Part shown: piece by piece, positions 1-64,000 of the stretch
Layout: every line of letters starts with the position of its first letter
Numbering within the stretch: the first letter of the stretch is position 1
Assembly (NCBI GenBank): GCA_016839555.1
Contig: JAEOUA010000012.1
Span: 224,001 to 288,000, forward strand
DNA from: Promethearchaeota archaeon
Lineage (GTDB): Archaea > Asgardarchaeota > Lokiarchaeia > Sigyniarchaeales > SOKP01
Length of the DNA: 64,000 bases
Reading direction: 5' to 3'
Position numbers and translations under genes: made by a program
Notes under the pieces: generated by a model
Database searches by the model: none
What the model saw: the letters and a program-made list of their open reading frames with translations, nothing else
What the model was told of the DNA's origin: nothing

Positions 1-3000
1 ATCTAAATAATATTTTTTTGCTACTGTAAATGTTACTGTATATGTTCTCACTTCCAATGCTGTTGTATTTATTCTCTGAGTATAGTATTCTTGGTTCGAA
101 TTATATGAAACTGATCCGCTAAGCGGTCCTACTAAATAAGTGACGGATGATACATCATTTTTTAAATCCTTAAATACAGACCTTGAATAATCGGCTTCAA
201 ATCTAACTGTATAATTTACTGGTTGAGAAGTTTCTATAGAAACACTATAGATTGTATTTTTACTGAAAGCCAATAATTGATCCATTAAGAAATATCCTCC
301 TCCCACACTATCCGCAACGCTGAATTCCTGACCTGCTATTGTAATTTTCATATTTACCTCTGAAGCTTGAAAATACTGGGTTCCATTATTAATATTATCG
401 AAATATAATATGGGTGTTTGCATATCCTGCCAACCAAGGTCATCTGCAATAATTTGAAAACTTTGTGAATAGCTAATATCTAGTATTGTATCTGTTTGTG
501 TAATATTTTCTAAGTTATAATATTCATAGAAATATTGAATATATTTAACACTCATATTTACGTCAAATATTACATTTGGATTATCTGCTTCAACCGAAAA
601 GCTAAATTGATTACTATATGGAAATAAAGTTATATTATCAATAGATAATAGACCCTTTCCAACACCATTATTAGCTACTGAGTAAGTAAATCTATTTGTA
701 GCAGTAAAATTCTGATTTGCTCTGATTACTAAGTTCACATCTTCAGGATTTATATCGCTCCAATCTGTTTTGTCTTTGCAGTTATAAATATTAAAGGTTA
801 TATTTTTAATGGCCCATCCTTCTCCGCTATATGGTATAGAAATAGAATCTGTTATATTAAATTGCGTGTATTGAACATCTATTTGATCCCTTACTAGTTT
901 AGCTTGGGCTGTAACATCTACCGCATTATTAAAAGTTCCATATAGTTTAAAATTAAAAATATTATTTGTTGTAGGACTCTTTTTATTTAGATATTCCTTT
1001 GGAATTATTATATCATGACAATAACCTAAATTATCTCCTATTGGAACATTTAAGCTACTATTAATTTGAGTAAATGTGTGATTGTTTCCCCAGGGATCTT
1101 CAATTATTATATTCGCAAAAAGACTATCAGCCGTCCAATTTATATTATCAATATTAAGTTCTAATTCCGTTAAATTCCAAACATTTGATGCATCAGGGAT
1201 AGAGAATTGAAACTCATTATTATTATTAAAAATATTATCCTCTATCGTTAAAAATTCTTCATATTGGCCGTATGGTTTAATTGACATATTCACATCTTCA
1301 TTCCAATACGTTGTTTGCATGGAATTATCATTCTCAGATTGATTTACCAATAAATCATTTTTTTGAACCGTCAAATAAAAATACTTCGGTGATGGTGATT
1401 GAAATTGAGTTTTTGAAGCAGTTATTGTTATAGTATATGTCCCAATATCCATATCTCGAAGACGTGTATCAATAATGCCATAATAATAACCAATACCCAT
1501 CTCTTCCTCAGGATACAGATTTCCTGAGAAAACCCTTCCCACTCCTATAACCGTGTATTTAATTGAATCTGTAGTATTAGGTCCAACATAGGGATGATTT
1601 ATATCATTATCGTATTTTGTTATATTGAATAAGACTCTGATTTTGAATTGTGCACCTTGTTTAATAGAGGGATATATCGTAGGATTTAAGTCTATTAACT
1701 CCGTTTGGAAGAAAGTTGGATCTACATTGAGAGAAATGTTAAAATTTTCTTGAGTAGCAAAATTAAATGTATAAGACCAATATGTAGCCGAAATAGGAGT
1801 ATTAACTCCAAACTGCTTTATACCTCCAAAATATGCTCGTAAAGTATAGTTTCCATTAGCTCCTACATCGTAAGTAGAGAGTTCCGAGCTAATAAACCAT
1901 CGCAATGTTGCTTGACCTGAAGTGTTTGTAACTAAATCAACGATTGGATTGCCCGTCCCATTCTCTTTAAATTCCAGTTTAACATTACTAACTGTAGCCT
2001 CTATATCATTAAGTTCATGGACCATAAAAACAATTGTTGTCATATTTACTATTACATTATCATAGCGATCGGTTGGATCTGTGAAATTCCCCGTAGCTAA
2101 GACTATTTTACTAGATGGATATTCATAATCGGAATCTTCATAATAGACTGTATAATTATAATTATAATTCGTGGTATCATTAATCCAAATGAAGGTTGCA
2201 TTACCAATAGAATTTATCGAACAGTTTTGAATAAATGGAGATGTTGAATTCCCTACTTCTACCCATGCAGTATCGACCGGTACTCCATCAACATCTTTAA
2301 CGTTCAAAATATGTGTACTCGCATCGCAAATTAAATTAATTTCTGTATATGTTTCGTCAATTGGTATTGTTTCAATTATTATTGGATCTGAAGTTGTATT
2401 TATAATTCTGGTTAGCCCACTGTCAGATGTAATCGATACATTAAAAGTTAAATTTAATGGCATAAATCCTAAATCTTCAAATAGAATACTACCCGTATCA
2501 TTTGTTAGCCCGCTTATTAGATAACTTTCCCCAGCGGTATAATTATAGATTGAGACGTTTGCATTAGGTATTGGATACCCATATAAATCAAATGCATTCA
2601 CCTTTATAGAGGCCAGTCCCGGTTCTGCCTCACCAATAGATACGGTCGGTTCAGTCTCCGAATATTTCCTGCACCAAAGATGCGAACCAGGAATAGGATA
2701 AGTCTTTGAACCCCCTGGTGGGGTCCATCCAAGCTGTGAAACAGCTTGTCCGCCCCATTCATACCACTCATATTTAATAGGAATTATTGATGAAAAAATA
2801 TATGGAGTAGAATAATGCTCGTGTGGGGATTGATCATACCATTTATCCATAATTACTGTATTATTAATCCATAATTTGCTGCCATCGTCAGTATAGATCC
2901 AGAATATATGTCCTCCATCACCATCATTAGCAATCCAGCCCTCCCACCTTATACTTACATAATCTGAGAGATTTTCCCAAGGATTACCATTTAATATGAT

Positions 3001-3636
3001 ATAGTTTCCGCCCCAATTAAAGTTCGGTGCTGTAGAATAGACATCGGTCCCATGAAATGTGTGAAAATAGTCTCTATTAATGTCTCTATAGTAAAAATAC
3101 CTCAACCCTGAATCCATAGTATTATCAATGCTACTTGCCATTTCTGCATCAAGATTTCCAAAATACATATAAATAGTTTCTATTTCGCTTTGAGATATTT
3201 TTGGAATTTTTACCCATATTGTACTTTTTTCACCCGAAACTTCCATATCTTCTATCCAAAAATCAAGCTCTACACCTGAGGAGTTTGCAAAGCGAATATC
3301 TTTTCCAGATTCATCAAGGTATCCCTTTTCATACCATTCTGTAAGGTTGATATCAATTTGAACTTGATAATCAGTTAAATCTACTCCTGATGATATATTT
3401 ATTGGAATTCTGTATCGCCAACTATAATTCCACCATACATCTCCTCCATTTCCTTGGCTTACAGAAATCGGATTATTGTCAGAAAAATTCTGATTGCCCG
3501 TTAATAACTTATTGGATTCTGAGGTATCTCTAAAATCTAATGAAATCATTACCAAAAAGGGAATAAACATTATAACGAAAAGAATCAATGTGGCTATGAT
3601 TTTTTTTTTTCTAATATTTTTAAATAAAGAATTCAT
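1..3636 (-). CDS. Large secreted/cell-surface protein (partial, runs off left edge, >1200 aa): signal/TM segment, DUF2341-like domain with inserted PA14 domain, then beta-rich Ig/carboxypeptidase-regulatory-like repeats
   Basis: Absent from the ORF track (no stop in window). ATG at 3636 reads MNSLFKNIRKKKIIATLILFVIMFIPFLVM...WWNYSWRYRIPINI...DIRFANSSGVELDFWIE...IWVKIP...IYMYFGN (DUF2341 pattern), then SIRWEGWI...FWIYTDDGSKLWINN...KYEWYEWGG (PA14 pattern). The same frame is open at base 1 (...TYTVTFTVAKKYYLD). Confidence 0.85.
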   Translation of the reverse strand, partial: MNSLFKNIRKKKIIATLILFVIMFIPFLVMISLDFRDTSESNKLLTGNQNFSDNNPISVSQGNGGDVWWNYSWRYRIPINISSGVDLTDYQVQIDINLTEWYEKGYLDESGKDIRFANSSGVELDFWIEDMEVSGEKSTIWVKIPKISQSEIETIYMYFGNLDAEMASSIDNTMDSGLRYFYYRDINRDYFHTFHGTDVYSTAPNFNWGGNYIILNGNPWENLSDYVSIRWEGWIANDGDGGHIFWIYTDDGSKLWINNTVIMDKWYDQSPHEHYSTPYIFSSIIPIKYEWYEWGGQAVSQLGWTPPGGSKTYPIPGSHLWCRKYSETEPTVSIGEAEPGLASIKVNAFDLYGYPIPNANVSIYNYTAGESYLISGLTNDTGSILFEDLGFMPLNLTFNVSITSDSGLTRIINTTSDPIIIETIPIDETYTEINLICDASTHILNVKDVDGVPVDTAWVEVGNSTSPFIQNCSINSIGNATFIWINDTTNYNYNYTVYYEDSDYEYPSSKIVLATGNFTDPTDRYDNVIVNMTTIVFMVHELNDIEATVSNVKLEFKENGTGNPIVDLVTNTSGQATLRWFISSELSTYDVGANGNYTLRAYFGGIKQFGVNTPISATYWSYTFNFATQENFNISLNVDPTFFQTELIDLNPTIYPSIKQGAQFKIRVLFNITKYDNDINHPYVGPNTTDSIKYTVIGVGRVFSGNLYPEEEMGIGYYYGIIDTRLRDMDIGTYTITITASKTQFQSPSPKYFYLTVQKNDLLVNQSENDNSMQTTYWNEDVNMSIKPYGQYEEFLTIEDNIFNNNNEFQFSIPDASNVWNLTELELNIDNINWTADSLFANIIIEDPWGNNHTFTQINSSLNVPIGDNLGYCHDIIIPKEYLNKKSPTTNNIFNFKLYGTFNNAVDVTAQAKLVRDQIDVQYTQFNITDSISIPYSGEGWAIKNITFNIYNCKDKTDWSDINPEDVNLVIRANQNFTATNRFTYSVANNGVGKGLLSIDNITLFPYSNQFSFSVEADNPNVIFDVNMSVKYIQYFYEYYNLENITQTDTILDISYSQSFQIIADDLGWQDMQTPILYFDNINNGTQYFQASEVNMKITIAGQEFSVADSVGGGYFLMDQLLAFSKNTIYSVSIETSQPVNYTVRFEADYSRSVFKDLKNDVSSVTYLVGPLSGSVSYNSNQEYYTQRINTTALEVRTYTVTFTVAKKYYLD

Positions 3637-3826
3637 TGTAATTGCCTTTTTCTTTTTTAATTTTTCTAATTATTAATTTTTTCAATTTTTGATAAATAAA
3701 TTTAAAAAAAAAAAACAAAAAAAAAAATTTTACTAAATTTTTGTATAATAAATAAAATATTGAATATAAAAACTTTAACTAATTTGACAAAATAAGCGAT
3801 AATCTATCTCCAAAGTCGAAATTTAT

Positions 3827-4462
3827 TTATTTCATTTTTTCTAATATTAAAAAAATTTTTCGTTTTTTAGGATTATTCGGATTATCTATTACATAACCAC
3901 CATTAAAATCTATTTGTGAATTAATTAGAGCTTTCATTTTATCCATCAATTTGAAATTTTTTGGATAAAAGTGAAAGACAATTTTGCAGTTAAATTTTAA
4001 AATACTATAAAACGATGAAATTAACTCAATAAAATCATTTTCCATCGTTTTATCTGAAATATCTCTATAAATCCATTGTAGAGCAGAGATAGAAATGATT
4101 CCATTAAACATTTCAGGTTTAAATGGAGATCTACACATATCTGCAACAACAGGATTGATATCCTTCATTTCATAATAGTATAAAAATTGAGATATAATAT
4201 CTAAAGCAACTACTTTATAACCCAATTCTTTTATAAAAAATGAAGCAAATCCAGGGCCACATCCGGCATCTAATAATAAAGAAGATTTTTGGTTAATATC
4301 CAATAATTGTAAAGCTCTTATAGTAATTTTAGTTTGAATTCTCTGCATATTTTTGGAGAGTGAATAGTCTTCAATTCTTTCGGCTGTAAAATAATCACTC
4401 ATATTTTTGTAGAGATCTTCTGGTCTTTCCTTTTTTACATCAAATAAGAATTCATCGTTCAT
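3827..4462 (-). CDS. Bud23/WBSCR22-like SSU rRNA m7G methyltransferase (class I SAM-dependent)
   Basis: RPE near N-terminus, IQTKITIRALQLL, LLDAGCGPG, PFKPEMFNGIISISALQW, FHFYPKN and FNGGYVIDNPNNPKKRKIFLIL match yeast Bud23 motifs in the same order. Confidence 0.8.
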   Translation of the reverse strand: MNDEFLFDVKKERPEDLYKNMSDYFTAERIEDYSLSKNMQRIQTKITIRALQLLDINQKSSLLLDAGCGPGFASFFIKELGYKVVALDIISQFLYYYEMKDINPVVADMCRSPFKPEMFNGIISISALQWIYRDISDKTMENDFIELISSFYSILKFNCKIVFHFYPKNFKLMDKMKALINSQIDFNGGYVIDNPNNPKKRKIFLILEKMK

Positions 4463-4594
4463 CCTATTACTATTAAAAATTTAGAATTTTATTGGAATTG
4501 TTTTTAAAATAGATCAAAAATTTTATTATTTTTAATTATTTACTATTAATAAGAGTATAGCATAGAATTTATATATTTAAAGGTATGTATCACT

Positions 4595-4894
4595 GTGTCC
4601 GAAAAAGAAGATAAGGTTTTATTCCGCAAGGATACTCTCAATTTAAGGAGAAAATATGGAAGATCTCAGCGAATAGATGTTATAGAGCGAGATGCTTTTA
4701 TCCCTAAGGGGTTAGAAGAAGAAATTAAAAAGGATATTCTAAATCGAAAAGCCATATTAGCAACGGATATAGCAATTAAATACGATGTGCGAGTCTCTAC
4801 GGTTAAAAAATTATTGGAAAAATATGAGAAAGAAGGAATCATTCAATTACATGATCCATCCTTAAAAATAAATATATATGTCCCTATTTCTTAG
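4595..4894 (+). CDS. rps25e: 30S ribosomal protein eS25 (S25e)
   Basis: Winged helix EEIKKDILNRKAILATDIAIKYDVRVSTVKKLLEKYEKEGII...IY; 99 aa, basic; GTG start. Confidence 0.75.
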   Translation: MSEKEDKVLFRKDTLNLRRKYGRSQRIDVIERDAFIPKGLEEEIKKDILNRKAILATDIAIKYDVRVSTVKKLLEKYEKEGIIQLHDPSLKINIYVPIS

Positions 4895-5009
4895 AACAGC
4901 AATTATTTTTTAATGCAATTCTATAACTTTTAAAAATCTTAAAATGCTTTAAATTAACGGAAACTTATTTTATAACTCATCCAATTTTTTATTATAAAAA
5001 TATTTTAAA

Positions 5010-5091
5010 GCAGATGTAGCCTAGTGGTAAGACGCTGGCCTCGAGAGCCAGTGCGTGAAAGCGCTCGAGGGTTCGAATCCCTCCATCTGCG
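5010..5091 (+). tRNA. tRNA-Ser(CGA), no intron, CCA not encoded
   Basis: Acceptor GCAGATG/CATCTGC, D loop TAGTGGTAA, anticodon stem CTGGC/GCCAG with loop CT-CGA-GA, long variable arm, T arm GAGGG-TTCGAAT-CCCTC, discriminator G. Confidence 0.95.
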
Positions 5092-5148
5092 TTTAAAAAT
5101 TCTTTCAAAAAAAAATTCTTTTATAAATTATTATCTGAAAAAATTTAT

Positions 5149-6084
5149 TTATTGAACTATTTGTGAGATGATAGTTTCCATTTTTGGCTTAGCTGCTTCA
5201 ATTTCATCTAATAACCTAACCGTTTCTTCCAAATTTTCCTCATTTTCTTCAATAATAAAAAGCAAATAAAAATGAAGCATCCCAAAGGTTAAAACCTCAA
5301 TTACGCCCGAAAATCTACTCCCCTCTCTAAATTTATCTGAAAATTCATATAACGAAAGGTTTTCTGATAAGATTCTCTTCTGCAGATGTAAATATCTATC
5401 ATAGATTTTCATTTTTTCATCCAATCGAAGATTAGGTCTCGTATATTCTCCCACCGTAAATCCATTTGAATCATATAAACTAATCAAGACTACATTATAT
5501 TTTTTACTGATTTCATTAAATAATTGAGTTATCATTTCCATTTTATCAAAAAGTAAAGCTAGTCCACTGGAAAAAGCATCCATCACGGATTTTAGATCAT
5601 AAATGCTCGTTTCGAAGAAAAAAAGATCATAATCGGGAGAAAATTTCATCAATGTCTGCCTAAGTGTAAGTGCTTTTTGATTAAGATAATCATTGTTAAT
5701 GAGATCTGGGTCGAATTTATGGAATAATATCGCAACCGGCGGATATTCTCTAATTTCTTTAAAAAAAAGTAGTACTTCTTCTAAATAATCTATTGATTCA
5801 AGGTATCTATCTGGATCTTGAATATCTACTACATAAAAAATTAAGTCTGTACCACCTATATATTTTCCAAGATTATCTAAATACTCTCTTCTATATTCCA
5901 ATTGACCACCAAAATCCATTCTTATGAATTTTATTCCCAAAAATCCAAAAGTATCTCTGCTAACTCTTCGTGTTGGTAAAATTTCTTTTAGTTCTTCTTC
6001 AAATCCGAATTTCTTAGTTATCGCAGTAATAATACTTGTCTTTCCTGCATTATCTAGACCTAAAAAAGCAATTTTTCTCGGCAT
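5149..6084 (-). CDS. Rag/Gtr-like small GTPase with C-terminal roadblock/longin-like domain
   Basis: G1 GLDNAGKT, G2 PT, G3 DFGGQ, G4 FHKFD, G5 FFETSIYD (HKxD and TSI are Rag-type); about 130-aa C-terminal alpha/beta domain. Confidence 0.75.
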   Translation of the reverse strand: MPRKIAFLGLDNAGKTSIITAITKKFGFEEELKEILPTRRVSRDTFGFLGIKFIRMDFGGQLEYRREYLDNLGKYIGGTDLIFYVVDIQDPDRYLESIDYLEEVLLFFKEIREYPPVAILFHKFDPDLINNDYLNQKALTLRQTLMKFSPDYDLFFFETSIYDLKSVMDAFSSGLALLFDKMEMITQLFNEISKKYNVVLISLYDSNGFTVGEYTRPNLRLDEKMKIYDRYLHLQKRILSENLSLYEFSDKFREGSRFSGVIEVLTFGMLHFYLLFIIEENEENLEETVRLLDEIEAAKPKMETIISQIVQ

Positions 6085-6223
6085 TTTTTAATTGGAAATT
6101 ATTAATTAAAATTTATATCTTAAAAAGCAACTCTAACTTTTATATTTATATATACAAATTATTGAGAGATATTTTTTCAGTAAAAAACCATCATTTATAT
6201 TATTAGTTTTTGAGATTTTTAAA

Positions 6224-7453
6224 TTATTTTATAATAATTATTTCTTGATTCTTAAGTGCAGTTGAAATTAAATCTTTAATTTTTAATTGTAAGGAATTAT
6301 ACAATTTTATTACTGTTTCCCATTCAAATTCTTGTTTTTTCGGTTTATACTTGCAATAATCTGAATCATAGAGATTATCTGATATTTTTTTCAGCAATTT
6401 CTTAATTTCATCTAATTCCAACCCAATTAAAGGAGTAAAAAGGGGTAAATTTACATAATTATAACTGGCTGCAATTGTATTTAGATCAATTTCCTCGGGA
6501 CAAAAATTATTATTATTAAAATTTAAACCGTCTGTTATGGCTTTAGACTTTTCAATTCCAGTGATATTTTGGGTATTAAGTAGTTTAGAAATAATTTCAA
6601 ATCGCATTAAGCGACAAATCGCACATAAATATTTTTCTTCTTTTGATAAATCTCTTATTGTATCAAGTATTTCAATAAGATTAATTTTTATTATTGTAAA
6701 TTTTGAAAAAGGAGTATAAGAAAAAACTTTTTTCCAATTTGCAATTCTTTTTTCCCATTCTCTATATTCATCTGTAATTTTAAACAAAACAGGATAAATT
6801 GTACATCCTCTTCTCATCATAAAAAAGGCTGCGAGGATATCATCTAATCTCCCAATTTCCATTACTATTAGTTTTTTATTGCTCTCTATTGGAAGTCCTT
6901 TCCATTTATTTTCAATTATTTCTGTAAAAATATAAGAAAATTGGTTTCTCACTTCTATAAAAATTTTTTTATCTGGATTCCCTAAATCAACCGTTAGATC
7001 TAAATCACTAAATTGATCTAAGATTATTTGCCCAACCTTTACTGCCACATCTTGGGAACTAAACTCATGTTTCCCCGAACGTTTCACTCGTAATGCAAAG
7101 CTGTCACCTTTTTGCAGAATTTTTTCAGCAACTTCTAAAGTTCTTTCCGAAATATTTTTTATTTTATTTGAAGTTCTTAATGCGGGACTTATTGAATAAA
7201 TTCCAAATACTTTCTTTAAAACATCAATTGCATTGGCGATGTCTTTGTTTTCGAAAAAGAAAAATATCCTTGCTGTATCTTTACTTATTTGATATTTGTG
7301 ATATGAAATATTTACTTTCCCTAACATACTTTTTATATTGTCTATTAGGGTATGTATCATTCGAAGCTTAATTTTAGTGGATTTTAACCAAATTTCATCA
7401 GTATAGCGAATAAGAATTAAATTATATATTGTTAAAATTTTATTATGTCCCAT
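6224..7453 (-). CDS. ThiI-like THUMP-domain protein with degenerate PP-loop
   Basis: LIRYTDEIWLKS, KVFGIYSISPA, SFALRVKRSGKHEFSSQD, VDLGNPDKKIFIEVR, GLP, FMMRRG, CAIC, PLFTPLIG; canonical SGGIDS replaced by EIGRLDD. Confidence 0.8.
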   Translation of the reverse strand: MGHNKILTIYNLILIRYTDEIWLKSTKIKLRMIHTLIDNIKSMLGKVNISYHKYQISKDTARIFFFFENKDIANAIDVLKKVFGIYSISPALRTSNKIKNISERTLEVAEKILQKGDSFALRVKRSGKHEFSSQDVAVKVGQIILDQFSDLDLTVDLGNPDKKIFIEVRNQFSYIFTEIIENKWKGLPIESNKKLIVMEIGRLDDILAAFFMMRRGCTIYPVLFKITDEYREWEKRIANWKKVFSYTPFSKFTIIKINLIEILDTIRDLSKEEKYLCAICRLMRFEIISKLLNTQNITGIEKSKAITDGLNFNNNNFCPEEIDLNTIAASYNYVNLPLFTPLIGLELDEIKKLLKKISDNLYDSDYCKYKPKKQEFEWETVIKLYNSLQLKIKDLISTALKNQEIIIIK

Positions 7454-7455
7454 TA

Positions 7456-9051
7456 TTAAGAAAAGATATTTACGTGATAAGATCCAATCAAAATTCTTTC
7501 TTTTTCTCTTAGTTTATTTTCATAGATATTTATTAGTCCGTCTTTATATATAATAATTTCAATTAATTCTTCATCAAAACGTTTTGTTCTAAGATTTCCA
7601 CCATTAGAAATTAATGAATTCTCTACTTTTAAATTAAATGGGACGCTTGGAGTACTATTTAAAATAATATCAATTTGAGAGAGTGCTAATTGAGATAAAA
7701 CATCTCCACTATCAGATAGTTCTGTACGCCAAATGCTTAAAGGGGTTGGAATTAAGCTATGAAAGCACGCAAATCCACAAACCTTTTCCCTACTAAACCG
7801 CAAAACCTTTTCAATTAATAAACGTAGTCGTTTTCTCCCAATATATCCGACTGTAGAATCTTTCGTACTCGAATTTATCCCTTGAAAAAATAGTTTATCA
7901 TTTTTATACGAAGGATCCAAAGGACCAATATATTCTTCCCAATAGTCCCATGCAGGAGGGCTGGAATCAGTTTGCCCTGGGACTACAATATAAGGATGTT
8001 TTAATTTATCTAATTTTTCTTTAGCAGTTATAAATTCAGATTTATAACCGTTTTTTGTTAAATTTCCCGTATGTACAATCAAATCTATGTTATCCTTATT
8101 ATTAATATAATTAATGGTTCTATCAATATTTAGACTATTATTATTGTTTTTATTTGAGATTAAAGTGTTTGAGATTTGAACGATCTTACAAAATGGTACT
8201 TCATTGGCTTCTACTTCTCTCGGCTGATAATAATTAATAGATCTCTCAATATCCTTCATATATTGGGATTCTAATACAGGAAAAATTCTAAAATTTATCT
8301 TATTTCCTTCGATATCAATGACATTATATGTGAATAATTCTCTATATCGTGTTTTATTGCAGGAAAACGTACCAGAATTGAAAATATATAGATCTTTTTC
8401 AGGAGAACCAACATTATATAAATTTGAAATATGGCGATGTCCATTAATCACTAAATCTACATGCGTACCCAATAACATCTGAAGAGTGTCTCCAGAATCG
8501 TCTATTGCGGATCTTTCCTTTCCTGTTTTTGGAATAGGAATTGTTTGATGATGAAAACAGATTATTTTTATTTTTTCGTCTCGATCAGCTTTTTCTAATT
8601 GATTTTTAACTGATCTTAAGGTGCTCTGATGGATAATTCCACTTGCTAAATCGGGTTTGGTACTATCAATACCCACTATATAAAGGTCGTTATCTTCATA
8701 TTCAAAGTGCCTTTCACCAATAATTTCTTCAAACAAGAGGTATCCAACATTTTCAGAATCATGATTACCTATTATATAATAAAGTGGTGCCTCAGAAGCA
8801 GGTTTAAATTTACTCATTTGTTGTAAAGCATGTTCATAATCTAATAATGTTCCTGAATGAGTAAGATCACCAAGATGTAAGTAGCACGTCACATCTTTTA
8901 TTTTATTAATCTTTTCGATACCCACATGGAAAATATCTGAATTAAATACTGCATTATGAGGGGTTATATGAGTATCAGAAAAAATTACTAATCGCTTCCT
9001 TTTATTGGTTCCTTTTGAACCCTTAACAATACTTTCAACCATTTTGTTCAC
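7456..9051 (-). CDS. Tandem calcineurin-like metallophosphoesterase (active N-domain, degenerate C-domain)
   Basis: N-domain SDTH, GDLT, GNHD, HHQ, GHRH; C-domain SNTL, GNLT, GQTD, FHS, no GHxH. Confidence 0.85.
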   Translation of the reverse strand: MNKMVESIVKGSKGTNKRKRLVIFSDTHITPHNAVFNSDIFHVGIEKINKIKDVTCYLHLGDLTHSGTLLDYEHALQQMSKFKPASEAPLYYIIGNHDSENVGYLLFEEIIGERHFEYEDNDLYIVGIDSTKPDLASGIIHQSTLRSVKNQLEKADRDEKIKIICFHHQTIPIPKTGKERSAIDDSGDTLQMLLGTHVDLVINGHRHISNLYNVGSPEKDLYIFNSGTFSCNKTRYRELFTYNVIDIEGNKINFRIFPVLESQYMKDIERSINYYQPREVEANEVPFCKIVQISNTLISNKNNNNSLNIDRTINYINNKDNIDLIVHTGNLTKNGYKSEFITAKEKLDKLKHPYIVVPGQTDSSPPAWDYWEEYIGPLDPSYKNDKLFFQGINSSTKDSTVGYIGRKRLRLLIEKVLRFSREKVCGFACFHSLIPTPLSIWRTELSDSGDVLSQLALSQIDIILNSTPSVPFNLKVENSLISNGGNLRTKRFDEELIEIIIYKDGLINIYENKLREKERILIGSYHVNIFS

Positions 9052-9065
9052 ATTTTCATTTTTTA

Positions 9066-9800
9066 TTATTTATGTAATGTTGCTGGTTGTCCCATGTATA
9101 AAGAATTTTCTTTTAAAACTTGATTATATTTTGTAAAAGATTGTGCGGAAAGCTCTACTCCCTTACCTATTTTCGTTCCAGGCATCAATGAACACTTGGC
9201 CCCGATTAAAACATTATCCTCAATTATGATCCTTCTAAGAATGAATGTATCTTGTTCGATACCAAAAGGTAAAATAGTAGAACCCATTCCAATTATAACA
9301 TTATCTCCTATATCAACAAATTCAGAAAAAATCCATGCATTATCACAAATTGTATGTTTTCCAATTTTAACGCCGAAAAATCTAAGAGTGAACCTATTCT
9401 TAATCCAAGGTAGTGGATTTGTAGCTATCAGAAATAAAGGCCATTTTTTTATCATATTACGCAAATTCCAATATCTATAATTTTTATCATCAATCTTTCT
9501 TGTAAAAACTCCTTCTACTGGATAATATATTAATTTACAAATTATTAAATTTAATGTAGAAAATAATATTGCTCCTAATTGAAGAATATATAAAAGCACA
9601 CAAATATTAAGTGGTAATAGTAAAAAAAATATCCAATAGAATTTATTATTCCATAAAAAAAAGATATAATTATATTCTAATATGCTAATGGGAATAAAAC
9701 TTAAGAAAATAATTAAAAGGTAAATTGGTAGATATTTACGACGTAAGCGCTCGTCTATAGGAGTAGGCGAATCACCCTTTGAACTAGCTGGAGAGAACAT
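9066..9800 (-). CDS. Membrane protein with C-terminal left-handed beta-helix (hexapeptide-repeat acyltransferase-like)
   Basis: Two TM segments, EGVFTR, LRFFGVKIGK, IGDNVIIG, IIIEDNVLIGAKCSLMPGTKIG, GQPA. Confidence 0.75.
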   Translation of the reverse strand: MFSPASSKGDSPTPIDERLRRKYLPIYLLIIFLSFIPISILEYNYIFFLWNNKFYWIFFLLLPLNICVLLYILQLGAILFSTLNLIICKLIYYPVEGVFTRKIDDKNYRYWNLRNMIKKWPLFLIATNPLPWIKNRFTLRFFGVKIGKHTICDNAWIFSEFVDIGDNVIIGMGSTILPFGIEQDTFILRRIIIEDNVLIGAKCSLMPGTKIGKGVELSAQSFTKYNQVLKENSLYMGQPATLHK

Positions 9801-9923
9801 AATTGTTAAAAATTAATAGTTTGATGCATAAAATTTAGTGTTTATCGTTTATAAATTTAAGTTCATTAACCTTAATATCCTTAAACTAATTAATTTAGAT
9901 AATTATCTGTATTATTTGGGTTT

Positions 9924-10739
9924 TTAATCTTTTTTAGTGGAATTTTCTTTAGAATTTTTTGTAGGGGATAATGAGAATGTTTTTGTAGCAGGTCTCCCTA
10001 TCCAAATTAAATCTCCCTTTAAAATTTGATTGGGTCTAGTATATGAAGCAGCCCCCAAAACCGCTCCATCTTCTAAAACAGTTCCCGGAGATAAAATAGA
10101 ATGTGGTCCTATGACACAATTCTTCCCTACTGTTATTTTTTTAATCAAAACCTCATCATGATAAATTAAATGTGAAAAAATACATATTTGTAACGAAGTC
10201 ATACTAGAATCGCCTATTTCTATCAATTCCGGGTCAATATATCCTTCATATGCTACTACACTTTTCCCGATTTTTACACCAAATAGACGATAGACAATTA
10301 TGTCAGACCAAGGAAAAGGCATCGCTCTTGCCAACCAAATTGGAAAATAGGCAGTCCAAAATCTCCTATGCACATACTTCCAATCCTTACTTCCTTTTTT
10401 AAATCTTCCTTCCCGAGGAGGATATAATTTATTAAGTATCTTAAAGATTATTACCGATATCAACATAGTTACTATCAGAAATAAAAAAAGATTTCCGTAT
10501 ATATTTAAGGGGAGCAATAACCAAAACCACCATTTAGCATTCGGGCTAAAAGGAAATAATTTTTCGCTTGTTAAGAGATAATATATTCCACTATAATACC
10601 ATAGATTTAAAAGTACGACAATAATGCCCGATATAAAAATTTCCACCAAAATTATTATTGTGAATGGTGTTTTATAGACCCCTGATGTGCTTATAATCTC
10701 AAATTTATGATCTTTAATTTTTATGTTATTTTTTTCCAT
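9924..10739 (-). CDS. Membrane protein with C-terminal left-handed beta-helix; paralogue of the adjacent gene
   Basis: Two TM segments (LLLPLNI shared with paralogue), PREGRF, YRLFGVKIGK, ITVGKNCVIGPHSILSPGTVLEDGAVLGA, GRPA. Confidence 0.75.
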   Translation of the reverse strand: MEKNNIKIKDHKFEIISTSGVYKTPFTIIILVEIFISGIIVVLLNLWYYSGIYYLLTSEKLFPFSPNAKWWFWLLLPLNIYGNLFLFLIVTMLISVIIFKILNKLYPPREGRFKKGSKDWKYVHRRFWTAYFPIWLARAMPFPWSDIIVYRLFGVKIGKSVVAYEGYIDPELIEIGDSSMTSLQICIFSHLIYHDEVLIKKITVGKNCVIGPHSILSPGTVLEDGAVLGAASYTRPNQILKGDLIWIGRPATKTFSLSPTKNSKENSTKKD

Positions 10740-10964
10740 CTTTACTGTATCATTTTATAAAACGCTACATTCTTTTTATTTTATGTAAAAAGATACTTTT
10801 TTTATTATCATATAAATCAAATAATATGGAAATCATTCTTATTAATAAAAAGAGACCTTTTTCAATTAACAAAAACATAAAAATAATATATTTATATTAT
10901 ATTTATATTATTTTAATTTTAACAAAATTAAATTTTTTAAATTACAAAAGTTGAAAATTAGACT

Positions 10965-11693
10965 ATGAGTATAGATTGGCAAAAAGCCGAAGAGAATCCC
11001 GATAAAAGTCAAAAAATCGAAGGCAAAAGGTTATTAGATTTACGGTCGAAAATAAATGATCTTGAAAAAGAGCTAGTTGAAACAAAAAATTTTTTGTCCC
11101 AAACTGAGGAGAATTTAACAATAGCCACTAATGAAATACAAAATATGACGCAAAAAGCTAAAGAAAAAGACCAAGAGAATGCACAATTAAATCAAAAAAT
11201 CCAGAATTATTCCAATCAAGTTCAAAATCTTGAAAATAAATTAGATGAGCTTGCCAAGTTATCAGAAGAGACTCATAATACTATTGCTCAAAAAGATGAA
11301 AAAATTGCATCATTAAATAACGAAATTTCACAAACACAACAAACACAACAACAATTAGATAGCCTACAACAACAATTAGAAGAAGCAAAGAATTCAATTA
11401 ATGAAAAAGATGAAATAATTACTTCTCTGAATGTAAATCTAAAAGAAAAAGAAAAACAAATGGATCAAACCATTAGTAGACTGGAAGAGACTGAGCAAGC
11501 ATTGAAAGAATATGCCCCCCTTGAAATGGAAGAAACAATTGAAGTAAATGAGCGTCTATCGTGCCCTCAATGCGGTGCTGTGGGTCAGGATATTAGAACA
11601 ACTGAGGACAAATCGAAAGTGATTAGCTATGTAGGACATGTGCCTATGTATGCTAAGAAACATGTATGTAAAAAGTGTGGAAAGGAATTCTAA
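10965..11693 (+). CDS. Long coiled-coil protein with C-terminal Zn ribbon
   Basis: Heptad E/Q/K/L-rich region followed by CPQCG...CKKCGKEF. Confidence 0.8.
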   Translation: MSIDWQKAEENPDKSQKIEGKRLLDLRSKINDLEKELVETKNFLSQTEENLTIATNEIQNMTQKAKEKDQENAQLNQKIQNYSNQVQNLENKLDELAKLSEETHNTIAQKDEKIASLNNEISQTQQTQQQLDSLQQQLEEAKNSINEKDEIITSLNVNLKEKEKQMDQTISRLEETEQALKEYAPLEMEETIEVNERLSCPQCGAVGQDIRTTEDKSKVISYVGHVPMYAKKHVCKKCGKEF

Positions 11694-11865
11694 CCTGGTT
11701 GATATAACTAATATTTTCTTTATTTTTTTTAACTTTTTTCTGTGTTGGGATGATTTAAAAATTTTTAGTATCAAATCTAATATTAAATAATTATAAAAAA
11801 TCATGGAAATTGATATTTCATAGATTGTTTATAATATTATCATGTAAATATCATTACTGAGAAAT

Positions 11866-13314
11866 ATGGATCTAGACAAACTTTTTAGACCTAAATCAAT
11901 GGCAGTGGTTGGGATTTCACGGAAAAATAACTTATCTCCGGGAAGAATTATTTTATTAAAAAATGAATTCGAAATGAATGTAGATGTATATGGCATTCAT
12001 CCAGAGGGAGGAAATGTTGAGGGAGTTGACTTATACAAAAGTCTGGGAGCCCTGCCTGTAAATCCGGACATCTTAGTCATTGCAGTGGGACCAGATGATA
12101 CAATTGAATATATTAGGGAATGTGTGGAATATGAAATTCCTGCTAGTATCATCATTGGTGGTGGTTTTGCGGAGATTGGAGGAGAAGGAATAAAAAGGCA
12201 AGAGACATTAGAAAAGATCGCTATAGATAATGATATTGCCGTTTTGGGACCAAATTGCATTGGCGTGTATTCTCCTCCCTTAATTGATACCGTTTTTTTA
12301 CCCACTGAGAGAATAACTCGCCCCCCGAAAGGTTCTGTAGCATTAATTAGTCAATCAGGAGGAGTACTTGTGGATCAATTTTTTGTAAAATTTAAGGAGA
12401 GAAATATAGGTGTCTCAACAGCCGTTTCTATTGGTAATAGAGCCGTTGTGGATGAATCTATGTTATTAGAATATTTTAGTAAAGTGGATCCCGAAACGAG
12501 CAATATTGCCTTTTATTTAGAAGGATTTAAAATAGGAAAATCAAGAAAATTTCTTACTTTAGCGAAAGAATCCGATGATATGACAATTTGTTACTTTGGG
12601 GGAATAACTGAGCAAGGAAAGGTTGCAACTCTATCGCATACTGCAAGCTTAGGAGGAAATTATAAGATACTCTCGGGAGCTTTAAAGCAATACTACATTA
12701 TTCAACCTCATTCAGAACGAGAATTGTTAACAATGCTTAAAGTCTATGATGTACTTTCACATAAAAAAAATCCTTTTGGAGCGAATACTATTACCTTTGG
12801 TAAAGTAGCGATCCTATCTGTGTCTGGGGGACATGGAGTTCTCTGTTCAGACATGTTAAGCGATTACGGATTGAGTGCTATAACTTTTACTGAAGAAGAA
12901 AAGGAAGAAATGTATGAAATGATAAACCCAATTGCTAGAGAAATCGCCTCCTTCAATAATCCCATTGATTTGACAGGATCAGTATTGGACAAAGATATTG
13001 AAAACATTATTCAATATCTATCTAATATCGAGAGAATTGAATGTATTCTTTTATTGTTATTACCTTATCCACCAAATATTTCTTTCCAAATTGGAAGAAG
13101 AATTGCTAATGTAGTAACTGCTAAAAAAAAGCCCATCATAACCTTTATTCCATATGTGGAAAAATATCAAATGATTATAGAATCTTTAGAATTAAGTAAA
13201 ATTCCTGTCTTTCACAGCATCAAGGAGGTTGTACAAGCAGCCTCAGCACTTAAGGATAGAACGAGGATTATGAATTTAAAGAAAGATAATATTTTTTGGG
13301 AAGATAAAAGGTAA
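11866..13314 (+). CDS. Acyl-CoA synthetase (NDP-forming) alpha-subunit-like CoA-binding protein
   Basis: LFRPKSMAVVG, GGGFAE, LGPNCIG, ISQSGG, SIGNR, phospho-His SHTASL, NNPIDLTG. Confidence 0.9.
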   Translation: MDLDKLFRPKSMAVVGISRKNNLSPGRIILLKNEFEMNVDVYGIHPEGGNVEGVDLYKSLGALPVNPDILVIAVGPDDTIEYIRECVEYEIPASIIIGGGFAEIGGEGIKRQETLEKIAIDNDIAVLGPNCIGVYSPPLIDTVFLPTERITRPPKGSVALISQSGGVLVDQFFVKFKERNIGVSTAVSIGNRAVVDESMLLEYFSKVDPETSNIAFYLEGFKIGKSRKFLTLAKESDDMTICYFGGITEQGKVATLSHTASLGGNYKILSGALKQYYIIQPHSERELLTMLKVYDVLSHKKNPFGANTITFGKVAILSVSGGHGVLCSDMLSDYGLSAITFTEEEKEEMYEMINPIAREIASFNNPIDLTGSVLDKDIENIIQYLSNIERIECILLLLLPYPPNISFQIGRRIANVVTAKKKPIITFIPYVEKYQMIIESLELSKIPVFHSIKEVVQAASALKDRTRIMNLKKDNIFWEDKR

Positions 13315-13340
13315 AATAAATATTAAGATTATTTAAAAAA

Positions 13341-14159
13341 TTAATTTTCAATATTTACTAATTTATCTATCTGCTTAATCGCTTTATTAATGTAATCTTC
13401 ATCTTCTATTATTAATTCAATAGCATCATTGGGACACACTTCTATGCAACGCCCACACGCTCGACATTGGTCAGTAATATGGGCCTTTTTATTTATAATT
13501 TTAATCGCATCAACAAAACAAATGTCTTTCGTGCAAGTCCCGCACCCAACACAATTATCATTAATAAATACCTTCACTCCGGGTATTTTTTTCACTTTGT
13601 TCGAAAGACTTGAATGCAAAATTGGTGCTATCCGCCATAAACAACAGCAAGGGCAGCAATTACAAATAGATAACAGCTTTGCCCCATCCTTCACACCTAA
13701 CCATTGCTTATCCAAAAGGTTTCTACCAATCATATGGACTAATCCCGCATCTCTACATTTTCGAATATGATCAAGAGCTTCTTGTTTAGTAGCTAGATGT
13801 CCTAAACTAGGATTTATATCTAGAACACCTTTACCCAAGAAGAGGCAACCTAAATCAATGGGATAATCTTTACATTTCATAGAAGCTCGACAAATACAGA
13901 AGTCCATGATCCAATGATAATTTGCTTTCTCAATAAAATATTCTAATACTCTTGTAGGAAGGACATAATTATCAGGTTGGTCTACATTCTGGTTTACTTC
14001 AATTACACTATCTTTTGGTAGGTATATTATATTATCTTCTTTAAACAACAGAATCTCAAAAAGTTTATTCATGAATGGTAAATTACTTAATTTTGCGAGG
14101 ACTTTGATACTTCGAAAAGCTTTTTTTAATAACTTTACAAACCATAATGGTCTAGCCAT
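13341..14159 (-). CDS. 4Fe-4S ferredoxin-domain protein
   Basis: CICR, ICNCCPCCC, CVGCGTC...C, CRACGRCIEVCP. Confidence 0.85.
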   Translation of the reverse strand: MARPLWFVKLLKKAFRSIKVLAKLSNLPFMNKLFEILLFKEDNIIYLPKDSVIEVNQNVDQPDNYVLPTRVLEYFIEKANYHWIMDFCICRASMKCKDYPIDLGCLFLGKGVLDINPSLGHLATKQEALDHIRKCRDAGLVHMIGRNLLDKQWLGVKDGAKLLSICNCCPCCCLWRIAPILHSSLSNKVKKIPGVKVFINDNCVGCGTCTKDICFVDAIKIINKKAHITDQCRACGRCIEVCPNDAIELIIEDEDYINKAIKQIDKLVNIEN

Positions 14160-14294
14160 TTTAAATCAAAAATTTTCTTTTTAAAATATTTTATTCATAA
14201 TTATTAATATAATATAATAAATAATATAAGTTTCAGATTCTCGAAAAAATTAGCCAATAATGATGGAATTAAGCTTATTAAATAGAAAAAGAAA

Positions 14295-16355
14295 TTATTT
14301 TAAATAATTTATTTTTATAGATAAAGGAAGTTCTCTAGAAGAAGTACCTGCCCAAATTGTGAAAGATCCAGATTCAGATATGAATTTTTTCTCCTTTTCT
14401 GAATAAAATTCAAATGATGAATCATCTAAAGTGATTGATACAGTTTTTTTCTCCCCCGGATTTAAATAAACTTTCTCAAAACCCTGTAATTCCTTTGGTG
14501 GACGTTCCACCGAACACTCATCATCTCCAATATAGATTTGAATTACTTCTGCTCCAGCAATTTTCCCAGTATTTTTCACTTCTACAGAAATGGTAAAATT
14601 TCCTTTTCCTTGAAGATTACTCTTATCTGATTGAATATTAGATAACTCAAATTCAGAATAAGAAAGACCAAAACCAAATGGGAAAAAGGGTTCAATTTTG
14701 TGTTTATCGAAATAACGATAGCCAACAAAGATTCCTTCGTCAAAATAAATTTTCATTTCCTTGAGATCTCCAGGAAATCTCTTTTTAGATTTATGCGCAG
14801 GATGATCTTGAATCTTTTTCGGATAAGTCACTGGTAATTTGCCAGATGGATTCACTTCACCAAAGAGTACCCGAGCGAGAGCGTTTCCCCCCATCATACC
14901 TGGATACCATGCGTTTAGAATAGCGGGAACATTATCATACCAATCCGAACAATCTATTGGACTTCCAGCAATTAATATGATTATAGTTTTCGGATTTTTT
15001 GCTACGGTTTCATTAATTAATTTAATTTGCTTCTGAGGTAATCCATAATGCGTCCGATCACTTCCTTCGGTATCCCCCTCTGTTTTAAATAAAAGGGTTT
15101 TAAAAAAACCGCCTCCATGGTCAAGCCCAATAATTAAGAGAGTGATATCAGCATCTTTTGGATCATCAATAATTTCTGCACTCTTCGAAACATATCTTTT
15201 AATTCCATTATATGGTGTAATAAATCGTGGAGGAATCACAGCAGAACTTCCTCCCTGGAATGGTTTCCCAAATTTTTTTTTCGCATTTGGACCTATAATT
15301 GCAATTTTTTTAATTGCCTTTAAATTTAAAGGAAGAATGTCAGAATCATTTTTTAGCAGTACCATACTCTCCTCGGCAATCTGCTGAGCTATATCTTGAT
15401 GCTCGGGGATATCTGTAACCTTAAGATAAGATTCTTCTTCTTGTTCAAATAATCCTACTCTCATGAAAGTACGAAGTAATGGTTTTAAAATATAATTTAT
15501 GTCTTCTTCAACAATTTCTCCAGCATCTAATGCTTTCTGAACCTTTTTAGGGGTCAAAACTCTACCCAAGAGCATACCAGGCATTTCTAAGCTAAGTCCT
15601 GCTTTTATGCAAGCCGCAGCTCCTGATGTATTTCTCGCTGCCCCCCAATCTGATGTAACATGACCTATAAATCCGATCTGATCCCTTAATATATCCTTAA
15701 GAATATATTTATTCTCCGGACCATAAATGCCATTAAATTTGTTATAACAGACCATCAATCCCCAAGGGTCTGATTTTTTAATGATTCTCATATAATTCTT
15801 AACATAAATCTCTTGGAAAGCACGTTCACTGATCTCTGTACTAATTTTCATTCTTTTTGTCTCGGAATTATTCGTAATATAGTGTTTGATACAGGCTGCA
15901 ATATTTTGAGATTGAATGCCCCTTACTAATTCTGATGCGATATTGGAGGAAAGAATCGGATCTTCACTCAAATATTCAAAATTCCGACCACATAGAGGAG
16001 AGCGAATTATATTAACTCCAGGTCCTAAAATTTGATGCCGGCCCGCTAATTTCGTTTCTTTACCCAGAACTTCTCCCATTTTATATGCTAATTCTTTATT
16101 CCAGGTGGCAGCCAATCCGATTGTAGCGGGGAACCTCGTATGCTTTCCCCAATGGCTGGAATGCCAGGCGACGCCTAAAGGACCATCCGTCATACCAAAA
16201 GAAGGAATTTCTAATCGATCGATTGGATTTGTGGTCCAAAAATCTTTGCCTCGGATTAAAGTGATTTTTTCATCTATATTCAGTCTTTTTATGAGATCAT
16301 TTACTCTTTTTTCTAAATCCAAATTAGGATCTAAATATTTTGCGTTTTTATCCAT
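14295..16355 (-). CDS. Beta-glucosidase, glycoside hydrolase family 3 with Fn3-like C-terminus
   Basis: TDGPLGV, GRNFEYLSEDP, CIKHY, SDWG nucleophile, SMVLLKN, NPSGKLPVT, FPFGFGLSY, ELQGFEKV. Confidence 0.95.
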   Translation of the reverse strand: MDKNAKYLDPNLDLEKRVNDLIKRLNIDEKITLIRGKDFWTTNPIDRLEIPSFGMTDGPLGVAWHSSHWGKHTRFPATIGLAATWNKELAYKMGEVLGKETKLAGRHQILGPGVNIIRSPLCGRNFEYLSEDPILSSNIASELVRGIQSQNIAACIKHYITNNSETKRMKISTEISERAFQEIYVKNYMRIIKKSDPWGLMVCYNKFNGIYGPENKYILKDILRDQIGFIGHVTSDWGAARNTSGAAACIKAGLSLEMPGMLLGRVLTPKKVQKALDAGEIVEEDINYILKPLLRTFMRVGLFEQEEESYLKVTDIPEHQDIAQQIAEESMVLLKNDSDILPLNLKAIKKIAIIGPNAKKKFGKPFQGGSSAVIPPRFITPYNGIKRYVSKSAEIIDDPKDADITLLIIGLDHGGGFFKTLLFKTEGDTEGSDRTHYGLPQKQIKLINETVAKNPKTIIILIAGSPIDCSDWYDNVPAILNAWYPGMMGGNALARVLFGEVNPSGKLPVTYPKKIQDHPAHKSKKRFPGDLKEMKIYFDEGIFVGYRYFDKHKIEPFFPFGFGLSYSEFELSNIQSDKSNLQGKGNFTISVEVKNTGKIAGAEVIQIYIGDDECSVERPPKELQGFEKVYLNPGEKKTVSITLDDSSFEFYSEKEKKFISESGSFTIWAGTSSRELPLSIKINYLK

Positions 16356-16589
16356 AATAATCGTATTGAATCAGAATTTATTTAATTTATATTTTACATA
16401 TTTATTTTATTTATCTTTATGTTTTACTAGAATAAATAGTATTATATCAAATGAAAAACCTCAATTCAAAAGAAGCTATTTTTTTATTAAAATAACAGAG
16501 AACTAGTAAAAAGGACATTTATAAATATAATAAGATTATAAAATGTGCATAATTAATTTTCTTAACATACAAAAACACTATTACTAAAT

Positions 16590-17174
16590 ATGATTAGAAC
16601 TTTTATTGCTTTTAAGCTAAATAATGAAGAAACGCTTTCTGAAATTAGAGAATTTACAAATCGTCTTAATCAAAATCAAAAACGAATAAAAATCATAAAA
16701 CCAGAAAATATTCATTTAACGGTTAAGTTTATTGGTAATATAAAAGAGTCTATGGCTCCTAAAATATATGATATCTTAGAAAGAGAGATTAATAAAAAGA
16801 TACTTCACGGAGATAAACATATTTATCTCTTGAAAGGAGTGGGAAATTTTAGAAATTATGAAATTATTTGGATAGGCATGGAAGGAGATATTGAATTGCT
16901 CCAAAAGATTAAAGATACTGTAGAGGAAAAATTAGATGAGCATCTAAAAATTAAAAAAGATAAACGTCTTAAATTTAAACCCCACATTACTATTGCTCGA
17001 TTAAAAAAAGATAGAAGAGATTATACATCCTTTGATAGCTTTAAAACATTCATAAACGAAAATAGAAATAAGGAATTCGGCGAATTTCTCATTGAAAAAA
17101 TTGTATTAAAAAAATCAGACCTGACTCCAAAAGGTCCCATCTACACAACTTATAATGGAAAGGAATTTGTCTAA
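16590..17174 (+). CDS. thpR: RNA 2',3'-cyclic phosphodiesterase (2H family)
   Basis: RTFIA, HLTVKFIG, PHITIAR, KSDLTPKGPIY. Confidence 0.9.
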   Translation: MIRTFIAFKLNNEETLSEIREFTNRLNQNQKRIKIIKPENIHLTVKFIGNIKESMAPKIYDILEREINKKILHGDKHIYLLKGVGNFRNYEIIWIGMEGDIELLQKIKDTVEEKLDEHLKIKKDKRLKFKPHITIARLKKDRRDYTSFDSFKTFINENRNKEFGEFLIEKIVLKKSDLTPKGPIYTTYNGKEFV

Positions 17175-17227
17175 TTCGATTTATAAATTTTGTATTCTAA
17201 TAGAATTGATTATAATAAATAGGAATA

Positions 17228-18019
17228 ATGAACTCTTATAATAAATTAAGTATCATAATTTATGTCATTATCGCCTACGGAATGACTTGGTGTATAACAA
17301 TCCCGTTAATTTTTTATTATGATATCATAAATTATGAAATAAGAGAATTATGGCATTCTCTAGGTTCTATTGGACCAACTCTGGCGGGATTAATAATAAT
17401 TTATACGAGAAAACGTAAATTGGGACTAGTTCAGTTAAAAGATCGAATCTTAAAAGTTGCTGATAAAAAATTATTTCTTGTTGCTTTTTCACCTTTAATA
17501 ATTCTAGCTCTAATATTGCCTTTCGAAGCAGTTTTTGGATTATTTGATTATTATACATTCTTAAAAACTAATAATCTGGAAGATATAAAATCTTTTATCC
17601 TGTTTTTCTTACCTTCTCTCTGTTATGGATTTTTTGAAGAAATAGGATGGAGAGGATATCTTTTACCGGAATTACAAAACTTTTATACTGCTTTAAAATC
17701 AACAATAATTCTCACCGTAATTTGGTGGTTATGGCACGTTCCCATGTTTTTTTATCGATTCGATTTATACTTTTCCCTTATTTTTATGTTTCCCTTACTG
17801 TTAAGTGGTTCAATCGCTTTTACATTTTTGTTTAATCAATCGGGAGGAAGTTTATTAATGATTATCATATTCCATATTAGCTATGATATCGTTACTTCCA
17901 GTGAGATTTCACTTATAGCAATTCTAGTTGTAAGTGCGTTATTTATCTTTATTGATGTTCGAGCAATTAAAGTATATGGAATAGAAAGTTTATCCCAAAA
18001 AGAAAAAATTCTTATATAA
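17228..18019 (+). CDS. CPBP (CAAX/Abi) intramembrane metalloprotease
   Basis: EEIGWRGYL, WWLWHVP, FHISYD; multiple TM segments. Confidence 0.9.
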   Translation: MNSYNKLSIIIYVIIAYGMTWCITIPLIFYYDIINYEIRELWHSLGSIGPTLAGLIIIYTRKRKLGLVQLKDRILKVADKKLFLVAFSPLIILALILPFEAVFGLFDYYTFLKTNNLEDIKSFILFFLPSLCYGFFEEIGWRGYLLPELQNFYTALKSTIILTVIWWLWHVPMFFYRFDLYFSLIFMFPLLLSGSIAFTFLFNQSGGSLLMIIIFHISYDIVTSSEISLIAILVVSALFIFIDVRAIKVYGIESLSQKEKILI

Positions 18020-18076
18020 TTCAAACTACATTATAAAAAGAAATTTATATTTATAAAATAATTCTGCATGACTTAA

Positions 18077-18778
18077 TTGATGAAAGAAATACGCATAAAA
18101 GCATTAATATGGGATCTTGATGGGACTCTGATCCATTTTAGAATAGATTATTTAAAAGCTCGAAGAGTAGCGATTAAAATTTTAATTCATCATGGAATAC
18201 CAAAAAAGGAATTAGCGATAACACAGAGTATTTTAGATAATTTGAAAATCTCCATTGAAATCTTCAAGAAAAAAAATTATAGTTTAGAGAAAATAGATCA
18301 AATTAAAAAAGAAATTAATGATGCTGTGAGCGACATTGAATATGAGGCTGCTTTACATGCTAGTAAAATTCAGGGAATTGAAGATGTATTAAAATATGCC
18401 CAAAAAATTAAGCTAAAACAAGCAATTTATACTTATAATACCCATAAAAACGCAGAAGTTTCTTTAAAAACAGTTAAATTGCTTAAATATTTTAATGTTA
18501 TTGTGGGAAGGGATGATGTTGATAATCCAAAACCCCATAAAGACCATCTTTTAATGATTTGTAAAAAGCTTAATGTAGAACCTTTAAATGTAATCGTGAT
18601 CGGAGATACCTATCGAGATATCCAAGGAGCTCTTCACTTGGGTGCAAAATCAATTGCTATAGAAACCCCCACCTCCAAATTTTCTAATATTTCAAATTTT
18701 CACAAAGCAGATCTCATAATAAAACAAGATTCCCAATTTTCCAAAGAATTAATTAAATCAATTATTTCATTTCTTTAA
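18077..18778 (+). CDS. HAD-family hydrolase (phosphoglycolate phosphatase-like)
   Basis: WDLDGTL, KPHK, IGDTYRDI. Confidence 0.9.
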   Translation: MMKEIRIKALIWDLDGTLIHFRIDYLKARRVAIKILIHHGIPKKELAITQSILDNLKISIEIFKKKNYSLEKIDQIKKEINDAVSDIEYEAALHASKIQGIEDVLKYAQKIKLKQAIYTYNTHKNAEVSLKTVKLLKYFNVIVGRDDVDNPKPHKDHLLMICKKLNVEPLNVIVIGDTYRDIQGALHLGAKSIAIETPTSKFSNISNFHKADLIIKQDSQFSKELIKSIISFL

Positions 18779-18867
18779 AGAAAAATATAAATCTTTTAAA
18801 TAATTGTAATATATATTGATATAATCTAATTATTTTATGAAAATAATAAAACACGGATATAATTTTA

Positions 18868-19134
18868 ATGTTAAAAATTGAATATTGGCTTGACGTGCTG
18901 AAGCCCCACCAACCAAGCTCTGATATTATTGCGCACGCATTAATGGAAATCGATGGTATAAGTGAAGTAAGAGTAAATGTAGATGAGCTTGACCAAAAGA
19001 CAGCTTCATTACACATTAAAGTTGTAGGAACTGATCTTGGTATTGATGTTATTCGGGAAAAATTGGAAGAACTGAATTGTGCTCTACATAGTGTGGATGA
19101 AGTTACAATGTATAAAATCGAAGATAATAAATGA
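18868..19134 (+). CDS. DUF211 family protein
   Basis: LDVLKPHQP...CALHSVDEV. Confidence 0.8.
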   Translation: MLKIEYWLDVLKPHQPSSDIIAHALMEIDGISEVRVNVDELDQKTASLHIKVVGTDLGIDVIREKLEELNCALHSVDEVTMYKIEDNK

Positions 19135-19418
19135 GTCAATTTAACTTAATTTTATAAATAATTAATATCTCCTTCTAATAATTTAATTTGAATACTTAAT
19201 TAAATTTGTTTTTTAAGATTATTTTAAAATTTTTCATACAACGAAATTTCTGAATATAAAAATTATTCTTATTAGATGATATTTTAATTAAAAAGTTGTA
19301 AATTAATATACCAAAATAAATAATTAGTATTAACTAGTTTTAACCAAACATTTAAAATTTTAGATTTATACAAAAATATAAGAATTAATCAATTAAATTA
19401 TAGGATTTATAGATAATT

Positions 19419-19772
19419 ATGACGGTTCCAAAAATAAAAAAGGTCTTGGAAGAAAAGGGAGAAATTTCTGATGAGTTAGATTTTGCTCTAATGAATTTTC
19501 TTCTTAAGAATCGGGGTACGGGATACACTGCCTGCCAACCGCAATTAGTAGAATTGGAAAGTGGAAAAGAAGTAATTAAAATGAATATTGATAATACTTT
19601 TATAGATAAAAATAATCATTTGATGGGCCTAGGTATAGTGGGAAAAATATTTATAGATCCAGACTCCTATGAAGTAATTTATGCTACATCTAAAGAAGAG
19701 TTAGAAAAAAATATTCAAAAATTGGAAGACGCCGGTGTTGAGCCTAAGCCAAGACCTAGAGGTAAGTATTAA
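19419..19772 (+). CDS. Hypothetical protein
   Basis: 117-aa ORF with normal composition and its own AT-rich promoter region. Confidence 0.7.
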   Translation: MTVPKIKKVLEEKGEISDELDFALMNFLLKNRGTGYTACQPQLVELESGKEVIKMNIDNTFIDKNNHLMGLGIVGKIFIDPDSYEVIYATSKEELEKNIQKLEDAGVEPKPRPRGKY

Positions 19773-19872
19773 TTTATATAACGATAATCCCAGAATATAA
19801 TGAAAATACTTCAAATTAATTCATACTAATAAATTTAAGTATATATTTCAGTTATTAAATAATGAAAATTTA

Positions 19873-20427
19873 ATGAATAAAAAAACTACACATTCTAATA
19901 AAATCGAGGCTATTATTAGGGAATATTTATTAGATGAAGGTATTTTAAGAAAAAAATTACAAAATAACAACATTGAATTTGGCTTTCAATTTGTATTTCC
20001 TCCTATCCATCCTCAAGAGGAATTTAAAAAAAGTCAATTTATGGTAGTTTTTCAACCGAAAAATAAGAATGATTTACTTATTGTTTCAATCGGAACACAA
20101 ATTAGTCCTGCTCATATCGAAGCATTACAAAAGAATAAGGATAAAGAACTGCTATTTTTTAAAGAGTTAAAAAAGTTTTTTCATCTAAAAAACGTATTTT
20201 TTTACTTAGATATTAAAAATCATCGATATGAAGTAAGTGATCAAATCTTTTTAAATGAAAATTACATTTCGAAAAATAATTTTTTTCTGCTTATACGTAG
20301 AATTTTTAATATTCAAGCATATACTAATCTAATACTATTAGATTTTTGTTCTGGAGAATTAAATTCTGAAAATTATGATAATTCAAGTAAATATGACTCG
20401 GGATCGCATTTTTCCCTTTATTCTTAA
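19873..20427 (+). CDS. DUF2299-like archaeal protein
   Basis: IREYLLDEG, VFQPKNKNDLLIV, ISPAH, IFL...ISKNNFF. Confidence 0.6.
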   Translation: MNKKTTHSNKIEAIIREYLLDEGILRKKLQNNNIEFGFQFVFPPIHPQEEFKKSQFMVVFQPKNKNDLLIVSIGTQISPAHIEALQKNKDKELLFFKELKKFFHLKNVFFYLDIKNHRYEVSDQIFLNENYISKNNFFLLIRRIFNIQAYTNLILLDFCSGELNSENYDNSSKYDSGSHFSLYS

Positions 20428-20438
20428 TTATTCTAAAA

Positions 20439-20963
20439 ATGATTGTTATGTTTGAAAAGTGGCTACAAGCTCTCGGAAAATTGGATTACGTCCAAGGAAA
20501 AGACCGTCCCAAAGTTGATTGTATTCTATGTGCAGTAAAGAATGAAGATAAACAAGTTACTTCTATAAAAGTTTATCAAGATGATTTAATATTTATTTGT
20601 TTGAATATTTATCCTTACAATCCGGGTCATTGTATGGTAGTTCCCAATCGACATGTGCTTAGATTCATTGAATTGACGAGAAAGGAAGTCAAAAGAATCT
20701 TTAGAGCCATACAAGGATTACAAATGTTATTTGATGATTTATATTCCCCGAAGGGATACAATATTGGATTCAATGAAGGTGTGGCCGGGGCGAGTATCCC
20801 TCATATACATTGTCACATCGTCCCAAGATACGGATCTGAATTAGGGTTTATAGATATTTTTGCAAAGACAAGAGTTGTCCCAGAAGGACTAGAATCAGTC
20901 AAGAAGAAGTTAGATGAGAATATTGATAAATATCTGAATAAAGATTTTTTTGAAAGTTTTTAA
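20439..20963 (+). CDS. HIT-family nucleotide hydrolase (Ap4A phosphorylase-like)
   Basis: CILC, NIYPYNPGH, YNIGFN, AGASIPHIHCHIVPR. Confidence 0.9.
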   Translation: MIVMFEKWLQALGKLDYVQGKDRPKVDCILCAVKNEDKQVTSIKVYQDDLIFICLNIYPYNPGHCMVVPNRHVLRFIELTRKEVKRIFRAIQGLQMLFDDLYSPKGYNIGFNEGVAGASIPHIHCHIVPRYGSELGFIDIFAKTRVVPEGLESVKKKLDENIDKYLNKDFFESF

Positions 20964-21042
20964 AATAGTAATTCAGATCATGAATAAAGAATGAACTTCA
21001 ATAAATTAATAAAAATAAAAAAATATAAGGATTAAAAACAAC

Positions 21043-21255
21043 TTAATACCAAATTCTGCTCGCGTTTCTAATATCTGCTTGAGTTACTCTTTTACGTTTG
21101 TCCGCCTTACATACACTAAGGGCTTTATCTGTCGTTTCAGCCGCTACGTTCTCTAAAAATTCAATTAATCGGTCTAATGCATCAGCGGCTACTAAATCTG
21201 CTCCTCGTTGTTTCATCAGCCTTCTAATCGGGGCTTTTGCAATATAACCAGCCAT
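21043..21255 (-). CDS. Archaeal histone (HMf family)
   Basis: IAKAPIRRLMK...GADLVAADA...KRKRVTQADI; ATG at 21255 follows a GAGGAG SD, so the GTG at 21273 is probably not the start. Confidence 0.9.
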   Translation of the reverse strand: MAGYIAKAPIRRLMKQRGADLVAADALDRLIEFLENVAAETTDKALSVCKADKRKRVTQADIRNASRIWY

Positions 21256-21906
21256 AATATTTTTCTCCTCCACTAAATTTTTAAATTTTTTTATTTAATT
21301 TTTAGTTTATAATTAATTTCTTAATAATAAATTGAATTTTCTTATATATAAATCTTATGGTTGGAATTAATATTTTTATGAATCTAAATAGATTTTTTTG
21401 ATGATTGAAAAATAAATTTAATTTTTTATCATCCGACAAAATTTTTAATTCAAAATAATTTTTTAAAATCCTTTTAATGTAGTATGATAATATTTTGGGT
21501 GAAATTATAAATAAGAGACTTTATTTTAAATATTTTTACTAAATATTATTTGCTTATGAATAAACTTATTAAACTTTTGATTATTCTGGAAATCTTATAA
21601 TAAATCTCATGTTGAGGTAAAAATAAACAATTTTTTATATTGTTATTAGAGATAATTTGCCCAAACATAAATGAGTTAGATGAACAATCAAAATTGAACT
21701 CAAAATAGGTATTTTTCAAGTTTTCTAAGGATTATATGCATAGTTTATTTAGCCAGCAATAAATCTAGTTTTTATAACAATTAAGAATTAATAAAAAAAA
21801 ATCTTAAAATAATGTGCTATAAAGAATACTGCAAAAAATTTAAAAAAGAAATCAATCATAAAATAAGTATATAGTTAAATTTAGGTGACGGATTTTCGAT
21901 CTGATA

Positions 21907-22761
21907 ATTGATAAACAATATGAAAAACTTCTTGATGAGTCAGAAATAGAAAAAATTTTACGAAACTTAGGGTTTACAAAAAATGATTCAAAAGTATTTC
22001 TAACTCTTGCCAAATATAAAGTCTTATCACCAGCAGACATCGCTCGAGCGAGTGATGTTGACCGAGCAAGAGTCTATGACTCACTTAAACGTTTAATGGA
22101 AAAAGGATTCATAAGAAAAGAACCTGTAAAAAGAGGAGCGAATTATAAAATTATCTCTATTAAACGAATATTTAAATCCATACGCGACGATTATAAAGAA
22201 AAAATTGAAGAAACTGTTTTATTAGAAAAATCTATACGAGAATTGGAAGTGAAACAAGAAGAACCAGAATCGCGAGTATGGGCAATAAATTCAAAACAAA
22301 AGATTAGAAATAAAATTAAACAACTTATTAATGAAGCAGAAGAAAGATTATATTTTATCATAACCCCAGATTTATTAATGGAAGAGTTAGGCGGTTTTGA
22401 GTGGATTTTAAAAGAAATTTGGAATAAAAAATTTTCCTCGGAAAAGATAGATATTATACTCGCATTGAAATATTTTGAATCATTAAAAGAGGAAATCAAA
22501 AAATTATTGAATATTAATGTGAAAATTCATGCAATTGAAGGAGAAAATGTAATTCCATTTGGATTGTTGATTGCTGATAATGATTTCTTACTCACTACCT
22601 TAGATCAAGTAAGAGAAGCTCCTGAATATACTTCTGGAATTTGGCTTGAAGATGGATTTGAACGACAAATTTTAGGCTATGAACATCTTTTTAAACATTT
22701 TCTTACCTCGGAATGTAAGGAAATTAAACTCACAACCAGAAAAAATGCTACTCAGAACTGA
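21907..22761 (+). CDS. TrmB-family transcription regulator; true start lies upstream of the tracked ATG and is non-canonical (21892-21907)
   Basis: Frame open from 21889: LRNLGFTKNDSKVFLTL...SPADIARASDVDRARVYDSLKRLMEKG is the TrmB HTH; no in-frame ATG/GTG/TTG before 22096. Confidence 0.8.
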   Translation: MDKQYEKLLDESEIEKILRNLGFTKNDSKVFLTLAKYKVLSPADIARASDVDRARVYDSLKRLMEKGFIRKEPVKRGANYKIISIKRIFKSIRDDYKEKIEETVLLEKSIRELEVKQEEPESRVWAINSKQKIRNKIKQLINEAEERLYFIITPDLLMEELGGFEWILKEIWNKKFSSEKIDIILALKYFESLKEEIKKLLNINVKIHAIEGENVIPFGLLIADNDFLLTTLDQVREAPEYTSGIWLEDGFERQILGYEHLFKHFLTSECKEIKLTTRKNATQN

Positions 22762-22836
22762 ATTTTAAATTAAATTTAAATACAAAAAATCAATATATAA
22801 ATCGTATCATCAAAAATCATATCTAGATAATGAATT

Positions 22837-23403
22837 ATGAGCTATCGAGGTAAAGTAATATTATTGGGTAATCCTTCAGTAGGAAAAACCTCTTTACTTA
22901 GTAGATATGTTGATAATACATTTCCTGATCAATATAATCCTACTATTGGAGCTAATTTTTTAATTAAAGAAGTAGATTTAAAAGGGATTATAAATAATTT
23001 AACGCAGTTGAATGATAATTTAAAACAACAAATAAAAGAGAAAGGGTTTAAAATTTATTTCTGGGACATCGGTGGTCAGCGGGACAAATTATTCGCTAAT
23101 GAATACTATTTTCAAGATGCTGTTGGAGCAATAATAGTTTTTGATGTAGTAGATAGAAACTCGTTTGAAACTCTAGAATTTTGGATATCAAAATTAAAAG
23201 AATTAAGTGGAAAAGATGTTCCCTTTATAATTGTAGGGAATAAAACTGATTTATCTAAAGACAGGAAGATTTCCGAGAAAGAAATTAAGGATAAAGCAAA
23301 TAAATATGAGGTTGAATATTTTGAAACTTCAGCAAAAATAAATGAAAACGTTATAAAAGCCTTTGAAGCATTATCTACTAAAATATTGAATAATTTAAAA
23401 TGA
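22837..23403 (+). CDS. Rab-like small GTPase
   Basis: GNPSVGKT, YNPTIGANF, WDIGGQ, VGNKTD, ETSAK; no C-terminal Cys prenylation motif. Confidence 0.9.
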   Translation: MSYRGKVILLGNPSVGKTSLLSRYVDNTFPDQYNPTIGANFLIKEVDLKGIINNLTQLNDNLKQQIKEKGFKIYFWDIGGQRDKLFANEYYFQDAVGAIIVFDVVDRNSFETLEFWISKLKELSGKDVPFIIVGNKTDLSKDRKISEKEIKDKANKYEVEYFETSAKINENVIKAFEALSTKILNNLK

Positions 23404-23476
23404 AGGAGAAATTTCTTATATAAAGTTAAATTCCTTCTACCAAATAAATTAGATATTCTATTTATTAAGTTAACAA

Positions 23477-24208
23477 ATGAGCAGTCTTTTAATTCCAATT
23501 AGTCCTTTAGCAAAAGCTAAGTCTCGGTTACGTGAAGTATTTACGGGAGGACAAATTGAGAATTTAATCATTTCAATGGTTAAAGATCTTGGAAATATTT
23601 TATCAACTATAGACTGCTTTAAAAATATTCTTGTATATTGTCATAATAATAAAATACTAGAGTTAGTTCAAAAATTCGGTTTAATTGGTATTAAAGAAAA
23701 AGTTATATCTCCACGCAAATCATTCGATAAAGTTATTAACGAGATAAATTCTATTGCTATAAATGATTATCACGCAAAACAAACTATCATTACCTTTTTA
23801 GATACCATATTAATTTCAGCAAAAAATTTTAAAGAGATAAATTCCTTGCTTCAAAAGAATCAGATAGTGATATGTCCTGCGTTCCATTCAGCAGGCATAT
23901 CTGTTTTAGGAAGGAATCCTCCCAATATTATTCCAACATTTTTTTCAGATACCAAAACACCTTCCCTAATTGCTCTAATTAATGAAGCGAAAAAGCGTGG
24001 CATATCAGAAATTAAGATTTATGACTCATTTAGAGCGGGTTTTGATATTGACACAAAAAAAGATTTAGTACTTGCTTTTGAATATATGAAAATCTTAAAT
24101 CTAACTAACACTAATATTTATAGATTTTTAATAAATAATTTGAATCTTAAATTAAAGAAATCTAATGATAATAACAGAGAATTTAGAATTAAAGAAAATT
24201 ATAAATAG
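23477..24208 (+). CDS. cofC: CofC-like guanylyltransferase (coenzyme F420 biosynthesis)
   Basis: LIPISPLAKAKSRL, SMVKDL, FLDTILI, FDIDTKKDL. Confidence 0.7.
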   Translation: MSSLLIPISPLAKAKSRLREVFTGGQIENLIISMVKDLGNILSTIDCFKNILVYCHNNKILELVQKFGLIGIKEKVISPRKSFDKVINEINSIAINDYHAKQTIITFLDTILISAKNFKEINSLLQKNQIVICPAFHSAGISVLGRNPPNIIPTFFSDTKTPSLIALINEAKKRGISEIKIYDSFRAGFDIDTKKDLVLAFEYMKILNLTNTNIYRFLINNLNLKLKKSNDNNREFRIKENYK

Positions 24209-24221
24209 TCGATTTTAAATT

Positions 24222-25457
24222 TTAGAAGGAAAATTTAATTGTTAATTTAATTTTTTCACCAATAAAGTTTTCTACAAGTTTTTGAAACTCATCTCTGTCT
24301 TTCTTAAGCCGAGCCAAATATTTCAGATAATCTCTATTTTTTCTTTCAATATCGCTTTCATTATGTTCTAATCTCTGAGTATACACTGAGATATCGTTTT
24401 TTACAGACTCCAGTTTTTCATCTAAACCTTTACTTTGAATTTTTTTCCTAATTTTTTCAATAGTGCTTCTTATTTCTTTATATTGTTCTAAATTTTCATA
24501 AATTTCCCGATCATCAAAAATTTTATTAATTTGGTCGATTGTCTTTTCTCTCTTGTCTGATTTCAAATTTAATTTATTTTGCTCAAGCACATGCCTGAGT
24601 TGAACTAATAAACCTCGAAATTTAGTTAGGTCCTTTCCTTCCTTTCGTAGTACACCTATTGGATTTTTTACAAAAGCTCTCACATAATTTTCATCTATAT
24701 TTGTTAAATGAATATTATCGCGCTCCACTTCTACTTTGAGTTTTTTTAATGCTTTTTTAAATGCTAATTCATTATTTATTTTTATTTTCAATTGAAATAG
24801 ATTTTCTCTATTTTGTTTAAGCTTTTGAAATAAACTATCCTTTTCTAACTTTAATAAAGTTTTTTTTAATTCTTCTAATTCTTCTTTTATTTCTTCCTGT
24901 TCTTTTTCAAACTGTTCTAAATTTTGTTTAGCATTTTCAATATTACTTCTAAGAGTATAAAATTTAGGGACTTTTTGGGACAAATCCTCCGCTTCTTTCA
25001 CATCATTATATTTTTTTAGTAAAAATTGTTCTAAAATGGATTGTTTTTTGCCAAGCTTTCTCGAAAGATAATTTAACTCCTTTATTTCTGATTGAACTTC
25101 GCTTTGAAATTTCGGGAGTGATTTTTTGGCTGCATCGTTAATACTAGTAAATAATTGCTTTACTGCTTTTAAAAGTTGATTAAGATCTTCATAACTTATA
25201 TGATCTTCAGGAATTTTAATCTCGTCAATTTCCTTTTTAATTTTATCACAAAAAAAATCTAAAGATTTCAGAGCTTTTTCATTAAGTCTATCCTTTACTT
25301 CTCGGAAGTGATTCATGCACGTTTTAATATCGAGCAAATTTTCCCTTATATCCTCAATTAACTTAAGCGCTACTTTCTTTTTTTTATTGAATATCTCATT
25401 TATCTTTTCTCTGTAAAAATCTTCGAAATCTTCAAGATTAATTTCAATTTCGGACAT
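24222..25457 (-). CDS. Hypothetical helical/coiled-coil protein
   Basis: 411 aa, K/E/L-rich heptads, no Walker motif. Confidence 0.75.
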   Translation of the reverse strand: MSEIEINLEDFEDFYREKINEIFNKKKKVALKLIEDIRENLLDIKTCMNHFREVKDRLNEKALKSLDFFCDKIKKEIDEIKIPEDHISYEDLNQLLKAVKQLFTSINDAAKKSLPKFQSEVQSEIKELNYLSRKLGKKQSILEQFLLKKYNDVKEAEDLSQKVPKFYTLRSNIENAKQNLEQFEKEQEEIKEELEELKKTLLKLEKDSLFQKLKQNRENLFQLKIKINNELAFKKALKKLKVEVERDNIHLTNIDENYVRAFVKNPIGVLRKEGKDLTKFRGLLVQLRHVLEQNKLNLKSDKREKTIDQINKIFDDREIYENLEQYKEIRSTIEKIRKKIQSKGLDEKLESVKNDISVYTQRLEHNESDIERKNRDYLKYLARLKKDRDEFQKLVENFIGEKIKLTIKFSF

Positions 25458-25583
25458 ATTATTGGATCAATTAAAATGTTTCTATTTCTAAATTTTTTTT
25501 AATTTTTCTTCTAATCAAGTAAGTTTAAATTAAACCGGTTTAATTAATATTTTGGATGTTCAAAAATTCATAAAACGTAAGCA

Positions 25584-25769
25584 TTATTCATGATTAATTC
25601 TGTTCTTAATAGTTGATCTTAAAAGCGCCGTTTTAATCTTTCTTTTATCAAAACCAACCGTCTCGATTATTCTAATAATTTTCATTCGTCTTGCCTTGCC
25701 TTTTAATCCTTCCTCACTCATGAATTCATTTGCGAACTCCTCAATGTCTTCTTTATCCTTATCACTCAT
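25584..25769 (-). CDS. Small hypothetical protein
   Basis: 61 aa, acidic N-half and basic C-half, codon style like neighbours. Confidence 0.6.
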   Translation of the reverse strand: MSDKDKEDIEEFANEFMSEEGLKGKARRMKIIRIIETVGFDKRKIKTALLRSTIKNRINHE

Positions 25770-26093
25770 TTAAGTCTTTAAATGTTTATTTTAATAAAAA
25801 ATTTAAGGAGATTTCTTTTTTCTATTTTCATTTAATAATAAAACGATTAATCTAAAAGAATAATAATCATATTTTTTTAAGATCCTAATTTTAAAATCTT
25901 TTAAATCTATTCAAAGTAATGATTTATCTTGATCATGTAGTTTTCATTTTACAAAAATAATTATTATATTTTATAACAAAAAATAAATTATTATTTTAAT
26001 TTCCTAAAACAATGGAGATTTTGATTATAACATGTTTAATTTAACAATTAAAATATCAAATAAATAAAACAAAAAATAAAAAAGTTTGAAATT

Positions 26094-28094
26094 ATGTCTG
26101 ATAATCAGACCAAAGATGTTATTAGAGTAGGAGTATATATTTGTGAGTGAGGAGTGAATATAGGTGCTACTATAGATTGCGAAGCTGTGAAAGATTTTGC
26201 TGAAACTCAACCAGATGTATTTATAGCAAGAGTGAATAAATTTACATGTAGCGATCCTGGTCAAGCGATTATTAAAAATGATATCTTGGAATTACATTTA
26301 AATAGAATCGTAGTTGCTGCATGTACACCAAAGATTCATGAGTCTACTTATCGAGCAGTACTAACTGAAGCAGGATTAAGCCCATATTATTTTCAAATGG
26401 TAAATTTAAGAGAGCAATGTTCTTTTGTACATTCTAATAGGAAGGAGGAGGCAACAGAAAAAGCGAAGAATTTAGTTTTAGCGGGAATAAATCGTGCTCG
26501 AGAATTAGAATCAATTCCTAGAAAAGAGATACCCATAGAACATTCTGTTCTTATCGTAGGAGCAGGGATTGCTGGCATGAATGCTGCTTTAGATTTAGCG
26601 AACCAAGGTATTAATGTATATCTTGTTGAGAAAGAACCGACAATTGGAGGAAAAATGGCCCAGTTAGATAGAATTTTTCCAACAGATGATTGCGGTATAT
26701 GAGTATTGGCACCAATTATGGTGAATACCTCAAAACATCCGAATATTAATTTATTGACTTATAGTGAAGTAGTTGAATTTAGTGGGATTACTGGTAATTT
26801 TAATGTACGGATAAAGAAAAAACCTCGATATGTTGATGAAGAAAAATGTACTGGTTGTGGATTATGTACCACAAAATGTCCTATGAGTGTTCCTAGTGAA
26901 TTTGATCGAGGAATTGGAGAGCGCAGTGCAATATATATTCCATTTCCCCAAGCAGTTCCCAAGTTTGCGTTAATTGATAAGGAAATGTGCATTGAATGTA
27001 AAAATTGTGAGCGAACTTGTCCTGCAGAAGCGATTAATTTCGAGCAAGAAATAGAATATCTGGATGTTAAAGTTGGATCAGTGATTATTGCTACTGGCTG
27101 GGACGAATACCCCATCTGGAAAACAAATGAGTATAAATATGGCATTTATCCTGATGTGATAACCCAAATAGAACTAGAGAGAATGTTAAGCCCAATAGGC
27201 CCTACTGATGGACATATTTATAGAATATCAGATGGTAAAACACCAAATAAAATAGCAATGATTCAATGTGTGGGGTCAAGAACCTTAAGAGGGAATCGAT
27301 ATTGTTCTGCAGTGTGTTGCAATGTTGCCTTAAAAAATGCTCAGTTATTAAAACAAGAATATCCAGATATGGAAATAATAATATTTTATATTGATATCCG
27401 TAGCCCTGATAAAGGTAATGAAGAATATTACAGAAAGATTAGGGAATCTGATATTATTTTTATTAAAGGAAAACCAGGAGATATCAAATTAATTGATGAT
27501 GGAACTATGAGATTATTTTATGATAATAGCTTATTAGATGAAGTTACTCATTTAGATGTAGATTTATTAGTATTATCTACGGGAATTATTCCATCAAAAG
27601 GTACCACTGAAATGGTTAAAGTAATGGGTTTAGAAGAAGGTCCTGCTCAATTTTTATCGGAAATTCATGGGTGTTTAAAACCTCAAGAAACTAAAGATAT
27701 GGGAATATATATATGTGGGTGTGCTGCCGGACCAAAAAGTATTCCATATTCAGTTTCAACAGCTTTAGCTGCTGCGAGCAAGGCTTCAACACTTCTTTCA
27801 AAGGACACTATTTATCAGGAATTAATAATAGCCGAAGTTGATAAAAATCTATGTATGGGATGTCATCGGTGTGAAAAAAGTTGTTTTTATGATGCAATTA
27901 AAGTAGGAGAAGATGATATAGCACTCGTTGATGAACTAAAATGTAAGGGTTGTGGAGTATGCGTTACGGTTTGTCCTGCTCGAGCAATAGATTTGAAATA
28001 TTACCGAGATCATCAATTTGAAGAGGAAATAAAAGGAATTGGTGCAACAGAGATTATTGAAATAAAAAATATGGAGCCTGAAATTAAAAAATAG
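26094..28094 (+). CDS. hdrA: Heterodisulfide reductase subunit A-like flavoprotein; selenoprotein with two Sec (UGA at 26148-26150 and 26700-26702), 666 aa
   Basis: One frame from ATG 26094: MSDNQTKDVIRVGVYICE-U-GVNIG...GAGIAG...FPTDDCGI-U-VLAPIM...QCVGSR...CSAVCC...; both UGA sit at conserved Cys positions; the ORF track splits the gene into two pieces. Confidence 0.92.
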
Positions 28095-28115
28095 TTGAAC
28101 TAATGGTGATAAAAT

Positions 28116-28535
28116 ATGTCAATAAAAAATAATAGAAGAAACATAATAGCATTTGGTTGTGACAAATGAGGGTATTCCGTGGCTGATTTGACAGGTACTA
28201 CAAGAAAAACGTATACAACAGATTTCCGTATGATTAGAGTTAGATGTACTGGGAGGATTGGTATTCATTTAATAATGAACTGCTTTCTAAACGGTGCTGA
28301 TGGAGTTGCAATTATCTCTTGAAAGAAAGGAGAATGCGATTATGGGAATGGGAACTTAATAGCTAATGAACACGTCAAAATTCTAAAGAAAATATTTAAT
28401 CATCTGGGAATCTCAGAAGACAGAGTTCAGCAATATTTTTGTTCTGCTGCTGAAGTAGAAAATTTTTTAAATTCTATAGAAGATATTTCAAAAAAAATTC
28501 ATTCACTCCCTCCATTACCAAAAAAACCGAAATGA
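28116..28535 (+). CDS. mvhD: MvhD/VhuD [2Fe-2S] subunit; selenoprotein with two Sec (UGA at 28167-28169 and 28320-28322), 139 aa
   Basis: Absent from the ORF track. MSIKNNRRNIIAFGCDK-U-GYSVADLTG...IRVRCTGRI...GADGVAIIS-U-KKGECDYGNGN...LGISEDRV...CSAAE...LPPLPKKPK; GGTGA SD 6 nt before the ATG. Confidence 0.92.
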
Positions 28536-28592
28536 ATGACTCTTTCGAAAAAATATTAGTCGAAAGATGACTTACCTTGCAAAGGTATTCGG
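28527..28592 (+). ncRNA. Eukaryote-type (Loki) SECIS element
   Basis: ATGAC (28536-40), TCTTTCGA, loop AAAAATATTAG, TCGAAAGA, TGAC (28568-71): AUGA/GA non-Watson-Crick core, perfect 8-bp helix and apical A-run; closed by CCGAA/TTCGG with an extra hairpin TACCTT-GCA-AAGGTA. Confidence 0.85.
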
Positions 28593-28647
28593 AAAAAAAC
28601 AATTTTTTGAAATATTTAAGATAAAATTAATAGCATGACAAAGAAAT

Positions 28648-30147
28648 ATGAATAAAAAAGTAGATATCTCTTGGAATTATCTTGAGAATGTTACAGAGGC
28701 TCTAGACTCTTATAAAATCCGAGCATTTATCGATGCTAAGGATGAAATTATTGATTGTGGGGTTTATAATGAATATCAATTTTTTGAAATTCTTTTTAAA
28801 ATGATTGATGAGGAAAAATTAAAATTTGAGTTATATAATTATTTAAAAAATAATCAAGATAATGGATTTTCAATTATTAAACAATTTTCTGAAGAAAAGA
28901 AAATTAAAATAAAAAAAGTATTAAGTTTACTTGAATTGTTAGAGATTGAAGGCTTAATTTTCTTAGAAGATATTAATAAATCCAATCAAAATGAAGATAT
29001 AAATGAAATTTTTACCAAAAATTTTGAAGATATTCTAATTAAAGTGAAAAAATCTTCTCTAAAAGAGTTAAAAACTATATATGAACCAGTAAAAGTAATT
29101 TTCAACTCAAATATTTGTGCTGGATGTGGAATTTGTGCTGGGATCTGTCCAATGGATTGTATCAATATCCAAAATGGTTATGGTGAAATAGATGAAAATA
29201 AATGTATCAGATGTGGGTTATGTTATTTTGTTTGCCCAAGATCATTTCTTCCAGCTGAAATTTTAAATATTTATCAAAACAAAACATCTAATATCAAAAA
29301 TAATAAAAATCTTGGACCATATTTAGAAGCATATGTCGCAAGGACAAAAGTTAAAGAAATAAAAGCAGCTTGCCAAGATGGGGGGGTTTCAAGTACTTGT
29401 ATCCTTTATTTATTAAATACCAATGAAATTGATGCGGCTTTAGGAGCAAAAATTGGACAAAATCCATGGTGTCCAGAACCCACAATAATCAAAAATAAAG
29501 ATGATATAATCAATTCTGCTGGAACAAAATATGTTAATAATCCAAATTTAAAATTATTAAATAAGTTCAATCTTGAAGATAAGAAAATTGCGGTAATTGG
29601 AGTACCATGTATGATGCAAGCTTTATTGAAATCTAAAATTTACAATATTAATATTCCTTCCATAAATTCTGTTAAATACCGTATAGGAATATTTTGTATG
29701 GAATCTTTTTCTTATGAACAAGGATTTTTAAAAATATGTGAGAAACTAAATGTAGATTTAAGAGATATAAAAAAAACGAATATAGATAAAGGTAAATTTT
29801 TAATTCATACAAATAATGATGATATATTAAGCATTCCAATTAAAGAAATAAATCATTTAGCCAGAGAAGATTGTGAAGTTTGTTTTGATCTTACTTCTGA
29901 ATCTGCTGATATTTCTATAGGTTCGATCGGTGCACCCTTAGGCTGGAATTCTGTATTAATAAGAACACAAAAAGGAAAAGAATTATTTGAAGCTCTGATA
30001 AACAATGATTTAATTGAATCGAAACCAATAGAAGAGGTTAAACCTGGCTTAGAACTGCTTAAAAAAACCGCCATTGGAAAGAAAAAGAATAGTTATAAAC
30101 ATATTATTAAGAAATTGGAGCAAAATAAAAAAGTACCAATATATTAA
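28648..30147 (+). CDS. FrhB/FdhB-family F420-interacting subunit with 2x[4Fe-4S] ferredoxin domain and N-terminal helical extension
   Basis: CAGCGICAGICP, CIRCGLCYFVCP, QDGGVSS, SAGTKY, GVPCMMQAL, GIFCMESF, CEVCFDLTSESADISIGSIG. Confidence 0.88.
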   Translation: MNKKVDISWNYLENVTEALDSYKIRAFIDAKDEIIDCGVYNEYQFFEILFKMIDEEKLKFELYNYLKNNQDNGFSIIKQFSEEKKIKIKKVLSLLELLEIEGLIFLEDINKSNQNEDINEIFTKNFEDILIKVKKSSLKELKTIYEPVKVIFNSNICAGCGICAGICPMDCINIQNGYGEIDENKCIRCGLCYFVCPRSFLPAEILNIYQNKTSNIKNNKNLGPYLEAYVARTKVKEIKAACQDGGVSSTCILYLLNTNEIDAALGAKIGQNPWCPEPTIIKNKDDIINSAGTKYVNNPNLKLLNKFNLEDKKIAVIGVPCMMQALLKSKIYNINIPSINSVKYRIGIFCMESFSYEQGFLKICEKLNVDLRDIKKTNIDKGKFLIHTNNDDILSIPIKEINHLAREDCEVCFDLTSESADISIGSIGAPLGWNSVLIRTQKGKELFEALINNDLIESKPIEEVKPGLELLKKTAIGKKKNSYKHIIKKLEQNKKVPIY

Positions 30148-30227
30148 AATTAGTTTCCAGAAATTTTCTTTTTTCTATTTAATGGCTAATTTGAATTAAA
30201 TAACAAGTTTTATAGATCTTTTAAATA

Positions 30228-31340
30228 TTACTTATTAATGAGGATTTCCTTTTTTTTGTATTTATTTTCTATAGATACTGTTAAATATAATGCTAATTGA
30301 GAAATTTGATGTTTTAAAGAAAATTTTTTGCCATATTTCTTATACATAAATCTTAGAAAAAAATAAAAAACCGCAATAAGCACAAAATAGCTAATAAAAT
30401 ATTTGAATATGAAAAACTCATGACCAACAACACCTATAAGATAAGAAAAAGTCACGCTATGAAGAACAAAAATAGTGAGAGAATAATAAGAAAAATAGAA
30501 AAAGAATTTATATTCCTTTTTAAAATTAAAAATTTCTAATTTCTCAACAATAAATAGTATATTAAAAACAAGGAATTGTAGACCAGATGAATAAATTAAC
30601 CAACAGATTGAATTTCCTTCAAATACACAAGAAGGTGAATAGAGAAAAATAATGGTTATCAAGGAAGACCCTATTATTAAAAAGGGAATAGTTACAGTTT
30701 TAATAAATTTTTTATTAGAGACTTTAGTTTTTTCATTTAAGACTTTTGAATAAATAAGATCTCCCATAAGAGTGCCAAAAATAAAAAATGGAAAATATCC
30801 CAAAATTGGGGAAAAAAGAAAACCATTATAAAAAATATAATAAATAATGCCATTTTTATCCAAAATTTCTAATAGAAATTGAAATAAAAATAAAAAAATA
30901 AGTGCGACAATAATTTTTGTTATTTTTTTTGCATTTAATAAAGGCCATATTAATATCATAGATATTGAAAGTGTTTGGAAGATATTCCATATCCACAAAT
31001 ACTCTAAAGATCCCCAAGTAATCGTTATTAATAAATTATATTGAAGAAATCCTAATGTGAATAGTAAAATTGCCCTCAAAAAATGCATTAGACGATATTT
31101 TTTATAATCTTTATTTTTTTTACCCTGCATCTTATTCATACTATTATGAAAAGATAAGCATAGGCTCAATCCTGATATAAACACAAATCCTTCTGCCCCA
31201 ATCCCGTCAATTAATTTTACAATTGAATCAAAAATAAGATTAGAACCAAATTTTCGACCCCATATTGACATGTGTAAAAAAATCATAAAAGCAATATCAA
31301 ATCCTCTAAAAATATCAATGCTTACGAATCTTTTCTTCAT
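30228..31340 (-). CDS. Membrane acyltransferase (heparan-alpha-glucosaminide N-acetyltransferase/DUF1624-like)
   Basis: RFVSIDIFRG...MIFLH, FVFISGLS, WNIFQTL, YSLTIFVLH; about 10 TM segments. Confidence 0.75.
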   Translation of the reverse strand: MKKRFVSIDIFRGFDIAFMIFLHMSIWGRKFGSNLIFDSIVKLIDGIGAEGFVFISGLSLCLSFHNSMNKMQGKKNKDYKKYRLMHFLRAILLFTLGFLQYNLLITITWGSLEYLWIWNIFQTLSISMILIWPLLNAKKITKIIVALIFLFLFQFLLEILDKNGIIYYIFYNGFLFSPILGYFPFFIFGTLMGDLIYSKVLNEKTKVSNKKFIKTVTIPFLIIGSSLITIIFLYSPSCVFEGNSICWLIYSSGLQFLVFNILFIVEKLEIFNFKKEYKFFFYFSYYSLTIFVLHSVTFSYLIGVVGHEFFIFKYFISYFVLIAVFYFFLRFMYKKYGKKFSLKHQISQLALYLTVSIENKYKKKEILINK

Positions 31341-31513
31341 ATTAGAGAATAGTTATTTTAATTCTTGAATAAATCCTTTATTTTTAAAAACTTTTATTTT
31401 TTTTAAATTATGTGCTTTTCATAGGCTCCTATTGATAGATAGGGAAATAAAAAAATTAATATTTTATATTGAATTTGTAGAAATATATTATTCATATAAA
31501 AGTAAACATAAAT

Positions 31514-32029
31514 ATGAGCCAACAACCAATAAGACCTCAGAGTTTTAAAGAGCAAGTTTTCTTTCGAAAATTACGAACTAGAGTAGATGGAAAAGCTAAA
31601 GTTGATTATGGTTTAACTCAGATTAAAGGAATTGGCAGAAGATTTGCTCAAGCTATATTGAAAACTGCAGATATTGACCCGAATTTAAGAATGGGAGCAT
31701 TATCCGAAAAAAACATTAATACTCTAGAAGAAATAATCTTATCTCCAGTAGAAAATGGAATCCCTAACTGGATGGTAAACAGAAAAAAAGATTTAAGAGA
31801 TGGTGAAGATAAACACCTTTTAGGAAACCAATTAGAAATTAGTGTAAAAAGGGATATTGATCGAATGAAAAAGATTAAAAGTTATAAAGGGATAAGGCAT
31901 CAATTAGGATTAAAGGTTCGTGGTCAAAGAACAAAAAGTACCGGACGCCATGGACTTGTTATTGGAGTACAAAGGAAAAAAATCAGAGCTCAAATGGCTA
32001 AAAAGAGAAAGAAAAAAGAGGGAAAGTAA
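31514..32029 (+). CDS. rps13: 30S ribosomal protein uS13
   Basis: GLTQIKGIGRRFA, IPNWMVNRKKD, YKGIRHQLGLKVRGQRTKSTGR. Confidence 0.97.
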   Translation: MSQQPIRPQSFKEQVFFRKLRTRVDGKAKVDYGLTQIKGIGRRFAQAILKTADIDPNLRMGALSEKNINTLEEIILSPVENGIPNWMVNRKKDLRDGEDKHLLGNQLEISVKRDIDRMKKIKSYKGIRHQLGLKVRGQRTKSTGRHGLVIGVQRKKIRAQMAKKRKKKEGK

Positions 32030-32524
32030 ATGGGAGATCCACGTAGATTAAAAAAGAAATTTAAAAAGCCCAAACATCCTTATCAAAAAGATAGGATTAT
32101 GGAAGAGCTGGAATTTATTGGTAAATATGGACTTCGAAATAAGCGAGAATTCTGGAAAATGAGATCAAAATTAGCAAGATGGCGTCAAATTGCACGACAA
32201 TCAAGAACACTTCCCTTAGAAAGGGCTCAAGAAGTCCAAAAAGCATTAATTAACAAACTGATTCGACTAGGCATTTTAGGACCTGAATCGACCTTTGAAG
32301 ATATCCTTCAATTGACTGTCGAAGACGTTCTTCGAAGAAGACTTCAAACACTTGTTTTTGAGCATGGTTTAGCTAACACAGTTTATCATGCCCGCCAATT
32401 AATCGTACACAAACATATACAAGTTGGCGATAAACGAATAAACTCTCCCTCTCATCTTGTAAAGAGTGAAGAAGAAGATCTAATCCAAATTGCGCCTACT
32501 TCTCCTTTAGCAAGCGCAAAATAA
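32030..32524 (+). CDS. rps4: 30S ribosomal protein uS4
   Basis: MGDP, YGLRNKREFW, RRLQT, ARQLIVHKHI. Confidence 0.97.
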   Translation: MGDPRRLKKKFKKPKHPYQKDRIMEELEFIGKYGLRNKREFWKMRSKLARWRQIARQSRTLPLERAQEVQKALINKLIRLGILGPESTFEDILQLTVEDVLRRRLQTLVFEHGLANTVYHARQLIVHKHIQVGDKRINSPSHLVKSEEEDLIQIAPTSPLASAK

Positions 32525-32620
32525 TAGAGGAATAATTGGCTATCTATTTTTATTAAATTTCTTAAAGAAAGTTAAATAAAAAAAAAGAAGTTATTTTATT
32601 AATAAAATTGAGAATTCTAT

Positions 32621-32854
32621 TTACATACCAGTTCTAGTAATTCCCATATAAACATATATCCATGAAATAGCTATTAAAGCCATTCCTATAAATCCTAGAA
32701 TCTCAACCCAGTCAAAGATGAGAATTACATTTCCACCACGACCAAGAGCTGTTCTTGTAGTGCCAAGAATACAAAGGAATAAAAGAACTAATCCAATAAT
32801 GGTTAAAATGAGAGATATTATTACAGTTTTTTTTTCTGGGGGACTATATGGCAT
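32621..32854 (-). CDS. Small two-TM membrane protein
   Basis: 77 aa, two hydrophobic segments. Confidence 0.65.
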   Translation of the reverse strand: MPYSPPEKKTVIISLILTIIGLVLLFLCILGTTRTALGRGGNVILIFDWVEILGFIGMALIAISWIYVYMGITRTGM

Positions 32855-33039
32855 TAGAATTTCACTTTTTAATCTAATTTTTGTATTTTAATTTGATTTA
32901 TTGATTATTAATTTATTATTTGACTAATTTAAACTTTTCTATAAAAATACGACTTAGAATCGAAATATTCTTAAATTTTGAAGATTTTATAATATTATCT
33001 GGTATTTCTGAATTATTTTAAATTAAGAGTTAGAACATA

Positions 33040-33420
33040 ATGAAAGAAGCTATTGTTCATATATACTCCAGTTTTAATAATACGATTGTAACCGCAACAG
33101 ATTTGAGTGGTGCCGAAACATTTGCAAAATGTAGTGGTGGTATGGTCGTAAAAGCAGACAGGGACGAATCAAATCCATATGCGGGGATGCAGTGTGGATT
33201 TCGAATTGCAGGTGTCCTCAAGGGATTAGGTATCGAATCAATTCATATTAAAGTACGAGCTCCAGGAGGAAACAAGTCTCAAACTCCAGGTCCTGGTGCT
33301 CAAGCATGTATTCGGGCACTTGCCCGTTCTGGATTGAATGTTGGGCGTATAGAAGAGGTTACACCTAAATCTCATGATCATTGTAGGAGAAAAGGAGGAC
33401 ACAGGGGAAGGAGAGTATAG
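33040..33420 (+). CDS. rps11: 30S ribosomal protein uS11
   Basis: [39 protein letters not shown]. Confidence 0.97.
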
Positions 33421-33714
33421 AACTCAAATTCATAGCTTTCTTTTATTAATAGAGCCCAAAACCTAATTAAAGTCCAATTTGATCTCAATAAACAGCTATA
33501 TATTTTTTTTTAAATTTTAAATTAATTTTAAATTATTATCATATTTGATATCCTCTTCTTTAAGATGGGAAACTCATTTAGTAAGTTGTCAGATTTAAAT
33601 TTAAATTTGGAAATATTAAATTATGATAGATATTGCACAAAAATTAAATTAGTGAATTATCATTAATATAATAAAGATATAAGTGATATGTCAATATTAG
33701 AGGATTGAATTATC

Positions 33715-35190
33715 ATGAGCGAAAAGGACAAAACTGATTCAATTATTAATGAAATAAAAGATATTTATAATTTCTTAACAGAGGAGGAACCTACTCCAGA
33801 TTATGAAATAGATGCTCAAAAAATACTTATTGAAAGATTAAATGAATTAAAGCAATCCGATGGATTCCAAAATTACGTTTCTAGAATTGAAAAGATTCTG
33901 AAAAAATTACGTGAATGGGACACACTTGATCATTGGTTTATTGAGACTTCTATTCCACAAGATTTAAATGATTTATTAAAAATCAAAAAGCCAGAAAGCA
34001 CTGAAGCAGTAGAAGCTAAAGAGGAAAAAGAAGTTGAGAAAAAACAAAAGGTCATTGCCCCAGATGTTGATATATCAGATATAGTCTCTCAAATTACCGC
34101 AGAATTCAAGGGAAAGATAAGTGATTTAGAAAAAAAAATAAATACACTTCACCAACAATTAGAAAAAAAGGATGAAAGAATTTCTGAACTAAAAAAGGAT
34201 GAAAATATAGTAAAAAAAAAAGCAAAAATGAAATCAAGATTACCTCCGTTAAAAATAGATTTATCTCAAATTAAAAAACCTGCTGTTTTTGATTCGGGAG
34301 ATAAAATATCTAAGGAAGAAAGTAAAGAAGATATTGGAAAAGTGGAACAAGAACCAAAAATAAAAAAGAAGGTAATTCCTCAGAAAAAAGAAGAAAAAAT
34401 TCAAGAAAAAGAAAGAATGTTAAAAATTTCCTCTGAACAATTGAAGGAGAGTATGGGAGAGAAGGAAATCAAAGCAGAAGTAGAAATTGAAGAAATAGAA
34501 TCAAAAATTGAAAACAAAAAAGAAAAAAAAATAGAAAAACCAATTCTAAAACCTCTTTCAATTAATGAAGTTCACTCTAAAAAAGAAGAAAAATCTACTA
34601 TAAAAGCTCCAATTCCAAATCAAAAAGACAAAAAATCACCTTCCCAACCTTCTATTTCCATTATCACCGAAGAAATTATCTCAGAAAGTACAAAAAATAA
34701 TTATAAAGAAAAAGAACCATTTGCTGAAGTAAAAATAGAAGAAGTAGAGGCAAAAGAAAAAAAATCATCTGCATCGGAATTATACAATGTCTTCTCTTCT
34801 ATAACTCAAAAGAATAATACCCAGAAAAAGCAAACAAAATCAAAAACAAAATCAAAAACTGCTGGAAAAGCATTAGACTCAACATCTAGAAAAGAGTTAA
34901 AAGAAGTGAGTGTAAATGATTTTGAATTAGAAGAAAGTTTTGCGGACGAAGCTTTCCAAGCAAGTATAGAAGAATTGCCAAAAGATAAAGATATTCTCTA
35001 TCAAGAACTTATTGCCCTTGAAGGTAAAAGATATTCTTTAGAAAAAACTTTAAATAAATTAGAAAATAGATATGAAAAAGGAACTATTGATGAATCGACT
35101 TTTAGAAACCAGATTGAAAAATTACAAGTAACCCTCGGAAAAATAACCAATAGAATTGGCGATTTAAGGGGAATTATTAAATCCATATAA
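33715..35190 (+). CDS. Hypothetical protein with folded termini, coiled coils and a long K/E/P-rich disordered linker
   Basis: N-terminal WDTLDHWF motif, central low complexity, C-terminal LYQELIALEGKRYSLEK coiled coil. Confidence 0.75.
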   Translation: MSEKDKTDSIINEIKDIYNFLTEEEPTPDYEIDAQKILIERLNELKQSDGFQNYVSRIEKILKKLREWDTLDHWFIETSIPQDLNDLLKIKKPESTEAVEAKEEKEVEKKQKVIAPDVDISDIVSQITAEFKGKISDLEKKINTLHQQLEKKDERISELKKDENIVKKKAKMKSRLPPLKIDLSQIKKPAVFDSGDKISKEESKEDIGKVEQEPKIKKKVIPQKKEEKIQEKERMLKISSEQLKESMGEKEIKAEVEIEEIESKIENKKEKKIEKPILKPLSINEVHSKKEEKSTIKAPIPNQKDKKSPSQPSISIITEEIISESTKNNYKEKEPFAEVKIEEVEAKEKKSSASELYNVFSSITQKNNTQKKQTKSKTKSKTAGKALDSTSRKELKEVSVNDFELEESFADEAFQASIEELPKDKDILYQELIALEGKRYSLEKTLNKLENRYEKGTIDESTFRNQIEKLQVTLGKITNRIGDLRGIIKSI

Positions 35191-35276
35191 AATCAGTCAA
35201 CAAATATAAATTAATTAATTTAAAAATATTCTCTTATTGACGAAATAAGGATTTTATAAAAGATTAGCAAAAAAAT

Positions 35277-36080
35277 TTATGTTATTTTAAAAATAGGGGG
35301 CAAAGTTTTCTTGTGAAAAGAGGATCTCATCATATTTTTCACTTTAAATACATTTTCCTCATTTAAATCATTCATATCTAAATTATTATCTATTCTATAA
35401 ATAATCTCATCTAATATATCATATGAAATCCCAATTTCATCTTCATCTGTTTGTCCTTTCCAGAGCCCTGCAGAGGGTGGTTTCTTTATTATTTTTTCCG
35501 GAATATTTAGGTGTTTAGCTAGTTCCCTTACTTCACATTTGTAAAGATCCCCCATTAGTTCAAAATCTACAGCGCCATCACCATATTTTGTAAAATAACC
35601 AATAGCTATTTCCGTTCTATTTCCTGTTCCTGCTATTAAATACAGTCCTAAGGATTGACCAATATAATATAAAGTTGTCATTCTTAACCTTGGTTTAACA
35701 TTTGCTAAAGCTAAAATATTATCGCTCCACATATCTTCTCTTATATTAATTATATTGAATTTAGTTACTTCTAATGAAGATATAATACTATCTTTAAATT
35801 CATTAAAAAGAGGTGTAATATCTATCTTTATTATTTCTATTCCAAGTTGATTTGCAATTAATTTTGCATCTTCAAAATCTTGGGGATTAGATTCACAAGG
35901 AAGACTTACTCCAAGAACCTTTTCCTTTCCCAAAGCTCTTACGCATAATGAGGCTACTACTGAACTATCTATGCCTCCGCTCAATCCTATCACGACCCCA
36001 TCGGCTTTAGCTGAAGAAATATAGTTTTTAATCCATTCTTGAATATCTAATTTTACCTTTTCTATATTGAGAGATCTCAT
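35277..36080 (-). CDS. nadE: NH3-dependent NAD+ synthetase
   Basis: GLSGGIDSSV, NVKPRLRM, GTGNRTE, GYFTKYGDG, PPSAGLWKGQTDEDEIG. Confidence 0.97.
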   Translation of the reverse strand: MRSLNIEKVKLDIQEWIKNYISSAKADGVVIGLSGGIDSSVVASLCVRALGKEKVLGVSLPCESNPQDFEDAKLIANQLGIEIIKIDITPLFNEFKDSIISSLEVTKFNIINIREDMWSDNILALANVKPRLRMTTLYYIGQSLGLYLIAGTGNRTEIAIGYFTKYGDGAVDFELMGDLYKCEVRELAKHLNIPEKIIKKPPSAGLWKGQTDEDEIGISYDILDEIIYRIDNNLDMNDLNEENVFKVKNMMRSSFHKKTLPPIFKIT

Positions 36081-36186
36081 CTTAAATATTATTATGTTAA
36101 AAATATTAAATAAAACTTATTTTGAAAAATTAATATTAATAAATATTAATCTATAAAATAAGTCAGAAAGAGAAAAAAGACTTATT

Positions 36187-36603
36187 ATGAGCGAAGAATT
36201 TAAAAAGTTAGTGGATGAATCATTCGAAAAGTCATTTAATCCAATTTGGATTTATACCGATGATTATTTATATGGACTGATGCCTGCGGATGAAGAGGGA
36301 AACCGATGGACTGAAGTTTCTTATACCTTTGAGATGGATGACCCGCTTCAAATAAAAGAAAGAAATGCGATGTTATCTTACCAATTCCTCTTTGAAGAAT
36401 TAGAAAAAGGGGTCTCGTTCTATGTGAAAGATTTTAATGTTAATAACTTAAAGAATTTTGCTAATTCTATCCAAGACAAGTCCGATCCCGAGAAAATAAA
36501 AGCTTTAATTAATGAAATAAAGACAAATCCTGAGAAATATTCTCAAAACTTACCCATGGTTTTTAATAAAGAAAATTTAGACATTATAAAACAAAAAGTT
36601 TAA
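36187..36603 (+). CDS. Hypothetical protein
   Basis: 138-aa ORF divergent from nadE. Confidence 0.7.
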   Translation: MSEEFKKLVDESFEKSFNPIWIYTDDYLYGLMPADEEGNRWTEVSYTFEMDDPLQIKERNAMLSYQFLFEELEKGVSFYVKDFNVNNLKNFANSIQDKSDPEKIKALINEIKTNPEKYSQNLPMVFNKENLDIIKQKV

Positions 36604-36614
36604 TTATTCCTTTT

Positions 36615-37112
36615 TTATAAATATAAATTATCTCGCTGTGGATATCTTTTCCTAAATTCTTTATCCACTTTTCTCGCTAATTGATATCCGATATTAGGTT
36701 TCTTTTCTGAAATAATTTTTTTTAAATGATTTCCATGAGATTTAGAGTATTTTTCAATTCCAGCAGCTATGATATTTTTATCTTTATTAATTGGAACTGC
36801 CATTCCAAAAAGGCGCAATATATCATCTGGAGATAATTTTTTTCCTATTTGCTCATCAATTTCCTTGTCAAGGTTTTTAATTACGGTTCCCATTGAAAGT
36901 GCTGAATAAGGGCTTAACCATTTAGATTTCAACCAGTAAGTATTCGGTTTTTTTTCGATAAACGTATCAGTATTACCTTTCTCATCCGAATCCCCAATTA
37001 TGCTCCAATTTTTTGGATCTTTATCATAATGTTTTTTCATCTTTTTAATTAAATAAGAGATAGGTTCAACACCATGATAATCTTCCTTTTCTTTAGACTC
37101 GTTTTTATTCAT
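36615..37112 (-). CDS. Hypothetical protein
   Basis: 165-aa ORF with normal composition. Confidence 0.7.
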   Translation of the reverse strand: MNKNESKEKEDYHGVEPISYLIKKMKKHYDKDPKNWSIIGDSDEKGNTDTFIEKKPNTYWLKSKWLSPYSALSMGTVIKNLDKEIDEQIGKKLSPDDILRLFGMAVPINKDKNIIAAGIEKYSKSHGNHLKKIISEKKPNIGYQLARKVDKEFRKRYPQRDNLYL

Positions 37113-37277
37113 ACTCTCAATTATAAATAATAAAAAAAACTATAAAAACTTAAACCATATTAAACATAATTAAATCTATATTAGAAAATTGAATTACAAA
37201 GTTATTTCTAGGTTATTATATGTCTTTTAGATAATAATACTATATATATCTAATCTTTATAATAATATATTAGACAC

Positions 37278-39170
37278 ATGATTGATGAAGAAGAAACTTT
37301 AACCAACAAATTCGAAGAATTAATTAAAGAAAGAGAGTACCAAAAAGCTCACCAATTTTTATCAAATTTAGATAAAAAAGAGGAAAAATTTTTACAAAAC
37401 TATAATAAACGTAAAAAAGAGGGAGTTTACTATACTAACTTTAATTTATCCAAATTTATTGTTGAAAAAACACTATTACTATACATAAATGATAAATCTA
37501 AGCTACAATTAAAAGATCTAAATGAAATTATCGATTTAGATTATAGTATAAAAAAAGAAATACAAAATCTTTTAAAAGAATTAACAATTTGCGATCCAAC
37601 GTGTGGCTCCGGCAATTTTTTGTCTAACTCCACAATTATTTTGCATAATACATTGAATAACACTTTACAAAAGAACGAAGAATCTAAATTTAAATTTCAA
37701 ATTTTAAAAAATATTTACGGATTTGACATAAATAATCATTCTATAATATTCTCTAAATTAAAATTAATTAATTGGTTTTATAATGGTGATAATTTTAATA
37801 ATTATTATGAGATAAAACCAATTATAAATTCTAATATTTTAAAGAAAAATAGTCTAATCAATTCAAATCTATCAGAATTAAACCTTAAAAGAGAGAAATT
37901 TGATATAATCATTGGTAATCCCCCTTATGGAAATATATTAAATCAATATGAAAAAAAATTATTAAAAAGAGAGGGTATTTATTTTAAAGATATATATTGC
38001 GCCTATTTATTAAAAGCTTTAGATATGTGCGATGGTTTCATTGGATTTTTAATTCCAAAAAGCTTTCTTATGCGACAGAGCTATATTAATTTTAGAAAAG
38101 AATTCCTCTCTAAAGCGGATTTATTAAATATTTATGATCTAGGTTCTAATATCTTCAGAACTGCGACTAATGAAGTTCAAATCTTAATCTATAAGAAAAT
38201 TTCTAAAAGCTCAAAGAAAACATTCCAAAATTTTTCAAATGATTTAAATATCTATAATTTCCCAAATGAAAAAATCAATTCCTATGAGAATCAGATTTTC
38301 GATGATCTTAGGGTTTGCTTTAATTATGAATGTCCATTAAATAATAAGGCAAAAAAATTTTATATTTACACTTATAAAGAACACTGCCCTACTTGTTTTT
38401 CAAAAACAACGAATTTAAATAGAATAAGAATTAAATGTACAAAAGAAATACTCCAACTAATCAATAGTATTGAAAAAAAAGGAGATCTTAATTATCTAAA
38501 TGTAAGAGATTATCCTAAATTAATACGGGGAGAAGAAGCGGAAGGTTTAAAAGAAGTTAAGTTTGTCCTTAGAAAAGAAAATAAAGGTGATTGTTACTTC
38601 ATTGACGCAAAATACGATTTTCATCCCTATTATTTTAATACATCTAAATTATTTAATCTTGAACTAATAGATCCTAAGAAGCTTAAAGGTAATGCAAAAG
38701 AATATTATAAAGGTCCAAAATTGCTCATTAAACACAATAATATTTATCCAGAAGCATTATTTACAGAGGAAAAAACTTGTTTTACTTCATCAATCTATTC
38801 TCTCTTATACAAAAAAAAAGAAGAATTAAAGTATCTATGTGCGCTTTTAAATTCTCTACTTATTCATTTTTATTGTATTTTTGGAATAAATAATCAAAGA
38901 GACACCACTATTAACCTAAATCAATATATGATAAGGCACCTTCCCATTATTAATATAAATAATTATGAGAAAAGAGATTTAGTAAATCTAGTTGAATTAA
39001 TAACTCATGAGCTTAGAATAGCTAATGGAAAAATGCATCTTCTTATTAAAGAGGATATCAAAAAATTAAATAATTGCATATTTAATTTATATTCAATAAA
39101 TAATGAAGAAAAAAAATTAATAATATCAGAAGTAAAAAAATTCAATCAAAATTTTAACTCTATTTATTAA
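37278..39170 (+). CDS. Orphan N6-adenine DNA methyltransferase (gamma class, TaqI/Eco57I-like) with C-terminal TRD
   Basis: GVYYT, CDPTCGSGNFL, IYGFDIN, FDIIIGNPPY, LKYLCALLNS, YMIRHLPI. Confidence 0.9.
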   Translation: MIDEEETLTNKFEELIKEREYQKAHQFLSNLDKKEEKFLQNYNKRKKEGVYYTNFNLSKFIVEKTLLLYINDKSKLQLKDLNEIIDLDYSIKKEIQNLLKELTICDPTCGSGNFLSNSTIILHNTLNNTLQKNEESKFKFQILKNIYGFDINNHSIIFSKLKLINWFYNGDNFNNYYEIKPIINSNILKKNSLINSNLSELNLKREKFDIIIGNPPYGNILNQYEKKLLKREGIYFKDIYCAYLLKALDMCDGFIGFLIPKSFLMRQSYINFRKEFLSKADLLNIYDLGSNIFRTATNEVQILIYKKISKSSKKTFQNFSNDLNIYNFPNEKINSYENQIFDDLRVCFNYECPLNNKAKKFYIYTYKEHCPTCFSKTTNLNRIRIKCTKEILQLINSIEKKGDLNYLNVRDYPKLIRGEEAEGLKEVKFVLRKENKGDCYFIDAKYDFHPYYFNTSKLFNLELIDPKKLKGNAKEYYKGPKLLIKHNNIYPEALFTEEKTCFTSSIYSLLYKKKEELKYLCALLNSLLIHFYCIFGINNQRDTTINLNQYMIRHLPIININNYEKRDLVNLVELITHELRIANGKMHLLIKEDIKKLNNCIFNLYSINNEEKKLIISEVKKFNQNFNSIY

Positions 39171-39181
39171 TAAAATCGATA

Positions 39182-39709
39182 ATGAAATACTCTAATTTTA
39201 AAAATTCTGAATTTTATACATTTTTTAATATAAGTGAAACGTTATCGGAGAAATTTAGCGCTGATTTAACAAAAATATCATTAAAAACAGGCGGGTTTCA
39301 AGAACATATTGATCTTTATATTTATAGAGATAATAACGATGAAATTAGGAAAGTTCAATTATACTTAAATCGAGATTGGATAGGCAATACTAATTCAATA
39401 AATCCTTTTGGTACGGATATAGCAAAGAGTTTTATTGATCTTTTTTTACCTAAAGAGTATGATCCTAAATTTAAAAAGCATCTTGTTCATTATCTTTTCA
39501 ATTTGAGAGGCGATCATCAAGTGGTTATTCCATTACATAAAGCATTCCAAGGATTTGAGGAATCATCTCCCGAAATCCAACCTTTTTTAGATGTATATCG
39601 AAATACAAAGAAAACAGCAAGAAAAACCTTTAAAGATTTTGTTTTAAATATGGAAAACCTCATAAAAAATGATAAGAACCTCCTTTTTATTGAAATTAAT
39701 TGCAAATGA
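39182..39709 (+). CDS. Hypothetical protein, probably co-transcribed with the MTase
   Basis: 11 bp downstream, same strand. Confidence 0.7.
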   Translation: MKYSNFKNSEFYTFFNISETLSEKFSADLTKISLKTGGFQEHIDLYIYRDNNDEIRKVQLYLNRDWIGNTNSINPFGTDIAKSFIDLFLPKEYDPKFKKHLVHYLFNLRGDHQVVIPLHKAFQGFEESSPEIQPFLDVYRNTKKTARKTFKDFVLNMENLIKNDKNLLFIEINCK

Positions 39710-39795
39710 TCGAATTTAATTAAAAAAAAATCTTTATCAAAAATTAGAATATATAAACTCCTTTTTTAATAAAAAAACAAAAGATGTAAAAGAAA

Positions 39796-40431
39796 ATGGA
39801 CTCCAAGAAGAAACTTTTCGAAAATATAGAAATTATAATTTTCCGGATTATATTATGCATTATAAGCTGGTATAGTTTGTTGACATTGATATTTAGAAGC
39901 CTCTTTTATGCAATTCAACAAAAGAATATAAACATTTTTATAGGTATATTGAGTTATTTCTCAATTCAAACAGATATATTAATAGCATTATGGTTAACTT
40001 TTTCATTGATATATATGAATAAAGAGAAAAAACCTATATTTCTACATCCTAGTGTTCTCGGGGCTATTACCGTATATGCTTCTTTTACATTTTTAGTTTT
40101 TGTGTTTATATTACAGCCATTAGAACAGTTCATTATAATTGATGTTAACCATTATTTCATCCCTGTTTTTTTTATTATCCATTGGTTTTATATTAAACCT
40201 AAAAATGAATATAAAAAAGCATATGCTTTATATTGGTTGATTTATCCTACTATTTATCTTTTTTATATCTTTATTGGTGGGATTCTAACTAATAAATTCC
40301 CTTATCCATTTTTAGACTTGAATCTTATTAATCCATTGTTATATATTATTAATAATATTCTCATTGTTGGCTTTTTTTATTTACTAGGAAGAATATTCAT
40401 CTTCATAAATCAAAAAAGTATAATAAAATGA
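39796..40431 (+). CDS. Pr6Pr/FAR-17a-like membrane protein
   Basis: YFSIQTD, HYFIPVFFIIHW, WLIYP, FPYPFLD. Confidence 0.75.
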   Translation: MDSKKKLFENIEIIIFRIILCIISWYSLLTLIFRSLFYAIQQKNINIFIGILSYFSIQTDILIALWLTFSLIYMNKEKKPIFLHPSVLGAITVYASFTFLVFVFILQPLEQFIIIDVNHYFIPVFFIIHWFYIKPKNEYKKAYALYWLIYPTIYLFYIFIGGILTNKFPYPFLDLNLINPLLYIINNILIVGFFYLLGRIFIFINQKSIIK

Positions 40432-40481
40432 AAAATTTTGAATAAATTCTTAGAAGAAGATGGAATTAAGACTTTTGTATT

Positions 40482-41483
40482 CTATGCAAGTTTAAAATAA
40501 AAATCACAATACTTATCACCTATCCCGAGGAATTTCTTCCTCTTTAAACTAATTTGAGGATTAAAAGCTTTTAAAGCCGGCTCATAAAAAGGAATACACA
40601 TTTCTTTGCATATCGCTTCAATTTTATCATGACGCTCAGGATTTCTCTGCATTATCTTGTAATAAGGGCATTCTGTAATATGTAAAATAGCTTCCCTCCT
40701 CTCATTTTTTACAATCTTATAATTATACCCTTCACAATTCCAGCAAAAAGATAATATTTTAATCAAATCTTGAAGTGAATTTCCTTGGATCGCTAAATAT
40801 CTTTTTATACGACGGAAGATTATTTTATATAATCGCTGCCATACTACAATATCAACCTTCAACGCAGTTGCCCAATCAATCTCATTCTCCACTTCAATAA
40901 TCCATAATCCATCCATTGTAAAAAAATTAGGTTCAAAATATAATAGTTTATCATTTACACCTATATTAAATTTAATTAATTCTTTAGACGGAAAGAATTT
41001 TTTATCATTATGATAAAATTGAAAATCACAATAATCGCTATCAAGTCCGCTAAAATATTCTCTTTTAATTTTGATATCTGCATTAAAGTCCTTTACAACA
41101 GTTTCATAAAAAGGAATACACATATCCTTGCATATTGATTTAATTCTATTATGACGATTGGGATTTCGTGTCATTGCTTCATTATAAGGGCAGGATATAA
41201 TCTTTATTATTCCATCTTCTGCAATTTCAAACTCCCATCCTTCAATTATCCAACGATAAGTTAGAATTTTAATTAAATTTTCGATATTATTTTCCTTAAA
41301 TCCTAAATAACGTTTAATTCTCCGTATTATGATTATTAATAATCTTACCCACACATTAAGATCTATTTTTAACGCAGTCTCCCAATCTGTTTCCTTTTCC
41401 GTCTCAATCATCCACAAGCCATCTAAAGTTTTGAAATGATTCTCAAAAAAGAATAGCTTATCCTTTTTCGATACTTTCTTCAT
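40482..41483 (-). CDS. Tandem-duplicated DUF6125/ATC-hydrolase (V4R-like) domain protein
   Basis: Two repeats of DGLW.IE.E.E.DW.TALK.D..VW...CPY...CK.MCIPFYE...CDF.F. Confidence 0.75.
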   Translation of the reverse strand: MKKVSKKDKLFFFENHFKTLDGLWMIETEKETDWETALKIDLNVWVRLLIIIIRRIKRYLGFKENNIENLIKILTYRWIIEGWEFEIAEDGIIKIISCPYNEAMTRNPNRHNRIKSICKDMCIPFYETVVKDFNADIKIKREYFSGLDSDYCDFQFYHNDKKFFPSKELIKFNIGVNDKLLYFEPNFFTMDGLWIIEVENEIDWATALKVDIVVWQRLYKIIFRRIKRYLAIQGNSLQDLIKILSFCWNCEGYNYKIVKNERREAILHITECPYYKIMQRNPERHDKIEAICKEMCIPFYEPALKAFNPQISLKRKKFLGIGDKYCDFYFKLA

Positions 41484-41621
41484 AATTTAGATAATTTAGA
41501 TTAAAAATTAAATGTTCTTGAACTAAAACAAAATTCTTTTATAGTGTTGAATAAATCTATTTAATCAATTTTTAATCAATAAATTAGTTTTATTATATTA
41601 ATATTATTAACTGATAATTTT

Positions 41622-42242
41622 ATGTCCAAAAAACCATGGAATGAACAATGTAATTGTCAAGATTGTGATCTACAAGAAAAATTAATGTGTAATCCAAGTC
41701 TAAAATATAGCCTTTATTTTGGGATTCCTCTGCTTCTTGGAATAATCCCTCCTATTATAGGAATAATTATTTCTGACTTCACCCTTCTTTCAAAAATTGT
41801 AATTTTATTAGGCTGGTTAATTTATGCTCTCTTCTTCTTTATGGTTTGGGAAAGTAGAATTATTTGTAATCATTGTCCTTATTATGCGGATGAGTCCCAA
41901 AAAACTCTTCATTGTCCAATTAATAAATTTATGTTAAAAACTTCAAAATATGATCCTAGTCAAATAAGTGGTTTAGAAAAGATACAATTTATTATAGGCG
42001 CAACAATTCTTATAGGATATCCAATACCATTCTTAATTATTGACGGACAAATCATTCCGATTCTATTCTTAATCGGTGGAACAATAATATGGATTATTGT
42101 AGCTCAATTAGAAGTATGTTCTGATTGTATCAATTTTTCTTGTATTTTAAATAGAGTACCTGAAAATATTAGAGATAAATTTTTAAAAAAAACCCCAATT
42201 ATTCAAAAAGCTTGGGAAGAGGAAGGATATGAAATTGACTAA
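41622..42242 (+). CDS. Cys-rich four-TM membrane protein
   Basis: CNCQDC...C, CNHCPYY...HC, CSDCINFSC flanking the TM helices. Confidence 0.75.
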   Translation: MSKKPWNEQCNCQDCDLQEKLMCNPSLKYSLYFGIPLLLGIIPPIIGIIISDFTLLSKIVILLGWLIYALFFFMVWESRIICNHCPYYADESQKTLHCPINKFMLKTSKYDPSQISGLEKIQFIIGATILIGYPIPFLIIDGQIIPILFLIGGTIIWIIVAQLEVCSDCINFSCILNRVPENIRDKFLKKTPIIQKAWEEEGYEID

Positions 42243-42260
42243 TCTAAATATTTATTATTA

Positions 42261-42286
42261 CTATGAAACCTTTCTATGAAACCTTT
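42261..42286. repeat. Perfect 13-bp tandem duplication CTATGAAACCTTT x2
   Basis: Seen directly at 42261-42273 and 42274-42286. Confidence 0.9.
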
Positions 42287-42424
42287 AGTTGTTTATAAAA
42301 AAGATTAATTCTTTTACCTCTCATATAAATCTATTCACTCATGAAATAAAAAAACCTAGTTGTTTAATATTCTATATTATAATAAGAAAATTTATTAGAG
42401 AATAAAAAAAAAAAATACATAATT

Positions 42425-43189
42425 ATGATTGAGAACTTTCTTTTTGGAATCCTTCTTAGTTTAATAGCTGGCCTCTCAACATCAATAGGAGGACTTATGG
42501 CATTTGTCTTTAAAGATCCAGGCCCAAAATTCCTTTCGCTAATTATGGGATTTTCTGCTGGTGTGATGATATTCATTAGTTTCGCTGAATTACTTCAAGA
42601 AGCCATTTCTGTATATGGGATTTTTATAGGATCCTTATTTTTCTTTTTAGGAATGGGAATCATGTTTGTAATTGATTTAACCATCACCCATAAATATCAT
42701 TTTCAAGAGGATTATTTTAAGAAGGAATGTACAATTGATGAGAGATTGACAAAAGCCTCGCTTTTAGTTTTTCTTGGTATTTTTATACATAATCTACCTG
42801 AAGGATTAGCAACAATGGTTGGAACTTTAGAAAATCTCCAATTGGGAATAATTCTAGCAGTTGCAATCGCATTACATAATATTCCTGAAGGAATTGCAGT
42901 TGCTATACCTACATGTGCTTCAATGGAAAGTGAGAAAAAAGGATTTTTCTGGGCATTCTTATCAGGAATGGCTGAGCCGATAGGGGCATTAGTTTTTGGC
43001 TTAATTTTTCTACCTTTTATTAATGAATATATATTAACAGCACTATTAGCTATGGTAGCAGGGATTATGGTATATGTTTCTATAGATGAATTACTACCTG
43101 TATCCCACTGTTTTGGAAATGAGAATATGTCGATGATTGGTATAGTTAGTGGGATGTTTATTATGGCTTTGAGTTTGTCTTTTATTTAA
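42425..43189 (+). CDS. zupT: ZIP-family zinc/metal transporter
   Basis: AGLSTSIGG, GFSAGVM, IHNLPEG, ALHNIPEGIAVAIP, SGMAEPIGA, ELLP. Confidence 0.93.
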   Translation: MIENFLFGILLSLIAGLSTSIGGLMAFVFKDPGPKFLSLIMGFSAGVMIFISFAELLQEAISVYGIFIGSLFFFLGMGIMFVIDLTITHKYHFQEDYFKKECTIDERLTKASLLVFLGIFIHNLPEGLATMVGTLENLQLGIILAVAIALHNIPEGIAVAIPTCASMESEKKGFFWAFLSGMAEPIGALVFGLIFLPFINEYILTALLAMVAGIMVYVSIDELLPVSHCFGNENMSMIGIVSGMFIMALSLSFI

Positions 43190-43209
43190 TGGAGTTTAAT
43201 TAAACTTTT

Positions 43210-44070
43210 TTAAGTTATTTTGAAGATCTTTTTTGCATTTTCATAAAAAATTTTTTTATAAAAATCTTTATCAAAATCAAATTCTAACAAACCTTCTGTG
43301 GATTTTTTATAATCATATGGTATATTTGGAAAATCACTCCCAAACAAAATTCTATTTTGAAATGATATTAATTCATCCTTATTTGGTTGCTTTACTTTCC
43401 GTTCCGGAAATATATTATTTGGAATAAAAACCATTGTAGTATCTAAATAGAGGTTATCATAATTATCTAATAAATTTAAGAACTTTTGATATTCAAAAGC
43501 TCCCATATGAGCAACAATAACATGAATATTCGGATATTTCTTAATGAATTTTAAAAAATTATCATATCCAACATATTTATTTTTATAGGGAGCAGTTCCA
43601 GCATGAATGCTGACCCATTTTCCTTGATCTACGATTATTTTATATATATCATTCATTCGGTCATCAAATGGATAAAAATTCTGTACTAAGGGCTGAATCT
43701 TAATCCCATAAAATTGATAGGAATTAAAAATCTTTTTAATATATTCTACTCGATTTTTATCTCCTGGCCAAATACAACCAAAAGAAATAGCATTTTTATA
43801 TGAGGTACTAAATTCATAAATCCACTCATTTAGCTTCTCTGCAATTCCCGCTTTATGAGCATAATTATATGTTGTAAAATGTGTGACGTTTTGATCTTTA
43901 AGAATCGAGATCATTTCATCAATACTTAATTTATATTTTATTGGCCAACCTTGAACTTTATTATTTTCATCTCTTCTTTCAAAAAATTTCCATATTGCTT
44001 TAAAAATATCTGTTGGAAATATATGAACATGTGAATCTATATATTTAAAATCTGTATGTTTATATCCCAT
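43210..44070 (-). CDS. Amidohydrolase family 2 metal-dependent hydrolase
   Basis: IDSHVH, IHAG, IVAHMG, ILFGSDFP, ENAK. Confidence 0.9.
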   Translation of the reverse strand: MGYKHTDFKYIDSHVHIFPTDIFKAIWKFFERRDENNKVQGWPIKYKLSIDEMISILKDQNVTHFTTYNYAHKAGIAEKLNEWIYEFSTSYKNAISFGCIWPGDKNRVEYIKKIFNSYQFYGIKIQPLVQNFYPFDDRMNDIYKIIVDQGKWVSIHAGTAPYKNKYVGYDNFLKFIKKYPNIHVIVAHMGAFEYQKFLNLLDNYDNLYLDTTMVFIPNNIFPERKVKQPNKDELISFQNRILFGSDFPNIPYDYKKSTEGLLEFDFDKDFYKKIFYENAKKIFKIT

Positions 44071-44217
44071 TAATGAATAAAAATTTCTTTTTTTTAAAGA
44101 ATTTTTTAAAATCTTTCATAAAAAGCTTAAAATCTATAATTTATTGCTTTATCTTAATTCAATTGAATTAATTATTTAATATTTTTATAAAAAAAAATAA
44201 AAAAATAAAAATGAATT

Positions 44218-44373
44218 TTAATCTTTTCTCTCTAAAGAGGTGAGTTCATTTTTGAGTAAATCTCTTATGGCAACTCTTATAGCTTCCGAACGATTTGGAT
44301 AATAATTAGATTCTACTAATTCCTCAATACCTTTTAAATATTGTTCAGGAACATGACATGTAATTAGTTTTAT
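44218..44373 (-). CDS. Ribbon-helix-helix (CopG/CdrS-like) regulator, 51 aa, probable AUA start
   Basis: Absent from the ORF track. (M)KLITCHVPEQYLKGIEELVESNYYPNRSEAIRVAIRDLLKNELTSLERKD*; AGGTGT SD 6 nt upstream of ATA; no in-frame NTG. Confidence 0.85.
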   Translation of the reverse strand: MKLITCHVPEQYLKGIEELVESNYYPNRSEAIRVAIRDLLKNELTSLERKD

Positions 44374-44671
44374 AGTACCACACCTATTTTATTAAAAGTT
44401 TTTTATTATTAATTTTAAAAACAGAAATCTAAAATTTATATTAATATAATATAAGAATAATACACATACTCAACTGATAATTAACTACTTTTAATTCTAT
44501 TATTTTTACAAGTAATATGAATTATTAAAAAAAAGAATAAAAAATTGTTGTTATGATTACAAATTTAGAAATTCATATAAATTCATAAAAAAAAACTCAT
44601 AACCCATTAATTCAAGGTTATATAGGCTTTATGAGATTATCTAAATATGTTATATTAATTATCTTTTTTAT

Positions 44672-45169
44672 CTATTTATTATTTTCGATATCTATATTAA
44701 TTTTTTCTGGTTCTTTTTTACCGAGTTTAATCTTTAACAGTCCATTTTCCATCTTAGATTTAATTTCGCTTTTATTAATATCTGACGGCAAGGGTATGTC
44801 CATGTTTATTCCTTTTTCCCAAAGATTTGTGAAAATTGCCTTGATAAATTGATTTCCAGGAAATTTATTTCCTTTTTGCTCGGGAATCTTATTTTTTTCA
44901 ACAACACTCTCCTTTTTCTTAGCTTTTATATTAATAGTATTGCCGATAAGATTGATTTGAATATCCTCTTTAGCAAATCCTGGTAATGGAATAATCAGCA
45001 TATAATTTTCATTGTATTCTTCTATATAATACGGAATCCAACGTTCAATGTCTTTGATATGATCTTTCATATGATTCAAAAGATCTTTGAACATAGATGA
45101 CATACCTAAACTAAAAAATGGCATTGCTCCACCTCGATAATGAACATTTCGCTCATAGCCATAACACAT
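44672..45169 (-). CDS. Small heat-shock protein (Hsp20/alpha-crystallin)
   Basis: PLPGFAKEDIQI, IPLPSDI...IKSKMENGLLKI. Confidence 0.88.
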   Translation of the reverse strand: MCYGYERNVHYRGGAMPFFSLGMSSMFKDLLNHMKDHIKDIERWIPYYIEEYNENYMLIIPLPGFAKEDIQINLIGNTINIKAKKKESVVEKNKIPEQKGNKFPGNQFIKAIFTNLWEKGINMDIPLPSDINKSEIKSKMENGLLKIKLGKKEPEKINIDIENNK

Positions 45170-45204
45170 TTCTTATACCTCCTTTTTTATTTTTTATAAT
45201 ATAT

Positions 45205-45855
45205 TTAAAAATTCTCAAATTCTTCATCATCATCAACAATTGGTATTGGTTTAGCCTCTTTTTCTCGCATTTCCTCCAGTTTTTCTAATAAATTCTTATA
45301 TCTCCCAATTTCATCAGTAACTTTTTTTTCATAATTTTTTAAGTGCCTTTTTCGCCGCTCCAAATTAGATATAGTTCTTTTGATGCGATCAATATTTTCT
45401 CTTGACAGATCATTTTCTTTAATTTTTGCTTCAAAAGAATAATCATGGAACGGGAAACCACTGAAGATATCATCTATTTTTTCATCAAAATTAACTCCTT
45501 GTAGTATAGTCCTTATGAATTTACCAAGAGTATTAAGACTAGGTTTAAAATAACCTCTAAGAGCTTTATTAAGCTCTTCGGTTCCCTTATCAGTTATTGT
45601 GTAGACCTTTTTTTTCCGATTATTTTCATCTATTAATTCTTCAGCGTTTACAAATTCTTTCTCTAATAATCGATCCAATAAGGGATATATTGTCCCCGCA
45701 GATGCCTTCCACATTGGTTTAAATTTTTTATTTATTTGTTGCGTTAAGTCGTATCCAGTAATTTTTGGATGTATCTTTATTAATGATAATACCAAAATTT
45801 GTAGTCCAGATAATGAACTGCCATGATACCCACTAAACCTTTTACCAAAAAACAT
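45205..45855 (-). CDS. PadR-family transcription regulator with C-terminal coiled coil
   Basis: TGYDL, WKASAGTIYPLLDRL, KKVYTITDKG. Confidence 0.9.
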   Translation of the reverse strand: MFFGKRFSGYHGSSLSGLQILVLSLIKIHPKITGYDLTQQINKKFKPMWKASAGTIYPLLDRLLEKEFVNAEELIDENNRKKKVYTITDKGTEELNKALRGYFKPSLNTLGKFIRTILQGVNFDEKIDDIFSGFPFHDYSFEAKIKENDLSRENIDRIKRTISNLERRKRHLKNYEKKVTDEIGRYKNLLEKLEEMREKEAKPIPIVDDDEEFENF

Positions 45856-45919
45856 TTATATTTCCTCCATTTTTGTTAATTTAAATTTCATATTGGACTG
45901 AAAGTACGTTCTGATTAAG

Positions 45920-46309
45920 TTAGTTTGGTTTTTGTTTTATCTGCATAATCTTATTATAAATTTCTGAGGGGATTTTATGTTCGATTTCACAGCAAAAATT
46001 GTTGATCACATCATCATCATTGATATTTAGAATATTTCTGAAAAATTCGATTAGAATCTCATATCGAGTATTAAGCTTTTTAGCAATATTTTTCCCCTTT
46101 TCTGTTAATCTAATAGACTTCCGTGGATCCCATTTAATGATTTTAAGGTCTTTTAGTTTATGTAGCATATTTGTAACAGAAGATGGTTTTATTTGTAATC
46201 CTTTGGCGATTTCCGAATTAGAAACCCAACCACCATGATTCTTTTTTGAAATTTTATCGATTATTTTAATATAATCTTCTTGACTTTCACAAAGTTCTAT
46301 ATCATCCAC
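45920..46309 (-). CDS. DtxR/MntR-family metal-dependent regulator (no FeoA domain)
   Basis: EDYIKII, SEIAKGLQIKPSSVTNML, LTEKG, CEIEH. Confidence 0.9.
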   Translation of the reverse strand: MDDIELCESQEDYIKIIDKISKKNHGGWVSNSEIAKGLQIKPSSVTNMLHKLKDLKIIKWDPRKSIRLTEKGKNIAKKLNTRYEILIEFFRNILNINDDDVINNFCCEIEHKIPSEIYNKIMQIKQKPN

Positions 46310-46336
46310 TTTTTATACCTTCAGTCAATATTTTTT

Positions 46337-46422
46337 TATGTTCGATTTTTTATACATTATTCGATTTTATATATATTACAGATCGAATACTCCTTTATAA
46401 ATATTATCATAAATCGAACATA
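46337..46422. promoter_or_regulatory. Nested inverted-repeat operator overlapping the dtxR-padR-hsp20 promoter
   Basis: TATGTTCGATTT (46337-48)/AAATCGAACATA (46411-22) and TATTCGAT (46358-65)/ATCGAATA (46382-89); TTTATAAA TATA-like box at about 46394-46401. Confidence 0.65.
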
Positions 46423-46640
46423 TCAAGAAAACTGGTAAATTTCGAATTCAATCATTTTAGAGATTTTAGGATAATATTACATCTTCAAGATAATTTAAAA
46501 TTTACTTTATAAGAGAAATATAGATGATAAAAAATATTTCTCCTATTAAATTAATATTCATACTAATTATTATTCTCAAAAATAAATTTATAAAGGATGA
46601 TGAAAAAATTCTGCGAATTTAAATTGTTAAATTCTAAATA

Positions 46641-46925
46641 ATGAAAGAACAACATATGAATTTTTATAAAGAGACAATAGAGATATATGAGAGCATAGAT
46701 CTTAATTCTGATGAGAAAGAAATTGCTTTTTGTAAAATAATTACAAAATTAATGAGATTATATACAAAAAAATATACTCTTGACGAAATTAAGAACTATC
46801 TAATTTTTGTGTTAATGCTATATAAAGATATATTAAAAAAGGCCTATAACCCAGGAACTTCATTGAATGAATTAAGTTATAGAAAGAGAAAAAAGGTATA
46901 TGATATCCTGATTTCTGAACTCTAA
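46641..46925 (+). CDS. Hypothetical protein
   Basis: 94-aa helical ORF. Confidence 0.55.
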   Translation: MKEQHMNFYKETIEIYESIDLNSDEKEIAFCKIITKLMRLYTKKYTLDEIKNYLIFVLMLYKDILKKAYNPGTSLNELSYRKRKKVYDILISEL

Positions 46926-46993
46926 AAAATGCTCTAATGTATCAATATTAATTATTTTTTTTTATGTTACACTTTTTTAAAAAAGAACAGAAC

Positions 46994-47332
46994 TTAATAT
47001 TCTCTCCAAGTATTTTTACATTTTAAACATCGAAAAAAGGTAGTACTGGGTTCATCTGCACTTCTAGTTTGTTCTTGCCAAGTTTCAGCTTTAGAATATT
47101 TACATTTGGGGCATATTCTATTAACAATAAGATTAACTGAAATTTTATCTTCCGGATTCACTACAATTAGATTTTTTTCAAGAGCCTTTTTTTTCTCTTC
47201 AATTTTTTTTCTTTTTTTTTTATCATCAATGATAATTGGTTTTTTAAATCCACATCTACACGCCAAATATGTTTTTCCATTACTGATTGTTTTCCTTAAT
47301 AATGAACCACATTCAGGGCAAAATTCTACCAT
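46994..47332 (-). CDS. tfs: Transcription factor S (TFS/RpoM)
   Basis: FCPECGS...CRCG, CPKC...QTRSADEPSTTFFRCLKC. Confidence 0.95.
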   Translation of the reverse strand: MVEFCPECGSLLRKTISNGKTYLACRCGFKKPIIIDDKKKRKKIEEKKKALEKNLIVVNPEDKISVNLIVNRICPKCKYSKAETWQEQTRSADEPSTTFFRCLKCKNTWREY

Positions 47333-47352
47333 TGTTAAACAGTTTTTATATT

Positions 47353-47685
47353 TTATTCTTCAAGTAGCTCTTTCTTTAATTCGTATAATTTACGATAATA
47401 TTTGAAATTCAGCTTATTCATATCTTGAATAATAAGACTATCCAAAATTTTTTCACCAGAAGTGGTAATACGGAGTTCTCCTATAACATTAATCAAATCT
47501 TCTTCATTAAAATTAAATTCTACATCCTTTAAATCAACCTTCAACTGAGCTGATTCGTCATTAAGCAAAATTGTATTATCTTCGTTAATTTTTTTCACAT
47601 ACCCAGTAACTTGAATTTGTAAATCATCGTTTTTAATATCATTAATAATTCTCTGTTTTGCATATTGATTTTCCATTTCAATCAC
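47353..47685 (-). CDS. RPA small subunit (RPA14/Rpa3-like OB fold)
   Basis: RIINDI...IQVTGYV...LNDESAQLKV...INVIGEL...IIQDMNKLN followed by a C-terminal trimerisation-type helix. Confidence 0.65.
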   Translation of the reverse strand: MIEMENQYAKQRIINDIKNDDLQIQVTGYVKKINEDNTILLNDESAQLKVDLKDVEFNFNEEDLINVIGELRITTSGEKILDSLIIQDMNKLNFKYYRKLYELKKELLEE

Positions 47686-47851
47686 AATTAAAAAATTTTT
47701 GAATTAATTACTAATAATTATAGAATTATTTATAGTCAGATTTTAATTGTTAAATGAGTAATATTATTAAATCACTAATATTAAATTTATTAATATAAAA
47801 AATCTTAATTGCTATTAATATTTAGATAAAATAGGTATTAAAGAGCGGAAT

Positions 47852-48655
47852 ATGTCGAATTTTAAGTTAAAACTAGAAAATAGTCGGGTTTTAAAAGGAA
47901 TTGTGGAAACTCTATCAAGTATAATTGATGAAACTGAATTTAAGGTGACTCCGGATGAATTTATGATAACAGCCATGGATCCGAGTCGAATATGTTTGTT
48001 AAAATTATCAATTAAGAAAGAAGATTTTGATGAATATGAATGTGATGAGGATACAAAAGTAGGTCTTAATTTAGATGATTTAGATAAAATTTTGAAAAGA
48101 AGTTCAACCGATGATTCAATTCAAATAGATTTTAAAGAAGCTGATAATAAAATTAAAATTATTATGCAAAGAGAGGGTATGACAAGAACAAGAACCTTTA
48201 GTTTGGCTCTTTTAGATATTGATATAGAGGAAATACCCATGGATAATCTATTACAGATAGAATATCCATCAAAATGGGTTATTGACCCAGAATTTTTGGT
48301 TGAAGCGATAAAAGATGCAGAAATTTATTCAGAGATATTAAATATTAAAGCAGAAGAAGAAAAAGGGTTAACATTTAGTTCTTCGGGGCAAATAGGGGAA
48401 ATGATATATAATCTCGGGTCAGAGGATTTGATTGAGACTCAAATAACCGATAAAAATACAGGAGCTTATAGTCTCACCTTTTTAAAAGCTATCTTAAAAA
48501 TTGCCCCCATTACAGAGAAACTTGAAATCTCCTTAAAAACAGATCATCCTCTCAAAATGATTTATAATTTGCTCGAAGGGGGCGAATTGAGCTATTTTCT
48601 TGCCCCTCGTGTAGAAGAAACCGAATTCGAAGACGAAGATATGGATGAATTTTAG
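47852..48655 (+). CDS. pcn: DNA polymerase sliding clamp PCNA
   Basis: AMDPSRICL, VGLNLDDLDKILKR, YSLTFLKAI, DHPLKM, YFLAPRVE. Confidence 0.97.
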   Translation: MSNFKLKLENSRVLKGIVETLSSIIDETEFKVTPDEFMITAMDPSRICLLKLSIKKEDFDEYECDEDTKVGLNLDDLDKILKRSSTDDSIQIDFKEADNKIKIIMQREGMTRTRTFSLALLDIDIEEIPMDNLLQIEYPSKWVIDPEFLVEAIKDAEIYSEILNIKAEEEKGLTFSSSGQIGEMIYNLGSEDLIETQITDKNTGAYSLTFLKAILKIAPITEKLEISLKTDHPLKMIYNLLEGGELSYFLAPRVEETEFEDEDMDEF

Positions 48656-48793
48656 TCATTCTTTAAATATTAAAATTATATAACTATTATTACAGAAAAT
48701 AGACCCTCTCTCCATATATTTTATATCTATAATTTTCTATCCTTAATATATATAAATATTATTCCTATAGCTGTAAGAGAGGTTTAAAATCTT

Positions 48794-49993
48794 TTGAATA
48801 GTGAGATAGAACTTCAATTGGAATTATTACAGCATTACCCATGGCTTCCTTCATTAAAAAAGATATATCAAGACATTGCCTCAAAAGATCCTTCTCAATT
48901 TATTTCAGAAATTTTTTCCAATGAAGAGAGCCAAATAAAGGAGAGGATTTTAAATCTATTTAATGCAGCGTTTAATAATTTAGAAAATATTGGGAATTAT
49001 GAGATAAATGAAACCAATATTAATTTTTACCTAATTTTAAAAATCCTATTATATCTATTAAATACAGATTCTATTACCAATAGAATTGCAAATTTATATT
49101 CTAAAATAATGTATAAAGAATTATTAGCAGAAAATGACCATTATATTTATCAAATCTGTAAAGATCTTAATTTAGATGTAAAATATTACCAGAATCCCAT
49201 TCAATATAGAATAAGGATTGTAAAAGATAAAAAAGAAATTTCAAAGACTAATTATCGGATTCATTATATTGATTATTTAAAACTTAGTTCTAAATTGCAC
49301 GATGATTATAGAAAATTAGTTAATAATCCAATTTCCGAAGGATATGTGTTTATTTTAAAGAAAAACTTGGTTAGACTTTTACAAGAATATGTAAGGATTA
49401 AAATCCTCGAAATCAAAAATAAGAATGAAAAAGAAATTGATAATTTAAAAGAAAAAATCCTAAAGATTCGCGAGTTTAAGTCCTTATATGATCAAATTTT
49501 AAGTATATGGGAATTGAAAAAAGAAGAATTAGAATATTCTATAGATATAGAACTTATAGAAGGAGAAGATATAACGGACATATTTCCTCCTTGTATAAAA
49601 CATATTCTTTCCCAAGCAAAAGAAGGACAAAATCTTACTCATACAGAACGGCTCTTTCTCACATTTTTTCTTCATGCTTTGGAATATCCTATTAAAAAAA
49701 TTGTAGATATTTTTTCAACTCTTCCAGATTTTGACAGAGAAAAAACCTCATATCAAGTGACATTTGCAAAGAATAAGGGATATACCCCCCATTCTTGTGA
49801 AACTTTAAAATCTCTTAAATTATGTAAAGCGTCTAAATATTCTGATGAGTTGTGTTTAAAAGGATATTATTCAAAAAAATTACAACAAAATAAGAAAATT
49901 AAACATCCTCTTTTTTATGTTCAATTCAAGCATTATAAATATTCCAATGGGAAAAATGAAAAAACTAAACTAAACGAAAAAAATGGAAATTAA
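48794..49993 (+). CDS. priL: DNA primase large subunit with Fe-S C-terminal domain
   Basis: HYPWL, YRKLVN, GYVF, FPPCI, LTHTER, PDFD, SCETL, LC...LC, HPL. Confidence 0.92.
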   Translation: MNSEIELQLELLQHYPWLPSLKKIYQDIASKDPSQFISEIFSNEESQIKERILNLFNAAFNNLENIGNYEINETNINFYLILKILLYLLNTDSITNRIANLYSKIMYKELLAENDHYIYQICKDLNLDVKYYQNPIQYRIRIVKDKKEISKTNYRIHYIDYLKLSSKLHDDYRKLVNNPISEGYVFILKKNLVRLLQEYVRIKILEIKNKNEKEIDNLKEKILKIREFKSLYDQILSIWELKKEELEYSIDIELIEGEDITDIFPPCIKHILSQAKEGQNLTHTERLFLTFFLHALEYPIKKIVDIFSTLPDFDREKTSYQVTFAKNKGYTPHSCETLKSLKLCKASKYSDELCLKGYYSKKLQQNKKIKHPLFYVQFKHYKYSNGKNEKTKLNEKNGN

Positions 49994-51251
49994 TTATCTT
50001 CAGCGAGTATTTCAAGCGTATTATAAAGAGAGAAAAAGCGAGATTCCCTCAGTTAGCACCATTAATAATAGGGAGTTCGGATTTATCCCTTGGAATAAAG
50101 CAATTATGATCCGACATATGGGTTTCAAAGATTTACAAGCCCTAAAAGATTATCTTATCGAAAGTTCCCCTCGCCATGTTTATTCGAGCGGATCACTCTA
50201 TTCAATGCCTGAGAATACTAATATGGATCAAAAAGGATACCAGGGCTGCGATTTAATAGTTGATATCGATGTGGATCACTTTTATACTTCTTGCAAAGAC
50301 GATCATGATATTTGGATTTGTAAAGAGTGTGATTCTTCTGGAAAAGGAATGATCACTAAATGTCCCAAATGTGGAAGCTTAAAATTTTCCACTTTAAATT
50401 GGATTTGCGAAGAATGCCTAGAGACCGCAAAAAATGAAATTATTAAATTATTAGAAGAATTTTTAGTGCCAGACTTTGATATTAGCCTTGAGCAAGCCAA
50501 AATTGCTTTTTCAGGCCATAGAGGATATCATTTAAAAATAGAAAATGATAAAATAAGGGCTCTCACAACTCATGAAAGAAGAGAAATAGCTGATTATCTA
50601 ACTGGTCATAATATATCTTTCGAAATTTTAGGTCTCCAACAAATTGGTTCTAATATTTACGGATTAATAGGTAATAATTTAGATTGGTCTCAGAAAATAA
50701 TCAACAAAATTAAAGACATATTAAGAAATTATTCTGATAACCAAATTAAAGATTTATTATTTCAGTTTGGATTTAATAAGAATGTAGTAAAAAGTTTTAT
50801 TAATTCAAAGCAAGATTTTTTATATACGATAACTAATAACACTCATAACCTATGGAACATAGAAGGATTTGGAATAAATAATTGGAAAAAATTTTTAAAA
50901 GGAATTATTCATCAAATAGGAGTGGAGATCGATGAACCTGTGTTAATTGATATTCATAGACTAATTAGATATCCTGGGTCATTACATGGGAAGACAGGTT
51001 TTAAAGTACAAGAATTAACCATAAAACAATTATATGATTTTAACCCTTTAAATGAGAATCGGGATGATTTAAATCCAATCATATTTGAAAGCAAAAAAAA
51101 CATGCAAAAAATAAAAATTGTTGAATCAGAAGTACCTAAAACAAAGATTAAGGGGGATACTTATGGTCCTTATTTTAAGGATGAAATTATAGAAGTCCCT
51201 AATCACATCGCAATTTTTTTACTCTGTAAAGAAGTTGCTGTTCCTGTCTAA
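49983..51251 (+). CDS. priS: DNA primase small (catalytic) subunit
   Basis: REFGF, IRHMGF, DLIVDIDVD, FSGHRGYH, IDEPVLIDIHRLIRYPGSLHGKTG. Confidence 0.96.
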   Translation: MEINYLQRVFQAYYKERKSEIPSVSTINNREFGFIPWNKAIMIRHMGFKDLQALKDYLIESSPRHVYSSGSLYSMPENTNMDQKGYQGCDLIVDIDVDHFYTSCKDDHDIWICKECDSSGKGMITKCPKCGSLKFSTLNWICEECLETAKNEIIKLLEEFLVPDFDISLEQAKIAFSGHRGYHLKIENDKIRALTTHERREIADYLTGHNISFEILGLQQIGSNIYGLIGNNLDWSQKIINKIKDILRNYSDNQIKDLLFQFGFNKNVVKSFINSKQDFLYTITNNTHNLWNIEGFGINNWKKFLKGIIHQIGVEIDEPVLIDIHRLIRYPGSLHGKTGFKVQELTIKQLYDFNPLNENRDDLNPIIFESKKNMQKIKIVESEVPKTKIKGDTYGPYFKDEIIEVPNHIAIFLLCKEVAVPV

Positions 51252-51416
51252 ATTTTAAAAATTAAAAATCAATTTTATTATTAGATACTAATTCTAATTA
51301 AATTTGATATTGGTTTTGAAAAATATCAATTAGGAAATAATAATAAATTATTTTGAAATTTCATTAAACTATTTAATAAATTTGGAAGCTTCTTAATTAT
51401 AAATATTTCTGATTAT

Positions 51417-52088
51417 ATGAATATTGAAGAAGAGTACGAACGACTATATAATCATTGGTTCCAAGAGTTCAATGAAGCAGATTTAACAAGATTCTCACAA
51501 GAATTATTTAATAATTATAAAAACCTCATAGATTCTATTAATGAATTTGAACTTCATAAAGATGAAACGCTTGAAAACCAAATATTAAAAGAATATAAAA
51601 AAAACTTAAATTTTCTTTTTAATGATTTATTAAAAATCCGAAAGATAAAAATAATTAATGCTTCCCTTTCTCTTAAAGAAATTGATTTAAATTTGTTAAT
51701 CGAAGCAGAAAAATTATTATATCAAAACATTGTGGCTTCTATTAAAGGATTTGAAAAAATTAAGGCTCTCTTGACTAACTTAACCGATAAAAAATATAGT
51801 TTTGATGACTTACAAATATCTCTTAAATCTCAGGAAATATCAGAGCTTAATGAATCCCCCGCCATTCAACAAGATCAAAGATCTATTGAAGGAGATTATA
51901 TCGCAGAAGAAATAGAAGATAAAATTGAATATGGTCTTATCAGATTCTTGGAAAATAACCCAGCAATAGTAGGGATTGATCTTTTCAATTATGGCCCTTT
52001 TAAAAAAGAAGATGTCGTAAACTTACCTTATAAAAATGCTGTAATATTGGTTAATGAAAAAATAGCAGAATTCATTTCTATAAATTAG
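51417..52088 (+). CDS. GINS subunit (Gins15/Gins51 type)
   Basis: A-domain LLKIRKIKII; B-domain IRFLENNPAIVGIDLFNYGPFKKEDVVNLPYKNA. Confidence 0.88.
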   Translation: MNIEEEYERLYNHWFQEFNEADLTRFSQELFNNYKNLIDSINEFELHKDETLENQILKEYKKNLNFLFNDLLKIRKIKIINASLSLKEIDLNLLIEAEKLLYQNIVASIKGFEKIKALLTNLTDKKYSFDDLQISLKSQEISELNESPAIQQDQRSIEGDYIAEEIEDKIEYGLIRFLENNPAIVGIDLFNYGPFKKEDVVNLPYKNAVILVNEKIAEFISIN

Positions 52089-52276
52089 ATCTTATTGAAT
52101 TTTTCATCAAATTCCTTTTTAAAATATTCTATTCTATATTTTTGGTATTTATCAATTAGGGAAAACTTCGGAGGTATCGCATTAATCTGAGAACCTCCGC
52201 AATATGGACATTTTGATTGGGCATTTTTTAAACTGTATTTTCCACAATTTTTACATTTCTTTAAATATTTTGTCAT
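52085..52276 (-). CDS. nop10: H/ACA RNP protein Nop10
   Basis: KCKNCGKYSL...CPYCGG...PPKFSLIDKYQKYR. Confidence 0.92.
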   Translation of the reverse strand: MTKYLKKCKNCGKYSLKNAQSKCPYCGGSQINAIPPKFSLIDKYQKYRIEYFKKEFDEKFNKI

Positions 52277-52312
52277 AAAGATCTTCTAATTTCTAAAAAT
52301 AAATATATCTAT

Positions 52313-53140
52313 TCAATCTCTAATAAATTCAAAAGTGCTTCCTTCATATTTCTTTGCTTTTCCTTCAATAATTTCGAGGCAATCAGATAATATATTTTCA
52401 CAATCTAAATAATCTTTAGAAATTACTTCAATTCGATAATATGGAGCCGCAATATAAGAAATCTTTAAATTTCTGGTATCTTTTGGATTATCTATTACTT
52501 TTTGAGCCTTAACTAAGGTTTTTTTTATTAATTCAACTCCATTTTCTTGGATAAATCGTAATTTGAGTTTTCCAATGATATTTACAATTGAGATTTCTAC
52601 ATTTTCATCCACAATCTTTAGGAATTTATCTTTAACTTCCTCAGAAACATCAGTAAGATTATTTAATATTTCTCTTCCATTTTCTTTTAACGATTCAACG
52701 GTTTCTTGATAATCATCATTAAAATATTCTAACACAGGAAAGCCTATTTGTTCATACGCATCATCTAAGGTCATATCATTATATTCTTCGACTAAAAATT
52801 GAAGTAAATTTTCTAGTTTTACCGCGTATTTCCATTCTTTCATTTTATTTTTACGCTGTGCAGAATTAGTCCTTCTCAGAGATAAATCCACATGTCCTTT
52901 TTCCGGGTCAACGCGAATTACTCTTAATACGATCTTTTGTCCTTCTCGTAAATGATTTCTAATGTTTTTTACCCAACGAGAGGATACTTCGGAAATATGA
53001 ACCATACCTCTGGCGTTTTTTTCTGAGGGTAATCCTTCATAATTTAAAATATCCACATATACATATTGATCTTGAATATCGGAAACCCTTGTAATTACAA
53101 AGTCTCCTTCTTTTGGGAAAGGTGTACGCGATTTGGGCAT
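52313..53140 (-). CDS. eif2a: Translation initiation factor aIF2 alpha
   Basis: FPKEGDFV, GMVHISEVSSRWVKNIR, VIRVDPEKGHVDLSLRR, YIAAPYYRI. Confidence 0.96.
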   Translation of the reverse strand: MPKSRTPFPKEGDFVITRVSDIQDQYVYVDILNYEGLPSEKNARGMVHISEVSSRWVKNIRNHLREGQKIVLRVIRVDPEKGHVDLSLRRTNSAQRKNKMKEWKYAVKLENLLQFLVEEYNDMTLDDAYEQIGFPVLEYFNDDYQETVESLKENGREILNNLTDVSEEVKDKFLKIVDENVEISIVNIIGKLKLRFIQENGVELIKKTLVKAQKVIDNPKDTRNLKISYIAAPYYRIEVISKDYLDCENILSDCLEIIEGKAKKYEGSTFEFIRD

Positions 53141-53296
53141 TATAATCTGTTTGAAAAATATTATTTTTATTTGCTTTCTTACAATCTTGTATCTATAAAC
53201 GATACATAGTTTTTTATTTTTATTCTTAAAATTCTAATTTTATCCATAACTTACTTCTTTATAACCATTATTAGTTTTCAATTTTACAATTTAATC

Positions 53297-53737
53297 ATGC
53301 CAAACTGGATAATACACAATAAATGGGCAAAAAAAGCAGGCATTCCCGAAAAGATTGCTGAATTTGTTGATAGAAGTATCGATTACGGTTCAAATTGGCT
53401 TCCTAAGGACCGTCAAGAATATGAAATTCACGAGGAAGGAGAGAATGAAAATAATTTTTATCGTCAATTAATTTTTTTTTATGACAATGATATTCTTCGA
53501 AAAAATTTTATAAAAGCCTGTTATTTACATCATATGCTCGATTATTTTAAGGAGACTTATGTGGATATTTACAATATAGAATTAGTATTTGAAAAATTTC
53601 TTGAAAATAAAGCTATTGTAAGAATTCAAGATAGTCAGGGAAATATCATAAATTTTGAAAATGAACTCAATGAGATTTTCCAATTAATACGCGATAATAA
53701 GACAGATTTATTTAAAGATATAAAAGAAACGTATTAA
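53297..53737 (+). CDS. Hypothetical protein (His-containing, possibly metal-binding helical fold)
   Basis: MPNWIIHNKWA...VD...YLHHMLDY. Confidence 0.7.
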   Translation: MPNWIIHNKWAKKAGIPEKIAEFVDRSIDYGSNWLPKDRQEYEIHEEGENENNFYRQLIFFYDNDILRKNFIKACYLHHMLDYFKETYVDIYNIELVFEKFLENKAIVRIQDSQGNIINFENELNEIFQLIRDNKTDLFKDIKETY

Positions 53738-54301
53738 CTTGTTTTGTGTTGATAATTGCTGCTTAGACCCGATTCTCCTCATATAAAGCATTTCTCTTTC
53801 TTAGAAATTACCAAAAGCTTTTTAATCTACAAAGAATTTTCTTACGCACTCAAATCGATTCAAAATTGACATCTACAAATTTGAGGAAATGAATGATAAT
53901 TTCAATTCATAAGAAAAAAATTTTTACCACTTTTGAGGGGAGTTAATAGATCTCTTAACTATCTAAGTTAATCACTATCTTAACAATGTTGATATTGATC
54001 TTAACTTATAAAAAAAATAAGAATAGTCTTAAAAAAAGGATAAAAAAAAGAAAATATGAGTAAGCATTTATCACGCATTATACTTTTTCAGAGCAATGAT
54101 TTTAATAAGATTACATCATTATTGAGAAAATCGAACAAAAATAAGAGATAAGCGGTATGTTCATAATTATGTGTCTTCAGATCTCGATGATAATTGTTCG
54201 AGTCTAAATATTTGTTGCCGATCTTGGTCGAAAAAAAATTATACAAAAAGTCTTTCTCTCTCTTGCTTAACCTTTGGATGATTTCCACGATAATCTTAAT
54301 C

Positions 54302-54553
54302 TTAAATAAATAATTTAGGATTAATTTTTTTAATTTTATCCTTTAATTCTTTTGCTTTTGTTTCATTTAACAAGCTTTTATCGATTTGTGCTAAAAATTC
54401 CTTTTTGTCACTTTTTTCAATTATAGATAATCCAAGAAATACTATTATTGATATTCTAGCATAATTAAAAATCTCGTTGGTAAATTTCTCGATATTGGGT
54501 TCTAATTTCTGCCATTTTTTCAGTTTGCTTTTTCTATCACTACCATGTAAAAT
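54302..54553 (-). pseudogene. 5'-truncated remnant of an Apea-type HEPN domain gene
   Basis: ILHGSDRKSKLKKWQKLEPNIEKFTNEIFNYARISIIVFLGL...KKEFLAQIDKSLLNETKAKELKDKIKKINPKLFI*; no start codon and no Arg of the RxxxxH motif. Confidence 0.55.
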
Positions 54554-56369
54554 TAAATTTTTTGAGGCTTTTAGAAAGGATTTTTCCTATACATATGGTA
54601 TTGTTTTGCCAGAATGTACATTTACATCAATTTCAGCCGAGGAAATTCTCATAATCACAAATATGTATTTATGGTTATACGAAGATTTTTTTGCAAAACA
54701 TAAAATAGACGCTTATACTCTTAGTTTTCAGGGTATTTCAATGGAAACACTTGTGGGTAAAGCCTTTTTTGAAATGGCAGAACAAATTTCAGCATGGGAT
54801 GATCATAGTTTTAAAGAAACCGATTGGTACTCTGCAGTAAAAAACACAGAGTATCATCAATTTGCAGATGACTTTATAAAAAAGTATGAGTTGTTGTTTG
54901 GTATGGAAGAAATTTCACTCTCAATTGAAAAAAGAAATGGATTAATAAAGGAGTTATCTATTTATAGATTTTTGAGAAATAACTTTGAAAAAGAAATCAA
55001 GAATACGGGAACGGAAATTTTCAAAGGTGCACAAGAATATTATTTCAAAGAAAATGGGATCCTTCTCTCTGAGACAAAACTATGTGAGAAAATGTTTCTT
55101 AATGAATATTACACTGCAGTAAATTTGAGAAGGCGTAGTATGAGCCGAGATATAATGTTTAAAGTGGAGATGTTTATATTATATGACCTTACTAATGTAG
55201 AGTTTCAGCGAGAACTTTTAGATAAAATAGATAAATGGAGAGACGAACATAATGATAAGTCCGTTTATGCTTTACAGGACACCATAAACAGGGAAATTAT
55301 CTATAAAATATTACATCTCTGGCGTAAATTGCACGGAGAAACTATAACGGTGGCAGATTTAGAAAAAATAAGAAATGAGAGATTTAATGAATATAGGAAT
55401 ACCAAAGATAAATCCTTCTTCAAACATAATGTAAATTATCAAAGTGATAGATATGGAAAATCGTGGGGAGTATTTGAAAAGTTTGTTTTAGACAATTTTG
55501 AGGAATTTCAAAACAATAAAGAAATCAAAGCACTTCTCAAAGAAATTAGGCATTATAAAAGTATAACAAGTGGAGGAACCTTACCAAATCATGATCCTAA
55601 ATTTAAATCAGAAGGGATGAAGACCTTTCAAACATATTATCCAATTCGATTTACAATGGGATTAGACCTCTTAACATGTCAATTTTTAGATTTGCTTGGG
55701 AAGGAAGTTCGACATCATCCTAATCAGAATCCAGAAATGTTGTTTATGTTTACAAAAGATAAGAATTCACCTGGCGGGTACCGAGTTGAACTTATATTAA
55801 TAGATAAAAGGGTTCACGGCTATCGTGGAATAACGGATGGCAGTAAGATTATACAACTTCATGGCAGGTCTCTATTTATAAAGGAGAGAAATGAAATCAT
55901 AAAAGCGCGAATGAAACATCTTATTGATTTATCGATTAAGACTAAGGGAATGTCTCCTAAACAATGCGAAGCGTTCTTAAGAAAAGAGTTTAAGAATAAG
56001 CAAGTCACTATTCAGGGCACTAAAGGATTGTTTGATGTTAAATTATGGGGATCTATTGACAAATTGGGCATAGAAGGCTTATCGAAAGATAACATGGATG
56101 ATTTTATTCAAAGATGGTTAAAATGGAATTTTGACAAAGTCAGTGAAAAAGAATGGTTTGAAGATAATGGTTATAAAGAATTTTACGAAAAATGGCTTCA
56201 ATTCAAAACAGAGATATTACGGGATATGAGAGAATATAACAAATTTGACCCAGAAAAGCTTTCTCAATCAGAAAAAGAACTTCTTGAATCTTACTTTTCT
56301 TATTGGTTTATTAATGTTTATCTCGAAAACGAACATTTCCCCGATGGATTCAACCCTTTTTCCCCATAA
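54477..56369 (+). CDS. Probably 5'-truncated large protein with an HNH-like motif
   Basis: First ~25 codons are antisense to the HEPN remnant; VRHHPNQNPE...VELILIDKRVHG at about 55710-55820 resembles a beta-beta-alpha-Me nuclease site. Confidence 0.55.
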   Translation: MVNFSILGSNFCHFFSLLFLSLPCKIKFFEAFRKDFSYTYGIVLPECTFTSISAEEILIITNMYLWLYEDFFAKHKIDAYTLSFQGISMETLVGKAFFEMAEQISAWDDHSFKETDWYSAVKNTEYHQFADDFIKKYELLFGMEEISLSIEKRNGLIKELSIYRFLRNNFEKEIKNTGTEIFKGAQEYYFKENGILLSETKLCEKMFLNEYYTAVNLRRRSMSRDIMFKVEMFILYDLTNVEFQRELLDKIDKWRDEHNDKSVYALQDTINREIIYKILHLWRKLHGETITVADLEKIRNERFNEYRNTKDKSFFKHNVNYQSDRYGKSWGVFEKFVLDNFEEFQNNKEIKALLKEIRHYKSITSGGTLPNHDPKFKSEGMKTFQTYYPIRFTMGLDLLTCQFLDLLGKEVRHHPNQNPEMLFMFTKDKNSPGGYRVELILIDKRVHGYRGITDGSKIIQLHGRSLFIKERNEIIKARMKHLIDLSIKTKGMSPKQCEAFLRKEFKNKQVTIQGTKGLFDVKLWGSIDKLGIEGLSKDNMDDFIQRWLKWNFDKVSEKEWFEDNGYKEFYEKWLQFKTEILRDMREYNKFDPEKLSQSEKELLESYFSYWFINVYLENEHFPDGFNPFSP

Positions 56370-56466
56370 TTAAGAGAATTGCGGGTTATTTAAATATATG
56401 AATCATTATTAAATAGTAAGATATAATTTTTTAATCATGTGCATTATTATATAATTGTAATAGAGA

Positions 56467-56994
56467 ATGAAAGGCGAAGAATTGATCAAACCCCCCAGAA
56501 AATATGTTATTCATAATCCGCGGTTGCGTAAAATCCGCAAGGAGTTTAGAACGCTTATTAAATTGGCAGTGATCGATGAATACGACCGGTTGCGAGGTTT
56601 AGAAAAATTATACAATGAAAGGCAACTATATAATAATATTGAATTAACCTCTGCCCAAAAGAAGCGCAGAGGCTATTTATCAAGAATGCGCTTATTTCTT
56701 GAGCACTGCTTCCATAGCTCTATATGCGTATGCGCCTATAAAAGGGGGCTTCGCGATGCTGATGTTAGCGGGGACCGTGTGAGGTGCACTGAAGTCGTAT
56801 TTAATTCTTTATATCCAAATTCAAATTGTATAGTGGAGAAAGTCTTTTATTCGCTTGAAACTTTTAAGCGTGGAGGGGAAGGTTTCTTGGCAGTTTATAA
56901 AGAAGATGAGCGATTGTGTCGGAAGTCAGGTATAGGCTTTGTTTCATACCAAGAAGCAAAAACGCCTAAAAGAATGTATAAATTTTCAACGTAA
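56467..56994 (+). CDS. Hypothetical basic protein in a locally higher-GC segment
   Basis: 175 aa; visibly more CG-containing codons than the flanking genes. Confidence 0.6.
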   Translation: MKGEELIKPPRKYVIHNPRLRKIRKEFRTLIKLAVIDEYDRLRGLEKLYNERQLYNNIELTSAQKKRRGYLSRMRLFLEHCFHSSICVCAYKRGLRDADVSGDRVRCTEVVFNSLYPNSNCIVEKVFYSLETFKRGGEGFLAVYKEDERLCRKSGIGFVSYQEAKTPKRMYKFST

Positions 56995-57386
56995 AACATT
57001 CATTTTTTTGCTTGTGAGAAGGTTTTGGATTTTTTAATTATTTGTATTTAATTAAAATTAAAATTATAATAAAATTTATAGTAATTAAGTTTTCTAAGGT
57101 CTTAAGAAAGGATTTTAAAGGGTTTCTTCTATAATTTTTTAAAAAAGTTTTTAATTTAAAGGTTTCTTAGTGGTTTCTGTTTAATTAAAATCTTACTCTT
57201 TAATGTCAAAAGAGGGACTAAAAATTAGTATCTTAATGTTTTTATTAATCTAAATATTTTAATCTTAAAGTAAAATTTTTATGATATGATACTTTTCAAT
57301 ATTCACAATATTTTAGTTTCTTTAATAAATATTGTTCTATTTAATTTAATATAATTGAAATGAAGAAATAATGAAAAGTGATATTA

Positions 57387-58685
57387 ATGGCTGATAAACC
57401 ACATTTGAATTTAGTCATAATAGGTCATATAGATCATGGAAAATCTACCATGATGGGAGCCTTATTAATACAGACTGGCGCGGTCAGTGAAAGAGAAGCA
57501 AGAGAATTAGAAAAAATCGCAAAAGAATATGACAGAGACACATGGAGTTATGCTTATGTATTTGATAGATTGAAGGAAGAACGACAAAGAGGTATTACAA
57601 TCGACCTAGCCTTCCGTAAATTTGAGACAGAAAGCAAATATTTCACTATAATTGACGCACCAGGCCACAGGGATTTCGTAAAGAACATGATTACTGGAGC
57701 AAGTCAAGCAGATGCAGCAATTTTAGTAGTGTCTGGAAAGAAAGGGGAAATGGAGGTTGGCTTAGCCGCAAATGGTCAAACAAGGGAACATGCCTATTTA
57801 GCACAGACCTTAGGGGTTAAACAAATGGTTGTCGCTATCAATAAAGCTGATGTGTGGGATTATGATGAAAAGCGCTATAAAGAATGCGTGGATGCAGTTT
57901 CCGCTTTATTAAAGAATATAGGATTCAAGGTGAGTGATATTCCTTTTGTACCTGTAAGTGGTCTTAAGGGAGAAAATCTAACAAAACCTTCCGATAAATT
58001 TCCTTGGTATGATGGGCCCACCTTAATTGAAGCTATCGATAAATTTACACTGCCTGAGAAACCTCTTGACAAGCCTTTAAGGATTCCTATTCAAGATGCG
58101 TATAGAATTAAGGGTACTGGTGTGGTTCCTGTAGGAAGAGTTGAGACGGGAGTATTAAAGAAAGGAGATAACATTATAATTGAACCTGGCGGATTTACAG
58201 GGGAGATTCGAAGCATAGAAATGCATCATGAAGAGATTCCTAAAGCAGAGCCAGGTGATAATGTAGGGTTCAGCATAAGAGGTCTTAATATGGAGGATGT
58301 ACACAGAGGCGATGTATTATCCCATCCTGATAGTCCATGTACTGTGATTAATCCTAGTGGTAACTGGACCGGACAGATCATAGTTATTTGGCATCCTACA
58401 GCAGTTGCGCAAGGTTATACCCCTGTAATTCATGCTCATACCGCACAAATTGCTGCGAAGTTCATCCAATTAAATAAGAAATTAGATCAAAAAACTAGCG
58501 CTGTGATAGAAGATAATCCAAAGTTCATTAAGAAAAATGAAGCCGCAATCGTGACCTTGTCACCTATTAAAAAGCTTTGCTTGGAAAAGTACGAGGATAT
58601 TCCGGAACTCGGGAGATTCGCAATCCGAGACATGGGAAGAACTGTGGCAGTTGGAATAGTTAAAGACATTAAGACGGGCGCATAA
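57387..58685 (+). CDS. tuf: Translation elongation factor EF-1alpha
   Basis: GHIDHGKST, ERQRGITID, DAPGHRDF, NKAD, PLRIPIQD, GRFAIRDMGRTVAVG; ATG at 57387 follows a GTGA SD. Confidence 0.98.
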   Translation: MADKPHLNLVIIGHIDHGKSTMMGALLIQTGAVSEREARELEKIAKEYDRDTWSYAYVFDRLKEERQRGITIDLAFRKFETESKYFTIIDAPGHRDFVKNMITGASQADAAILVVSGKKGEMEVGLAANGQTREHAYLAQTLGVKQMVVAINKADVWDYDEKRYKECVDAVSALLKNIGFKVSDIPFVPVSGLKGENLTKPSDKFPWYDGPTLIEAIDKFTLPEKPLDKPLRIPIQDAYRIKGTGVVPVGRVETGVLKKGDNIIIEPGGFTGEIRSIEMHHEEIPKAEPGDNVGFSIRGLNMEDVHRGDVLSHPDSPCTVINPSGNWTGQIIVIWHPTAVAQGYTPVIHAHTAQIAAKFIQLNKKLDQKTSAVIEDNPKFIKKNEAAIVTLSPIKKLCLEKYEDIPELGRFAIRDMGRTVAVGIVKDIKTGA

Positions 58686-58728
58686 GCGCCTCGAATTGAA
58701 GCGATTAAGTATTTGGTTCCTTTTTTTT
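58677..58728 (+). terminator. Short GC hairpin over the tuf stop codon followed by a T-run
   Basis: GGCGC-ATAA-GCGCC (58677-58690), then T8 at 58721-58728. Confidence 0.45.
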
Positions 58729-58919
58729 AAAAATTAAAAATTATTTATTTTTGCATTTTATTTTTTCTAACTTATTATTAAAACTGTTTTTCATTATATA
58801 TTCTGCAAGTCTTATTCTATTTGAAAAAATCGACTAAATAATACCTAAATATTATTTTATTTTTTCATACAAGCTTTCTTTGTATTTCTTAAGGTATATT
58901 ATACAAGAAGGCTATAAAA

Positions 58920-59390
58920 GTGATTGAAAGAAAGAGTAAAATTTGCTTCATTGGGTCAGCGGAAGTTGGAAAAACTTCCTTGGTGTCCCTACTTCAAGGC
59001 AAACAGCTTGAAGGGTTAACACCCACTGTTGGTCTTGAGATTGAGGACTCCATTTTGGATGGGAAAAAATGTGCAATTTGGGATTTGGGGGGCCAAAAAA
59101 GGTTTCAATTTTTATGGAAGGATTTTTTACGGTCTTCTGGTTTAACCGTATTAGTCTGTGATTCTACGGAAGAAAATATTGTGGAAACTAAAGAAATTTT
59201 GGAAAGATTTTCAACTCATTTAGGTTCTAAAGTAATAGCCATAGCTAATAAGCAAGATCTTGAAAGCTCTCTGAATCCTCAAACTATAGAGAAGAAATTA
59301 GGTATAAAAACATATGGAATGAGCGCCCTAAGGACAGAATTGAGAGAAAAATTGCGAAATATATTAGAGCATGAATTCTCAACCGAATAA
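58920..59390 (+). CDS. Arf-like small GTPase lacking the N-terminal amphipathic helix
   Basis: GSAEVGKT, PTVG, WDLGGQKRFQFLW, ANKQD, MSAL. Confidence 0.88.
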   Translation: MIERKSKICFIGSAEVGKTSLVSLLQGKQLEGLTPTVGLEIEDSILDGKKCAIWDLGGQKRFQFLWKDFLRSSGLTVLVCDSTEENIVETKEILERFSTHLGSKVIAIANKQDLESSLNPQTIEKKLGIKTYGMSALRTELREKLRNILEHEFSTE

Positions 59391-59522
59391 AAATCTTTAT
59401 CTTTTTTTTCTCGTTATTAATGGCTTTTTTCAAACGAGAATTCAAGTTTTAAGTATTATCTTAATATCTATTAGAAATTCGCAAATTGTATACATTAAAT
59501 AAAAATTAAAAATAGAACTGTT

Positions 59523-60092
59523 TTAATAATCTTTAAATATTCTTCCGATAATATGAGCCATTCTTACGGCTTCTGGAAGTTTAGAATCGATGCAACATTT
59601 TTTTAATACTTCCTGAGCTTCCATTAGATCAATACCTATTTTATGAAAATAGAGGGGTGAAAAGCCAGCAGCAGTTTCAATTTTAGTTTCATAGAGATTA
59701 CCCGCATTAAATATATTTTTCATTTTCTTCTTATATGTTTTTGGAAATCTATGTATAAGAGCCTTTTTTACAGAATCAAGATCTACCTCTCGTTCAGTTA
59801 TCGCAATCAGTGGTTTCTGGGTCTTTTTATATATTTCTTTCATATCTATTAAATTAAAGCCTCCAAATGTAATGGTATGCGTACAGACATATTGAATATG
59901 CTTCTTATTTTTTGAAATTAAGTCAATTATTTTCTTAGTAGCGTTTTTTCCATCAATTTTAATTTTTCTTTTTTCAACCTTCACAAGTCGAGTTCCCTGA
60001 CAAATAACGCCAATTAAAAAGGTATAATCTTTACCATTTTTCAGCCTAAAAGTGGCATCATCAATTCCTAATACAATCGGGTGGTCTTTCAT
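59523..60092 (-). CDS. DUF99-family (endonuclease V-like) protein
   Basis: VLGIDDA, IDGKNAT, ITFGGFNLID, KLPEAVRMAHII. Confidence 0.88.
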   Translation of the reverse strand: MKDHPIVLGIDDATFRLKNGKDYTFLIGVICQGTRLVKVEKRKIKIDGKNATKKIIDLISKNKKHIQYVCTHTITFGGFNLIDMKEIYKKTQKPLIAITEREVDLDSVKKALIHRFPKTYKKKMKNIFNAGNLYETKIETAAGFSPLYFHKIGIDLMEAQEVLKKCCIDSKLPEAVRMAHIIGRIFKDY

Positions 60093-60535
60093 TTATTAGG
60101 TAAAAACGGTTTAATTGATATTAAAACTTTTGTAAACGCAGAAGTAGCATTTTCAATTTCGTCAAACCTACGTGTAATATTTCCTGATAAATGAGTTGTT
60201 ATAAGATTAATTAACTCTTGAATAGAAATTTTATTGATTAACCATACATAAGCTACTAGAGCTTCTACTGAATTAGCAAGATCGTGAGCATTTGCTCTAT
60301 TCTTAGCAAAATCTTTCATATTAGCATTTTTAAGGGCGGTGGCTAATATAATTTTATTCACTTTTTGACCTGTTCGAACTATTTGATTTGAGTTGCTTTT
60401 TTTTGTTAAATAAATTGATTTGGCTATAGAATAGGATAAATTAATAATACCATCTCCGATTTTCGCCAAACCTTTATCTGTTCCTATAGCTTTTTTAGTC
60501 TTAGGCAGATTTGTAATTAAAAATTCAAAAGACAT
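60089..60535 (-). CDS. Archaeal RNase III-like (mini-III fold) protein
   Basis: DKGLAKIGDGIINL, GQKVN, LANSVEALVAYVWL. Confidence 0.75.
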   Translation of the reverse strand: MSFEFLITNLPKTKKAIGTDKGLAKIGDGIINLSYSIAKSIYLTKKSNSNQIVRTGQKVNKIILATALKNANMKDFAKNRANAHDLANSVEALVAYVWLINKISIQELINLITTHLSGNITRRFDEIENATSAFTKVLISIKPFLPNK

Positions 60536-60588
60536 AATAGATTTTAGATTAAATTTTAAATAAGTTTTTTAGATGAAAGAAATGAAAA

Positions 60589-61080
60589 TTACATTAAATT
60601 TTTAAAAAGCTTTTGAACCTCTAAAACTTCATTCCTTAAAGAATCGATTCCCTCTCGCAAAATCTCTTTAATATTATATCCCTCTTTTATTTTTATAAAA
60701 ATGCAGGGTAAATCGATATTAGTTTTTTTATATGCTGCTATTGCCACGCTGTTTAAATTTAAAAGATGATTAACCAATATATTGAGGAATCCATGTGATT
60801 GATTTTTTATAACTACTTCAAAGTTATTTTTACCTTCAGCATGATGTATTTCGATATCCAAATATTTATATTGAGGAACCTCTTCTTCCTCCTCCATAAT
60901 AAAATCCAAAGTATCCTCTAATTCCTCTTCAGCTTCTATGATCTCCTCTAATTCCTCCTTCTTCTCTTCAGACTTTTCCTTTTCTTTTTCTTCTTCTATT
61001 TCTGGATATACACTTTGAATATCTTCATCCATTAATTCATCAAATTCATCAATAGACTCATTATTTTTTTTCTTTGCCAT
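60589..61080 (-). CDS. rpoL: RNA polymerase subunit L (Rpo11) with long acidic N-terminal extension
   Basis: Core FEVVIKNQSHGFLNILVNHLL...VAIAAYK; conserved position downstream of csl4; likely start ATG 61080 (MAKKK). Confidence 0.7.
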   Translation of the reverse strand: MAKKKNNESIDEFDELMDEDIQSVYPEIEEEKEKEKSEEKKEELEEIIEAEEELEDTLDFIMEEEEEVPQYKYLDIEIHHAEGKNNFEVVIKNQSHGFLNILVNHLLNLNSVAIAAYKKTNIDLPCIFIKIKEGYNIKEILREGIDSLRNEVLEVQKLFKNLM

Positions 61081-61174
61081 AAAAATACCATCTTCCACGA
61101 TTATATTTTAAATTAGTGAAAAATAGAATAAATTTTTTTTGGTTTAAAATAAATAAGCAAAATAAAATATATTT

Positions 61175-61396
61175 TTATTCTAACCATTTATCAGCTAAAG
61201 CTTTCAATCTCTCAATTGCAAGAAGCTGAAGATCTTGTGGTCCTGAAAGCGTGATTTCTATATCTGATCCTTCCACGATGCATTGTAAATTAATATAATT
61301 CACTTTTTTTTGAATACTTTCCAAAAAAGAGATAGTATTGTCTAATTTTCCTGATTTATTGAAAAAGCGGATGGTTTTTTTACTCAATAGAATCAC
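61175..61396 (-). CDS. Small conserved archaeal protein (DUF2067-like) between csl4 and rpoL
   Basis: FLESIQKKV...IEITLSGP; synteny. Confidence 0.55.
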   Translation of the reverse strand: MILLSKKTIRFFNKSGKLDNTISFLESIQKKVNYINLQCIVEGSDIEITLSGPQDLQLLAIERLKALADKWLE

Positions 61397-61408
61397 AAAA
61401 TAAAAAAG

Positions 61409-61999
61409 TTAATATCTTAAAGTATATGATACTTGTCTATAATCATTAGCAAGTTTTCTATTTTCTATATTGCCACACATTGGGCACCTAAGTTTATTAT
61501 ACCCAATCTTATCTAATTCTGTTCCACATATTGAGCAGTCTGAATGAATCACGCCAAGATCCTTTCCAATAGTACTTAAATCATATTCATTACTCTGTTC
61601 TTTAATCACTTTGGCGCGAATAATATCCGTTTTTTGAAATGCATCGGTTATTTTCTCGATATATTTATTAGAAATTTGAGAAACATGAATATTGCCAAAA
61701 TAAAATGAATTAAAATGCAATTTTCTATTAAGTGTATAAAAATTTAATCCAACTGAATATTTTCTAAGAAAAAGAATCGTTCCTATTACTATATCATTGA
61801 TTTTAACGGTTTTACGATCCGATTCTTGATGTGTTTTTATTTCTATTTTTCTTTTTTCTAAGTCTTTTGAAATTATTCCACTTTTTGATGCAAAAATTTT
61901 CCCATCTTTTATATAAGTAGATTCTTTGTCAGGTAAAAATTCTTCCACGACACCTACATATTCTCCTGTCAAAATAATATCTTTTTCTCTATCTTTCAT
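61409..61999 (-). CDS. csl4: Exosome RNA-binding subunit Csl4
   Basis: GVVEEFLP, IHVSQI, DIIRAKV, DLGVI, CSICG...CPMCGNIENRKLA. Confidence 0.94.
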   Translation of the reverse strand: MKDREKDIILTGEYVGVVEEFLPDKESTYIKDGKIFASKSGIISKDLEKRKIEIKTHQESDRKTVKINDIVIGTILFLRKYSVGLNFYTLNRKLHFNSFYFGNIHVSQISNKYIEKITDAFQKTDIIRAKVIKEQSNEYDLSTIGKDLGVIHSDCSICGTELDKIGYNKLRCPMCGNIENRKLANDYRQVSYTLRY

Positions 62000-62096
62000 T
62001 GTATTCTAAGCCATCCTTTTTAATCTATTCTAATAATTAATATTTTTTACTACAAATAAATTTATTGAAAATAATTTATAAGATAGATATAAGCTA

Positions 62097-62756
62097 ATGG
62101 AGGAAATAAAAATTAAAAAAAAAGAGCTTATTTCAATTGTCCAAAATACTAAAACCTATAAAAATCCAAAAGTTAAATTAGAACAATATACAATCGATGC
62201 ACTTTGTGCTGTTGATATAGTATTTTTTGCGGGTATAGAATTTAATGACATTCAAAACAAGTTAATTATTGATCTTGGAGCTGGTACAGGCAGATTATCA
62301 TTAAGCAGTGCTTTTTTACAACCAAATTATATTATTAGTATCGATTTAGATATTCAAGCTTTATATATATTGATAAAAAATGTAAAAGAATTACATTTAG
62401 AAAAATTAATCTTACCAATTTGTTGTGATGTGAAATCTATTCCCTTAGAAATACAGAATTTAAATAAGGAATATAAAATAACAACTATAATGAATCCTCC
62501 TTTTGGAGTCCAAAAAGCTAAGGCAGATCGTAGTTTTCTTAAATGTGCAATGAGCTTTTCTGATGTGATCTATTCTATCCATCTTACTAATAAGAAAGTT
62601 CAGAAATTTATTGAAAACTTTATTCGTAAATTTGGTTGGGAAATTGATTATATTTTACCATATACTATGATTTTAGAGAAGGCTTTTCCCTTTCATACAC
62701 AAAAAAGAAAACAAATCAAAGTAAACGTCTATAGGTTTATAAAAAGAGAATTTTAA
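62097..62756 (+). CDS. METTL5-family rRNA m6A methyltransferase
   Basis: PKVKLEQYT, DLGAGTGRL, IMNPPFG, ADRSFL, IYSIH, FHTQKRK. Confidence 0.9.
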   Translation: MEEIKIKKKELISIVQNTKTYKNPKVKLEQYTIDALCAVDIVFFAGIEFNDIQNKLIIDLGAGTGRLSLSSAFLQPNYIISIDLDIQALYILIKNVKELHLEKLILPICCDVKSIPLEIQNLNKEYKITTIMNPPFGVQKAKADRSFLKCAMSFSDVIYSIHLTNKKVQKFIENFIRKFGWEIDYILPYTMILEKAFPFHTQKRKQIKVNVYRFIKREF

Positions 62757-62778
62757 CCTTTATAAGAGAAATATGAAG

Positions 62779-63168
62779 TTATTTCTCATCTGAAGTATTA
62801 ATTTTGTCATATTCTTCAGTCAATATTCTAATTGCATTTTCCATATCTCTAAGTGCTCGTTTCTTTTCTGCGGCTGACATATCGGAGAATTTGATATCTT
62901 TATCCGTTCCCATAATTGATTTTAATCGATTTAATAGTTCCGGCACCTCTTTTTTAATAGTATCTAAATAAACAGTCGAATCAAGAGATTTTTCTCTAGA
63001 AATCTGAGCTTTTTTCTTTAATCTATCAATACTTTGCAATTCATTTTCTATATTTTTTATTGAATTGCTAAGCTCTAATAATTCCTTTGCTGTATTTTGA
63101 ATAAATATACTAAATTTATTTAAAAAATTGCTTAATATATCCCCTATTTTGTATTTTTCAGAGGAAAT
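62779..63168 (-). CDS. Hypothetical coiled-coil protein, 129 aa, probable AUU start
   Basis: Frame continues 43 codons upstream of the tracked TTG to ATT 63168, which lies 6 nt after a GGTGA SD: (M)SSEKYKIGDILSNFLNKF... Confidence 0.65.
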   Translation of the reverse strand: MSSEKYKIGDILSNFLNKFSIFIQNTAKELLELSNSIKNIENELQSIDRLKKKAQISREKSLDSTVYLDTIKKEVPELLNRLKSIMGTDKDIKFSDMSAAEKKRALRDMENAIRILTEEYDKINTSDEK

Positions 63169-63363
63169 TTTTAATCACCATTTTAAAAATATCTAATTTA
63201 ATTTCATAATAGAGATGTCTAATATATCTTTTTGTTTTAGAATGAAATATGAAATTATTATTTGGAGTATCGTTATTTCATTAATCCTAAATAGTTAATC
63301 AAAAGAATTATAAATCAAAAAGAAAAAAAAGAATAATAATACTATTTTTAATTTTTATCTTTC

Positions 63364-64000
63364 TTATTGAAAATTTTTCCAACTTTTAAAATTTGTAGGA
63401 TACTGTGCTTTTTCTCCTAAAGTTTCTTCAATTCGAAGCAGCTGGTTATATTTTGAACATCTATCACTTCTACATGTAGCACCGCTCTTTATCTGTCCGG
63501 AACATAGTCCTACGGCTAAATCGGCAATAAAAGTGTCTGAGGTTTCACCAGATCTATGAGACAACATCACATTGAAATTATTTTCAAACGCTAATTTTGC
63601 AGAATTAATTGCTTCTGTAAGCGAACCTATTTGATTTACTTTTAAGAGCAAAGCATTACCAGCCCCTTGATTAATTGCTTTTCTTAAGATATTCATATTT
63701 GTAACAGTAAGATCATCATCCACAATTTGGACAGATTCGTCAATCTTATTAGTCAACTTAGTAAATCCCATAAATGCCTTCTGATCAAAAGGATCCTCAA
63801 TAGATTTTAGGGGATACTCATTAATTAAATCTAAATAATATTGTAGCAATTCATTCTCATCTAATTGTTTTCCATCAATTTCATATTTTTCTCCATTATA
63901 AAATTCGCTTGCTGCGGCGTCAATCGCTAATATAAATTCTTTTCCTAGCGAAAATCCCCTTTCTTCAATCGCTTCAATTATTACATCAAGAGCTTCTCGA
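63364..64000 (-). CDS. eno: Enolase (C-terminal part; 5' end beyond window)
   Basis: AIDAAASEFY, SIEDPF, DDLTVTN, LLKVNQIG, SHRSGET, QIKSGA, KYNQLLRIEE. Confidence 0.97.
   Translation of the reverse strand, partial: REALDVIIEAIEERGFSLGKEFILAIDAAASEFYNGEKYEIDGKQLDENELLQYYLDLINEYPLKSIEDPFDQKAFMGFTKLTNKIDESVQIVDDDLTVTNMNILRKAINQGAGNALLLKVNQIGSLTEAINSAKLAFENNFNVMLSHRSGETSDTFIADLAVGLCSGQIKSGATCRSDRCSKYNQLLRIEETLGEKAQYPTNFKSWKNFQ

Follow-up and report, generated by a model that had tools for sequence, protein, structure and literature searches.

Bud23–Trm112/TRMT112 is the 18S rRNA (guanine1575/1639-N7)-methyltransferase, whose target is a P-site guanine. The crystal structure of yeast Bud23 was solved without the C-terminal extension, and in both yeast and human it is the Bud23 protein, not its methyltransferase activity, that is needed for ribosome biogenesis (PMC5372719). 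Homology to Bud23 therefore need not mean that the methyl mark itself is what selection maintains. According to reviews of the Trm112 network, Bud23 has no archaeal homologue, and in the archaeal 16S rRNAs so far analyzed, which include none from Asgard or DPANN archaea, m7G has not been reported at this position (PMC5372719, PMC6144793); this bears out the statement in the initial annotation of the locus described here that Bud23 is usually regarded as eukaryotic. Among the Trm112 clients of Haloferax volcanii, the authors found no Bud23 orthologue (PMC6144793), whereas the protein described here is Bud23-like; in its modeled complex it resembles Hvo_0019 and the other Trm112-dependent class I methyltransferases of that organism in using the beta-zipper binding mode (PMC6144793). 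In the literature searched, no paper joined "Bud23" with "Asgard" or "WBSCR22" with "Lokiarchaeota," and the ribosome-biogenesis papers PMC8997704 (with one supplement) and PMC8339473 make no mention of Bud23, Trm112, or m7G.

The window, by which we mean the whole 64,000-nt stretch of DNA that was analyzed, sits on a 382-kb contig of a 3.7-Mb, 92% complete assembly. Its DNA was found in marine-sediment and marsh metagenomes; the datasets listed as containing it were DNA metagenomes only, with no RNA dataset among them. The protein of interest, a 211-aa methyltransferase encoded near the start of the window, has the class I fold of yeast Bud23 and human BUD23/WBSCR22 and is ∼30% identical to them across the whole methyltransferase domain. 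In common with eukaryotic Bud23, it has the SAM motifs, Q43, and the SxSxxQW, YP, and F-x-G columns, and its genome holds a Trm112 partner gene. Unlike eukaryotic Bud23, it has no basic C-terminal extension (PF12589), its host is an archaeon, and its gene forms a pair with rps25e; Trm112, at 207 aa, also differs from its counterpart in the eukaryotic system in carrying a long insert.

Table 1. Positions of the features discussed. Plain numbers are positions in the window; L and G:C handles are ours for loci and for genomes and contigs.
Feature	Position	Strand	Remarks
Tail-less Bud23-family class I SAM-dependent methyltransferase	3827..4462	-	211-aa ORF, ATG start
Divergent intergenic spacer, 132 bp, AT-rich	4463..4594	.	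Separates the two start codons
Ribosomal protein eS25 (rps25e)	4595..4894	+	99-aa ORF, GTG start
METTL5 homologue	62097-62756	+	58 kb from the Bud23-like gene
Gtr1/RagA-type small GTPase	5149-6084	-	Just downstream of eS25; Pfam E 7e-22
ThiI-like protein	6224-7453	-	Ferredoxin-like, THUMP and PP-loop domains
Open-ended ORF, >1212 aa	1-3636	-	DUF2341 and PA14 domains; downstream of the methyltransferase gene; product probably a large surface protein
Trm112, 207 aa	L001:1375-1998 = G000:C5:452351-452971	-	Sole copy in the genome
Second Bud23-like paralogue, clade B	L039:4529-5197 = G000:C11:189540-190154	-	Window's own genome
Radical-SAM gene adjoining the clade B paralogue	L039:3392-4528	-	Same strand as the paralogue
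Partial 16S rRNA gene	G000:C5:603237-603905		Contig end

Sequence, fold, and Trm112 partner of the 211-aa protein

The 211-aa protein is a genuine member of the Bud23 family. The initial annotation had called it a Bud23 homologue from a set of colinear motifs, and all of these are present in the ORF in the order given: RIQTKITIRALQLL (residues 41-54), SISALQW (124-130), FYPKN (165-169), and FNGGYVIDNPNNPKKRKIFLIL (186-207). In a phmmer search of the PDB, yeast Bud23 was the best solved match (E 1.5e-23; residues 13-208 against 3-200), human BUD23 matched at E 3e-22, and the first five distinct sequences among the solved structures were Bud23 proteins; the best solved methyltransferase outside the family reached E 4.4e-8. 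Together with the fold comparison and the tree described below, this upholds the homology claim. Pfam, by itself, assigned generic methyltransferase domains only (Methyltransf_11, Methyltransf_25), and the best NCBIfam match was BioC (TIGR02072), at 44.9 bits against a cut-off of 184.95 and over residues 40-131 only. BioC, UbiE, and TehB share the Methyltransf_11/25 Rossmann core with the window protein, but they have neither the N-terminal helix motif of Bud23 nor its C-terminal F-x-GG..D.P..K block, and matches to them cover the SAM-binding half only.

A search of 1.84 billion library representatives gave 713 matches at E ≤ 1e-3, and 49 of the best 150 carry a eukaryote-type tail. Because PF12589 (WBS_methylT) was found in all 10 of the long homologues that we checked with Pfam, the longer library matches are taken to be eukaryotic Bud23. 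The window protein itself gave no Pfam match to PF12589 and stops where the methyltransferase domain ends, so the eukaryotic C-terminal tail is missing, just as had been noted. Some automatic JGI annotations of homologues read 18S rRNA (guanine1575-N7)-methyltransferase, from which it is clear that annotation pipelines detect the Bud23 likeness.

Column conservation was computed on 105 aligned homologues, and pocket residues were judged by conservation only. At 17 columns, conservation across the Asgard, DPANN, and eukaryotic members is 90% or more; the window protein keeps every one of them, G69, D88, Q43, SxSxxQW, and YP included. Motif I reads LDAGCGPG, with G69 aligned to yeast G57, and the acidic residue of motif II, D88, aligns with yeast D77; we take these two yeast residues to be the classic positions of SAM-binding mutants. 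The protein further matches the eukaryotic invariants at Q43, R49, S124, S126, Q129, W130, Y166, P167, F186, G188, and D193, and departs from them at H164 (for Q), C110 (for G), N120 (for D), and D185 (for G).

An AF2 model built from a 105-row alignment had a pLDDT of 95.5 and a pTM of 0.92. When this model was compared with solved structures by Foldseek, ranks 1-8 were all yeast and human Bud23 chains (E ∼1e-16), with a TM of up to 0.91 to the chains of 4QTU and 6G4W; generic methyltransferases followed at E 7e-10 and a TM of ∼0.55-0.65.

Trm112 is encoded by a single gene in the window's genome, and a Trm112 gene was present in 41 of the 41 relatives searched, always in the long form. In the window's genome, the ∼110-residue insert lies between the N- and C-terminal zinc-knuckle halves; it is conserved in 41/41 genomes of the order. 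Trm112 of the window's genus has four Cys (CPIC...CNEC), and most relatives have CPxDK. The modeled complex of the methyltransferase with this Asgard Trm112 scored 0.93 against 0.27 for the best control, where the mark that we used is reached by 58 of 80 solved complexes and by 2 of 110 mismatched pairs; since a like complex, 4QTU, was already solved, such a pass shows likeness, not binding. Contact agreement was 100% over three runs, with a partner pLDDT of at least 88. In the model, residues 103-108 and 111-116 of the methyltransferase meet residues 8-13 and 165-172 of Trm112, and this interface reproduces, on strand 3 of the methyltransferase, the beta-zipper geometry known from Trm112 complexes.

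The pairing with the eS25 gene

The 99-aa ORF that faces the methyltransferase gene matched Pfam Ribosomal_S25 at 29.7 bits against a cut-off of 28.8, and its N terminus, as read from the GTG start, is conserved among relatives. The protein begins MSEKEDK and is without the two N-terminal glycines described as strongly conserved in archaeal eS25 (PMC11698992). A Shine-Dalgarno-like GTGAT lies ∼5-10 nt upstream of the eS25 start in many relatives.

The head-to-head arrangement of the two genes is not peculiar to this contig. It recurred in all 30 loci of the window's family and, when genome contigs were scanned, in 52/52 Asgard-type loci; within the order, a sister family has the Bud23-like gene beside eS25 in three of three loci, and closed genomes of the order likewise have the two genes side by side. 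In 29 related loci, the equivalent spacer ranged from 99 to 163 bp, with a median of 145. The initial annotation had spoken of a shared 132-bp divergent promoter: the 132-bp spacer and the conserved divergent pairing are as described, and the promoter itself is an assignment made from the AT-richness of the spacer, which presumably holds both promoters. In the sister family (L032, L033, L034, and L172-L176), both Bud23-like paralogues lie in tandem and adjoin eS25, whereas in the window's family the two paralogues are on different contigs. As for where eS25 acts, its core sits on top of the head; the N-terminal tail extends to the P-site region in S. solfataricus, and in human ribosomes it touches the P-site tRNA (PMC11698992). 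Because eS25 sits in the head with its N-tail at the P site, the pairing would fit a role in the head shared by both products.

A METTL5 gene had been listed in the same annotation as a further Trm112 client. The homologue is real, with matches to human METTL5 (6h2u; E 1e-25) and to PH1948 of P. horikoshii (E 1.7e-34). It lies 58 kb from the methyltransferase gene, however, and a close homologue has been solved from Pyrococcus, so it provides no evidence of a module. Among the nearer neighbors, the GTPase gene was present in 14 of 30 short family loci (1.5-kb flanks), and the ThiI-like protein scored under the equivalog cut-off for tRNA 4-thiouridine synthase.

Spread and phylogeny of the family

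We searched 400 genomes of the Asgard phylum with a profile, counting as strong the matches above about 190 bits. The scores were two-peaked; the Bud23 family is therefore patchy within Asgard as sampled. Strong matches came from 130 of the 134 genomes in the window's family and from the order's three other families, from two of three genomes in another family of the window's class, from three of four genomes in a family of 1.4-Mb genomes, and from one further family. Matches from all other Asgard families were weak (E 1e-16 to 1e-27), at the level to be expected of unrelated methyltransferases.

Nor is the family specific to Asgard archaea. When one genome per species was scanned with an eight-row alignment of the sister subclade as query, the result was ∼28 loci, many of them from Micrarchaeota, Norongarragalinales, and Iainarchaeum (DPANN) and others labeled "archaeon." None of these ∼28 loci had eS25 within 4 kb. 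When five DPANN-type genomes carrying a Bud23-like gene were searched, none had an eS25 match over the cut-off, and three had a Trm112-domain match over it. These DPANN members belong to the window's own clade, so the eS25 link is specific to a lineage and not needed for function. The conserved neighbors at the DPANN loci (glucose-6-phosphate isomerase, an M24 peptidase, DUF192, and a HerA-like ATPase) give no functional hint because none is ribosome-related. The spread, which takes in the Loki class, an Odin-like family, one other Asgard family, and DPANN archaea, is patchy. The Trm112-domain matches in Micrarchaeota (G401:C7:197176-197316, G402:C6:323291-323422, and G404:C1:233822-233911) sit in open frames of 307-363 aa, and Trm112 may be fused to another domain there.

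In our careful tree (78 rows, 203 columns, LG+C20+F+G4), moderate support (84/92) separated the Bud23 family from eight further Methyltransf_11 proteins encoded in the same genome. Phmmer, Foldseek, and the tree group the protein with Bud23 and not with methyltransferases of the BioC/UbiE type, and its NCBIfam score for BioC is far under the cut-off. Eukaryotic Bud23 formed one clade (100/100); it belongs to a polytomy that also takes in at least three archaeal clades and a few small unplaced branches. The archaeal clades are (a) DPANN genes together with the Loki-type eS25-linked genes, the window's among them (95/81); (b) the second Asgard paralogues (98/87); and (c) the genes of the 1.4-Mb genomes. 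The same picture emerged from a quick tree (124 rows). Forcing the eukaryotic and the Loki-type eS25-linked genes into one clade cost 15.3 log-likelihood units and was not rejected (AU p 0.144). With this p value and the polytomy, descent of the eukaryotic gene from this Asgard lineage is neither shown nor excluded.

The second Bud23-like protein of the window's genome belongs to clade (b), which Table 1 lists as clade B. It is of the same superfamily and length class as the window protein, likewise has no tail, and lies inside the Bud23 clade. The two are ∼30-33% identical, and the paralogue differs in having QW replaced by NF and QFYP by EFYP, the window's clade being unchanged. In the window's genome, the paralogue gene is not flanked by eS25: a radical-SAM gene follows it directly, and no ribosomal protein gene is among its immediate neighbors.

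The initial annotation had gone on to propose an Asgard maturation module for the small-subunit head that is ancestral to the eukaryotic one. Membership of the Bud23 family and the pairing with eS25 stand; the ancestry part does not follow from a polytomy, from a clade that includes DPANN genes, or from a patchy distribution. The spread and the polytomy together caution against a simple Asgard-to-eukaryote inheritance. We offer only tentatively, as possible though doubtful, a broader scenario in which m7G made by Bud23–Trm112 predates eukaryotes. Loki-class and some DPANN archaea would carry the mark, and the eukaryotic enzyme would be a vertical descendant that gained its tail later for nucleolar pre-40S work. 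The rps25e/Bud23 pair would then be a co-regulated unit for maturation of the 30S head, linking eS25 loading to G1338 methylation.

Proposed function and its alternatives

We lean toward the reading that the 211-aa protein is a Trm112-paired enzyme of the Bud23 type that makes m7G at the G1338 equivalent and whose expression is coupled to that of rps25e, and we consider this probable. The family, the fold, the residues, the partner gene, and the synteny on which it builds are observed. In the mechanism that we propose, the protein would bind SAM and pair with the genome's Trm112 through a beta-zipper on strand 3. The Trm112-bound enzyme would then act late in the assembly of the 30S head, placing an N7-methyl group on a universally conserved guanine in 16S helix 29/42 (E. 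coli G1338, yeast G1575) that is in contact with the P-site tRNA, and the divergent pairing with rps25e would couple expression of the methyltransferase to production of a head protein. We infer that binding of Trm112 in the cell, an rRNA substrate methylated at this position, and co-regulation with eS25 are most likely. In the 16S rRNA of a closed genome of the same order, the target G lies within GGAAUCCCUAGUAAUCG, and in GGAAUCCCUAG the second G is E. coli 1338. The 16S rRNA gene of the window's own genome is assembled for its first ∼660 nt, at a contig end, and its 3' part is absent from the assembly. A complete but tail-less Bud23 with Trm112 in Loki-class Asgard archaea would, if true, be one more eukaryote-type ribosome-maturation factor in archaea, and the prediction of an N7-methyl group on one named 16S rRNA guanine is concrete and cheap to check in cultured strains.

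The protein could instead be a true Trm112-dependent methyltransferase of the Bud23 family that acts on a substrate other than the 16S G1338 equivalent, such as another rRNA guanine, a tRNA guanine, or a non-RNA substrate, with the eukaryotic specificity arising later; we regard this as rather unlikely. The family is split into at least four old archaeal clades, and one paralogue clade has changed pocket motifs (QW to NF and QFYP to EFYP), yet the window's clade keeps the eukaryote-invariant columns, SISALQW included, and the fold of the window protein matches Bud23 far better than other methyltransferases. Archaeal Trm112 does serve many methyltransferases with varied substrates (PMC6144793), and the reviews report no m7G at the site in the archaeal 16S rRNAs studied (PMC5372719, PMC6144793). 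Genomic context can be read both ways: the DPANN members of the window's clade are without eS25, whereas the conserved pairing with the gene of a small-subunit head protein in the Asgard-type loci points to the 30S head.

It is improbable, in our estimate, that the protein is mainly a structural factor in 30S assembly whose methylation is dispensable or lost. Such a role would have a eukaryotic precedent (PMC5372719) and could accommodate the few substitutions at eukaryote-invariant columns, for instance H164 and C110, but the SAM motifs (GCGPG, D88) are intact and the eukaryotic tail that extends beyond the methyltransferase domain is missing. We would argue that catalysis is under selection, because the SAM columns are at least 90% conserved in the 105 aligned homologues. 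Lastly, although Pfam finds generic domains only, BioC is the best NCBIfam match (44.9 bits), and one JGI homologue is labeled UbiE, we rejected as very improbable a generic small-molecule methyltransferase of the BioC/UbiE/TehB type that resembles Bud23 through the shared Rossmann fold, since the BioC match is far under its 185-bit cut-off and confined to residues 40-131, the alignment with Bud23 covers the full length, at an E 15 orders of magnitude lower than for other solved methyltransferases, and the protein falls with Bud23 in both the Foldseek comparison and the tree.

The homologue that JGI labels UbiE, a 412-aa metagenome protein (P0122), has two stretches that match the window protein, the better one being its residues 212-407, as if two Bud23-like domains had been fused.

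Follow-up and report, generated by a model that had tools for sequence, protein, structure and literature searches.

A single Loki-type SECIS after mvhD as the probable signal for reading four UGA codons in two adjacent Asgard archaeal genes

The hdrA and mvhD genes of this Promethearchaeota archaeon together contain four in-frame UGA codons at predicted selenocysteine (Sec) positions, and raise the question of which signal could recode all of them. An initial annotation of the window (by which we mean the whole 64,000-nt stretch of DNA analysed) had located two such UGA codons in each gene, a TAG stop ending hdrA, and a gap of only 21 bp between the genes. Every one of these coordinates agrees with the sequence. 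The features of the locus are listed below.

26094..28094, plus strand: hdrA (heterodisulfide reductase subunit A type), 666 codons and a TAG stop at 28092-94; the ORF stays open when TGA is read through.
26148-26150, plus strand: predicted Sec UGA at hdrA codon 19 (U19); Cys in Cys-type paralogues and in the solved HdrA 9sfi; TGA kept in orthologues L011 and L012.
26700-26702, plus strand: predicted Sec UGA at hdrA codon 203 (U203), motif DDCxxU, the canonical HdrA Sec site; TGA kept in orthologues L011 and L012.
28095-28115, plus strand: hdrA-mvhD spacer of 21 nt; Shine-Dalgarno-like GGTGA at 28105-09, 6 nt before the ATG (read from the sequence).
28116-28535, plus strand: mvhD/vhuD, 139 codons, TGA stop at 28533-35; Pfam FlpD, 1.5e-37.
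28167-28169, plus strand: predicted Sec UGA at mvhD codon 18 (U18); invariant Cys/Sec column in four Sec paralogues.
28320-28322, plus strand: predicted Sec UGA at mvhD codon 69 (U69); invariant Cys/Sec column in four Sec paralogues.
28527-28592, plus strand: extended lokiSECIS, a predicted three-way junction made of helix I, the core with helix II, and a side hairpin.
28603-28608, plus strand: T6 run that may act as an archaeal oligo-T terminator (read from the sequence).
28648-30147, plus strand: frhB-like gene with an N-terminal extension and two 4Fe-4S motifs; Pfam FrhB_FdhB_N/C; NCBIfam PRK09325, 270 bits, over the cut-off.

The hdrA product matched the NCBIfam models HdrA2 (820 bits) and HdrA (599 bits), in both cases under the full-length cut-off because both models contain the fused MvhD part, and it aligned with the solved HdrA 9sfi/5odc at 702 bits over residues 11-649. 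The mvhD product scored 128 bits against NCBIfam VhuD, under the 215-bit cut-off. In the alignment with 9sfi, U203 falls on a residue printed as X in chain A, which we read as the selenocysteine of that protein; the canonical HdrA Sec site lies at about position 200 (Mariotti et al. 2016, PMC4989117). All four UGA codons correspond to Cys in the Cys-type paralogues of the same genome. Both genes therefore show the pattern expected of selenoprotein HdrA and VhuD: UGA at Cys/Sec positions of characterised homologues, in an ORF conserved past the UGAs.

To place the locus among its relatives, we compared 69 loci: the window, 65 related Asgard loci matched by the covariance model R1 (described below), and three paralogous pairs from the same genome. 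Both mvhD TGA sites were present in 69/69 loci, and by approximate binning an in-frame TGA recurred 62 times near hdrA U19 and 64 times near U203. Downstream of both UGAs, hdrA dN/dS was 0.04-0.11 (with saturated dS) and TGA was retained in the orthologues; hdrA is under strong purifying selection past both codons. These data bear directly on the alternative that the hdrA UGAs are read without Sec, either by near-cognate insertion of Cys or Trp or as termination. The identity of the inserted residue is not readable from DNA, which leaves this alternative some room, but termination is excluded because strong purifying selection follows both UGAs. In addition, UGA is an ordinary stop in the host genome, where it ends 13% of long ORFs; the hdrA sites are Cys/Sec columns; and TGA is kept at them in about 60 species, whereas the Cys-type paralogues have TGT or TGC. 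We regard a reading without Sec as highly improbable, and take Sec to be the probable residue at the four UGAs.

The rest of the host genome, a 3.7-Mb MAG of 12 contigs with four hdrA-mvhD pairs of this type, is consistent with Sec at these sites. We found SepSecS (494 bits) and SelD (185 bits, with one in-frame TGA), both over their cut-offs, together with candidates for EFSec (237 bits against a cut-off of 242) and PSTK (160 bits against 290). A tRNA-Sec-like gene 190 nt from SepSecS scored 45.3 bits with the Rfam tRNA-Sec model (cut-off 47). ARAGORN reported no tRNA-Sec and 12 tRNAs in the whole genome, a low count that probably arises because it missed intron-containing archaeal tRNAs. Judged by these matches, the genome encodes Sec machinery, as a selenocysteine-decoding genome should. 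The other genomic lokiSECIS matches that we examined likewise follow UGA-containing genes, namely two VhuU copies, a UxxU Prx-like gene and the gene for a CUU protein.

The element that follows mvhD is a lokiSECIS in every respect considered. In the published definition, a main stem of 9 bp is flanked directly by AUGA on its 5' side and by GA (or AA) on its 3' side and is capped by an apical loop of 11 nt, the first five loop nucleotides are A-rich, the last is G, usually preceded by A, and the element adjoins the 3' end of a selenoprotein coding sequence, each HdrA-VhuD pair having a single copy that follows VhuD (Mariotti et al. 2016, PMC4989117). In the window, AUGA (28536-39) is followed by a 9-bp stem (28540-48/28560-68), an 11-nt loop (28549-59, AAAAAUAUUAG) and GA (28569-70), with the placement of AUGA and GA, the loop composition and the location all as defined. 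The nine stem positions comprise eight Watson-Crick pairs and a C.U beside the G.A pairs, a position that is unpaired in 30 of 57 aligned elements. The mvhD stop, which is the third in-frame TGA of that gene, directly abuts the AUGA, so that the SECIS starts 0 nt after it.

R1 was built from these 57 lokiSECIS elements, detects only lokiSECIS-like elements, and with filters off gave the window SECIS 63.5 bits (E 6e-12). A strict sequence and pairing pattern had 8 matches in the 3.7-Mb genome versus 0-2 in ten shuffles, and the match is far beyond chance. (A loose regular expression for AUGA, stem, AA and GA had returned 141 mostly spurious matches in this A+T-rich genome, and was superseded by the strict pattern and R1.) Across the 57 aligned elements, the AUGA and GA columns are invariant or nearly so, and loop positions 3-5 and the final G are invariant. 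All nine pairs of helix II vary on both sides (9/9), with 92% of cells paired versus 38-44% in slid controls.

Is this the only SECIS that could serve hdrA? The initial annotation had found just one SECIS-like hairpin, after mvhD and about 2.4 kb from the first UGA, and had called for a covariance scan for others. The distance to the AUGA is 2388 nt, and the scan bears out the rest: with R1 and filters off, the runner-up in the 64-kb window reached 16.6 bits and lay 8 kb off on the opposite strand. Neither R1, Rfam nor a search for GAA_A elements gave another SECIS in the coding sequence of hdrA, in its 5' region or in the spacer behind it. The search for methanogen-type GAA_A elements with at least two G-C pairs in the upper stem was empty across 25780-28660; as a positive control it recovered both SECIS elements of Methanocaldococcus L023, that of hdrA and that of vhuD, with a further control in L037. 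Rfam SECIS families had no match at the gathering score, nor at E up to 10 in 25500-30500, a result that is unusable for excluding a second SECIS because even the real one matches no Rfam SECIS family; no other Rfam cis element was found in 25500-30500.

Two candidates from related loci were rejected. One, a weak R1 match (25.7 bits) that precedes hdrA in Jordarchaeum L016, lacks a pairing stem and runs into the start of a small ORF, and we treat it as noise. The other is a GUGA pattern at the hdrA start of L059, L071 and L078, which are close relatives with an identical sequence there; it forms 7/9 pairs and is not matched by R1. After mvhD, Jordarchaeum L016 carries an AUGA...GA element that is distinct and longer.

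These searches detect only lokiSECIS-like, Rfam or GAA_A-type elements, and hdrA could in principle be recoded by a separate signal of a kind not yet recognised, in the leader or in the coding sequence (for example near each UGA), with the SECIS serving mvhD only. Some 50-nt windows inside hdrA do fold with z of about -3.5 to -3.8, but these windows (26465-26514 and 27400-27449) are not beside any UGA. Moreover, RNAz applied to the coding sequences with 200 nt on either side gave the lokiSECIS as the only structure (Mariotti et al. 2016, PMC4989117). Across the 69 loci, all of which carry lokiSECIS, R1 had exactly one match per locus, always just 3' of mvhD (69/69), and none within or before hdrA. 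The stop codons of the two genes also differ: those of hdrA are TAA in 38 loci, TAG in 31 and TGA in 0, while those of mvhD include 12 TGA. The absence of UGA as the hdrA stop (0/69) is what would be expected if the downstream SECIS acts on hdrA too. A separate hdrA signal is thus unlikely, and we continue with the reading in which one SECIS serves both genes.

That reading would call for a single hdrA-mvhD transcript. The spacer is short and has a Shine-Dalgarno motif, as is typical of internal cistrons; in related loci it is mostly 13-14 nt with AGAGGTG-like motifs, and in some the genes appear to overlap. Fused HdrA-MvhD forms, Sec-containing ones included, occur in the host genome and in related lineages (L022, L024, L045). 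Alternatively, hdrA and mvhD might be transcribed separately, or the SECIS might act in trans, in which case there would be no long-range action in cis over the cistron boundary. The region is very A+T-rich and promoter-like sequences are possible, but a spacer of this length, 21 nt here, would leave separate transcription little place; an hdrA-only mRNA would be without any SECIS; and the fused Sec frames, together with an HdrA2 model that spans both proteins, argue for one expression unit. We consider separate transcripts or action in trans very unlikely.

Together, these results make it likely that hdrA and mvhD share one bicistronic mRNA and that one SECIS at its 3' end recodes all four UGAs. 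In the mechanism that we propose, the SECIS would be a kink-turn element (AUGA...GA, a 9-position stem and an A-rich 11-nt loop) set within a three-way junction. Once folded, it would cause ribosomes to read the four upstream UGAs as Sec, probably through a SECIS-binding factor, archaeal EFSec and Sec-tRNASec. Two of these UGAs, in hdrA, would be reached over 2.4 and 1.8 kb, across the hdrA stop and the mvhD start; the other two lie in mvhD itself. The fifth in-frame UGA (28533-35) would serve to end mvhD. Because it lies directly against the SECIS core, any ribosome that has it in the A site must already have opened helix I and the kink-turn. Some points tell against the model. The first UGA lies 54 nt into the message, and the polymerase reaches the SECIS only 2.4 kb further on, an awkward order of events should translation be coupled to transcription. 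The background activity of a Loki SECIS in a Methanococcus reporter and the lack of a known Asgard SBP2 homologue, both described below, also count against it. If the model is true, SECIS action would be independent of reading-frame continuity, and Asgard archaea would join a eukaryote-like recoding signal with operon expression, which bears on the origin of the eukaryotic selenocysteine system.

The recoding unit probably excludes the frhB-like gene. As the initial annotation had noted, the next gene begins 55 bp past the SECIS: the extended structure ends at 28592 and the frhB-like gene starts at 28648. This gene is found 3' of the SECIS in one orthologue group only (the window, L011 and L012) and, more weakly, in the paralogues L002 and L003. 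We rejected it as a selenoprotein gene, as the long ORF 28567-30147 has its only in-frame TGA ahead of the real ATG at 28648. Beyond the T6 run of the window, a run of T5 or longer occurs within 60 nt past the SECIS core in 32/69 loci, as a raw count.

We also evaluated the structure surrounding the core. In the window, CCGAA (28527-31) is predicted to pair with UUCGG (28588-92) as helix I, and a side hairpin (helix III, 28573-87) is predicted from UACCUU (28573-78), GCA and AAGGUA (28582-87); an unconstrained MFE fold shows all three helices. An explicit layout search found the three-way junction in 71/71 elements, among which helix I takes about ten distinct sequences. An automatic MFE classifier assigned it to 43/71, by a criterion that is too strict, since a few more of the rejects show all three helices on inspection. 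RNAalifold recovered all three helices in one paralogue group and helix II alone in a larger group, in which MAFFT had misaligned two SECIS flank families. A second model, R2, made from one flank family, found the other family at full length with weak and noisy scores (16-32 bits), and the R2-derived alignment was left out of the pair counts. In controls, 9% of trials with shuffled 3' flanks reached the real median, and 3' flanks swapped between helix I families gave a helix I of at least 5 bp in 33% of cases versus 90% of real elements; the controls are moderately clean at best, as pairing comes easily to A+T-rich flanks.

The sequence and predicted secondary structure are compatible with a possible k-turn or k-junction (tandem sheared G.A pairs, C and NC helices, and a third helix in the non-bulged strand). 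We tentatively suggest, rating it a little short of even, that the functional Asgard SECIS may be a k-junction-like three-way junction of about 65 nt and not a 35-nt hairpin, and that a SECIS-binding factor may recognise the whole fold, which would serve several UGAs in two cistrons. The closing helix of such a junction may reach into the last codons of the gene. The only bench test that we found in the literature assayed a minimal SECIS from a Loki vhuU with a reporter in Methanococcus maripaludis, where activity stayed at background; a functional junction of about 65 nt would explain this inactivity, as the construct apparently held the core hairpin only. If the whole junction matters, the region of about 28520-28600, beyond the core hairpin, probably belongs in test constructs. 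The SECIS models in the main texts of Mariotti et al. 2016 (PMC4989117) and Huang et al. 2024 (PMC11227280) comprise the core, upper stem and loop only; a three-way junction context is absent from those main texts, and a full-text literature search gave nothing relevant.

Several known systems resemble this locus in part. The k-junction of TPP riboswitches, a k-turn three-way junction (Wang et al. 2014, PMC4005666), is like the SECIS of the window in predicted secondary structure only, and the linkers of the latter are longer, at 2-6 nt. The fused HdrA2 (HdrA-MvhD, NCBIfam NF040770) corresponds to the two proteins of the window end to end, HdrA to model positions 1-642 and MvhD to 644-773; in the window, by contrast, the parts are separate cistrons, so that a single SECIS must serve across a stop and a restart. 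Methanococcales hdrA and vhuD are the same two genes in the same order with 3' SECIS elements, of the GAA_A type. In Methanocaldococcus L023, however, about 270 nt separate hdrA from vhuD, a G+C-rich GAA_A SECIS is assigned to each of them (3360-3393 and 3915-3948), and HdrA has one Sec.

The eukaryotic type I SECIS (Rfam SECIS_1, RF00031) shares with the window element a 3' location, the AUGA...GA kink-turn core with tandem G.A pairs, unpaired A's opening the apical loop, and, on the proposed model, action on distant UGAs. Helix II of the window element is shorter, however, and no Rfam SECIS model matches the element at E up to 10; the window SECIS would work like a eukaryotic SECIS, yet is not a member by RF00031-type models. 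Natural mRNAs of eukaryotes, moreover, are monocistronic. The eukaryotic SECIS has been described as a two-stem structure, which has no counterpart of the side hairpin predicted here on the 3' strand between GA and closing helix, and Asgard archaea have no known SBP2 homologue (Huang et al. 2024, PMC11227280).

The closest match is with the HdrA-VhuD pairs of Lokiarchaeum GC14_75 and related metagenome contigs, which have one common lokiSECIS (Mariotti et al. 2016, PMC4989117; extended by Huang et al. 2024, PMC11227280). The Lokiarchaeum pairs and the window are alike in gene order, very short spacer, two VhuD Sec sites and a multi-Sec HdrA with the canonical site. They also share a single AUGA/9-bp/11-nt-loop/GA element right after VhuD, and in both hdrA never ends in UGA while VhuD may end in UGA beside the SECIS. 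The inference that one SECIS acts at long range on HdrA-VhuD was drawn in the same 2016 paper and repeated by Huang et al. 2024 (PMC11227280), so that the guess of the initial annotation that this arrangement might already have been noted proved right. Both arrangement and interpretation have been known since 2016, and the window is one more clean instance, to which the present analysis adds the 69-locus count, the selection test and the three-way-junction context.

The initial annotation had proposed that one SECIS after mvhD recodes four UGA codons, two in hdrA and two in mvhD. We re-read the open reading frames, UGAs, spacer and SECIS in the window and found all of its coordinates to be right:

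26094-28094, + strand: hdrA, a 666-codon ORF with TGA read through; TGA at codons 19 and 203, TAG stop
21 nt: hdrA-mvhD spacer, with GGTGA 6 nt upstream of the mvhD ATG
28116-28535, + strand: mvhD/vhuD, 139 residues, Pfam FlpD (1.5e-37); TGA at codons 18 and 69
AUGA 28536-39 and GA 28569-70, + strand: SECIS directly 3' of mvhD, with a 9-position stem and the loop AAAAAUAUUAG
28648-30147, + strand: frhB-like gene, starting 55 nt after the SECIS structure; 140-residue N-terminal extension, two 4Fe-4S motifs

The hdrA product matches solved HdrA structures (702 bits across residues 11-649) and is assigned to HdrA/HdrA2 by NCBIfam; its predicted Sec codon U19 aligns with Cys, and U203 with a residue printed X in 9sfi, which we read as selenocysteine. 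The mvhD stop is TGA too (28533-35), and read-through adds only eight residues before a TAG within the SECIS loop. The element has exactly the dimensions of the lokiSECIS, the Loki-type AUGA...GA selenocysteine signal of Mariotti et al. 2016 (PMC4989117).

Rfam detected no SECIS across the whole window, nor any at E values up to 10 in 25500-30500, and missed the real element as well. Because Rfam was blind to it, we built a covariance model of the lokiSECIS (R1) from a gap-free alignment of 57 distinct elements just 3' of mvhD; 80 related loci were gathered with an alignment of the four Sec-type MvhD paralogues from the source genome. Run with filters off on the 64-kb window, R1 gave one match (63.5 bits, E 6e-12), the runner-up reaching only 16.6 bits (minus strand, 20173). 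No SECIS of methanogen type (GAA_A bulge, after the criteria of Huang et al. 2024, PMC11227280) with a G+C-rich upper stem was found in 25780-28660; as a positive control, the same scan recovered the SECIS of Methanocaldococcus hdrA and vhuD (L023), as well as that of vhuD in related locus L037. The most stable 50-nt windows within hdrA were unremarkable, and none adjoined the UGAs.

The source genome (3.74 Mb, 12 contigs, 29.6% G+C), in which the window spans C12:224001-288000, carries four Sec-containing hdrA-mvhD pairs (the window and L001, L002 and L003); in each pair hdrA has 2-3 UGAs and mvhD has 2, and a single SECIS follows mvhD. The closest related loci are labelled Promethearchaeota (Loki-type Asgard MAGs). 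In 65 related loci R1 found exactly one significant match each, always just 3' of mvhD, and across the loci scanned no match lay inside or upstream of hdrA; the 15 loci that lacked one belong mostly to other lineages (Jord-, Frey-, Sigyn- and Borrarchaeota, Methanococci). Among the 69 loci with an R1 match, full-length hdrA holds 2 UGAs in 47, 3 in 14 and 4 in 1; these recur at five positions (about 19, 52, 77, 203 and 600), and mvhD holds 2 in every locus. Between the first UGA and the AUGA there are 2345-2407 nt, and the spacer is most commonly 13-14 nt long, with an AGAGGTG-like motif. No hdrA stop is TGA (38 are TAA and 31 TAG), whereas TGA closes mvhD in 12 loci. It also closes 13% of the long ORFs of the source genome; at that rate 0 of 69 would have a chance of ~6e-5 for independent loci, but these loci are not independent. 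Both hdrA TGAs are kept in the orthologues L011 and L012, and dN/dS is 0.04-0.11 (with dS saturated) in the hdrA segments that follow U19 and U203; hdrA translation therefore runs on through both UGAs.

The 3' end of mvhD slides along the SECIS among close relatives. In the closest orthologue, L011 (MvhD 79% identical), the mvhD frame enters the SECIS by 17 nt (L011:3227-3251) and stops at a UAA within the apical loop (GUAAAU), whereas the window frame stops at UGA just before AUGA. An R1-negative Jordarchaeum locus has after mvhD (L016:3893-3990) a longer AUGA...GA element with a UCCCGA/UCGGGA stem and a large apical part. Since its shape is unlike the lokiSECIS, SECIS shape varies among Asgard lineages while the post-mvhD position is kept.

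This layout is already known in silico, and the window is a correct rediscovery, because Mariotti et al. 2016 (PMC4989117) described a single lokiSECIS downstream of VhuD in all HdrA-VhuD tandems, and Huang et al. 2024 (PMC11227280) repeated the picture over >400 Asgard genomes. The former inferred that HdrA-VhuD most likely come from one polycistronic mRNA, in which a lokiSECIS can serve up to six UGAs over ~2 kb, which would be unparalleled; they noted that the HdrA stop is always UAA/UAG and that the VhuD stop may be UGA, and explained a nearby UGA stop by a minimal-distance rule. A review from 2026 describes no experiments on the shared SECIS. The sole bench datum found is background activity of a Loki vhuU SECIS in an M. 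maripaludis reporter (21 vs 22 mU/mg).

The source genome encodes SepSecS (494 bits), beside it a tRNA-Sec-like gene (45.3 bits, just below Rfam's 47), EFSec and PSTK candidates, and SelD with an in-frame TGA. The other lokiSECIS matches examined there all lie 3' of UGA-containing genes: two VhuU copies, in both of which the UGA stop forms part of AUGA, a Prx-like protein that carries a UxxU box, and an unassigned CUU-motif protein. The last is a 120-codon ORF (C7:6178-6540, + strand; L095:1679-2041) with two adjacent in-frame TGAs (DAGC-U-U-DKF) and a lokiSECIS at C7:6534-6584 (R1 40.2 bits); upstream lies a ThiS/MoaD-like beta-grasp gene (PF02597, 5.5e-8) that ends in GG. It matches no Pfam family and, as it resembles none of the seven families listed by Huang et al. 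2024, may represent a new Asgard selenoprotein family. Cys-type HdrA-MvhD fusions also occur (C10:280836-283238, C12:355036-358563, C10:208461-204991), some of them rearranged double-HdrA proteins of about 1150-1175 residues; together with the four split Sec-type pairs they bring the genome to at least nine HdrA-like genes.

The frhB-like gene follows the SECIS only in the closest orthologues (L011 and L012, AUGA-to-ATG offset 101-112 nt) and, more weakly, in two paralogues. An HdrA-MvhD-FrhB module may be a flavin-based electron-bifurcating unit of HdrA2 type, linked to F420. A T6 at 28603-08 may end the hdrA-mvhD mRNA, and the frhB-like gene, which lacks an SD motif, may have its own promoter. 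Possibly transcription reads through into it, and the SECIS would then be intercistronic.

The conserved flanking sequences of the SECIS core are complementary to each other, predicting a three-way junction with the core:

28527-31 (CCGAA) / 28588-92 (UUCGG), + strand: helix I, the closing helix; CCGAA lies in the two sense codons that precede the mvhD stop
28573-87, + strand: side hairpin UACCUU-GCA-AAGGUA, between GA and the 3' strand of helix I

We propose a single mRNA comprising hdrA, mvhD and the junction. As helix I takes in the last mvhD codons, a ribosome finishing mvhD would have to unfold the SECIS each time, which fits the escape of the mvhD stop UGA from recoding. By NCBIfam comparison, hdrA and mvhD each correspond to one part of the fused HdrA2-type proteins, and fused Sec-containing forms exist (L022, L024, L045); the shared SECIS could thus be viewed as serving one expression unit broken by a stop and restart. 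Timing is a problem for this model: the first UGA lies 54 nt into the message and the SECIS 2.4 kb further on.

For most loci, unconstrained MFE folding reproduced the three helices, and an explicit search found the junction layout in 71/71 elements, VhuU and Prx-like ones included; the A+T-rich flanks left the controls only moderately clean. Within the source genome it is also seen at the VhuU and Prx-like SECIS (L004, L005, C9:63227-63278). About ten different helix I sequences occur (e.g. CCGAA/UUCGG, AUGUGUU/AACACAU, GUUGGU/GCCAAC, CCCAU/AUGGG, GCGAA/UUCGC, CAUCCUCU/GGAGGAUG and GCCAAAUA/UAUUUGGU). In one paralogue group RNAalifold predicted the full set of three helices, and a covariance model from that group recovered the other group full-length. 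The stem position adjoining the tandem G.A pairs (k-turn 3b.3n; alignment A2 columns 13/41) is non-Watson-Crick in 30 of the 57 elements, being C.U in the window (28540/28568); the remaining eight stem positions are paired in 93-100%. The main texts of Mariotti et al. 2016 and Huang et al. 2024 model the core, upper stem and loop only, and a full-text literature search for SECIS with 'three-way junction' returned nothing relevant. In its predicted secondary structure the lokiSECIS junction resembles the k-junction (Wang et al. 2014, PMC4005666), a k-turn whose non-bulged strand takes an inserted third helix.
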